From positions 1 to 38,378 of the IMG/VR virus record IMGVR_UViG_3300012990_000007: DNA of 38,378 nt; one strand, 5' to 3'. Each line of letters opens with the position of its first letter. Positions within the stretch are counted from its first letter, which is position 1. This document shows positions 1 to 38,378 of this stretch, piece after piece. The notes below the pieces were generated by a model. It did not search any database, was not told the origin of the DNA, and saw nothing but the letters and a program-made list of their open reading frames with translations. Origin of the DNA: a virus. Lineage: Duplodnaviria > Caudoviricetes. The translations under genes were made by a program, and so were the position numbers.

Positions 1-380
1 GGTGGGTGGGCAACAAGCTAAAGGACGTTGCAGGGACCGCCGCGCATGACGTTCAAGGGTTGATCTCGACAATTGATGCCAATCTTGCATTTGACAAATT
101 GCAGGCGATGCGCGCGGCATCTCCCACTGGCGGCGCACTCGGAAACGTTGCAGTGGAGGAATTGAACCTGCTGAAATCGGCGGTGGCGAACCTCAAACAG
201 TCACAGACGCAAGATCAGGTTGTGTTTAACGCCAACCGCGTCAAAGACCTTTACATCGACACCGTACACGGTCCCGGCGCTTCAAAACGAATGCGGGAAA
301 GTGCCGTCGCCAGCCCGGGGTCACTTCCGGGCACCTCCAAAATCCGCACTTATAACCCAGCCACGGGACGCCTCGAGTAA
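1..380 (+). CDS. C-terminal fragment of DNA ejection (pilot) protein; N-terminus probably begins at 38350
   Basis: Frame open from window start; motif ANLAFDKLQAMRAASPTGGALGNV is typical of podophage internal virion proteins; TAATG coupling to next gene. Confidence 0.7.
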   Translation, partial: WVGNKLKDVAGTAAHDVQGLISTIDANLAFDKLQAMRAASPTGGALGNVAVEELNLLKSAVANLKQSQTQDQVVFNANRVKDLYIDTVHGPGASKRMRESAVASPGSLPGTSKIRTYNPATGRLE

Positions 381-2446
381 TGGCAATCAAGATTAAGGCG
401 CCGGATGGCAGCGTTGTGCAGTTCCCTGATGGAATGCCGGACGCTCAGATTGAAGCCGTAATGGCAAGGGAGTATCCGCAGCCGACAATGATAGATCGTG
501 TTGCGGCATCACCTATCGGGCGCCTCATCCATGACAATATCCTCGCCCCCGCCGAGGATATATTCAGCCCCGGCCCTCTGTTCAAAACAGCAATAGAAGG
601 CGCGAAGGTTGTCGCATCCGACATGGCAGGTCTTCCCAAGTATACGCCTGACATGCGCCCGCCGCTGCAAAATGCTTATCAGAACTCGCTTCAGGCAAAC
701 CGGAATACGCCGGGCTATGCTCCAGCGCGTCAGAGTGCCGACGCCATGATGACGCAGCGCGGCTCCGGCCTTAGCGATCAGCTCATGGCGTCCGTTATGC
801 CGTCGCTTGCAGGCGTTACTGGCATTTTTGGCGGATTTGATGCCATGAACGCGAACGCCGATGCTCAGGCGGCTGCACAAGAACGCTTTGCTGCCCAAAA
901 CCCCAAACTCTCTTTTGTCGCAAACGTGGTCGGTGGTGGGATGGTGGCGCCGCTGCCAAGGTTGTTGCCCAGGTACGCGGATGATAGCCCGTTGTTGTCC
1001 CGGCTGTCCGGTGCGCCAAGTGTCGGGCCTTTCCCGCTCAATCCTTACAGCAAGTCAGGAAACCCGGCCCAAGCGTATGTGCAGCGTGTGATGGAGGCGG
1101 CTGGCAAGACTGCTGAAGACCTAGCGGCATTTGATTTCGGTGGAAAACCAGTGACATCCGCAGAGGTCATTGGTAAGCCTGGCGAAGTCGCATTGGGTGC
1201 GCTCGCACGCAGAGATGGCGCGACGGGCCCCGCCCTTGAGGGTGCCATGACGGAGCGCAACTATTCCGCTCCGCAGCGCATTTTTGGTGACTATGCCGAA
1301 GCGTCTGGTATACACCCAGAAGCCGCGCGAGGAAATATTGAAGCCTTCATCGTAGCGAACCAAAAGGCCGCTGACCCGCTATACACCGAGGCGTATAAGC
1401 AGAACACCAACATATCTTCGCCGATTCTTGATCGCATCTTGGAGACGCCCGCTGGGAAAAAGGCACTGGCCGACGCCCGCGTGAAAATGCAGAACGATAT
1501 GTCCCTGATGGGCACCCCTGATGCCGAATTGATGGATCAGGCGCGCGAAGGCGGCACCCTTATCTCCGGCAATCGTGGCGTTGCATCGGGCATGAAACTT
1601 CGCGTCTATGACTATGTAAAGCGTTCACTAGGTGACCAGGTCGATGCTGCTTTCAAGGGTGGAAACAAGGACGACGGCAATATAATAAAAGGCCTTAAGA
1701 ACGATTTGGTTCGCGCATTGGATGATGCCGATGTGACCGCGAAGGCTGGCCCCAATTCTACGAAGCCAGAAGGCGGATTATATAAGCAGGCGCGCGCTAA
1801 GGCTGGCGAGTATCTTGGCGCAAAAAAGCAGTTTGAGCTTGGTCAGGATCATATTCTTGACAATAAGCTGTCCGCGCAGGACTTCGCAGCGCATGTTGCC
1901 AAGCTGGGCGAAGCTGAAAAACAAGCATACGCAGGCGGCGTTGCGAACAAGCTCTTCAGCTTGCAGCAAACCAACAAGCTCAAGGCGACTATATTTAAAA
2001 GCCCGCTCATTGAGGGCAAGCTATCCGCGCTCATGGGCCGCGAAAAGGCCAAGATATTTGTCAAGAACATGGACTCTGAACAGAATATGGCAGAGTTCGC
2101 GCGCAAACGCGCACCTGGTGCTGGGTCTCCGTCTTTTGAATACTTAGAAGCCGCGCGGCTGCAAGACGCATCCGGCATAGCCGATTTGGCTATGCGTGCC
2201 GGGCAGAACGTGCTGGATCATGGTATGACGCGCGGGCTTATGAGGACGGCCACCGACTATGCCAGAAAGCCTATAGACGCTTACCGCACTCGCGGGATGC
2301 CGGTTCCTGTCAGAGACGAGGCGGGGCGTATGCTGATGTTGCCGCCTACCGAATTGGCGGGAATCCTCCAGACCGCTCCAAAGATCAATCCGGGCATATT
2401 CAGCAAGCCAAGCATCCCGACCGGGCTGCTAGGACCGAGACGCTAA
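380..2446 (+). CDS. Large DNA ejection/internal virion protein (P22 gp16 position)
   Basis: 688 aa, Ala-rich helical; N-terminal IKAPDGSVVQFPDGMPDAQIEAVM motif; last gene of virion cluster. Confidence 0.7.
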   Translation: MAIKIKAPDGSVVQFPDGMPDAQIEAVMAREYPQPTMIDRVAASPIGRLIHDNILAPAEDIFSPGPLFKTAIEGAKVVASDMAGLPKYTPDMRPPLQNAYQNSLQANRNTPGYAPARQSADAMMTQRGSGLSDQLMASVMPSLAGVTGIFGGFDAMNANADAQAAAQERFAAQNPKLSFVANVVGGGMVAPLPRLLPRYADDSPLLSRLSGAPSVGPFPLNPYSKSGNPAQAYVQRVMEAAGKTAEDLAAFDFGGKPVTSAEVIGKPGEVALGALARRDGATGPALEGAMTERNYSAPQRIFGDYAEASGIHPEAARGNIEAFIVANQKAADPLYTEAYKQNTNISSPILDRILETPAGKKALADARVKMQNDMSLMGTPDAELMDQAREGGTLISGNRGVASGMKLRVYDYVKRSLGDQVDAAFKGGNKDDGNIIKGLKNDLVRALDDADVTAKAGPNSTKPEGGLYKQARAKAGEYLGAKKQFELGQDHILDNKLSAQDFAAHVAKLGEAEKQAYAGGVANKLFSLQQTNKLKATIFKSPLIEGKLSALMGREKAKIFVKNMDSEQNMAEFARKRAPGAGSPSFEYLEAARLQDASGIADLAMRAGQNVLDHGMTRGLMRTATDYARKPIDAYRTRGMPVPVRDEAGRMLMLPPTELAGILQTAPKINPGIFSKPSIPTGLLGPRR

Positions 2447-2593
2447 GAGCCACAGCGCCCAAATACCGAAGATCACAAAAAGCGGGATTGCGTTTCGCCA
2501 ATTGTTGAATATCGGCTGCCGAACAGGCCTGCCGTCCACTTCCGTCACGGTGTAGCGGGCTTCGATCACTGGTGGTTCGGGCTTTGTCCCCAT
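2429..2593 (-). CDS. Small single-pass membrane protein (54 aa), candidate superinfection exclusion protein
   Basis: Hand translation MGTKPEPPVIEARYTVTEVDGRPVRQPIFNNWRNAIPLFVIFGIWALWLLASRS; fills the gap; C-terminal TM helix. Confidence 0.6.
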   Translation of the reverse strand: MGTKPEPPVIEARYTVTEVDGRPVRQPIFNNWRNAIPLFVIFGIWALWLLASRS

Positions 2594-2627
2594 CCGCCCA
2601 ACCTACCAAATCATAAGGAATCCGTCC

Positions 2628-2933
2628 ATGGCTGTCTCCATAGCCTTATACGCGCTTGCCGTGATCCTGACCGTTCAGCAAGCCCTTGATGTCATTTCAA
2701 CAAATCTGGTGATTTCCAAGGGCCGGGGCCATGAGGGCAACGGGTTGATTGCCCGGTGGATGAACATGACCGGCAAATGGTGGTGGACCATCAAGCTGCC
2801 GCTGGTCGCCGTGATCTGGTGGCTGGTGCTGCACTTCGGCCCGATCCCGATGCTGGTGGCGATGCTGGCGTTTCTGGCTGCGGTGTATGCCTACGTCCTT
2901 ATCAACAATTACCAGATCGCATGGCGCAAGTAA
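2628..2933 (+). CDS. Multi-TM membrane protein (DUF5658-like) heading the lysis cluster
   Basis: AAGGA RBS; LDVIST...GHEGN motif; three hydrophobic segments. Confidence 0.7.
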   Translation: MAVSIALYALAVILTVQQALDVISTNLVISKGRGHEGNGLIARWMNMTGKWWWTIKLPLVAVIWWLVLHFGPIPMLVAMLAFLAAVYAYVLINNYQIAWRK

Positions 2934-3386
2934 TTGGCCCGCGCCATCAATTCCGCTGGGCTCGCACTTGTCAAAGAGTATGAGGGCCTGAAGCTCAAGG
3001 CATATCTCTGCCCTGCCGGGGTCTGGACGATAGGCCACGGGACCACGAAATACCCGGACGGCAGGAAGGTCAAAGACGGTGACACCTGCACACCGGAGCA
3101 GGCGGAGCTGTGGCTGGAGTTTGATCTTCAAGCCGCCGAGCGGGCGGTTTCCTCGCTGGTCCGCGTGCCGCTCACCGATAACCAATTCTCGGCGCTGGTG
3201 AGTTTTGTCTACAACCTGGGCGCGGGTGCTTTTGGCGGGTCCACGCTGCTGAAGCGTATCAACGAACGCGCGCCCGATGCGCTGATAGCGGCGCACTTCA
3301 AGTCCTGGGTATTTGCGAACAAAAAGCAGTTGCCGGGGCTGGTACGCCGCCGCGCTGCGGAGGCTGCTTTGTGGGGGATCCAGTGA
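2934..3386 (+). CDS. Endolysin, GH24 lysozyme
   Basis: EGLKLKAYLCPAGVWTIGHGTT catalytic loop, ALVSFVYNLG, LPGLVRRRAAE. Confidence 0.95.
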   Translation: MARAINSAGLALVKEYEGLKLKAYLCPAGVWTIGHGTTKYPDGRKVKDGDTCTPEQAELWLEFDLQAAERAVSSLVRVPLTDNQFSALVSFVYNLGAGAFGGSTLLKRINERAPDALIAAHFKSWVFANKKQLPGLVRRRAAEAALWGIQ

Positions 3387-3601
3387 GGATTGTGGAAAAC
3401 TGGCGTGATGGCTGGCGGTGGCTATCCGTCCAGATCACGGCGGTAGGAATAGCATTGCAGGCGGGCATCCTCGCCTTCCCCAATCTCAAGGAATGGGTTG
3501 GGGACACGGTTTCTCAATATGTCGGGTTGCTGATCCTCGCGGGCATCGCGCTGGGCAGGTTCACGGAGCAGAAGAAGCGCCCGCGCGGGGAGTGCAAGTA
3601 A
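3383..3601 (+). CDS. Holin (2 TM, basic tail)
   Basis: GTGA overlap with endolysin stop; RIVENWRDGWRWLSVQ start, two TM segments, KKRPR tail. Confidence 0.75.
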   Translation: MRIVENWRDGWRWLSVQITAVGIALQAGILAFPNLKEWVGDTVSQYVGLLILAGIALGRFTEQKKRPRGECK

Positions 3602-4149
3602 TGCCGCCATTCCTGCTGCCGTTCATCACGGGCGCAAAGAGCTTCATCGGCGGGCTTATAGATTTCTGCTCCAAGCCGCCCGGCTCATGGATTGCTGCCG
3701 CCCTAGCCGTGTTCCTGGCCCTGTGGTGGTACGGCAATCACAAGTTCGATGCTGGCGTGAAGTGGCAGCTGGCGCAGGACGCGGAGTTCATCGCCAACAT
3801 GAAACCGAAGCAGGCGAAAGCCACGGAGCGCGTCCGCGTTGTCTTTATCGAGAAGGCTGCGGAAATCAAATGGCGGACGAAAACCATCACAGAGAGAGTT
3901 CCCGAATATGTCACTCCCAAAGATGATGCTGGCTGTGTTGTCAACAATGGCTTTAAGCGCGTGCATGACGCAGCGGCCGGCGGCACCGTTCCCGGAAGTC
4001 CCGCCGGAACTGATGGAGCCCCTTCCGGCATTGCGCTCTCTTCCGTCTCCGAAACCGTCGCCGCAAACTATGGCACCGCGCATCTCTGCGCCGCTCGCCT
4101 AGAGGCATGGCAATCCTGGTATCTCGCTCAGAGGGCGCTGGTGAAATGA
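3601..4149 (+). CDS. Rz: Inner-membrane spanin (Rz-like)
   Basis: TAATG coupling; N-terminal TM followed by helical periplasmic region; contains embedded lipoprotein ORF. Confidence 0.8.
   Translation: MPPFLLPFITGAKSFIGGLIDFCSKPPGSWIAAALAVFLALWWYGNHKFDAGVKWQLAQDAEFIANMKPKQAKATERVRVVFIEKAAEIKWRTKTITERVPEYVTPKDDAGCVVNNGFKRVHDAAAGGTVPGSPAGTDGAPSGIALSSVSETVAANYGTAHLCAARLEAWQSWYLAQRALVK
3908..4102 (+). CDS. Rz1: Outer-membrane spanin lipoprotein, embedded in Rz in the +1 frame
   Basis: MSLPKMMLAVLSTMALSAC lipobox followed by Pro-rich PFPEVPPELMEPLP. Confidence 0.85.
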   Translation: MSLPKMMLAVLSTMALSACMTQRPAAPFPEVPPELMEPLPALRSLPSPKPSPQTMAPRISAPLA

Positions 4150-4358
4150 TGTCCACGGAAGAACGTCTCGCCACGCTTGAAGCCGAAATGCGAAACGTGA
4201 GCGATGACGTTGCAGAGATCAAGGCATCGTTAAAGGTGCTGGAGCGGATCGCCGCGCGAGGCGGCGGGGCCTTCCACACCATCCTCCTAATCGGAGGGTT
4301 TCTGGGCTGGCTTGCCGGTACGAGTGCGGCGATCTACGCGATGTTCAGGCCGCACTGA
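4146..4358 (+). CDS. Coiled-coil plus C-terminal TM protein (XhlA-like/lysis accessory)
   Basis: ATGA overlap; EERLATLEAEMRNV coil then hydrophobic helix. Confidence 0.65.
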   Translation: MMSTEERLATLEAEMRNVSDDVAEIKASLKVLERIAARGGGAFHTILLIGGFLGWLAGTSAAIYAMFRPH

Positions 4359-4360
4359 AC

Positions 4361-5197
4361 ATGGGCGAGGGGCCAAGGCGTCACTTCATAATCCCCGACA
4401 CCCAAACCCGCCCCGGAGTGCCGCTAGATCATCTGGCGTGGATCGCGGAATACCTTGTAGAGCGCAAGCCAGATGTCATTGTCCACCTGGGCGACCATTG
4501 GGACTTCCCCAGCCTTAACGGCCACGACCAGCCGGGCAGCGCTCCGCTAGAGAACAAGCGTTACGCCGATGATCTGTTTGTCGGTAACGAGTCATTCAAG
4601 ACCCTGTGCCTTCCGATGGAGACCGAGATTGCCCGCCTCAAGAATGGGCGGCGCAAGCGGTGGAACCCCCGCAAGGTTTTCACGACCGGCAATCACGAAG
4701 CGAGGGCGGACAGGGTAGCCAGCAATAACCCCAAGTTTCTGGGCACCATAGGTTCGCACCAGTGCGACATTCGGGACTTTGAGCGCCACCAGTTTCTAAC
4801 GCCTGTTCTCATAGACGGGATTTATTACTGTCACTTCTTTTCCAATGTCGGCACCGGCAAGCCGATAGGCGGGGAAATCCACACCCGTCTGACGAAGATC
4901 AATGCTTCATTCATTCAGGGCCATGAGCAGGGCAAGCGCGAAGGCAACCGCGTCACCAGCACCGGCAAAACGCTGTACGGGCGGGTTCTAGGCTCCTGTT
5001 ACCTGCACCGCGAAGATTACCGGATGAACCATCAGCGCCATTGGCGCGGGGTTGTGGAGTTAAACGAGGTTGAAGATGGCGAGTACGACGCCATGGAGGT
5101 CAGCCTGAAGTTCTTGTGCCGGAAATACGAGGGGATGCCGCTCCACGTTTTCTGCAAGCTGAAATATCCAAACGGCGATTGGGATCATTTGAAGTGA
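4361..5197 (+). CDS. Calcineurin-like metallophosphoesterase
   Basis: Motifs IPDTQ, HLGDHWD, GNHE, YCHF, QGHEQ. Confidence 0.9.
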   Translation: MGEGPRRHFIIPDTQTRPGVPLDHLAWIAEYLVERKPDVIVHLGDHWDFPSLNGHDQPGSAPLENKRYADDLFVGNESFKTLCLPMETEIARLKNGRRKRWNPRKVFTTGNHEARADRVASNNPKFLGTIGSHQCDIRDFERHQFLTPVLIDGIYYCHFFSNVGTGKPIGGEIHTRLTKINASFIQGHEQGKREGNRVTSTGKTLYGRVLGSCYLHREDYRMNHQRHWRGVVELNEVEDGEYDAMEVSLKFLCRKYEGMPLHVFCKLKYPNGDWDHLK

Positions 5198-5203
5198 GGG
5201 AAC

Positions 5204-5428
5204 ATGAAAGCGCAACGCTGGCCCGCTGAGATTATCACGTACACGGCAAAGAGGCCAAAGGGCGAGGCCGCGCCGGAATATAACATCAAGGTGGACTATG
5301 ACCCGCAGAGCGGCTCGCCGCGTGGGTTTATGATTTGGCGGTCTGACAAGACCGACCAGGCGATTGACCGCGATCTCTACGAGATCAGCACGAAAACCTC
5401 GCGCCTCATGCAGCGGAGGGCGTCATGA
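5204..5428 (+). CDS. Hypothetical protein resembling a stand-alone TSCPD (class II RNR C-terminal-like) domain
   Basis: GAGG RBS; YDPQSGSPRGFMI...SRLMQR pattern; family assignment tentative. Confidence 0.55.
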   Translation: MKAQRWPAEIITYTAKRPKGEAAPEYNIKVDYDPQSGSPRGFMIWRSDKTDQAIDRDLYEISTKTSRLMQRRAS

Positions 5429-5706
5429 TTGCGGTGGACATTCTGAAGCAGGCCGCAAGCCTGATCGGCGGGGACCGGGAAAACACCCACGGTCCCAAGC
5501 GCAAGAACCATGACAACATTGCCGCACTGTGGACCGCGTGGTTGCAAATCCGCAGGGTGCCGGATGCGCCACTAACTGCGGCAGACGCTGCTGCCATGAT
5601 GATATTGCTCAAGCTCGCGCGCTCTCAACTCGGGAATTTCAACCACGACGATGGCCTAGACGCCACTGCATACGCGGCAATCTTTGCCGAACTGTCGGAG
5701 GAATAG
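5425..5706 (+). CDS. DUF6378 family protein
   Basis: ILKQAASLIGGDRENTHG...IAALW...MMILLKLAR...DDGLDATAYAA. Confidence 0.85.
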   Translation: MIAVDILKQAASLIGGDRENTHGPKRKNHDNIAALWTAWLQIRRVPDAPLTAADAAAMMILLKLARSQLGNFNHDDGLDATAYAAIFAELSEE

Positions 5707-5925
5707 GTGGGCGAGGTTGTGGACTTTGATGGCGCCACTTTGCTTGATATCCCGCCCGACAAGATACTGACCGGCGCGCTGGAAGCCAAGCTCGCGTCCT
5801 GCATCGTGATCGGGGAATGCGCCAACGGCGAACTTTATGCCGCCAGCAGCACGGGCAGCCTGGCCGAGATCATTCTGGCGCTTGAGCTTTGCAAGCTGGA
5901 GTTTCTCAAGCAGGCGACGGAATGA
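5707..5925 (+). CDS. Conserved-looking phage hypothetical protein
   Basis: GGAGG RBS, GTG start, abuts both neighbours. Confidence 0.75.
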   Translation: MGEVVDFDGATLLDIPPDKILTGALEAKLASCIVIGECANGELYAASSTGSLAEIILALELCKLEFLKQATE

Positions 5926-6071
5926 GCGGCTGGCTGCTGGGGGTTGTCGGGCTGATATATCTGGGCGTGGCATCTGATTACTGGTGCAGGGGCGAAACCG
6001 GCATGGCGCTGGCGTTCCTTTTTTACGCCTGCTCGAATTGTGGGTTTATCTTGGCAGGGCTGCGGCTGTGA
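5922..6071 (+). CDS. Small 2-TM membrane protein (49 aa)
   Basis: ATGA overlap; MSGWLLGVVGLIYLGV...LFYACSNCG. Confidence 0.7.
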   Translation: MSGWLLGVVGLIYLGVASDYWCRGETGMALAFLFYACSNCGFILAGLRL

Positions 6072-6400
6072 CCCCGGCATTCCTCGCCGCTGCCTACGAT
6101 ATGCTGCGCCTGACAGAGCCGTTCGAGGCTTGGAAACTGCCGCCTTCCAGCGAGTGCCGGTTCAAGGCATCCCGCAGCCGCAAGGTCTGCGCTGACTTTA
6201 CGGTGATCGGCGGCGTCCCGACTTACCGGATCAGCACGGCGACCAACGGATTTTTAGCCACCATCCTCGCCAGCCTATGTCACGAAATGCTGCACCACCG
6301 GCAGGCCCAAATAAATTCGCGCGAAATACATGGCCCGCGATTCCAGAAGATGGCGGCGAAGGTCTGCGCCATCCACGGCTTCGATCCCAAAACATTCTGA
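6068..6400 (+). CDS. SprT-like zinc metalloprotease domain protein
   Basis: GTGA overlap; HEMLH (HExxH) and HGPRF motifs. Confidence 0.8.
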   Translation: MTPAFLAAAYDMLRLTEPFEAWKLPPSSECRFKASRSRKVCADFTVIGGVPTYRISTATNGFLATILASLCHEMLHHRQAQINSREIHGPRFQKMAAKVCAIHGFDPKTF

Positions 6401-6446
6401 ATCTGCGCACCTAGCTGTCCCCTCCAGCCGGTTGATGCGCGATGCG

Positions 6447-6487
6447 TTGGCCCCTGTCCCTAACGGGATGGGGGCCGATTGCGTTTC
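6447..6487 (+). terminator. Probable terminator of the late/lysis transcript
   Basis: Hairpin TTGGCCCCTGTCCC-TAAC-GGGATGGGGGCCGA followed by TTGCGTTT. Confidence 0.55.
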
Positions 6488-6640
6488 ATGGCAAAGGCTC
6501 TGTGAGGCTCGCACAGCGGCATTTGCGAGGGGCGGTGTAGGACACGGGCGGGCCTTGAAGGGGCTTCTGGGGCCATCTGTGGCCGCGTGAACGGAAAGAG
6601 AACGCAAGGTGCAGGGGCGCACAGCCAACGGGCCGGAAAA

Positions 6641-6803
6641 GTTTAGCACTCCATCATCTAAGCCCTTGAATCTACTAGGGCTGATAAACGGGGAATATTG
6701 CTAAACGGCTTTGATTTTATTGGGCTGGCGCCTACCCTACCGTTAGACGATCCCCCAACGGGATCAGAGACTTACAGACCGTTTAGCAAATCTGTTTAGC
6801 ACT
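6641..6803. other. attP: attP region: core 6729-6749, tRNA 5' fragment 6736-6757, arm-type repeats GTTTAGCA, IHF-like boxes
   Basis: Directly downstream of int; GTTTAGCA at 6641, 6781, 6794 and inverted at 6699-6706; near-matches to WATCAANNNNTTR. Confidence 0.85.
6736..6757 (-). other. 5' fragment (22 nt) of a tRNA-Gln-like gene; not a complete tRNA
   Basis: TGGGGGA-TC-GTC-TAACGGTAG-G = acceptor 5' strand, U8 and D-arm with GG; no anticodon or T arm follows. Confidence 0.75.
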
Positions 6804-7818
6804 TTTGCCCCCGATTGGGAAGGCGCGAAATGGCCCGGTCAGCCTGTAATTCTTGGCTCGCCTGCCTAATGTAATGCTCGACCAACTTCAAGCTTTTGTG
6901 TCCCGTGATAGCTTGTATTTCCGGCCCGCCAGCGCCCAATTCTGCCAAGACCGCCGCAGCCGTATGGCGCAGGCCATGGAAACTGAGAGTGTCGGGAAGT
7001 CCGGCGCCGATCCTGGCATCCCGAAAGTCGCGGGAGAACACCCTTGGGTGGAACGGCAGGCCGCTCTTACTGGTCAGGATGGTTTCTGCGGTTCGCGGGG
7101 TGGCGTCCAATAGCGCCATCAGGTCGGGATGGACGGGGATTGATAGCCGCGCCCCGGTCTTTTGCTGGCGCAGGCGAACCCGCTGGCCGTCATAGTCTCC
7201 CCAGCGCAAAGCAATAACGTCAGAAAGCCGCTGCCCGGTGTACAGGCCCAACTCCATCGCCAGCCGCATTGTGGGACTCGCACAGGCCCGCATGGCTTCT
7301 AGGTCTTCCACGGTCCACCGTTCGTATGGATCGCCGCCCTTGAGTCTCCCAATGCCGCTGGTGGGGTCCGCCTTTACGATGTGGCGGGACAGCGCAAACC
7401 GGAACAGGGTGGATACCACGGCGATCATGTGGTTCGCGGCGCTGGGGGTGTTTTTCATCTTGTCGCGGATGGCGTGCAGGAACCCGTTGCTAATATCGCC
7501 CAGCGGCCTATGGCCTACGGCGTTGTCCAGCCGGTTAAGGTAGCGGCGGTAGTCTCGCTGTGTGCCGGGGGCGAGGGCGTGAAACTCGGCACATTTCTGG
7601 AATAGGTCTATCGTGTGCGCCACGCTTCCCTCTGTGTATCTGCCTATGGGGGATTCCGGCTCAATCAGCAGCTTGGCATAGGCGGCGTGGAAATCTGGCA
7701 TTCCCGGCGTTCCTGGGAGCCTGTGGGTCATCCCGCCGCGCCGGAACCGATAGTAGGTCTTGCCCTTGATATTCTGGACATAGACGTACTTGGGCAGGCT
7801 AGAATCGCGCGACCTCAT
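6796..7818 (-). CDS. int: Tyrosine integrase
   Basis: TGQRLSD, QQKTG, FHGLRHT, TGHKS, EHY catalytic residues; N-terminal arm-binding YYRFRR; ATG 7818 with RBS preferred over 7899. Confidence 0.96.
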   Translation of the reverse strand: MRSRDSSLPKYVYVQNIKGKTYYRFRRGGMTHRLPGTPGMPDFHAAYAKLLIEPESPIGRYTEGSVAHTIDLFQKCAEFHALAPGTQRDYRRYLNRLDNAVGHRPLGDISNGFLHAIRDKMKNTPSAANHMIAVVSTLFRFALSRHIVKADPTSGIGRLKGGDPYERWTVEDLEAMRACASPTMRLAMELGLYTGQRLSDVIALRWGDYDGQRVRLRQQKTGARLSIPVHPDLMALLDATPRTAETILTSKSGLPFHPRVFSRDFRDARIGAGLPDTLSFHGLRHTAAAVLAELGAGGPEIQAITGHKSLKLVEHYIRQASQELQADRAISRLPNRGQKC

Positions 7819-8002
7819 CGGCCCAATCTTCCCTCTTAGGCTTATCGCCTTGCAGGGCGTCAATATAGGCGTCCAGTTTGGTCCTGTCCCATAGTTCATG
7901 CGGCCCCAGCTTTACGGGCGGAATCCCTATGTGCTTGCGGAAAAACCGGGGGCGCAATCCACAGTATTCAGCAGCCTCCCGGAGCTTTAGCAGCCTAGGC
8001 AT
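7799..8002 (-). CDS. xis: Excisionase (winged HTH)
   Basis: LLKLREAAEYCG...WDRTKLDAYID; overlaps int start. Confidence 0.85.
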   Translation of the reverse strand: MPRLLKLREAAEYCGLRPRFFRKHIGIPPVKLGPHELWDRTKLDAYIDALQGDKPKREDWADEVARF

Positions 8003-8096
8003 GGCCGCCCTTCACCACGAGGCGTCTTATATGATGCGGCGTAACGCACCAGCGGGCCGCAAGCTGGGGGGCAGAATATGCAGCAGGGTGGCTCAT
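7995..8096 (-). pseudogene. Truncated second excisionase-like HTH (33 aa)
   Basis: Hand translation MSHPAAYSAPQLAARWCVTPHHIRRLVVKGGHA; HTH start lacking the wing. Confidence 0.5.
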
Positions 8097-8111
8097 TGGA
8101 TTGGGGGCCCC

Positions 8112-8297
8112 TTAGATTTTCGTGGTCATCATTGACGCGAAGCGGCGCAGGCTGCAGTCGCCGTCCGTGGACTCGCCGCCGTCATCCGGCACCCGGCGAA
8201 ACTCCACGCGGCTGCCGGTGATGGCGCGCACGATGAAAGCCGCGCCCGCCTCTGCGGACTTGTAGCGTTCCCCTGCCTGTATCTCGTGGGTCTGCAT
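8112..8297 (-). CDS. Hypothetical protein
   Basis: AAGGA RBS; in operon orientation. Confidence 0.7.
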   Translation of the reverse strand: MQTHEIQAGERYKSAEAGAAFIVRAITGSRVEFRRVPDDGGESTDGDCSLRRFASMMTTKI

Positions 8298-8313
8298 GAC
8301 GATCCTTAAATGT

Positions 8314-8961
8314 TCATGCCACAGCCTGGACTTTCAGGTGTGGTGCATTGGATTGAAAAACAGCCCGCGCAAATCCCATCGGGGTGATGCTGCGGATATT
8401 GCCGCGATCCTCTGACGGCGGCATCTTGTGCATCATGCTGCCAAGGGTCGGCTCTACCCAAGTCGGCGCTGCGAACGTATCGCCTGGCTTTATAACTGGC
8501 GGCATGGCGAACCCGCCACCTGTCCAGAGGCAGGTTTTCTTGGTGTACGGGTCGCCATAATCGCACGGATCAAAGGCGTGGTCAGGGTCGCGCCAGTATG
8601 TCGCCAGTGTGCCGACCGGGTTCTCGATCATGTAAGGGGAACCAGACTGTTCACAAATTGCGCGGCAAGCGTCCACGATCTGTAGCGCGCCTATGAGTGC
8701 GCCCAAGCCCTTTTCCTTGAACCAACGCGCGCCGCTGACGGCCAAATGCGTACAGGGAGGAAAAGCAAAAACGCAAACGGGCTTGTCCATGTTGGCCGGA
8801 TACTGCCACTTGGTAACATCAGCCTCGAAATGCTGCCGCGCGCGGTTGACGGATGGCGCGGGTTGCAGATCGACCGTCACGGCATCATAGCCAGCGTCAA
8901 GCCACGGCTTCACCATGTTGCCGGTTCTGTCGCAGAGGCTAAGGACTACACCGCGTGACAC
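8314..8961 (-). CDS. Short C5-cytosine DNA methyltransferase
   Basis: VLSLCDRTG SAM-binding, FPPCTH catalytic, IENPV motif. Confidence 0.85.
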   Translation of the reverse strand: MSRGVVLSLCDRTGNMVKPWLDAGYDAVTVDLQPAPSVNRARQHFEADVTKWQYPANMDKPVCVFAFPPCTHLAVSGARWFKEKGLGALIGALQIVDACRAICEQSGSPYMIENPVGTLATYWRDPDHAFDPCDYGDPYTKKTCLWTGGGFAMPPVIKPGDTFAAPTWVEPTLGSMMHKMPPSEDRGNIRSITPMGFARAVFQSNAPHLKVQAVA

Positions 8962-8973
8962 TCAATCGCTCCC

Positions 8974-9306
8974 TTACTGCTTGACGTACCTTCCAGCAGA
9001 CCAGTCAAAGACCACTCCTGGGGGCTTTCTAAATCCACCGGGCCTCTTGATCCCAAGATGCTTGGCCCTGATGTTGTCGGCCTTCTGCATGATCGGGCGG
9101 TCAACCGTGTGGGTTTTTTCATAATGGCAAGCGGCGCATAAAACCTTGCAGTTTTCCAAGGTCGGTTCGCCACCTAGCCCATCAGCCCGGTCATGGTCAT
9201 ACTGAAACTTGCCGGGGAACAGCTTGGCCGTGCAGCCTTCGCATCGCCCTTCGCAGCGCGCCCATGCAGCCTTGCGAACCTTGGCTGAAAACTCGGTGCG
9301 GCTCAT
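8974..9306 (-). CDS. HNH endonuclease
   Basis: CEGC...YDH...GGEPTLENCKVLCAACH; ATGA overlap with ninB. Confidence 0.9.
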   Translation of the reverse strand: MSRTEFSAKVRKAAWARCEGRCEGCTAKLFPGKFQYDHDRADGLGGEPTLENCKVLCAACHYEKTHTVDRPIMQKADNIRAKHLGIKRPGGFRKPPGVVFDWSAGRYVKQ

Positions 9307-9695
9307 GCCGCTACCTCTGGGTCCCAAGGCAGGGTGACATCATTCCTTGCACAGAACGCTTCGATCAGCGTCAGCAACTCGCCAAACTCCTGCTTGGAAA
9401 GGTTGGAGGTGGACCGGCCAATGGGAACCATCCCGCCATCCTCAGATGGCATCCACTTCCCGCCCCTATAGGCGTGCATGAAATAGTCTTTCCAATCCTC
9501 TGGCGTGTACCGCTGGCCGTGCCATACGGCACGGCGGGCGACCACGCTGAGGCAGAGCCAGAGCCTTTCGTTTTGATCAAGGCTGCGCTTCGGCCCCCTG
9601 AACTCCACGCGCGTACCTGCTGGGGCCTTGGCAACCCATGATGCCGCCTTCTGGCGGGTGTCGGCTGAATTGAGAACCAGCAGGGCGCGGGTCAT
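9303..9695 (-). CDS. ninB: NinB/Orf recombination mediator
   Basis: KRSLDQNERLW...WHGQRYTPEDWK...STSNLSKQEFGELLTLIEAF. Confidence 0.9.
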   Translation of the reverse strand: MTRALLVLNSADTRQKAASWVAKAPAGTRVEFRGPKRSLDQNERLWLCLSVVARRAVWHGQRYTPEDWKDYFMHAYRGGKWMPSEDGGMVPIGRSTSNLSKQEFGELLTLIEAFCARNDVTLPWDPEVAA

Positions 9696-9699
9696 TCAG

Positions 9700-10038
9700 T
9701 TAACCGAAGATGCGCTGAAACAGCGACCGATCAGGCTGCGGCGGGTCGATAATCACAGATGAGGGAGAGTGCGCGTCTTGAGTGTATGTCTTGTATTTAT
9801 CATTTAGGCACCAAACGAGCCATGTGCGCTTCCAGTCTACTTTCTTGGCGCACTGACCCGCCTTTGACGCCCAATAGTTTTCAAACTTGATGGCTTCAAC
9901 GTCGAGATCTATGGGGCGCTTCCCAAGGCTCCGCAAAGACGCAGCCGCCCACCTCTTCCAGTCTTCGCTGACAGTTCTGGACGCCCCCCATCTAGAGCCT
10001 GCATTCGCAGATTTCTTTGCTTTTTTAATTGTCGCCAT
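9700..10038 (-). CDS. Protein resembling the DnaT-like C-terminal domain of phage replication initiators
   Basis: EAIKFENYW...KKVDWKRTWLVW; ATG 10038 overlaps upstream stop. Confidence 0.65.
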   Translation of the reverse strand: MATIKKAKKSANAGSRWGASRTVSEDWKRWAAASLRSLGKRPIDLDVEAIKFENYWASKAGQCAKKVDWKRTWLVWCLNDKYKTYTQDAHSPSSVIIDPPQPDRSLFQRIFG

Positions 10039-10306
10039 CTGTATCGCCCCACTCATCCCACTCATTATCCTGGTTGCCGAAGGCGCGGTGATATTCGCCA
10101 TCGGTAAGTGCCGCTTTTATTGAAGCAGCAGCCTGAGAAATGACTTGCTCACGGATTGCCTCAACCACTGGGTCCCCATCTTTAAGCCCCCCCCGCCCAG
10201 TCAAAGCCTCTGCCATGTCCACCAGCGCACCCCTGCGAAGCGCCGCAATGCACTCGCCACACTTATGCGCGAGATTGACTATTTCCTGTCTGATTGATTC
10301 CGCCAT
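10025..10306 (-). CDS. Hypothetical protein with acidic C-terminus
   Basis: AGGAG RBS; fills gap. Confidence 0.65.
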   Translation of the reverse strand: MAESIRQEIVNLAHKCGECIAALRRGALVDMAEALTGRGGLKDGDPVVEAIREQVISQAAASIKAALTDGEYHRAFGNQDNEWDEWGDTDGDN

Positions 10307-10315
10307 ATTCCGCTC

Positions 10316-10540
10316 CTAAAAAGGTATGGTGTCGTTCATGTCATCGCGGGCGGGTGCGGTCTTTTCACGGCGCGGCGCAATCGTGATCTGGCAACCGTCA
10401 GGGCCTGGGATTGGGAGTGCATCCAGATAGACGTTGATATTACCGTTATCGAGCTTCTTGGCGCTGCCGATGCGGACCGCGAACGGTTTGCCGCCCTTGG
10501 TCTTTTTCCAAGAGATGGCGTCCAGATATTCGTCACTCAT
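10316..10540 (-). CDS. Small ssDNA-binding protein
   Basis: Beta-rich core, acidic DDMNDTIPF tail, follows annealase. Confidence 0.65.
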   Translation of the reverse strand: MSDEYLDAISWKKTKGGKPFAVRIGSAKKLDNGNINVYLDALPIPGPDGCQITIAPRREKTAPARDDMNDTIPF

Positions 10541-11247
10541 GCTGCTTTCCTTTGAAGTTCATCGTTACGGAGGGAGATTTTCTGATTGATGGCGTTGTAT
10601 AGAGACTTGTCAGTGTCATGCAGGGCTTCAACCGCCTTGTTGTTTTTCTGAAGCCACGCGGAGAGGTCTGCTTTGGTGTGAAGCGCCGCGATTTCAGCGG
10701 ATGCCTTGTCAGCCCATTCGGTGGGGGTGATTTTGGCGGGCGGTTTGGGCGGCGTCGGTGCGGGTGCGGGTGCGGGTGCGGCCTTGGGGGCCTTGCCAGC
10801 AAGCAGGGCGCGGAGCTTGGGAAACTCGCCCGCCTTGATACCCTTGACGTAAACCTGCCCGTTCTTTTCGTAAGTGTCGCATTCGACCCACGGGCTTTCG
10901 AGGTCGTAGAGGTAGCGTCCAATTCCCCAGCGAACCGCAGCTCGCTTGAAGGCATCGGACAGTGCGCCCTTCTCAGCCTCAACGTCACTGTCTCCGGCGC
11001 CGTCCGCTTTCCATATCCACTCGCTGTTGATGCGAACCCCAACCTCACACACGGTCTTCTTGTCGTGCATCGGAACGTAGCGGCACTGCCAGCCATCAAC
11101 CCCGCACACCTCGTCCAGGCGGTCCTGAACATCGCGGGCGTCGATATAGGCAAGCGCCATGCCCTTGGACTTGTCTTTCGTGGTCGAGCCTACGCGCCAC
11201 GAGATAGCGGCAGGGTCGAAAGGCTTCTTGAGGTCTTCGAGGCTCAT
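10537..11247 (-). CDS. Rad52/22-like single-strand annealing protein (Sak type)
   Basis: LAYIDARDVQDRLDEVCG...EAEKGALSDAFKRAAVRWGIGRYLY. Confidence 0.92.
   Translation of the reverse strand: MSLEDLKKPFDPAAISWRVGSTTKDKSKGMALAYIDARDVQDRLDEVCGVDGWQCRYVPMHDKKTVCEVGVRINSEWIWKADGAGDSDVEAEKGALSDAFKRAAVRWGIGRYLYDLESPWVECDTYEKNGQVYVKGIKAGEFPKLRALLAGKAPKAAPAPAPAPTPPKPPAKITPTEWADKASAEIAALHTKADLSAWLQKNNKAVEALHDTDKSLYNAINQKISLRNDELQRKAA
10757..10780. repeat. (GGTGCG)4 microsatellite encoding an Ala-Pro linker
   Basis: Four perfect tandem hexamers inside the annealase gene. Confidence 0.85.
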
Positions 11248-11987
11248 GCCGCGCTCCCATAGGCTTGGTTCGCCGCGTCCATGGTCTTCGGCCCCCAGCG
11301 AAAATCGCTAAATTCCGGGGCGAAGAACTTGCCAGCGTCTTCCGCGTTTTCGGAATGCTTGAGCAAATGCCGCACGGCGCGGGCTTGGCGTTCCAGGTCG
11401 CGGAGATGGCTGGCCTGATCTTCCGGCGTCAGATCGTACATCGCTGACTTTTTGCCGGTGACGTAAAGCACCTTGAAGGGGCGCTCTTTGGCGGCGGCGT
11501 ACAGCGCAACCTGCCGCCCGTGGTCGGCCTTGATGGACGAGGGGCAAGCCTTGGTGGTTTTCAGGTCTATGCCGAAGTCTTCCCAGAGATAGTCCACATA
11601 GCCGATGATCGGCACCTCAACGCCGTTGGCCCAATACTCAACCTTGATCTGGCGAGCGACGGGCTTCTCGAAATCCTTGAGGGCAATGATGGCCTGGGAA
11701 AGCATGGGCGTGATGTTGGCGCGTTCCGCATCGTGTTCCTCATCGCACTGGCCCCCGGTCAGTTCGGCAAAGCGGTTTCCGGCCACCACGCAAGCCTGAT
11801 CCTGGTTCCGCTCAAACAGCCAGTGGTCCAGCCCGCTTTCCACCGATGAGCCGCGATGACCAGCCGGGCCCATCTCGTCCTGCCAGCCGGAAAGGTAGCG
11901 GCCAACCCAAAGGCAAGGATTGGCCGCATACAAGTTGAGGCTGCTGGGAGAGAGATGCTTAATCCCGTGTCTTTCAAACGGATTCAT
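11244..11987 (-). CDS. PD-(D/E)XK exonuclease (RecB/Cas4-like recombination nuclease)
   Basis: HLSPSSLN, GYVDY, IDLKTT, QVALY motifs. Confidence 0.9.
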   Translation of the reverse strand: MNPFERHGIKHLSPSSLNLYAANPCLWVGRYLSGWQDEMGPAGHRGSSVESGLDHWLFERNQDQACVVAGNRFAELTGGQCDEEHDAERANITPMLSQAIIALKDFEKPVARQIKVEYWANGVEVPIIGYVDYLWEDFGIDLKTTKACPSSIKADHGRQVALYAAAKERPFKVLYVTGKKSAMYDLTPEDQASHLRDLERQARAVRHLLKHSENAEDAGKFFAPEFSDFRWGPKTMDAANQAYGSAA

Positions 11988-12138
11988 GGCGCTGTTCCTT
12001 ATTTTTTGCTAATGCCTCAAGATATCGTTCGCGGGCACGCTCAGCGTCGATGGCGAGCATTTCCAGCAAGCTTGGTTCATCGTAGACGGGCTCACACGGC
12101 CCATCGTGGCGGTATTGTTTGCAATCAGGACACTGCAT
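11974..12138 (-). CDS. Small Cys/His protein (54 aa), absent from ORF track
   Basis: GGAGG RBS; MQCPDCKQYRHDGPCEPVYDEPSLLEMLAIDAERARERYLEALAKNKEQRHESV. Confidence 0.7.
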   Translation of the reverse strand: MQCPDCKQYRHDGPCEPVYDEPSLLEMLAIDAERARERYLEALAKNKEQRHESV

Positions 12139-12139
12139 C

Positions 12140-12337
12140 TCAAATCCTCCAAATAATTGCGGTCAGAACGGCGAACACCGCCACACAAAGCAGCCCATCC
12201 CGAATGTCTATGATCCAAGGCCGCAGGGGCTTGATACGGTCCTCCCACTCCAAATGATCCACGCCAGCCTCGCGGCTCGTGCGCGGAAAGCGGTCCCGGT
12301 ATTTCGCATGACTGCTCAATGATACGATGTCAGCCAC
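12140..12337 (-). CDS. Small protein with C-terminal TM helix
   Basis: GAGGAGG RBS, GTG start; MADIVSLSSHAKYRDRFPRTSREA... Confidence 0.7.
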   Translation of the reverse strand: MADIVSLSSHAKYRDRFPRTSREAGVDHLEWEDRIKPLRPWIIDIRDGLLCVAVFAVLTAIIWRI

Positions 12338-12581
12338 GGTAAGCCTCCTCGATTGCCTGTTCCCATGAGGTTTCGTCTGGCGCGTAGTCGTGGCAAAAAT
12401 CCTCGAACGCTTCTGCGTCCATCTTTGCGAGGCCGGATGATTTGTTAAGCGCGGCGATAGCGGCCCTGTAAGCATCCTCGGCTGCGTAGTAGCGGGCCTT
12501 GATTTCGATTTCGCGCTTCCACGCGTCATCGGACATTTTGCTGTCGGCGATGGCTTCGAGGGAGGACATGGGATAGCTCAT
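12330..12581 (-). CDS. Hypothetical acidic protein
   Basis: ATGA coupling in leftward operon. Confidence 0.7.
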   Translation of the reverse strand: MSYPMSSLEAIADSKMSDDAWKREIEIKARYYAAEDAYRAAIAALNKSSGLAKMDAEAFEDFCHDYAPDETSWEQAIEEAYRG

Positions 12582-12781
12582 GCCGCCACCCCATGCCGAG
12601 ATGCTAGGAGCCGGTATTCGTGGCGCACCTGATCAAAAAACAACGTGAGGTAGAACGCCGAGCCATATTGTTCATAGTCCATGGCCCGCAGCGCCTTTGC
12701 TGGGCTTATGGATCCGAACCTTTCGGCGGTAGCGTTCAAAACCGCCTGCCTGACCATGAAATCTCTGCTGGGTGCGTTCAT
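12578..12781 (-). CDS. Hypothetical protein
   Basis: ATGA coupling at both ends. Confidence 0.7.
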   Translation of the reverse strand: MNAPSRDFMVRQAVLNATAERFGSISPAKALRAMDYEQYGSAFYLTLFFDQVRHEYRLLASRHGVAA

Positions 12782-13014
12782 GGGGTGGCTCCCAAGGCTT
12801 TGACGATGGCGGCCTCTGCGGCCATGTGAACTGGGCTATCGGTGCCGCGTTCGACTAACGCCTCCAGCGCCGCCAACAATTCCGGCGCGGCGGCGATAAG
12901 GAGGACGTTACCTTCGCCGTTAAACACTTCCGCAATTTCGGTGTGGTCAGCGGTGAGAACGAGATTGTCCTCAGTGCTGAACCAAGGCCCCGGCGTGTGC
13001 TTTGTGGTGGTCAT
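12778..13014 (-). CDS. First gene of pL operon; HTPGPW...LIAAAPELL family hypothetical protein
   Basis: AAGAGG RBS before ATG 13014; widespread phage motif. Confidence 0.8.
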   Translation of the reverse strand: MTTTKHTPGPWFSTEDNLVLTADHTEIAEVFNGEGNVLLIAAAPELLAALEALVERGTDSPVHMAAEAAIVKALGATP

Positions 13015-13100
13015 GTCGCTTGTCCCTCTTATCCAGTTCACCGACCCACCCGGCGGCTGCGAGTGCCTGGGGGGATACCGGGCAGGCCGGTGATGGGGGC

Positions 13101-13162
13101 ATCCTACAAGAACACTTGCAGGTGTCAACAAGCAAACTTGCATAGACTGCAAGAAAGTTTGG
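13101..13162 (-). promoter_or_regulatory. pL promoter and OL with three 14-bp operators
   Basis: TTGACA(13128-13123)-16-TAGGAT(13106-13101); ACAAGAACACTTGC 13106, ACAAGCAAACTTGC 13128, GCAAGAAAGTTTGG 13149. Confidence 0.85.
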
Positions 13163-13200
13163 GGCGTAGGGTCGCGGACGCGATCAGGCCGGGGGTTCCA

Positions 13201-13716
13201 ATGCGAATTTTGGCTGTTTTGCTTGGTTTTTCAGTCTTGGCGGGGTGCGCCGGGGTCTACAAAGAAAGCGCTGTGCCGGGGGCTATGGCTGCCTACAACG
13301 TCAATTTGGACGGGTGCAAGCAGCGGATTGCCGAGACCGGATTGGACGTTTTCCTGAAATGTGTCCTCGATACCGACCGGCAGTTCGCAGCGGATATAAG
13401 CCTGAATCGTATGGACTTATTCGATGCCTACGCAGCCAGGATGGGGATATTTTCCCAAGATGTGATGGCGGGGCGGGTCCAGGGCCAGGACATCCCGGAT
13501 CGCTTCCACGCCATCAGGCGGGACTATCATCAGACCGTTCACCAGGCCGCAGCAATTGACGCGGAACAGCGGGCACGGATTGGCGCCGCGCTGGCAGCGA
13601 TGGGGCAGGGGATGCAGCGTGAGGCGGACCGGCAAGCCTATGTAAACGCCAACGATCGGTCGTTTACCTGCACCAGCACGGCCTTTGTCGGCACGGTCAG
13701 AACCCGCTGCAACTAG
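13201..13716 (+). CDS. Lipoprotein in the immunity region, candidate superinfection exclusion/moron
   Basis: MRILAVLLGFSVLAGC lipobox; convergent with cI with overlapping stops. Confidence 0.8.
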   Translation: MRILAVLLGFSVLAGCAGVYKESAVPGAMAAYNVNLDGCKQRIAETGLDVFLKCVLDTDRQFAADISLNRMDLFDAYAARMGIFSQDVMAGRVQGQDIPDRFHAIRRDYHQTVHQAAAIDAEQRARIGAALAAMGQGMQREADRQAYVNANDRSFTCTSTAFVGTVRTRCN

Positions 13717-14372
13717 GCTTCACCGGACCCCACGACACGGTGAATTGAGACGATCTCTTCCACCGCCAGATTGAAGGATTTGGGCGGGTCGAACTGCTCC
13801 AGGACTATCTTGGCCCCGGAACGCCGCACCAGACGCTTCAGGAAGGCCCGTGGGGCCTGCCCTTCCTCTTTGGGCTGCATCTGGACCAAGACGAAGCACC
13901 CGGGCGTCACGGGCTTCCCTGGGTGGATATAGATCAACTCGCCCGCCATGTACCGGGGGGCCATGGAACCGCCCGGTGCATAGACGGCATAGGCGTTGGT
14001 TGCCCCAGCTAAGTTCGGTGGGCGGGGTACATGGTCGATGACGTCGCCGTTCCAGAGACTGTACCCGTCTGCCCCACATTCAGCCATTCCCAGCACCCTT
14101 ATCAGGTTGTTGGGGTCAGATTGCCACAAGACTGCCGGGGAATCCCCCCTGTTTTTACCTAGTGCGGCAGTGATATCGCCGGTTCCGGTTTCCAGCCATT
14201 CCGCCGTCACCCCAAGGGCGCGGGCTATTGCCACGATATGCTTGGATCCGCCGCCAGCTTCGACCTGTTGGACAGCTTGATAGCTAATCCCCCCGGCTCG
14301 TTTTCCTAGCTCAGATTGGGTTAATCCCAGTTCAGTGCGTCTTGTGCGCACCCTATCGCCCGTAGCGGTCAT
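13713..14372 (-). CDS. cI: CI repressor (XRE HTH plus S24 autopeptidase)
   Basis: RTRRTELGLTQSELG HTH; AECG cleavage region; GGSMAP Ser and FLKRL Lys; start 14372 or 14384. Confidence 0.95.
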   Translation of the reverse strand: MTATGDRVRTRRTELGLTQSELGKRAGGISYQAVQQVEAGGGSKHIVAIARALGVTAEWLETGTGDITAALGKNRGDSPAVLWQSDPNNLIRVLGMAECGADGYSLWNGDVIDHVPRPPNLAGATNAYAVYAPGGSMAPRYMAGELIYIHPGKPVTPGCFVLVQMQPKEEGQAPRAFLKRLVRRSGAKIVLEQFDPPKSFNLAVEEIVSIHRVVGSGEA

Positions 14373-14379
14373 GAATCGG

Positions 14380-14458
14380 AACATACAGCCGGTTCCGGTT
14401 TCTTTCGCTGCAAGTTTGCTTGTTGACAGGATACAAGCAGGCTTGCTAGTTTGCTTGT
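14380..14458. promoter_or_regulatory. OR with three operators, pR and probable pRM
   Basis: GCAAGTTTGCTTGT 14410, ACAAGCAGGCTTGC 14433, GCTAGTTTGCTTGT 14445; pR TTGACA(14423)-18-TAGTTT(14447); leftward -10 TATGTT at 14385-14380. Confidence 0.85.
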
Positions 14459-14686
14459 ATGAACACAGGCATTGACGCACTCAAGCTGGCTATATCGTCC
14501 CATTTCAAGACGCAGGGCGGTGCCGCGCGAGCCGTTGGCGTAACGCCACAGGCCGTCAGTGAAATTGTCCGCAAAGGTAAGAAAGTGCCTGCCGAGTGGT
14601 GCCTTCCGATTGAGGAAGCCACTGGCGGAAAAATCACCCGCCACGATCTGCGCCCCGACCTGTACCCCGAACAGGTGTCGCAATGA
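14459..14686 (+). CDS. cro: Cro-like (YdaS family) regulator
   Basis: QGGAARAVGVTPQAVS HTH; IEEATGGKITRHDLRPDLY; divergent from cI. Confidence 0.92.
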   Translation: MNTGIDALKLAISSHFKTQGGAARAVGVTPQAVSEIVRKGKKVPAEWCLPIEEATGGKITRHDLRPDLYPEQVSQ

Positions 14687-15170
14687 TGGTGCATGTCAGT
14701 TCAGACCGCTTCGTGATTGTGCTGGATACGACAGAGACCGCTCGATCTGTTGAATGGTGCGACGAGCAAGATCAGGCGGTATGGACACCTGCACCGGAAT
14801 CCCAGGCTGGGTGCCGAACTGCAAAACCACATTTTCGCCATCACGCCCTGACCGAACGCTTGTCGCGTTGTGTGCGTAATGGATGGCCTGCTTCTCTGGC
14901 GGCACTCCTGCCCGTACCCCTTCGGCTATTTGCCCGGCCAGCTTCAAGCCTTGCAGCAGCGTTGAAAGCAATTCTTGCGGGCATTGCATCGTTTCCTGCG
15001 ATCCATCGTCATATTCAAAAACCCATTGGATCGTTTGCCCGCCGTCTTCGCCACCTGCGGAAGGGATGGCTTTGATGCGCTTATTGGACATTAGAAACAC
15101 CCTCAAGGCTGCGCCGCAAGATAGCGCGATTCCCGGCCGGCATTCCCACCCCGAACAGGTGCCGCAATGA
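14664..15170 (+). repeat. 23-bp direct repeat (14664-14686, 15148-15170) flanking an antisense gene cassette
   Basis: ACCCCGAACAGGTG[T/C]CGCAATGA, one mismatch. Confidence 0.9.
14696..15091 (-). CDS. Antisense moron protein (131 aa) with internal two-fold repeat
   Basis: GAGGG RBS before ATG 15091; globular composition; -10-like TATCTT at 15123-15118. Confidence 0.7.
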   Translation of the reverse strand: MSNKRIKAIPSAGGEDGGQTIQWVFEYDDGSQETMQCPQELLSTLLQGLKLAGQIAEGVRAGVPPEKQAIHYAHNATSVRSGRDGENVVLQFGTQPGIPVQVSIPPDLARRTIQQIERSLSYPAQSRSGLN

Positions 15171-15325
15171 ATTACATCGCCCTCACGCTTTCTCTCGCTG
15201 TCGCATACCCGATCGGCAAATTGCTGAACTGGGCGATGTGGATTGCGCTTGAACCCATCACCATCCGCACCCATCGCTGGCAGACGCGCCGCGCTAGTCG
15301 GATAATCGAGTCGCTCCATGAGTAA
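15167..15325 (+). CDS. Small hydrophobic ORF (52 aa)
   Basis: ATGA coupled; MNYIALTLSLAVAYPIGKLLNWAMWIAL... Confidence 0.45.
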   Translation: MNYIALTLSLAVAYPIGKLLNWAMWIALEPITIRTHRWQTRRASRIIESLHE

Positions 15326-15467
15326 AGCCCTTCTCGCGCAATTGCTTGATCGTGTAGCTCAGGTCATAGACGCTGCTGCCACTGCTGGACTTCGGTTGGT
15401 TGCCCGAAGCATTCGCGCCCGCCACAAGAATGGCGGCAATCAATACCTCAAATTCATTCGCATCCAT
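15294..15467 (-). CDS. Antisense moron protein (57 aa)
   Basis: GAGGG RBS; own promoter TCGACG(15526-15521)-17-TAACTT(15503-15498). Confidence 0.6.
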   Translation of the reverse strand: MDANEFEVLIAAILVAGANASGNQPKSSSGSSVYDLSYTIKQLREKGFTHGATRLSD

Positions 15468-15538
15468 GGCTTTCCCTCGCAAAAACATTGGTTTGCGAAG
15501 TTAGCAAAGCCCGCCGTGGCCGTCGAATCGGGTGCCAC

Positions 15539-16096
15539 ATGACCACAGGCGCTGCGTTTCTTACCGCCCTTGATCACTCTGGAAGGATTAAATGGCGCGT
15601 TATCGCCAGCCACCCCGCTTATGAAGTTTCGAGCGCTGGGCAAATCAGAGTCAAAGCGACCGGCGAGATCAAAAAGCCGTGCAACTCGTGCGGTTACCAA
15701 TCTATCGGTCTGAGCACAGCCCCGCGCACAAATCGCGTTCACCGCCTTGTCGCCACAGCATTCATCCCGAACCCCAACAATCACCCGGTGATCAACCACA
15801 TTGATGGGAACAGGCAGAACAACTGCGTTGAAAATCTTGAGTGGTGCACCCAGAAGCACAATATCCACCACGCAATGAAAATGGGGACTTTCGGCGCCAG
15901 GCCGTGGAGGCCGGGTCAATCGGGGTGTCGTTCGCTCACTGATACTCAGGTTCACCAGGTTAAACAAATGATCGCTGCGGGCCACCGCCCCATACATGTT
16001 GCCCGCGATCTTTCCATTCCCTACTGGACCGTCCAAAGCATTGCCTCGGGCCATACCTATGTTCTCCCATCATCTGGGCGCGGAGCCACAGCATGA
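15539..16096 (+). CDS. NUMOD4-type HNH homing endonuclease with C-terminal HTH
   Basis: WRVI...YEVSSAGQIR, VHRLVATAFIPNP, INHIDGNRQNNCVENLEW. Confidence 0.92.
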   Translation: MTTGAAFLTALDHSGRIKWRVIASHPAYEVSSAGQIRVKATGEIKKPCNSCGYQSIGLSTAPRTNRVHRLVATAFIPNPNNHPVINHIDGNRQNNCVENLEWCTQKHNIHHAMKMGTFGARPWRPGQSGCRSLTDTQVHQVKQMIAAGHRPIHVARDLSIPYWTVQSIASGHTYVLPSSGRGATA

Positions 16097-16194
16097 GCGA
16101 TGTGGTCTTGGCAGCCTTTTTCAAAGCACTTTTCATTGCCGTTCCGCTGTTCGTCATCATTTGCGTGTGCCGCCCTTGGGATGACGCGCCATGA
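16093..16194 (+). CDS. Small TM peptide (33 aa)
   Basis: GGAG RBS, ATGA coupled at both ends; MSDVVLAAFFKALFIAVPLFVIICVCRPWDDAP. Confidence 0.5.
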   Translation: MSDVVLAAFFKALFIAVPLFVIICVCRPWDDAP

Positions 16195-16349
16195 TCTCAC
16201 ACACATCACGCCATTCCGGCCCGCGATCAACACTTGAGGCTTGGCTTGTCGCGGCGTTTTTAACCGCATGGGTTTTGATCTTTGGCCTGGTGCTGGTCCA
16301 GGCGTTTAATCAGTACATTCAGCAACTCATTGGCTGGCGGGTGCCCTGA
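16191..16349 (+). CDS. Small TM peptide (52 aa)
   Basis: ATGA/TGATG coupled; ...LEAWLVAAFLTAWVLIFGLVLVQAF... Confidence 0.45.
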   Translation: MISHTSRHSGPRSTLEAWLVAAFLTAWVLIFGLVLVQAFNQYIQQLIGWRVP

Positions 16350-16474
16350 TGCACCACGCCAGAGCTTTTTCAACCGTACCACGCACAGTCGGCGCGCCAA
16401 CGCTTTCCGTGCCTTTTTCAAACTCAGCTTATCAAGATCACGCTTTGTCATCGCAACCATATTGCGAGGGACAG

Positions 16475-16828
16475 ATGCGCACATCCTTGGAGACGGTTAG
16501 CCGAAAGTTTCGGGGCCGCGACGGCAGAACCTTACAGCAACGATACAGCACACGCGACGTAACCCGCGCGGTTTCCGATGTGCTGTCAGACTTCCACGCG
16601 AAGGAAATAGCGGAAGCCAGCGGCTCAAGTGTCCGCGCGGCTGAGAACGCCAAGCAGGGCATGAACGCCATGTCTCTGGCCCACTTCCTGAACGCCTGCC
16701 GAGAGATTCCAGAACTCCGCGCAATGGCGATGCAGATGATGGGTGTGGACCCGATCAATCCAGACCGCGAGCGGGCGCTTGCCATGCTGGTGAATTCATA
16801 TTCGCAACAGCAGGGGAGGGGCGAGTGA
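16475..16828 (+). CDS. CII-like HTH regulator
   Basis: GAGGG RBS before ATG 16475 (alternative start 16349); AKEIAEASGSSVRAAEN HTH; position between cro and replication genes. Confidence 0.65.
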   Translation: MRTSLETVSRKFRGRDGRTLQQRYSTRDVTRAVSDVLSDFHAKEIAEASGSSVRAAENAKQGMNAMSLAHFLNACREIPELRAMAMQMMGVDPINPDRERALAMLVNSYSQQQGRGE

Positions 16829-17007
16829 TCCATCTTCGCCCGATCCCTGATGCTCCCCGCAAGCGCGCCGACACCCGCGCCTTGCTCCAGGCCCGCGCCC
16901 GTATCCGCGCCGATCTTGAATTGATGAAGGCTGAAAAATCGTCCGAGCCGATAGACACGAAACGACAGCGACGCACTCAGCATTGGTGGGTTCGCGCAGA
17001 CTACTAA
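16825..17007 (+). CDS. Hypothetical basic protein
   Basis: GGAGG RBS, GTGA overlap. Confidence 0.6.
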   Translation: MIHLRPIPDAPRKRADTRALLQARARIRADLELMKAEKSSEPIDTKRQRRTQHWWVRADY

Positions 17008-17028
17008 CCGTCTCATGGCTGGGGCAAA

Positions 17029-17424
17029 ATGGCATACAGAAAATACAACGCATCACCGACGCACCTTGATGGGCACAGATTTGCCAGCAAGGCAGAGGCT
17101 CAGAGATATTCTGAGCTAAAGAACCTCGAAAGCGCCGGGATCGTCTCGCATCTGGAATTGCAGCCGCGCTTTCCCCTGATTGTGGGCGGCAAGGTGGTCT
17201 GCACCTACGTTGGCGACTTTCGCTATCTCGAAAACGGCAAGCCCGTCACCGAAGATGTGAAGGGCTTTGCCACAGCGGAATACAAGCTGAAGCGCAAGCT
17301 GCTGCTGGCGACACACCCTGGAATTGATCACCGCGAAATCGGCATCCGCCCCAAGCGCAAGGGCCGCGATGTATCCGCCGAAGTCAAAGAGATATTCCGC
17401 GAAGAAACGAGGAGGCGCACATGA
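17029..17424 (+). CDS. DUF1064 family PD-(D/E)XK nuclease (resolvase-like)
   Basis: KYNA...DGHRFASKAEAQRY...LELQPRF...YVGDFRY...EDVKG. Confidence 0.9.
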   Translation: MAYRKYNASPTHLDGHRFASKAEAQRYSELKNLESAGIVSHLELQPRFPLIVGGKVVCTYVGDFRYLENGKPVTEDVKGFATAEYKLKRKLLLATHPGIDHREIGIRPKRKGRDVSAEVKEIFREETRRRT

Positions 17425-17672
17425 AGCGGCGCATGAAGCCGAGTGGATCGGCGCACCATCTTATGAAGGCCCTGGACGTTCATCTGCACGCCGAGCGCAT
17501 GACATTGAAAGACCTGACCGACGCCAGCGGGGTATCATACCCGAGCGTGTGGAAGGCCATGAAGGGCCGCAGCAACATCGGCATCCTCACGCTGGAGGCT
17601 TTGTTCAACACGATTGGGTACACGCTCAAGCCGACGCCCCTTCCGCCCAAGAAGGCAAGGGTGGCGGCATGA
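17421..17672 (+). CDS. XRE-type HTH protein
   Basis: MTLKDLTDASGVSYPSVWK...LTLEALFNTIGYTL. Confidence 0.8.
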   Translation: MKRRMKPSGSAHHLMKALDVHLHAERMTLKDLTDASGVSYPSVWKAMKGRSNIGILTLEALFNTIGYTLKPTPLPPKKARVAA

Positions 17673-17926
17673 CCTTCCGCGAGGAAATCATAGGCGACTG
17701 CCGGTCTGGACGGTGCAGCATGATCTCCCACCCCCACTACCATCTCCACCAAGACGGCGAGGGAAAGCCTCTCGTCACGATCTGCTGGTCCGAGGATGGA
17801 AAGCACAGCGAAATCCAGATCGGCGGCGCATGGGCTGCTGAGTTAACGGAACGGCTTTTGAAAGCCGATCACGAACACAGCGTATTGATTCTTGAAGCCG
17901 CAATAGCGGAATGGAGGGCGAAGTGA
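17669..17926 (+). CDS. Hypothetical protein (likely true start 17720) preceded in frame by a methyltransferase-like N-terminal relic
   Basis: ATGA overlap at 17669; MTFREEIIGDCR leader; second ATG in GGTGCAGCATGA junction. Confidence 0.55.
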   Translation: MTFREEIIGDCRSGRCSMISHPHYHLHQDGEGKPLVTICWSEDGKHSEIQIGGAWAAELTERLLKADHEHSVLILEAAIAEWRAK

Positions 17927-18219
17927 TTGACCGCTTCGGCAAGCACATATTCATCTACTTCGCAGACCACGAGATTCTCTGGATCGAAGCCGCGAACCAT
18001 CTGGACTATCATGAACGGCAAGCCGCGTTCCGAGATATAGCGGAATTGAGCGGCAGGCACCTGAATGATGTTCGCAAGAAGGCGCACCGCCTCAAGCGTG
18101 TGCAGAAGGAGGCCGCCGCAAAGGCCCTGGCGCCCGCGCCGAAGCCTAAGCCCGTCTGGATTTTGCCGCCGTCGCAACTCAAGCCGCCGTCCATGGCGCG
18201 GCTCATGGGGTGCCGGTGA
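17923..18219 (+). CDS. Hypothetical protein, possible HTH
   Basis: GGAGG RBS, GTGA overlap; FRDIAELSGRHLNDVRKKA. Confidence 0.65.
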   Translation: MIDRFGKHIFIYFADHEILWIEAANHLDYHERQAAFRDIAELSGRHLNDVRKKAHRLKRVQKEAAAKALAPAPKPKPVWILPPSQLKPPSMARLMGCR

Positions 18220-18293
18220 TGGGAAACTCCATGCCTGTTAGCACTTACACGGATCACTTTTCACCGATTCAAAGCGGGAGCATACCCTCTTAG

Positions 18294-19025
18294 ATGGCGG
18301 GCATTATTTGGAGTAAGTTTTTTTGGTCCGACTGGCAGGCTGACCCTGCCTTGCGCCTTTGCTCGTTCGCGGCAAAGGGGCTCTGGATGGACATGCTTTG
18401 CATTGCGTCAGCACACGACCCGATTGGCTACGTCGCGGTAGCAGGCCGGGGCCTCAATGAAACCTCCATCGCTCGCATGACCGGTGGATTGGAATCTGAG
18501 GTCCGCGCCCTGTTAGGCGAGTTAGACCAAAACGGCGTGTTCTCACGCGACCGCAAAGGCACGATCTATTCCAGAAGGATGGTTAGCGATGCCAGGAAGG
18601 CAGCAATTGCCAAAAAGAATGGCAAGAATGGGGGCAACCCAAGCCTTTCAAATCACGGGGGAAATCCGGCGTCGGATAACCCCCCGGATAAGCCACCCCT
18701 TAAGCCCCATAAGCCACTATCTAAAAGCCATAAGCCAAGTTCCTCACTACGTTCGGAACAACCGGCTTTGCCGGATTGGGTGCCGCCAGCCGAATGGGCT
18801 GCATTCTTAGAAATCCGAACGAAGCAGCGCGTCCCAAACACGCCCAGTTCATTGGATTTGCTTATCAGAAAGCTGGAACGCTTGCGGGCTGACGGCGTGG
18901 ACCCGGTAGCGGTTCTTGAGCAATCCATCGAGCGCGGCTGGAAGGGCTTGTTTCCCATCCGCGCCGATGATGCCCCGCGCCAGCAATCCCGTTTTCCCGA
19001 AACCAAAATCATACAGGTGGCATGA
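18294..19025 (+). CDS. Replication initiator (lambda O analogue)
   Basis: WSKFFWSDWQADPALRLCSFAAKGLWMDMLC N-domain, low-complexity linker, LPDWVP...QSIERGWKGLF C-domain. Confidence 0.85.
   Translation: MAGIIWSKFFWSDWQADPALRLCSFAAKGLWMDMLCIASAHDPIGYVAVAGRGLNETSIARMTGGLESEVRALLGELDQNGVFSRDRKGTIYSRRMVSDARKAAIAKKNGKNGGNPSLSNHGGNPASDNPPDKPPLKPHKPLSKSHKPSSSLRSEQPALPDWVPPAEWAAFLEIRTKQRVPNTPSSLDLLIRKLERLRADGVDPVAVLEQSIERGWKGLFPIRADDAPRQQSRFPETKIIQVA
18673..18736 (+). repeat. Iteron-like repeats, probable replication origin
   Basis: TAAGCC at 18689, 18701, 18710, 18731, AAAGCC 18724, CGGATAA twice, within the initiator linker. Confidence 0.6.
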
Positions 19026-19633
19026 TGAGCGCCCAAGATGTTCAATCCGAAATTCTTGACCCTATGCAGCGGCTCTACCTGCCGCCACGAAACATGGACG
19101 AGGGCCAGCAGTCCCAGGCTTTGCGCGAGTATGTCAGCGCCTTGCAGAACTTTGAGCAGGCGGACCTTAACGCGGCATGGTGCGCAGTCCGCGACACGCA
19201 CACGACCCGCTCATGGCCCGTTCCTGCTGCCTTCATCATCGCCGCCAAGCAGGCCCGCAAGTACCGCAATGAGGCTGGGCTGGGTCGCAAAGACGCGGCA
19301 GCGGTAAGCCCGGAAAACGATAGCTGGGAAGTCTGGAAGAAAATATGCCGGTCGCAGATGGGCAGGGATGCCGTCCAGCGCGGAGTGGCTTGGGCTCTCA
19401 AGTGCGCCGTGCTGCACGACAAAAAGAAGCCTGAGCAGATTGATTTGCGCGAGCTGGTAAGCGGGAAGGCGAGCGCCGAACGCACGGCGGCGGGTATTGA
19501 GAACGGGTCAGTCCCAATGCGCGCGGCCTACACCTCGATGGCCCTGAATATGTGGCACACGCTGCAAATGCGGGAGACGGAAACCCAGGCTGAGATTAAT
19601 TACGGCGCCGCCACCGCGCCCAGCTACCAGTAG
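19022..19633 (+). CDS. Probable helicase loader/inhibitor (lambda P position)
   Basis: Coupled to initiator; YVSALQNF...WPVPAAF pattern. Confidence 0.55.
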   Translation: MMSAQDVQSEILDPMQRLYLPPRNMDEGQQSQALREYVSALQNFEQADLNAAWCAVRDTHTTRSWPVPAAFIIAAKQARKYRNEAGLGRKDAAAVSPENDSWEVWKKICRSQMGRDAVQRGVAWALKCAVLHDKKKPEQIDLRELVSGKASAERTAAGIENGSVPMRAAYTSMALNMWHTLQMRETETQAEINYGAATAPSYQ

Positions 19634-19643
19634 GAGGAATGCA

Positions 19644-20210
19644 ATGACCCGTCACGCACCCGCCCCCCAATCAGATGATGAGGTAGTTGGCCCGGCAGTG
19701 GTGAGCGAGCTTCATGTGCTGGGCCGCCCAGCTACCGACAAGGACAACAAGCCCGTCATCGGCAAGACCGCCTGGACCAAATGGACACCCCTCGAAGCCG
19801 CCTATCACAACGGCAAGCTGGGGGAGAAAGATTCATCTGATGCCCGGTCCCGGTTAAATGCGGGGCTGACCTACGCCTCCATTTGGGATACCGCTCAGAG
19901 CGGCGGGCGTGACTCTACACAGGCTTTGAACGTTTCCCGGTCTAGTGGAGGCGGTTCTACTTCACAGGCCCAGAGCGACTCGATAAAGGCCCTGGTGGCA
20001 ATTGACAGTCATCTAGGCCAGCGGGACAGGATCATCATTCGCATGGTGTGCGGTGAGGGTCATTTCCCTTCCGAAGCGGTTGCGATGGTTTCCCCCGATT
20101 ATGCGAAGGCGACCACGGCACGGTTCAAGGAGGCTTTGGATGCGCTGGCGGATGCCCTGGAAACCGTCCGCCGCAATCCGCGCCGGGCGAATATGGAGGT
20201 GGTGGCATGA
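19644..20210 (+). CDS. Probable late transcription regulator (DUF6456-like, Q position)
   Basis: AGGAGG RBS; RDST...SRSSGGG...IIRMVCGEG...FKEALDALA. Confidence 0.6.
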   Translation: MTRHAPAPQSDDEVVGPAVVSELHVLGRPATDKDNKPVIGKTAWTKWTPLEAAYHNGKLGEKDSSDARSRLNAGLTYASIWDTAQSGGRDSTQALNVSRSSGGGSTSQAQSDSIKALVAIDSHLGQRDRIIIRMVCGEGHFPSEAVAMVSPDYAKATTARFKEALDALADALETVRRNPRRANMEVVA

Positions 20211-20575
20211 TCGACGACGACAATGGCCCGGTTGTACAGCATTTTAATATTCGCGCGGTCAACGTGACCAAGCTAAATCAAGCGGTTGACTGCGAGATTA
20301 TCATTTCAGAGGCAGACCATGCCATTGAGAGCATCAAGCGCCAGATCAGGGACGGGGTTGGAGATGCGCTGTGGCTTCGGGACGCGACCAAGGCAATTGA
20401 GGACATAGATCATAAAAAGCGGTTAACAACCGCCAAGCTAAACGCCATCAAGGAAAGGGCGGCAAATGCCCCGGCACCTGACCAGCTATTCAAGGCCCGG
20501 TTTCTCAAAGTGGCTGAATTGATGCTTCCGGCAGAAACTTATCAGAAATTGCGCGAGGCGGCGGCAATCGCATGA
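20207..20575 (+). CDS. Hypothetical coiled-coil protein
   Basis: GGAGG RBS, ATGA overlap. Confidence 0.75.
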   Translation: MIDDDNGPVVQHFNIRAVNVTKLNQAVDCEIIISEADHAIESIKRQIRDGVGDALWLRDATKAIEDIDHKKRLTTAKLNAIKERAANAPAPDQLFKARFLKVAELMLPAETYQKLREAAAIA

Positions 20576-21072
20576 ATGGATATTTAAAATTCGTTGGGGA
20601 TAGCAAGGTCGATCTAACTGATTGGGAATTCAATTGTTCGTTTGGTGATCTAGACCTCAGTCCGGCCATTTGTTCGGTTGTGGCAGAGGGCATCAACGAA
20701 CAGTTTACCGAGAACCCCCCATATCTGTCTTTGCCGCATGATTGGATGGAAACAGGCGGCGACGGCAACGGCGGCGCCCCGGTGTCTGACCCACTGACGA
20801 TTTATCTAAACTTGCCGTTCCCGAGCCTCAATTGCGAGTGCGTTATGTCCACGACGCTGGCGGATATGCTTTCGACTGTGATGGGCGACCTGGATAATTC
20901 TGGGCTGCCGAAAGATGGCGGGTATTTAGACCCAGAACCACTCCGCAACATCGCTGCCGCCCTCAGGGCGCAGGCCGACCGGCTGGATGCCCAGGCCGTG
21001 GTAGAAGAAAGATGGAAGGTTTCATGTGAAACAAAGCCAGAACAAACCCATGATCTGGGAGAACGAAAATAG
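20572..21072 (+). CDS. Hypothetical acidic protein
   Basis: ATGA overlap; 166 aa. Confidence 0.7.
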   Translation: MNGYLKFVGDSKVDLTDWEFNCSFGDLDLSPAICSVVAEGINEQFTENPPYLSLPHDWMETGGDGNGGAPVSDPLTIYLNLPFPSLNCECVMSTTLADMLSTVMGDLDNSGLPKDGGYLDPEPLRNIAAALRAQADRLDAQAVVEERWKVSCETKPEQTHDLGERK

Positions 21073-21277
21073 ATTGCCCGCTAGGGGTTGACGGGCTTGC
21101 GAAAGTATGCAATTGGTTCGGCTATTGGGCGCATTGCGCCAAAACTGAAGGTGTAGCGCCGAGCGCCGCCTTCCCAAGTACCCGATAGGTACTATCGCGC
21201 CTGCATCCTTGCCACTTATTGCGGTGAATAACCCGCCTAATCTCCGCACAACTCGCCAGAGATGGCGACTAAGGGCC

Positions 21278-21454
21278 ATGTCCCATCGCAAGCGTTTTAC
21301 GCACCAGCAAGAGCGGCGCTGTTCTTGGGATGTGCTTCCGCGCGACTTCGATGCAATAGCGGAAGCCGAGAAAGACGCGGTGCGCGAGGTTCTGCATGGG
21401 CACGCATTCGATGCCCACATGCCCGGATACAAGCCTGAGGGAAAATCATGCTGA
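21278..21454 (+). CDS. Hypothetical protein
   Basis: TAAGGG RBS before ATG 21278. Confidence 0.5.
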   Translation: MSHRKRFTHQQERRCSWDVLPRDFDAIAEAEKDAVREVLHGHAFDAHMPGYKPEGKSC

Positions 21455-21606
21455 ACCTATCCTACTCGTTCAAGCCATCCGGTGAATGGTTTGTATTCAA
21501 CATAGACACCGGCAAGACCATCGAAACCCCCCATCTCAAGAACGCGCAGAAGGCCCGCATGGAGTGGCTCCGCCAGCGTTCCCTAACCCCCAAAGGAAAT
21601 AACTGA
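21448..21606 (+). CDS. Small hypothetical protein (52 aa), absent from ORF track
   Basis: GAGGG RBS; MLNLSYSFKPSGEWFVFNIDTGKTIETPHLKNAQKARMEWLRQRSLTPKGNN. Confidence 0.6.
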   Translation: MLNLSYSFKPSGEWFVFNIDTGKTIETPHLKNAQKARMEWLRQRSLTPKGNN

Positions 21607-21607
21607 C

Positions 21608-22081
21608 ATGGCAACCGAAGACCAATTCCTCGCGACCATCGGCGGCAACCTGCGCAGCCACGAGCTTGTGCTGAAGGCTGGCGCCTTGGCCGCAGGCGTC
21701 TATACCGCCTCCGTCACCCTCCCGGCTGGCTCGACCGTTTTGGACATCCTGGTGAATGGCGTTGCGCTCTGGAACGCTGGCACATCAGCCACCCTGATCG
21801 TGGGCGACACGGATGACGATGGTTTCTACATCGGCGTTAATCTCAAGGCGACCGACCTTCTGGCCGGTGAATCCCTGTCGCTGTCCCTCGCGGGCGGCAA
21901 AGAGGGCGCTTATGTCGCCAACAGCCAGGTTTCCCCCCGTTACTCGGCATCGGCCCGCACCATCACCGCCAAGGCGACGACTGTCGGCACCGCGCCATCG
22001 ACCGGTGAAACCCGCGTCATCGTTCTGTGGTCGCAGCCGTCCGCCAACAGCCGCACTGATCACACCTACGCCGCAACGTAA
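21608..22081 (+). CDS. Beta-rich virion protein, probable capsid decoration/cement protein
   Basis: AAGGA RBS, capsid-like codon bias; LPAGSTVLDILV...WNAGTSATLIVG. Confidence 0.6.
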   Translation: MATEDQFLATIGGNLRSHELVLKAGALAAGVYTASVTLPAGSTVLDILVNGVALWNAGTSATLIVGDTDDDGFYIGVNLKATDLLAGESLSLSLAGGKEGAYVANSQVSPRYSASARTITAKATTVGTAPSTGETRVIVLWSQPSANSRTDHTYAAT

Positions 22082-22120
22082 GCGGATCACCTAACGCGAC
22101 AACCTTGAGGGAGGATCGCA

Positions 22121-22513
22121 TTGCATAAGGCCCACCACTGCACACCCATCCCTGACAACTCCAACCTGTGCATCCACGGCTTCGAGGAGCGTAAGCGTCT
22201 TAGGCGCGGGTATCACCGGGCGAGAAGGCAACTTGTGGGCAATGCCCGCGATGGCGCCTCTGGTGGAGGCTGCGCCGTTGCCGTCAAGCCCGAGGTCATG
22301 GAGCGCGCACTGGATAAGGCCCTACAGCCCCCCCAGATTCTATGGGGCGTATATGCCGACAGCCCGAAGCAAGGGAGGGCGTTCCTGGTCGCAAACTACG
22401 CGAAGCACGGCGTCAAGATAACACCGGGCGATATCGCAGTGTTGCGTACCAAGGCCCTGAAGCGCCGCATTCATTCGTGGACCAGCGGCATCAGCCCGGA
22501 ATTCTTCACCTAA
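22121..22513 (+). CDS. Hypothetical protein
   Basis: GGAGG RBS before TTG. Confidence 0.55.
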   Translation: MHKAHHCTPIPDNSNLCIHGFEERKRLRRGYHRARRQLVGNARDGASGGGCAVAVKPEVMERALDKALQPPQILWGVYADSPKQGRAFLVANYAKHGVKITPGDIAVLRTKALKRRIHSWTSGISPEFFT

Positions 22514-22556
22514 CCGCGACAACCGCCCCGTTTGGCGGATCGCAAGAGAGTAACCA

Positions 22557-22850
22557 ATGGGAGCCTCTAAGCCTAAACTAGGCCTAAATAAGGGCAATGC
22601 AGGCAAGGGCAGGCCCAAGGGCGTCCCGAATAAGCTCAACAAGCAACTCAAGGAAATGATCCTTGGCGCTTTGGAGACGGCGGGCGGCGAGGATTACCTC
22701 GTCACCCAGTCCCGAGAGAACCCCACTGCGTTCCTGACCCTGATCGGCAAGGTGCTGCCGCTCCAGCTTACGGGCGATATGAAACACGATCTAAACTTTT
22801 CGTGGTCTCCAACGCCGGGCGAGGCCATATCGGACCCGTCCAGCAAGTAA
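22557..22850 (+). CDS. terS: Terminase small subunit
   Basis: GKGRPKGVPNK...LKEMILGAL...GGEDYL...AFLTLIGKVLP. Confidence 0.88.
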   Translation: MGASKPKLGLNKGNAGKGRPKGVPNKLNKQLKEMILGALETAGGEDYLVTQSRENPTAFLTLIGKVLPLQLTGDMKHDLNFSWSPTPGEAISDPSSK

Positions 22851-24097
22851 TTATCCCCTACTATCCGCGCCCCATCTGGCTCGGGTTTCATCAGTCCAAG
22901 GCCCGCTGGCGCGTAGCCGTGGCTCATCGCCGTGCGGGTAAGACCGTCGCGTTCATCAATGAGGCCTTAAAGGGCGCTCTCACATGCACGCTGCCGAATC
23001 CCCGGTTTGGCTATGTCGCCCCGCTTCTGAGCCAGGCCAAGTCGGTCGCATGGGATTATGTCCGCCAATACTGCGCCCCCATACCGGGCGTGAAGTTCAA
23101 TGAGACGGAACTGCGGGCTGACCTGCCGAATGGTGGCCGCGTTCGACTGTTTGGCGCAGACAATTTTGACGCTCTGCGCGGTATGTATTTTGACGGCGTT
23201 ATTCTTGATGAGTTCGGGGATATGGACCCTCGCGCTTGGACTGAGGTTATTCGCCCGCAGCTGTCTGACCGTAATGGCTGGGCTGCGTTCGCTGGTACGC
23301 CCCGAGGCAAGAACACGTTCTATGACCTGCGCAACCGGGCCAAGGCCGGTGACGAAGGCTGGTCCCTCTGGGAACTGAAGGCGAGCGAGACCAAGGTGCT
23401 GTCAGAATCTGAACTGACAGACGCCCGCAATTCGATGGACGAGGCCGCATTCCTGCGGGAATACGAGTGCAGCTTCGACGCTGCCGTGGCCGGGGCCTAT
23501 TACGCCAAGGAAATGGCCGACGCAGAGGCTGGCAAGCGCATCTGCCGCCTGCCTATCGAGCCCACGGTCAAGGTCGATACCGCCTGGGACTTGGGCATAG
23601 ACGACGCCACCGCCATCTGGTTCATCCAGGACATCGGCCAGGAACGGCGCATCATCGACTATCTGGAAGTGTCCGGCGAGGGCCTGCCCCAGATCGTCAA
23701 GCAGCTGGACGCCAAGCCTTACCGCTACGGCAGGCACATCCTGCCCCATGACGTTGAGGTGCGTGAGCTTGGTTCGGGCAAGTCCCGCAAGCAGACCCTG
23801 GAAGAATTGGGGCTCAGGAACATAGACATTATTCCCGCCATGGAAGTGGCGGACGGGATCAACGCGGTGCGGCTGACCATCCCGAAATGCTGGTTTGACG
23901 CGGACCGCTGCGCCCGAGGCATCGAGGCGCTGAAGCAATATCGCCGCGAATGGGATGGCAAGCGCCAGACATGGCGTGAGCGGCCCTATCACGACTGGAC
24001 ATCACACGCATCCGACGCCTTCCGGTATCTGGCTCTGAGCCAGAGGCCCGTGAAGCAGGACAAGAAACTCATCCTCCCGGCCTTCGGCGCCGTCTAA
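22802..24097 (+). CDS. terL: Terminase large subunit
   Basis: HRRAGKT Walker A, VILDE Walker B, GTPRG, AWDLG nuclease, HDWTSHASDAFRY. Confidence 0.97.
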   Translation: MVSNAGRGHIGPVQQVIIPYYPRPIWLGFHQSKARWRVAVAHRRAGKTVAFINEALKGALTCTLPNPRFGYVAPLLSQAKSVAWDYVRQYCAPIPGVKFNETELRADLPNGGRVRLFGADNFDALRGMYFDGVILDEFGDMDPRAWTEVIRPQLSDRNGWAAFAGTPRGKNTFYDLRNRAKAGDEGWSLWELKASETKVLSESELTDARNSMDEAAFLREYECSFDAAVAGAYYAKEMADAEAGKRICRLPIEPTVKVDTAWDLGIDDATAIWFIQDIGQERRIIDYLEVSGEGLPQIVKQLDAKPYRYGRHILPHDVEVRELGSGKSRKQTLEELGLRNIDIIPAMEVADGINAVRLTIPKCWFDADRCARGIEALKQYRREWDGKRQTWRERPYHDWTSHASDAFRYLALSQRPVKQDKKLILPAFGAV

Positions 24098-24110
24098 AGG
24101 AACCCCCCAC

Positions 24111-25673
24111 ATGGATCTACACTTCCGCAACGCAGACGGCATAAATTCCGATCCCGTCTCGCTTGCAAAGCCGCTGCCCGTTTTTATCGCCCCGGAATCA
24201 TCGCTGTATGAAGTCTCCGGCGTTGCGATTGCCACGGCTGGCGGGGCTGCTGCCGCGTCCTATGCCAAGGATGACACGATAACGATTGCGGGCGGCACCT
24301 ACACCTCGCAGGCATCGGTAACGGTTGCCGCCTCCAAGCTGGTCGGCATCTCGGTAAACGCAGCGGGCACGGGTTACGCCCCGGATGACACGCTTGCCTT
24401 ATCGGGCGGCACGCAAACGACCGCCGCGCAGCTTACTGTCACCAGCACCAAGCTCGCCAGCCTGGCCCTGAATGCTGCCGGTACGGGCTACGCCGCCACC
24501 AATACCATCGCGCTGACGGGTGGCACGCAGACAACGCCTGCCCAGTTGACGGTCGCAACCACAAAGCTGATTTCAGCGGCTGTCCTTGCGGCGGGTACGG
24601 GCTATGTCCCGGACGACACGATCACCCTGGCTGGTGGCACGGCTGGGACCAAGGCCATTCTCACCGTCACCCACACCAAAGTCATCACGGCAGCCATCGT
24701 TTCAGGCGGCACGGGCGGCACGCCGGGAGCGGTCACCATCACCGGCACGACCGGCACCGGGACGAAGTTCGAGGCCACTGGCACAATCGGCGGCGACGGC
24801 ATTCTGGCCGGAGACCTGGTTGTCACGGTTGCGGGCGACTACACGGTCAATCCCACCGATATTGCGGTGGAGCCTGTAACGGGCGGGAGCCTGTCCGGTG
24901 CGACCGTAATCCTGACGCTGGGCGTGCTGACATTCACGGTCACCAACGCCGGTTCCTACACCGTCAATACCGCGTCATTCACGCAGGATGCCACCTCCGG
25001 CACCGGCACGGGCGCGACATTCAACACCGCCGTCTTTGGCATCAACACCTTCACCATCACGGCGGCTGGCGTCTTTACGTCCAATTCGTCCACCTTCACC
25101 CAGGCGTCAACCTCCGGTTCCGGCACCGGGGCGACCTTTCAGACCGCCGCATACGGCATCAGTGCCGTTTCCATCAGCGGCGCGGGCGTGTTTACGGCCA
25201 ACAGCCTGACCTTCACGCAGGCTTCCACCTCCGGCGGCGGCAGCGGCGCTACCTTCAACACCGCCTATTTCGGGTTACAGGCGATTGCGCTGACCACAGC
25301 CGGTACTTACAGCGTCCAGCCAGAAAATCCCGCCGCGCAGGATGCATCGTCCGGCTCGGGTACGGGCGGCGAGTTCACCCTGACATTTTCCGCCCTTCCG
25401 CAAGCCAACGTCGGCGCGAATGTCGCGTCCAAGCAGGTAACAGTTGCCGACACCGCCACGCTGATCGTTGCCGAGCGGGTTGGCCGGGAGTCCGTCACCA
25501 TCACCCAGCATGGCTCCACGGCGCTGTATCTCGGCCCGGCAGGCGTCACCGCGACCACCGGCATGGTTCTGGTCGGCACCGCTGGCGCATCGCACAAGTT
25601 CGACACCACTTCGGCCATTTACGGCGTCACGGCATCAAGCACATCCGTAGTCGGCGCGCTTGAGGTCTTTTAG
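24111..25673 (+). CDS. Gly/Thr/Ala-rich repeat virion protein (fibre/spike candidate)
   Basis: Four ~38-aa AAGTGY..DT repeats, a central unit, four ~39-aa TSGxGTGATF repeats, C-terminal beta domain. Confidence 0.8.
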   Translation: MDLHFRNADGINSDPVSLAKPLPVFIAPESSLYEVSGVAIATAGGAAAASYAKDDTITIAGGTYTSQASVTVAASKLVGISVNAAGTGYAPDDTLALSGGTQTTAAQLTVTSTKLASLALNAAGTGYAATNTIALTGGTQTTPAQLTVATTKLISAAVLAAGTGYVPDDTITLAGGTAGTKAILTVTHTKVITAAIVSGGTGGTPGAVTITGTTGTGTKFEATGTIGGDGILAGDLVVTVAGDYTVNPTDIAVEPVTGGSLSGATVILTLGVLTFTVTNAGSYTVNTASFTQDATSGTGTGATFNTAVFGINTFTITAAGVFTSNSSTFTQASTSGSGTGATFQTAAYGISAVSISGAGVFTANSLTFTQASTSGGGSGATFNTAYFGLQAIALTTAGTYSVQPENPAAQDASSGSGTGGEFTLTFSALPQANVGANVASKQVTVADTATLIVAERVGRESVTITQHGSTALYLGPAGVTATTGMVLVGTAGASHKFDTTSAIYGVTASSTSVVGALEVF

Positions 25674-27853
25674 TGGCGTATACCGAAGCGGTTGAAGAGC
25701 CTGAGAAGGCGTCTGAAACCAAGGCTGCATCGATTGACCTGTTGCCGCTGGTCCACGCCGAGATGCAGCGCGCCATTGGCTTTGAGCAGGATGCGGACCT
25801 TACCGCCGACCGCGAACGGGCGCTGAGTTATTACAAGGGCGATGTCTCCAAAGACATCCCGACCCTGCCGAACCGCTCCAAGGCTGTCTCGTCGGACGTT
25901 TCGGACGCCATTGAGACGCTTCTGCCCGACCTGATCGAGATATTCATTGGCGGCGATGATGTCGTGGCATTCATCCCGCAGACTGCCGAGGATGTTGAGA
26001 CGGCGGCGCAGGAAACCGCCTATCTGCATCATGTCGCATTCCAGGAAAACCCCGGCTTCCTCAATCTCAATACCGCCATCAAGGACGCGCTGCTTCTCAA
26101 GGTGGGCGTGGTCAGCTGGGACTGGAAAGAGGACATCGAGGACCAAGAGCATCAGTTTACCGGCAAAAATATCGTGGAGTTGCAGCTTGCGGCCCAGGAT
26201 GGCGAGGTTTCCAACGTCAAGCCGGAGACGGAAGGCGTTGATCTTCGGAGCGGCGAGCAGACCTACAGCTTCACGCTGACCAAGACCCGCGACTGTTCCA
26301 AGGCCGAATGGTGGTGCGTTGCTGCGGACGATTTCGCCGCATCTGCCGATACCGTCAACATCGCGGACGCGACCTATACCTGTGAGAGGCAGCGGCCCCG
26401 CGTTCAGGATCTGATCGCCCAGGGTTTCGACGCGGACAAGGTTCTGGCGCTCCCGCCCTACGCATTCGGGGATGACCAGGAAATACAGCAGGCCCGCGAC
26501 ACGGCGGGCGAGAGCGATACCGGGGTCGATAACAACACCGACCCGAACCTTCGACAGGTTGAAATCCGCCGGCACTGCATCCGGGTGCTGGGCAAGGACA
26601 ACAAGCTGGAACTGCACTGCATCTACACTGACGCGGACGCCACGGTTGAGATTCACCGCGAGGAGATCAACGAAATCCCCTATGCGGTGGGCTCGCCGTA
26701 TCTGGTGCCGCACCGCCTTATAGGTCGCTCGGTTGCCGATCTTCTGATCGAGGTGATGAAGATCAAGACGGCGCTTTACCGCATGGTGCTGGACTCGGGG
26801 TATTTCGCCCTGAACCAGCGCAGCGAAATTGCGATGGACCGGGCCAATGATTTCACCATCTCGGACCTGCTGCGCAATGAGCCGATGGCGCCGGTTCGCT
26901 CCAAGTCGGGCGATGCGGTCAGGCCGCTGGTGGCGGGTCCGCTGAACTTCGACCCCTACAAGGCCATTGAGTTCTTCTCGACTGTCGCGGAAAGCCGCAC
27001 AGGCGTTGTCCGCAACGCACAGGGGCTAAACCCCGACACGCTGCACGATACCGCCAAGGGCGCGATGATGCTGCTGAGTGCCGCCCAGAAGCGCACACGG
27101 ATGATTGCCCGTGTCCTGGCCGAGACGCTTATCAAGCCGCTGTTCCTTGGGCTTCACGCCTGTATTCGCGAAAACTCGCAGGCCGAGAGGCAGGCGCGGC
27201 TGCTGGGCAAGTGGGTTCCGGTCAGCCCCTCACGCTGGTCCACCCGCAACGCCATGACCGTGGAAGTCGGGCTGGGCGCGGCTGGCAAGGAAGCCGAGAT
27301 CGCGGCCATCAACCAGATCGCCATGGATATGCAGGAGATCGTCAAGGTTCAGGGCGGTGGGCAGGGTCCGCTGGTGACCATGCAGAACGTCTACAAGCTG
27401 GTGACCGACAAGGCCAAGAAGCTGGGCGTCAAATCGCCCGATGAATACTACACCGACCCCGCATCTGAGGAAGGCCAGGCTGCGATGGCGGCGATGGGCC
27501 AGAAGCCCGATCCCGACATGGCTAAGGTCCAGATGGAGGGCCAGATGGCGCAGGCCCAGATGCAGCAGGACGGGCAGATCAAGTCGGCCCAGATAGCGCA
27601 GGATGCACAGGCCAAGATGGCCCAGACGCAGGCCCAGAACGCGATGGACGAGCAGCGCATGACGCGCGAGTTCGAACTGAAGCGGTATCAGATCGAGGCC
27701 GAGATGGCACTGAAGGAACGCCAGCTTGTCGCTGAACTGGACCTGAAGGAACGCCAGATGATTGCCGAGATGGCGATGCGCGAGCGGATGAATGTCCAGA
27801 AGGTCGAAACCGGGCTGACCAGCAGCGTGCAAATGGGAGGCGATCCGGGGTGA
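25673..27853 (+). CDS. Portal protein, P22 gp1-like, with C-terminal Q-rich helical barrel
   Basis: 726 aa; ALSYYKG, DVSDAIETLLPDLIEIF, ESRTGV, VEVGLGA motifs. Confidence 0.93.
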   Translation: MAYTEAVEEPEKASETKAASIDLLPLVHAEMQRAIGFEQDADLTADRERALSYYKGDVSKDIPTLPNRSKAVSSDVSDAIETLLPDLIEIFIGGDDVVAFIPQTAEDVETAAQETAYLHHVAFQENPGFLNLNTAIKDALLLKVGVVSWDWKEDIEDQEHQFTGKNIVELQLAAQDGEVSNVKPETEGVDLRSGEQTYSFTLTKTRDCSKAEWWCVAADDFAASADTVNIADATYTCERQRPRVQDLIAQGFDADKVLALPPYAFGDDQEIQQARDTAGESDTGVDNNTDPNLRQVEIRRHCIRVLGKDNKLELHCIYTDADATVEIHREEINEIPYAVGSPYLVPHRLIGRSVADLLIEVMKIKTALYRMVLDSGYFALNQRSEIAMDRANDFTISDLLRNEPMAPVRSKSGDAVRPLVAGPLNFDPYKAIEFFSTVAESRTGVVRNAQGLNPDTLHDTAKGAMMLLSAAQKRTRMIARVLAETLIKPLFLGLHACIRENSQAERQARLLGKWVPVSPSRWSTRNAMTVEVGLGAAGKEAEIAAINQIAMDMQEIVKVQGGGQGPLVTMQNVYKLVTDKAKKLGVKSPDEYYTDPASEEGQAAMAAMGQKPDPDMAKVQMEGQMAQAQMQQDGQIKSAQIAQDAQAKMAQTQAQNAMDEQRMTREFELKRYQIEAEMALKERQLVAELDLKERQMIAEMAMRERMNVQKVETGLTSSVQMGGDPG

Positions 27854-28047
27854 TGCGCATGAAATCCAACAATGCAGCCGAGTGCATCGGCGCAGCGTAC
27901 CTCGCCCTGTTGTCAATTCCCCACAATCATCCGGCCCGTCTCCGGTTGCAGTCAGTCCTGGCGACCGTTCGTGATGAGGTTGCCGAGATGACCGGGCTTT
28001 CGCCAGAAGAAGTCCAGGCATCCTTTGAGACCACAGTGCTGCATTGA
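27850..28047 (+). CDS. Hypothetical protein
   Basis: Overlaps both neighbours by 4 nt. Confidence 0.55.
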   Translation: MMRMKSNNAAECIGAAYLALLSIPHNHPARLRLQSVLATVRDEVAEMTGLSPEEVQASFETTVLH

Positions 28048-28310
28048 CCGAAGAGCAGGCGCGCAAGGCTCAGTCTCAGGGCCGCGAGTTTCCTGAGACC
28101 ATGGAAATCCTTGGCCGCGTGCGTGAGGCGCTTGCCGCGCAGGTTTTCAAGACCCCGATCAGCGCCGCGCAGCAGCGTGAAGACCTTTACACCCGCGTAC
28201 AGGCGCTAGACGCCCTGCGCACTGAAATGGCGACCGTGCTGGCTTCCAACGCCAGTGAGAAGGCAATCGAAGCCTACGCCGAGAGTATCGCGACAACCGG
28301 CCAATCCTAG
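28044..28310 (+). CDS. Hypothetical helical protein in head operon
   Basis: TTGA overlap; usual slot between portal and scaffold. Confidence 0.7.
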   Translation: MTEEQARKAQSQGREFPETMEILGRVREALAAQVFKTPISAAQQREDLYTRVQALDALRTEMATVLASNASEKAIEAYAESIATTGQS

Positions 28311-28337
28311 CCGGATCGCATTTCCCCAAGGTGAAAC

Positions 28338-29342
28338 ATGACCCCTGACGCTCCTGCGGCAGACAATGCCCCTTTGACTATTGACCAGGCCATTGCGTCA
28401 TTAAACGCGACAGAAAAGAAAGACGAGGCGCCGGTACAGTCCGACGCAGCCTCACTAGAGGGACCGAATACGGAGGCCGAACCAGCGGCCACCGACGCCA
28501 GCGAGCCGGAAACGGTAGCCGATGGCGACAATGCGGAAACGGAAGAAGGCGAGGCTGAGGGGGAACCCGAACAGCACGCCATCGAGCCGCCGCGCTTCTG
28601 GGACGCTGAAGCAAAAGAACGCTTCCGCGAACTACCCCGTGACCTTCAAGAGTTGGTGCTTTCGAAGGAGACCGAACGCGACAGAGCAACCTCCCGCGCG
28701 ATGCAGGAAGCTGCCGAGAGGCGTAAGGCCGCAGATGGCGAAGCATCCCGGATAAGCCAGCTTAACGGCGTCCTGGACAAGCTGCTCCCCCAAGCAATCG
28801 AGACGTTCAAATCCCGATGGGATGGCGTCGATTGGAATGCCGTCGTTGACCAGTACGGTGCCGAACAGGCGCTCAAGCTGCGCAACGATTTCGAGAAAGA
28901 GCAAGTCGTGGTTCAGCAGCTTCAGGCTGCCAAGAACAACGCCGAGCAGGTTCAATACCAGCGATACGTCGAAGCGGAGTCCTCAAAGCTCCCACAACTG
29001 TGTCCCGAATTGGCAGACGCCAAGGAAGGGCCTTCGCGCCGCGCGGCATTGGGCAAATTCTTGATCGACAGCGGCGTACCACCCGAAGCGATCCGGCATA
29101 TTTCGGCACAAGAGACGGCGATTGCTTACGACGCCATGCGTTGGAGACAGGCCCAGGCGAGTGCCAAGGCCAAAACCTCCGCTCCCCCGACACCGGCAAG
29201 ACAAAACACGCAGCCCAGGCCGTCCGTGCGTCCCACGGCGTCTCCGGCTCGCGCCCCCGAAACCGCAAGGCTCAAGTCACTCGAAGGAAGGTTCGCTCAG
29301 AACCCCTCGATTGAAAACCTTGAAGCCCTGCTCAATGCATAA
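28338..29342 (+). CDS. Capsid scaffolding protein
   Basis: Acidic N-terminus, PPRFWDAEAKERF, coiled coils, directly before capsid gene. Confidence 0.85.
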   Translation: MTPDAPAADNAPLTIDQAIASLNATEKKDEAPVQSDAASLEGPNTEAEPAATDASEPETVADGDNAETEEGEAEGEPEQHAIEPPRFWDAEAKERFRELPRDLQELVLSKETERDRATSRAMQEAAERRKAADGEASRISQLNGVLDKLLPQAIETFKSRWDGVDWNAVVDQYGAEQALKLRNDFEKEQVVVQQLQAAKNNAEQVQYQRYVEAESSKLPQLCPELADAKEGPSRRAALGKFLIDSGVPPEAIRHISAQETAIAYDAMRWRQAQASAKAKTSAPPTPARQNTQPRPSVRPTASPARAPETARLKSLEGRFAQNPSIENLEALLNA

Positions 29343-29353
29343 GGACTAATACA

Positions 29354-30307
29354 ATGGCCGCTCCCACTGGTGCTAATACCACCCTCGTCAATATCGGCAA
29401 CCGCGAAGACCTGGACAACAAGATTCACCGCGTTGCGCCGGAAGAAACCCCGTTCATGTCCAATATCGGTCGCGTTGACGCGAAGAGCGTGACGCACGAA
29501 TGGCAGACGGAAACCCTCACCAGCCCGTCCGCCACCGCCCAGCTTCTGGAAGGTGATGACGTCACCACGCTGGACAACCCGAACCTCACCACCCGTCTGG
29601 GCAATATCTGCCAGATCAATGGCAAGAAGTTTGGTGTTACCGGCACCCAGCAGGAAGTGGACTCCGCTGGCAATTCCGGCAGCCTGACCCGTCAGCGTAT
29701 CCTCAAGGGCATCGAGGCCCGCCGTGACGCCGAGCTGCGCTTCACCGGCAACTACGCCACCGTGACGGAAAGCGGTTCCACCGCCCGTAAATCCGGCGGC
29801 GCGCTGGCTGGCATCACCAGCAACGTCAGCCTCGGCGCTGGCGGTTCGGTCACGGCCATCAGCGGCTCGACCTGGGCCGCTGCCACCCCCGGCACCACCC
29901 GCACCTTCACCGAGGCGCTGGTCAAGTCGGTTCAGTCGGCGGCGTTCTCGGCTGGTGCGCGTCCGAAGATGGCGATGATGGGTCCGACCCAGAAGCAGGC
30001 ATGGTCGGCGTTCACCGGCGTTGCCTCGATCCGCAAGGACGCTCCGGGCGACAAGATGGCGACCCTGATCGGCGCTGTCGATGTCTATGTCTCGGACTTC
30101 GGCAACCTGTCGCTGGTTCCGCATCCCTACGCGCTGACCACTTCGGTCATCGGCATCGACCCCTCGATGTGGGCGGTTGGCGTGCTGCGCGGCTGGAAGA
30201 CCCAGAAGCTGGCGAAGATCGGCGACAGCGACCGCGAGGAAATCCTTTGCGAACACACCTTGGTGGCTCGCAACGAGAAGTCCTCCTGGGCGATCCACGC
30301 CGTCTAA
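29354..30307 (+). CDS. Major capsid protein (DUF5309/SU10-like)
   Basis: GNREDL...PEETPF...HEWQTE...RLGNICQI...KIGDSDRE...EHTLVARNEK; strong codon bias. Confidence 0.93.
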   Translation: MAAPTGANTTLVNIGNREDLDNKIHRVAPEETPFMSNIGRVDAKSVTHEWQTETLTSPSATAQLLEGDDVTTLDNPNLTTRLGNICQINGKKFGVTGTQQEVDSAGNSGSLTRQRILKGIEARRDAELRFTGNYATVTESGSTARKSGGALAGITSNVSLGAGGSVTAISGSTWAAATPGTTRTFTEALVKSVQSAAFSAGARPKMAMMGPTQKQAWSAFTGVASIRKDAPGDKMATLIGAVDVYVSDFGNLSLVPHPYALTTSVIGIDPSMWAVGVLRGWKTQKLAKIGDSDREEILCEHTLVARNEKSSWAIHAV

Positions 30308-30315
30308 TGAACTGC

Positions 30316-30346
30316 GGGGCGGCTCATTGTGGGTCGCCCCATTTTT
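30316..30346 (+). terminator. Intrinsic terminator after capsid gene
   Basis: GGGGCGGCTCA-TTG-TGGGTCGCCCC then ATTTTT. Confidence 0.8.
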
Positions 30347-30360
30347 CCAGAGGAGTTTGA

Positions 30361-30639
30361 ATGGCCCGCCCTAAAAACGCAGCCGCCGTCAGCGCTGTCC
30401 CGGAAGTTGAGGATTTTGAGACGCCGGTCCACGTTGTCAAAGCGGACGAAGACGCCCCCGATGGCACTGTCAAAGTACGGGTTTTGCCGAAGGGCGCAGG
30501 CCGCATTGCGACCGGCCATTACGACCGGCAGCTGAACGTCTTCACCTATCACGACAAGGGCGACCATCTGTTTTTGCATCCTTCCATTGCCAGGGTGCAG
30601 GAAGATGCCGGGTTTGTGGAGATCGTGAGTGGCGCGTAA
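30361..30639 (+). CDS. Hypothetical protein
   Basis: GAGGAG RBS. Confidence 0.75.
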   Translation: MARPKNAAAVSAVPEVEDFETPVHVVKADEDAPDGTVKVRVLPKGAGRIATGHYDRQLNVFTYHDKGDHLFLHPSIARVQEDAGFVEIVSGA

Positions 30640-30952
30640 GGAGTTTCTGCTCCGCTCAAGTTCAGGGATTGACCATTTTCTGCGCCATGAGGGCGATGGC
30701 TCCATTCATCTCGAATCCCATCAGGATGCCGAGCCGTTCCTTGACGTTAACAAGGCCCAATACACCCACAACGATGGCTACAACCCGGATCGCACCATGC
30801 GCCGGGCGGCGAGCATCCCGTCAATCCTTGTCTACAAGTGGCTGTTGGAGGAGGGGTGGAACGCGGCTGATCCTGAAAACTGGGACAAGCTGAAAGAAAA
30901 GCTCAATTCATCGGAATATCTCTATCTGCGCACGGCGCCGGGGAGGCTTTAA
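30629..30952 (+). CDS. Conserved podophage hypothetical protein
   Basis: QDAEPFLDVNK...RRAASIP...KLNSSEYLYLRT. Confidence 0.8.
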   Translation: MARKEFLLRSSSGIDHFLRHEGDGSIHLESHQDAEPFLDVNKAQYTHNDGYNPDRTMRRAASIPSILVYKWLLEEGWNAADPENWDKLKEKLNSSEYLYLRTAPGRL

Positions 30953-31594
30953 GTGGCGCTAGATACCTATTCCGGGCTGAAGGCTACGGTTGCGGATTTT
31001 TTGAATCGGACGGATTTGACAGCGGCCATTCCCGGCTTCATCACGCTGGCCGAGGCGCAGATCAATCGCCGCATGATGAAAGACGGCCCGGTGCGCCAGA
31101 TGATGGCCCGCGCGGACGCGACGATTGACGACGAGTATGTGGCCGTGCCGACCGACTTTCTGGGCACGCGCGCCATTTACATGACGGACGCCGACCCGGC
31201 CTATCTGCTGCAATATCTCGATCCTGAAAAGATGATCGACATCAAGTCCAGGACCGTCACCCCCAGCGGCCCGCCGAAGAATTTCTCGGTTGTCGGGAGC
31301 GAGTTCCAGTTCTACCCGTGGGCCGGTGGCTCCTATGCCGGTGAATTGACCTACTGGCAGAAAATCCCGGCGCTTTCGGACACGGCCACATCGAACTGGC
31401 TGCTGACCGATCACCCCGATATTTACCTGTATGCGGCGCTGCTTCAATCGGCGCCCTATCTCAAGGACGACGAAAGACTGGCGGTTTGGGGTCGCCTCTT
31501 TGTCGAAGCCATCAATGATCTGGTGGTGGCTGACCGGCTTGCCCGTTCCGCGCCCCACATCGCCATTCCGATCCCGTTCGGGAACGCCCCCTAA
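30953..31594 (+). CDS. Head-to-tail adaptor
   Basis: MALDTYSGLKATVADFLNRTDL...FITLAEAQINR...SNWLLTDHPDIYLYAAL. Confidence 0.85.
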   Translation: MALDTYSGLKATVADFLNRTDLTAAIPGFITLAEAQINRRMMKDGPVRQMMARADATIDDEYVAVPTDFLGTRAIYMTDADPAYLLQYLDPEKMIDIKSRTVTPSGPPKNFSVVGSEFQFYPWAGGSYAGELTYWQKIPALSDTATSNWLLTDHPDIYLYAALLQSAPYLKDDERLAVWGRLFVEAINDLVVADRLARSAPHIAIPIPFGNAP

Positions 31595-31609
31595 AAAGAG
31601 GTCTGCCAC

Positions 31610-32026
31610 ATGGCAAACGCTATCTATCCGAAATACAAGGAAGCCCTTCTGACGGGTTCCTCCAATTCCTCGCTGACCGTGGATGACACCACGGACGGCA
31701 CCTATGTCGCGCTGGTTGATACCGGCACCTACAGCTACTCGGCTGCGCATCAGTTCTACAGTTCACTGTCGGGCATTGTCGGCACCCCGCAGCGCATCGC
31801 GACCCCGACCGTCACAAGCGGCACCTTCGACGGCGACAACGTGACCTTCACGGCTGTCTCCGGCAACGACGTTGAGGCGCTGGTGATCTACCGCAAGAAC
31901 AGCGGCGCGGACACGACATGGCGGCTGGTCGCCTATATTGATACATCGGTTACGGGATTGCCGGTCACCCCGAATAGCGGGGACATAGACATTACCTGGA
32001 ACGCATCAGGCATATTCACGCTGTAA
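31610..32026 (+). CDS. Tail/fibre-associated structural protein
   Basis: MANAIYPKYKEALL...GLPVTPNSGDIDITW. Confidence 0.75.
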   Translation: MANAIYPKYKEALLTGSSNSSLTVDDTTDGTYVALVDTGTYSYSAAHQFYSSLSGIVGTPQRIATPTVTSGTFDGDNVTFTAVSGNDVEALVIYRKNSGADTTWRLVAYIDTSVTGLPVTPNSGDIDITWNASGIFTL

Positions 32027-32037
32027 GGACCGGGTTC

Positions 32038-32304
32038 ATGCGGCGCATCGGCTCCTTGCGCCTGCACAAGCAGTTCCCCCGCGTCTGGCTGATATGGGGG
32101 CCGGGCTTTGCCTTCCAGGCTTACTTCTATCCCTGCGTGTCGTTTGGCATCCACTTCGATGCTTCCCGCCTGCTGCTGGATATTCATTTCCTGTTTTTCA
32201 CGCTCGCCATAGGGAAGCGGGCGCACATCACGAACAAGGAAGACAGGACGCGCCATTCCAGCCGTGGCTTCATGTTTGAGACGGATCCGAAGGCGTGGCT
32301 CTAG
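32038..32304 (+). CDS. Hypothetical aromatic-rich protein inserted among tail genes
   Basis: TAAGGA RBS; fills gap exactly. Confidence 0.6.
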   Translation: MRRIGSLRLHKQFPRVWLIWGPGFAFQAYFYPCVSFGIHFDASRLLLDIHFLFFTLAIGKRAHITNKEDRTRHSSRGFMFETDPKAWL

Positions 32305-33990
32305 ATGGCAACTACTGGATTTGTCCTTGGTACGGCCAGTGCGAACGTCACAGGGTCATGGTCTAACCTCGCCAATGTTCTGGCCGAGGACGACACGACC
32401 ACATCGTTTACGACCACGACCAAGAGCGATGACCGGCTTTTCCGGGTTTATACCTTCGATTTCGATACCCTGCTGCCAGCCAACTGCACCATCAATGCGG
32501 TCAACTGGAAGCATCGGGGATCGAGATCAACCGGCGGCACGCTAGAGGCGTGGCTTCGGACGGGTTCATCGGACGGCACCGCATCCGGTAACGCGAACAC
32601 CTCGCTCACCACGGTCACGGTCAGCGGCGCGGCAAAGCCTGGTGGCGGTTCGTGGGTTCGTGCCGATCTCGTCAACTCCGCCTTTGAGGTCCGCTGCCGG
32701 GGCCTGCAGCCGAACAACACGACATCGCGGACATACAGCTTCGCGTGGGTTGAGGTTGAGGTTGATTATACTGAGATTGTGGCGCCGACCGTCACGACGG
32801 CTGCGGTCTCGGACATTCTCATCGTCACCGCGACGGGTGGTGGCAACGTCACGGCGGACGGTGGCGCGACCATCACCGAGCGCGGCGTTTGCTGGAATAC
32901 CAGCACCACGCCGACCACGGCCAACAGCAAGGCGACCGCAGCCGGGACAACCGGGGCATTCACCGCCTCGCTGACAGGGCTTTCGGCGAACACGCATTAC
33001 TACGTTCGCGCCTATGCCATCAATTCAATCGGCACCAGCTACGGCTCGCAGGAGGAGTTCGATAGCCTTGCCAGCACCGGATACGGCGCGGGCAATTACG
33101 GGTCGGGGACATACGGACCCAGCGCAGGCGGCGTCACGCTTACGCCGAGCCTGTTTGTCAGTTCGGCCACGTTCTACAGCCAGACGCTGGCCGCATCGTA
33201 CCGCCTCACCGCAGCCTTGTTTGCGGATGGTGACACGTTTCATTCGCCAACGGTTGCGCCCGGAAGCGTGGCCCTTACTCCGGCCCTGTATTCGGACGGA
33301 GACACGTTTTATAGCCATTCGCTGGCGGCGTCTTACAGCCTCACCGCATCACTGTTTGCGGACGGGGACACGTTCCACACAGCAACGGTTGCACCCGGTG
33401 GCGTAACCCTTACGCCGTCCCTGTTCTCGGACGGTGACACGTTCTACGGCCCGACGGTATCAAGCGGCCAGTCCATCCTTGCGCCGGACCTTTATGTAGA
33501 CGGCGACACGTTCCATGCGGCGACAGTCGCACCTGGAAGCGTAACGCTTGCACCCTCGCTGTTTTCAGACGGGGACACGTTCCACGCGGCGGCGGTTGCG
33601 GCATCGTATGGCTTGGCCCCAAGCCTTTACACTGATGCGGACACGTTCTTCGCCGCATCGGCCTTTGCGTCTTATGGATTAGCGCCGTCTCTGTTTGCAG
33701 ACGGGGACACGTTTTTCACACCGACCGTTACGGCGAGTACTCAGGGCGCAACACTATCGCCTGGGATTTTCGTCAGTGCGTCGGAGTTTTTTGCGGCTGC
33801 GGTCCGGTTCCCTATCGGCAACGGCTGGTATCGCGTGCCGGTTAATAGCGCGGCGTGGAGCGGCGCTTCGCCCGATTCTGACATTTGGACGCCAGTCACC
33901 CCGGCAGAAACGCCATGGGATACGCAGGCCCAATCAACCGATCCATGGACGCCGGTAACACCCGGCACATCCACTTGGGATCAAAGCTAA
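32305..33990 (+). CDS. Tail fibre-like protein: N-terminal beta domain, FN3-like domain, 10 repeats, Trp-periodic tail
   Basis: ITERGVCW...YYVRAYAINSIGTSYG; LxPSLFxDGDTF repeats. Confidence 0.8.
   Translation: MATTGFVLGTASANVTGSWSNLANVLAEDDTTTSFTTTTKSDDRLFRVYTFDFDTLLPANCTINAVNWKHRGSRSTGGTLEAWLRTGSSDGTASGNANTSLTTVTVSGAAKPGGGSWVRADLVNSAFEVRCRGLQPNNTTSRTYSFAWVEVEVDYTEIVAPTVTTAAVSDILIVTATGGGNVTADGGATITERGVCWNTSTTPTTANSKATAAGTTGAFTASLTGLSANTHYYVRAYAINSIGTSYGSQEEFDSLASTGYGAGNYGSGTYGPSAGGVTLTPSLFVSSATFYSQTLAASYRLTAALFADGDTFHSPTVAPGSVALTPALYSDGDTFYSHSLAASYSLTASLFADGDTFHTATVAPGGVTLTPSLFSDGDTFYGPTVSSGQSILAPDLYVDGDTFHAATVAPGSVTLAPSLFSDGDTFHAAAVAASYGLAPSLYTDADTFFAASAFASYGLAPSLFADGDTFFTPTVTASTQGATLSPGIFVSASEFFAAAVRFPIGNGWYRVPVNSAAWSGASPDSDIWTPVTPAETPWDTQAQSTDPWTPVTPGTSTWDQS
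33139..33806 (+). repeat. Ten 22-25-codon intragenic tandem repeats
   Basis: L(T/A)PSLF.DGDTF(H/Y) units; DNA core GACACGTT recurs. Confidence 0.85.
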
Positions 33991-34003
33991 CTGGAGTCAC
34001 GGC

Positions 34004-34816
34004 ATGGCAACAACGACAACCAACCTGCGGCTGAAAAAGCCGGAGGTGGGAGCGGATTCTGACGTTTGGGGCGGCTACTGGAACGACAATGCCGACGCAC
34101 TCGACGCGCTGCTCAATGGGGTACTCTACGGCCTCACGCTTTCGACGGCTGGATCGTCAACGACATTCGCCGTTGCTGCCGGTGGCGCTTCCGGGATGGT
34201 GCTGGCATCGTCCATCTCCAAGACGACCGGATCATGGTCCGTCGGATCGACCAATGGATCGCTTGACACCGGCACGGTCGCGAACAGTACATGGTATCAT
34301 GTTTGGCTGATCCAGCGGGTTGATACAGGTGTGGTGGACGTTCTCACATCGCTATCGGCAACGGCCCCCACCATGCCCGCCAATTACACCATCAAGCGCC
34401 GCATTGGCTCGATGAAAACCAACGGGTCCGCACAGTGGACGGCATTTAGCCAGAACGGGGACGAGTTTCTCTGGCTTGCCCCGGTCGGAGACGCCGACAC
34501 CGTCACGCCAGCCAACACAAGCGCCGCGAGCCTTACACTAACGGTCCCCACGGGCGTCAAGGTTGATGCACGCTTTACTTTCGAACTGGATTGGGTGTCC
34601 GGCGCGCCAAACGGTTATATCTCATCGCTGGATCAAACCGACATCTCTACCGGGTTCATCGGCCCGTATGTGACAACCGACAGCCAATCTTCGATTGTTG
34701 ACATGGAGGTGCGGACAAACACATCCGCGCAAATCCGCGTCCGCTTCAACGCGACGACTTGTGTTTACTATTGCTACACGAATGGCTGGCGCGACTCTCG
34801 CGGGAGGAACGGCTGA
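34004..34816 (+). CDS. Tail fibre/spike protein
   Basis: N-terminal TTTNLRLKKPEVGADSDVWG anchor; LDTGTVANSTWYHVWLI...RRIGS. Confidence 0.8.
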   Translation: MATTTTNLRLKKPEVGADSDVWGGYWNDNADALDALLNGVLYGLTLSTAGSSTTFAVAAGGASGMVLASSISKTTGSWSVGSTNGSLDTGTVANSTWYHVWLIQRVDTGVVDVLTSLSATAPTMPANYTIKRRIGSMKTNGSAQWTAFSQNGDEFLWLAPVGDADTVTPANTSAASLTLTVPTGVKVDARFTFELDWVSGAPNGYISSLDQTDISTGFIGPYVTTDSQSSIVDMEVRTNTSAQIRVRFNATTCVYYCYTNGWRDSRGRNG

Positions 34817-34962
34817 TGTATATCCAGCGCAACCAACAGGGTGAAATCAGCGGCGCATTTGCCAACCGTCAAGACGGCTATGCGGAGGAATATGTCGCTG
34901 AAGACGCGCCTGAGCTTGTGGCGTGGCTGGAAGCTGTACGGGCAGCGCGGCTGGGGAACTAG
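34816..34962 (+). CDS. Small tail-fibre assembly chaperone-like protein (48 aa)
   Basis: GGAGG RBS, TGATG coupling; MYIQRNQQGEISGAFANRQDGYAEE. Confidence 0.65.
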   Translation: MYIQRNQQGEISGAFANRQDGYAEEYVAEDAPELVAWLEAVRAARLGN

Positions 34963-34968
34963 GCCGCA

Positions 34969-36441
34969 ATGGCGCGCTTTCCCCTGTCTTACCCTCCCGG
35001 CGTGTTCCGCAACGGCACGGATTACCAGAGCCAGGGCCGGTTCTATGACGCCTGGGGCGTCCGCTGGCACGGCAAGTCGTTTGGGCCCATTGGCGGCTCG
35101 CGCCCGCGCGGCACCGATACGGTTGACGGCACGGCCCGCGCTGCCCATGCGTGGAAGGATAACAGCAACAATACATGGATCGGGATTGCCTCGGACGAGG
35201 GGCTGTTCGTTTCAAACCGGCTGGGCGCCATAACCGACATCACGCCGGAATCCTTCACGGTCGGCGTTCCCGATGCGACGGGTGCGGGGGGATACGGCTC
35301 CGGGGCTTATGGTGCCGGTGCCTATGGCACGCCTCGCCCCGATGTGACCGAGATCATAGATGCAACACAGCCGAGCCTCGACACGTTCGGGGAAAACCTG
35401 ATTTTCATCAGCCCCAGCGACCGCAGTCTTTACAAGTGGGAACTGGATGACGAAACGCCAGCGGCCGTGAATGCGGCCGCCCCCGAGGGGGACGCGCTGG
35501 TCACCACTGCGGACGATTTTATTTTTGTTCTCGGCACGGATGACCCCCGCACGATTACATGGTGCGACCAGCGCGATGACAGCGAATGGACGCCAGACGC
35601 CACCAACCAGGCGGGCAGCTTTACCCTGCACACGCCGGGGCGCCTGATGTGCGGGCGTGTCGTGTCTGGTGGAACGCTGCTGCTGACCGATGAGGACGCA
35701 TGGTTGGCCGCAAATATCGGCGGGCAGCTTGTTTTCGGGTTCGATCTCAAGGGCAAGGGCTGCGGGGCAATCTCGCGCCAGTGCATGGTGCCGTTCGAGA
35801 TGAGCGCGGCATGGATGAGCCCGAGCGGCTTCTGGTTCTATAACGGCTACACCCAGAAGATTGAGTGCGATGTCTGGGATTATATCCAGCGCGACATCAA
35901 CATGATCCAGGCGTCGAAAATCTGGGGCGTGCATAATTCCGCCTTCTCTGAGATCGAGTGGTATTACTGCTCGGCGGAATCCAACGAAATAGACCGCTGC
36001 GTGATCTGGAATTACCGGGACAAGACCTGGAACATCGGTCGCCCGGCCCGCCTGTGCGGCACAGACGCGGTTGCGGGCCTGCAATACCCGGTTCGGGTCG
36101 GCGCGGATGGGCTGGTTTACGACCATGAGGTCGGCTTCGACTTTGACGGCGTAGAGCCTTTTGCGGAGGGCGGCCAGATCACCATCGGCAACGGCGACAA
36201 CACCTATGATGTCATGGGGATATACCCCGATGAAATCACGGTCGGGGATGTCATCGTGTCGTTTAACGCCAAGAACGAACGCGGCGACACATACACGGAA
36301 TTTGGGCCATACACTGCGTCGTCGCAGACGGACACGCGGTTCAATGCCCGGCAGGTGCGGACGAAGTTCACGGCCAATTCCATGACGCAGTGGCGCGTTG
36401 GCACCCCGGCCCTTGAGATCAAGATGGCGAGCAAGCGGTGA
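34969..36441 (+). CDS. Tail nozzle/head-closure protein (P22 gp10-like)
   Basis: 490 aa beta-propeller-like; PPGVFRNGTDYQSQGR, WTPDATNQAG, FSEIEWYY. Confidence 0.8.
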   Translation: MARFPLSYPPGVFRNGTDYQSQGRFYDAWGVRWHGKSFGPIGGSRPRGTDTVDGTARAAHAWKDNSNNTWIGIASDEGLFVSNRLGAITDITPESFTVGVPDATGAGGYGSGAYGAGAYGTPRPDVTEIIDATQPSLDTFGENLIFISPSDRSLYKWELDDETPAAVNAAAPEGDALVTTADDFIFVLGTDDPRTITWCDQRDDSEWTPDATNQAGSFTLHTPGRLMCGRVVSGGTLLLTDEDAWLAANIGGQLVFGFDLKGKGCGAISRQCMVPFEMSAAWMSPSGFWFYNGYTQKIECDVWDYIQRDINMIQASKIWGVHNSAFSEIEWYYCSAESNEIDRCVIWNYRDKTWNIGRPARLCGTDAVAGLQYPVRVGADGLVYDHEVGFDFDGVEPFAEGGQITIGNGDNTYDVMGIYPDEITVGDVIVSFNAKNERGDTYTEFGPYTASSQTDTRFNARQVRTKFTANSMTQWRVGTPALEIKMASKR

Positions 36442-36626
36442 ACCTTCCCCGCCCGCCTGAAGCCTATGATCCGAACGATCAGGCGCAGACGCGGGTTATT
36501 ATCGAGGCGGAAGACCGGCGCAACCTGAAGACAAACACGATATTTGACTCGATCACGCTTCGGGACACCGTGACGGGCAGCATCGTCAAACTGACGGTCG
36601 AATCCGGGGAAGTTGTCATAACGTGA
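36438..36626 (+). CDS. Small virion protein
   Basis: GTGA overlaps; LPRPPEAYD start. Confidence 0.7.
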   Translation: MNLPRPPEAYDPNDQAQTRVIIEAEDRRNLKTNTIFDSITLRDTVTGSIVKLTVESGEVVIT

Positions 36627-36991
36627 CGGCAGCGCAGGAGGCGTGGGCGCGGTGCAGACATCACATTGTCGCCGCGCTTCAAACCGCGCCCGGCTGTGAA
36701 ACCATCGAGGATGTGGAAGCCTGCATCGCGGACGGCAGTTACATATTCTTTGCCGGTGAGCGGTCGGCCTTCATTGCCGAAGTCGTGCATTTCAAACGCA
36801 AGACGGCGTTTTTCATCCATCACGGCGGCGGTGATCTGGATGAGCTTGTGAACATGGAGCCGAAGATTGTCCACCTCGCCAAGGAATTGGGGTGCGATCT
36901 GGTTATGGGCTCAGGACGCGAAGGCTGGAAGCGGGTGTTTCAAAAACACGGCTACCGCCTCGCTTGGATAGTTATGGTCAAGGAGTTGTAA
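36623..36991 (+). CDS. GNAT-fold-like assembly protein (P22 gp14 position)
   Basis: GGGDLDEL...AKELGC...GREGWKR. Confidence 0.7.
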   Translation: MTAAQEAWARCRHHIVAALQTAPGCETIEDVEACIADGSYIFFAGERSAFIAEVVHFKRKTAFFIHHGGGDLDELVNMEPKIVHLAKELGCDLVMGSGREGWKRVFQKHGYRLAWIVMVKEL

Positions 36992-38347
36992 ATGTCGGGC
37001 GGAAGCAAAACAACGAATTCAACCTCCACCCAGGAGGCCACCTCGAAAAACACGATTGACCCGCAGCAGTATCAAATGCTGATGGACAATTACGCATCGG
37101 CCCAGCAGAACGCCGACACCCTCACGCCGTACACCGGCACAATGGTCGCGCCCGAGAACCCGTATTTGACGCAGGGGTATAACGGCCTGCTGGACGTAGC
37201 GGGCAGCAATACCGGGACAACCACGCAGGCGCGCGATGCGCTATCCGGCATTCTCCAATACAAGCCGCAGAGCATTACCGCCCCGACTGCGGCGGTCCCC
37301 GGCCTGGTGACCGCCTACAGCGTCAGCAGCAACCCGATCATTGCCGATTTGCTGAAAAACGTGAACCTGCAAGACTATATGAACCCCTATCAGAATGAAG
37401 TGATCGACCGCTCGATGGCGGACTATCAGCGCGCCCGCGACATTCAGCAGGTCAACGATAACCAGTCCGCCACGGCGTCCAAGGCGTTCGGGGGGGCGCG
37501 GCAGGGCGTTGCCGACTCTCTCACCAATGACGCCTTTCTGCGTGCGTCTGGAACGGCGGCATCGAACCTGCGGGCATCGGGCTATGAGAACGCGCAGCGG
37601 TCGGCCTTGCAGGACATCGCCAACAAGTTCGGCGCGGATCAGTTCAATTCCAGCCAGAAGTTCGCCGCCGACAGCGCCAACGCGCAGGGGCAGTTCAACG
37701 CCGATGCCTTCAATGCCGGTATGCTTGGCGACTTCAACAAGTTCAACGCTGCCAACCAGATGGACGCGGCCAAGACCAACGCCACGAACGAACTGAACGC
37801 CATGCAGACGCAGCTTCAGGCATCGCAGCAGATGATGCAGCTGTCCGATCAGGAGCTTGCGCAGGCGATCCAGAAGGCTGGCCTTTCCATCAGTGTCGGG
37901 GAGGCCCGCCAGCAGCTGGAACAGGATATGTACATTGCGCAATATCAGGAGTTTCTGCGCCAGCAGGGCTTTGGCGAGCGCGAACAGCAGATGCTCAACG
38001 CGGCGCTGGGCTTGGTTCCGGCGCAACAGACCATAACTTCCAGCGGGTCTGGGACCGGCACGCAGACGGAGAAATCCAGCGTTGGGCTTGGTCAGATACT
38101 GCTGGCCGGTATCGGTGCGGCTGGTGCGGCGGCGGCTGGTGGAGCATTCAGCGACCGTCGCCTCAAGAAGGACATCGCGCAGGTCGGCAAAACCCCCGGC
38201 GGGCTCAATGTCTATTCGTTCAAGTACCTGTGGAACGACGAGCCGCAGATCGGCGTCATGGCCGACGAGGTTGAGAAGGTCATACCGTCCGCCGTTCTTG
38301 CGGGTCCGTGCGGCTTCAAAATGGTTGATTATTCGCAGGTGGTATAA
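36992..38347 (+). CDS. DNA ejection protein (P22 gp7 position) with C-terminal peptidase S74 autocleaving chaperone domain
   Basis: YMNPYQNEVID, AFGGARQGVA, Q/N/A-rich coils, hydrophobic Gly/Ala stretch, then SDRRLKKDI...GVMADEV...VDYSQV. Confidence 0.85.
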   Translation: MSGGSKTTNSTSTQEATSKNTIDPQQYQMLMDNYASAQQNADTLTPYTGTMVAPENPYLTQGYNGLLDVAGSNTGTTTQARDALSGILQYKPQSITAPTAAVPGLVTAYSVSSNPIIADLLKNVNLQDYMNPYQNEVIDRSMADYQRARDIQQVNDNQSATASKAFGGARQGVADSLTNDAFLRASGTAASNLRASGYENAQRSALQDIANKFGADQFNSSQKFAADSANAQGQFNADAFNAGMLGDFNKFNAANQMDAAKTNATNELNAMQTQLQASQQMMQLSDQELAQAIQKAGLSISVGEARQQLEQDMYIAQYQEFLRQQGFGEREQQMLNAALGLVPAQQTITSSGSGTGTQTEKSSVGLGQILLAGIGAAGAAAAGGAFSDRRLKKDIAQVGKTPGGLNVYSFKYLWNDEPQIGVMADEVEKVIPSAVLAGPCGFKMVDYSQVV

Positions 38348-38349
38348 CG

Positions 38350-38378
38350 ATGAGCATAACAAACCCCTGGGGCATGTT
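38350..38378 (+). CDS. Start of next ejection protein gene (truncated by window end)
   Basis: AGGTGG RBS-like element, ATG AGC ATA ACA..., open to the end. Confidence 0.5.

Follow-up and report, generated by a model that had tools for sequence, protein, structure and literature searches.

The attP site of the temperate phage described here appears to recombine near base 22 of a host tRNA-Gln(CTG) gene and to rebuild the 5′ end of that gene from phage DNA, with the rebuilt tRNA then transcribed from a promoter inside the integrase gene (int). We put the probability of this reading at roughly three in four. The site is a real attP; its reversed polarity is rare but described, and the position within the tRNA at which it acts is seldom reported. 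Reversed docking is known already, and what appears to be new, judging from sequence comparisons, is the predicted promoter inside int. Such a promoter shows how an element could bear the cost of inserting in the rare, reversed sense: its most constrained codons would double as a host-type promoter. An assumption of the literature, that the rebuilt tRNA is read from element DNA, becomes testable with three synonymous changes.

The attP region of the phage

The window, by which we mean the whole 38,378-nucleotide stretch analysed, is one 38.4-kb virus record that encodes a terminase, an SU10-type portal, capsid, adaptor and lysozyme, as well as a repressor-like HTH/S24 protein, a Rad52-like recombinase and a tyrosine integrase. 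Because structural, lysis, repressor-like and integrase genes are present together, we interpret it as a temperate phage. A DNA methyltransferase gene (PHROG 757; 8314–8961, minus strand) and a metallo-phosphoesterase gene (PHROG 221; 4361–5197, plus strand) are also found, and a GC-rich hairpin at 6449–6476 (plus strand), past the last plus-strand ORF ahead of the att region, is a possible late-transcript terminator. CAG encodes 190 of the 221 glutamines in ten long phage ORFs. This phage itself is seen in intact attP form alone. Its att region is uninterrupted in the two sequencing runs that match it best at the DNA level, whose 39.4-kb contigs may be its source; no RNA run was listed as containing it. 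One run (X3) returned a contig that departed from the window at 6736 into tRNA-Gln-like letters; it was gone on a second look and is given no weight.

The integrase has a complete R-K-H-R-H-Y set (R197, K220, H281, R284, H307 and Y316), which we take to be its catalytic residues. The 367-aa ORF called for it is 27 codons too long, and we place the start at 7818 because the 27 upstream codons overlap an excisionase-like gene (xis, 8002–7799) that tblastn also finds in 12 of 17 relative loci. The stop codon is at 6798–6796 on the minus strand. In a database search, the closest integrase among named phages is only 37% identical, and a search of named phages with attP gives matches solely in the tRNA-Gln genes of Caulobacter phages.

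The initial annotation had read the minus strand 38 nt after the int stop as bases 1–22 of a tRNA and had described core arms CGTCTAA and GTAGGCG, complementary at 5 of 7 positions and flanking CGGTAGG, an 11-bp inverted repeat (6698–6708 and 6779–6789) and direct copies of GTTTAGCACT at 6641 and 6794. All of these were located again (Table 1). The tRNA piece spans the 5′ acceptor strand, the 5′ strand of the D-stem, the D-loop and two bases of the 3′ strand of the D-stem. We count its bases linearly and take linear positions 1–22 to be 1–23 in standard tRNA numbering. TGCTAAAC is present four times in the window, and every copy lies within 6641–6802. CAA at bases 45–47 is invariant in 10 of 10 attP sites, and the AATCAA motif is symmetric about base 19 in 7 of 11. 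The assignment of TAAGTCTCTGATC and ATTCAAGGGCTTA as IHF-like follows what we assume to be the IHF consensus. The site has a core flanked by repeated putative arm sites, conserved across attP loci, as expected for the attP of a lambda-like tyrosine integrase. The site lies outside the int coding sequence, with only arm P1 overlapping the int stop. ARAGORN finds no whole tRNA gene in the window, and an Rfam search of positions 6000–8500 returned nothing relevant.

Table 1. Features of the int–attP region, in window coordinates
Feature	Position	Strand	Basis or remark
tRNA-Gln(CTG) bases 1–22, TGGGGGATCGTCTAACGGTAGG	6757-6736	-	38 nt past int stop
Most likely 7-bp overlap, CGGTAGG (tRNA bases 16–22)	6736..6742	-	Identity end points and symmetry about base 19
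Phage-side core arm, GTAGGCGC	6728..6735	-	
Arm-type repeat P1, GTGCTAAAC, overlapping int stop	6794..6802	-	Conserved in attP alignment; putative integrase arm site
Arm-type repeat P2, TTGCTAAACGG	6779..6789	-	
Arm-type repeat P′1, TTGCTAAACGG	6698..6708	+	Inverted relative to P1/P2
Arm-type repeat P′2, GTGCTAAAC	6641..6649	-	AGTGCTAAA invariant in 4/4 aligned attP
Predicted IHF-like site, TAAGTCTCTGATC	6762..6774	-	Conserved [T/C]TGA at a fixed distance ahead of tRNA piece
Conserved AATCAA, IHF-like half site	6711..6716	-	Mirrors the site ahead of tRNA piece
Second predicted IHF-like site, ATTCAAGGGCTTA	6659..6671	-	Comparable site in 3/4 aligned attP
Predicted -35, TTGAAG (Leu310 codon TTG + Lys311)	6886..6891	-	TTG in 15/15 clade loci
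Predicted -10, TAGGCA, without -7T (Ile317 third base + Arg318)	6863..6868	-	17 bp past -35
Tyrosine integrase (int), 340 aa	6796..7818	-	Pfam PF00589, E 4e-23
Excisionase-like gene (xis), 67 aa, overlapping int start	7799..8002	-	PHROG 66 excisionase, E 3e-6

Target gene, integrated relatives and crossover position

Relatives were drawn from viral, metagenome and genome contigs, which gave 33 rows extending to the int C-terminus at an identity of 45% or more. Removal of 12 duplicates or near-duplicates and of four short C-terminal matches (L023, L024, L121 and L124, counted as outgroup) left 17 distinct loci, window included, with int identities of 50–100%. The tRNA-Gln 5′ piece is present in all 17. 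Eleven are in attP form, with the piece at a fixed position and followed by phage arm repeats, and in the other six it runs on as a complete tRNA-Gln(CTG) and then, where the contig extends, into non-phage flank. In 15 of the 17 loci the tRNA sequence immediately follows int, on the same strand. In a midpoint-rooted int tree whose deep nodes are weak, the 16 leaves that are long enough form one clade with support 1.0. The tree holds 37 more distant relatives (about 25–42% identity), most of which carry a tRNA or fragment on the opposite strand behind int, some of the labels for these normal-orientation fragments being doubtful. Because most distant relatives thus show the usual 3′-replacing layout, the clade most likely arose by a single flip of orientation. 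Two distant relatives have tRNA-Cys (L020:10902–10975) and tRNA-Gly (L096) behind int on the same strand and are possible further reversals, the former clouded by a second integrase downstream.

Both ends of an integrated element, which the initial annotation had proposed to map in close int homologues, can be read in two relatives, and each element is bounded by the tRNA piece. G804, an IMG/VR record with an int 63–65% identical to that of the window, carries same-strand tRNA copies at 174 and 55,918, 55,744 bp apart. Its int end consists of the arms and a whole tRNA, and its far end of host DNA with TTGAAA-17-TAAACC, tRNA bases 1–29 and the phage arms. L059 is a 2.4-kb decayed island (L059:1573–3970) between rlmE and tRNA-Gln(CTG), with two copies 2,376 bp apart and the same two junction types, that has lost xis and the first 36 int residues. 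In both, a 5′ fragment lies upstream of an intact gene on the same strand with the integrase between them, and the 5′ stub has been left behind a host promoter-like TTGAAA-17-TAAA. The predicted separation of the tRNA from its host promoter is therefore seen in a prophage and in an island. Two clade members, L054 (2500–3027, minus strand) and L029 (from about 6255, plus strand), have an ORF adjoining att whose N-terminus resembles the first 55 int residues (46% and 59% identity, respectively). It is fused to an endonuclease domain in L054 (PHROG 3322, E 1e-21), and the downstream sequence of L029 is similar; this ORF could encode an att-associated homing endonuclease with a borrowed arm-binding domain.

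With C or T allowed at base 16, the 22-mer has a single match in each of 48 genomes among 401 sampled from the class of Bosea sp. WAO, a tally that includes two unpublished genomes, G245 and G045, whose loci (L199 and L221) were left out of the 29-locus host counts, the tree and the rlmE survey. A reversed 22-mer has no match in the same 401 genomes, which argues that the matches are not due to chance. The 22-mer sits in a tRNA-Gln(CTG) gene in 29 of 29 host loci tested, and this, with the six full genes at int-side junctions, narrows the proposed tRNA-Gln target to the CTG isoacceptor. The same 22-mer had been expected to predict the host. It does match the alphaproteobacterial class, but it is also found in 4 of 121 genomes of another class and so cannot fix the host by itself. 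The phage is likely to have an alphaproteobacterial host because the lysogen junction of L059 borders the host gene rlmE, and a match to rlmE, at most 69% identical over 200 aa, is present at 13 of the host loci searched. A 45-base tRNA query gave matches to Azospirillum and Methylorubrum replicons at 85–95%. A search of two orders (401 and 301 sampled genomes), made without a positive control, returned no integrase of the clade.

The clade adds a compact group of integrases directed to a fourth tRNA sub-site, present once in each sampled genome that has it, and may serve integration vectors in alphaproteobacteria; prophage callers that seek only 3′ tRNA repeats will misplace such ends. Other integrases use the same gene. 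Distant relatives L050 and L160 are found at the opposite, 3′ end of tRNA-Gln(CTG), oriented in the usual way, which means that both gene ends are used, and in L041, L046, L051, L053, L238 and L240 the tRNA-Gln 5′ piece stands beside different arm repeats. The L053 int shares 28% identity, the tree places L240 outside the clade, the match in L051 extends through the anticodon loop and L041 resembles a host-promoter junction. The 5′ end of tRNA-Gln(CTG) seems to have been targeted more than once.

Where in the tRNA the crossover lies can be approached from the extent of identity between the phage-side arms and seven sampled host alleles. Identity ends at base 22 in three of 13 arms, at base 23 in two and at bases 24–29 in the rest. 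It never ends before base 22, and in none of the 13 does it extend to the anticodon loop or 3′ of it, as it does at the classical tRNA sublocations. These end points, with G804 and L059, uphold the earlier claim that the phage supplies the tRNA 5′ end and crosses over at or before base 22. The left limit of the crossover is unreadable because the phage must carry bases 1–15 for the gene to be rebuilt.

Symmetry offers a second approach. Over the whole arms, centres at base 17 (47 of 110) and base 19 (46 of 110) are tied, but at bases 25–30 alone centre 19 scores 47 of 78, compared with 31 for the next best centre and 21 for centre 17. Across the clade, the phage-side arms lean at bases 25–30 toward AGACG(A/C), which is TCGTCT inverted. 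In 7 of 11 attP sites a flanking TTGA/TCAA pair has its centre at base 19, and a profile from the relatives' anticodon-stem arms weakly favors bases 16–22. From the identity end points and the symmetry about base 19, we infer that the overlap is probably CGGTAGG (bases 16–22). This is the overlap proposed by the initial annotation and the best placement in the symmetry tests, preferable to AACGGTA. It straddles the D-loop and D-stem and leaves the hairpin's own dyad unused.

It is possible, at clearly lower odds, that the same reversed integration instead proceeds by crossover within the 7-nt D-loop AACGGTA (bases 14–20), with the D-stem supplying the core symmetry, in the manner of anticodon-loop and T-loop sites. 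All 10 attP sites compared have G21 and G22, the whole-arm symmetry gives centre 17 its tie with centre 19, and loop-centred crossover is the pattern that the relevant part of a review describes at other tRNA sites (PMC8371274). However, the D-stem partner bases 23–24 vary among attP sites, centre 17 is near chance outside the shared stretch, and the TTGA/TCAA pair is centred on 19 rather than 17. AACGGTA was our first-choice overlap and was dropped to second once bases forced by tRNA identity were set aside.

A predicted promoter inside int

The candidate promoter, TTGAAG-17-TAGGCA (6891–6863, minus strand), is of sigma-70 type and occupies int codons 310–318, around the catalytic Tyr316. Its codons were examined in the 15 loci with att directly behind int. 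Leu310 is TTG in 15 of these 15 loci, which are kin and therefore not independent counts, whereas TTG makes up 12% of the 414 Leu codons taken as background and, at 22 other Leu sites, reaches 7 of 13 at most. T-A follows exactly 20 bases past the TTG in the same 15 loci, although the residues encoded there vary (Ile/Thr and Arg/Ser/Lys) and the codon background is 31% for ATT and 18% for AGR. At codon 318 the residue changes yet the first base, A, stays. Among 106 distinct outgroup loci, TTG is found in 10, TA in two and both in none. TTG-N20-TA occurs only once on the minus strand in window 6757–7950. Two further sites pass the same bias filter with a rare codon: Ile330 (ATT in 12 of 15) and Ser6, whose codon overlaps the xis stop. 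Val12 passes it with a common codon.

Three relatives with altered layouts also bear on the motif. In L063, a nested member of the clade, attP faces the other way with respect to int (L063:3990–4260). The L063 int encodes the same peptide as CTG..ATC CGT, so that the motif has been lost through synonymous changes, and it has a promoter-like site of its own, TTGCCC-17-TATACA, 71 nt ahead of the tRNA piece. In L054, att is displaced 600 bp by an inserted gene, the int motif is kept and a second motif, TTGCCC-17-TAATAA, precedes att. L059 retains the int motif despite the loss of xis and the int start. Overall, TTG-N20-TA lies within 160 nt upstream of the tRNA piece in 17 of 17 loci and in 7 of 83 control windows. 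L063 is a single case of loss of the motif, but the loss and replacement there form a natural control that points to compensation.

The site also resembles promoters of the presumed host. TA stands at -12/-11 in alphaproteobacterial sigma-70 promoters. A TTG -35, a 17-bp spacer and frequent absence of the -7T are described for alphaproteobacterial promoters in part of one report (PMC8407463), and TTGAAG-17-TAGGCA has the TTG, the spacer and the TA. Within 80 nt upstream of host tRNA-Gln genes, TTG-N20-TA is found at 9 of 29 loci compared with 0.3 expected, the strict motif being absent from this interval in the other 20. A scan for E. coli-type promoters returned one site, with 1.0 expected by chance, and missed the int motif because it requires the -7T. 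The arm repeat GCTAAAC, which resembles host -10 boxes, was considered as a -10 and rejected, since visual inspection showed no conserved -35 at a suitable distance from it. We think it likely that codons 310–318 carry the promoter for the rebuilt tRNA; the case, built on comparison of the loci above, is strong circumstantial evidence, short of proof. Counting against it are the similar codon bias at Ile330, the motif kept in L054 despite its distant att, and the 20 host loci that do not show the strict motif. Neither driver suggested initially, read-through from int or a promoter in the att arm, is favored over this conserved site within the 3′ end of int.

These elements suggest the following course of events. 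Integration would yield one junction of int, arms P1/P2, the complete tRNA and host flank, and a second of host promoter, a 22–29-base tRNA stub and phage arms P′1/P′2, both of which are seen in relatives and presumably form for this phage. Int-mediated strand exchange would border the 7-bp CGGTAGG; the core sites, TCGTCT and its inverse, would lie two bases beyond it. In lysogens of lambdoid phages xis-int is silenced, and it is probably silent here as well, which we propose is why the clade keeps a host-type promoter in codons 310–318. Transcription from about 6857 would run through P1/P2, and the resulting pre-tRNA would have a leader about 100 nt long. RNase P trims the 5′ leaders of pre-tRNAs and would remove this one; the base before the tRNA piece (-1) is T in 16 of 17 loci. 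The net effect would most likely be that a single-copy CAG-reading tRNA stays expressed. Because the int site copies the form of the host's own tRNA-Gln promoters, compensation for the lost host promoter fits better than the regulatory switch that had been suggested.

Two other accounts of expression should be weighed against an in-int promoter. Read-through from the xis-int operon could express the tRNA, the conserved codons then reflecting a protein-binding site or shared descent. The tRNA does lie directly behind int on the same strand in nearly all loci, Ile330 is likewise biased, and archaeal pTN3-like elements are said, in the relevant part of a review, to use the integrase promoter for the rebuilt tRNA (PMC8371274). 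This account is nonetheless unlikely: the TTG-N20-TA spacing is exact in all 15 loci with the A kept while residue 318 changes, L063 drops the motif when att is inverted and carries a separate one, and L059 is without xis and the int start.

A little less likely again is a regulatory or addiction device, in which Int and IHF on P1/P2 in the tRNA leader tune a needed tRNA and the lysogen depends on the prophage. The arm repeats do separate the tRNA from the predicted promoter, all 48 genomes with the target have it once only, and the decayed island L059 retains the promoter-bearing end of int. However, the motif looks like the usual promoter of a host tRNA gene, nothing resembling an operator was noticed there, and precise excision would give back the host promoter, so that there would be no addiction to the whole prophage. 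Addiction is further weakened by the fact that tRNA-Gln(UUG) can read CAG by wobble. S. meliloti has both tRNA-Gln genes (PMC11476347 Table 3). An extended version of the in-int promoter reading, in which the flip at the edge of the D-loop and the promoter at the catalytic-Tyr codons leave a lone CAG tRNA transcribed through an Int/IHF-bound att arm and tuned by the integrase, is doubtful. If it were true, integrase occupancy would tune a core translation gene, and the int 3′ end would be kept in decaying prophages as a host promoter.

Finally, it is very improbable that the 22-mer is a tRNA remnant or chance match without a link to integration: the window is without a whole tRNA and the phage itself is not seen integrated, but in 11 attP-type loci the piece stands at one constant place amid the conserved arm repeats, and G804 and L059 are bounded by it.

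Comparison with known systems

Zhao and Williams 2002 (J Bacteriol 184:859) reportedly describes the type case of 5′-fragment islands. In the Islander collection (Hudson, Lau and Williams, PMC4383910, Table 1), a 5′ tDNA fragment is displaced in 159 of 3919 islands, and in S. meliloti 9 of 88 islands are of the 5′-fragment kind (PMC11476347 section 2.2). Like those Islander entries, the elements described here combine a tyrosine integrase with a tRNA target, show the 5′ fragment moved upstream and rebuild the gene from element DNA. The crossover classes given in that part of the Islander report are the anticodon and the T-loop or its junction only, whereas here identity ends from base 22, before the anticodon arm; its discussion there includes no replacement promoter, whereas one is predicted here in int. 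Within the mainly open-access literature searched, we found no paper on the clade, on this tRNA-Gln site or on a promoter inside int that serves a rebuilt bacterial tRNA. A tRNA-Gln-TTG site is mentioned in PMC12486242, in a passage that does not give its orientation.

The closest match in position is provided by the Klebsiella arg2A islands, for which the pertinent section of the report describes a D-loop sublocation with upstream insertion, termed a novel sublocation (bioRxiv 2020.11.02.365908). There, as here, the repeat covers the acceptor 5′ strand, D-stem and D-loop, and the element lies upstream of the tRNA. The likeness is one of site and repeat description alone, the target being tRNA-Arg in another host class, and that section neither places the overlap nor describes an in-int promoter. 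Insertion points on the D-loop side also figure among those reported for Phage_Finder, in the part of that paper concerned (PMC1635311).

Archaeal pTN3-like elements, according to the section of a review that treats them, have as attB the 5′ half of a tRNA gene and express the rebuilt tRNA from their own DNA, an arrangement that the review calls seldom met among bacteria (PMC8371274). In those elements attP lies inside int and the integrase's upstream promoter is used, whereas in the window attP follows the int stop at a distance of 38 nt and the predicted promoter lies within int. The split-integrase layout of pTN3-like and SSV-type elements, with attP inside the int coding sequence, is accordingly absent from the window.

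In tRNA-dependent lysogeny of mycobacteriophages, as outlined in part of one report (PMC10865867), the lysogen's tRNA supply likewise rests on phage DNA. The host tRNA is not rebuilt in that case and the phage carries a whole spare tRNA, whereas here the window has no tRNA gene and a full tRNA-Gln(CTG) is restored at the int-side junction in six loci. The dusA-associated integrases, in the corresponding portion of their description (PMC4482086), act on a protein-coding target, unlike the tRNA targeted here, but they too replace the 5′ end of the target and bring a putative -35/-10 upstream of it after integration.
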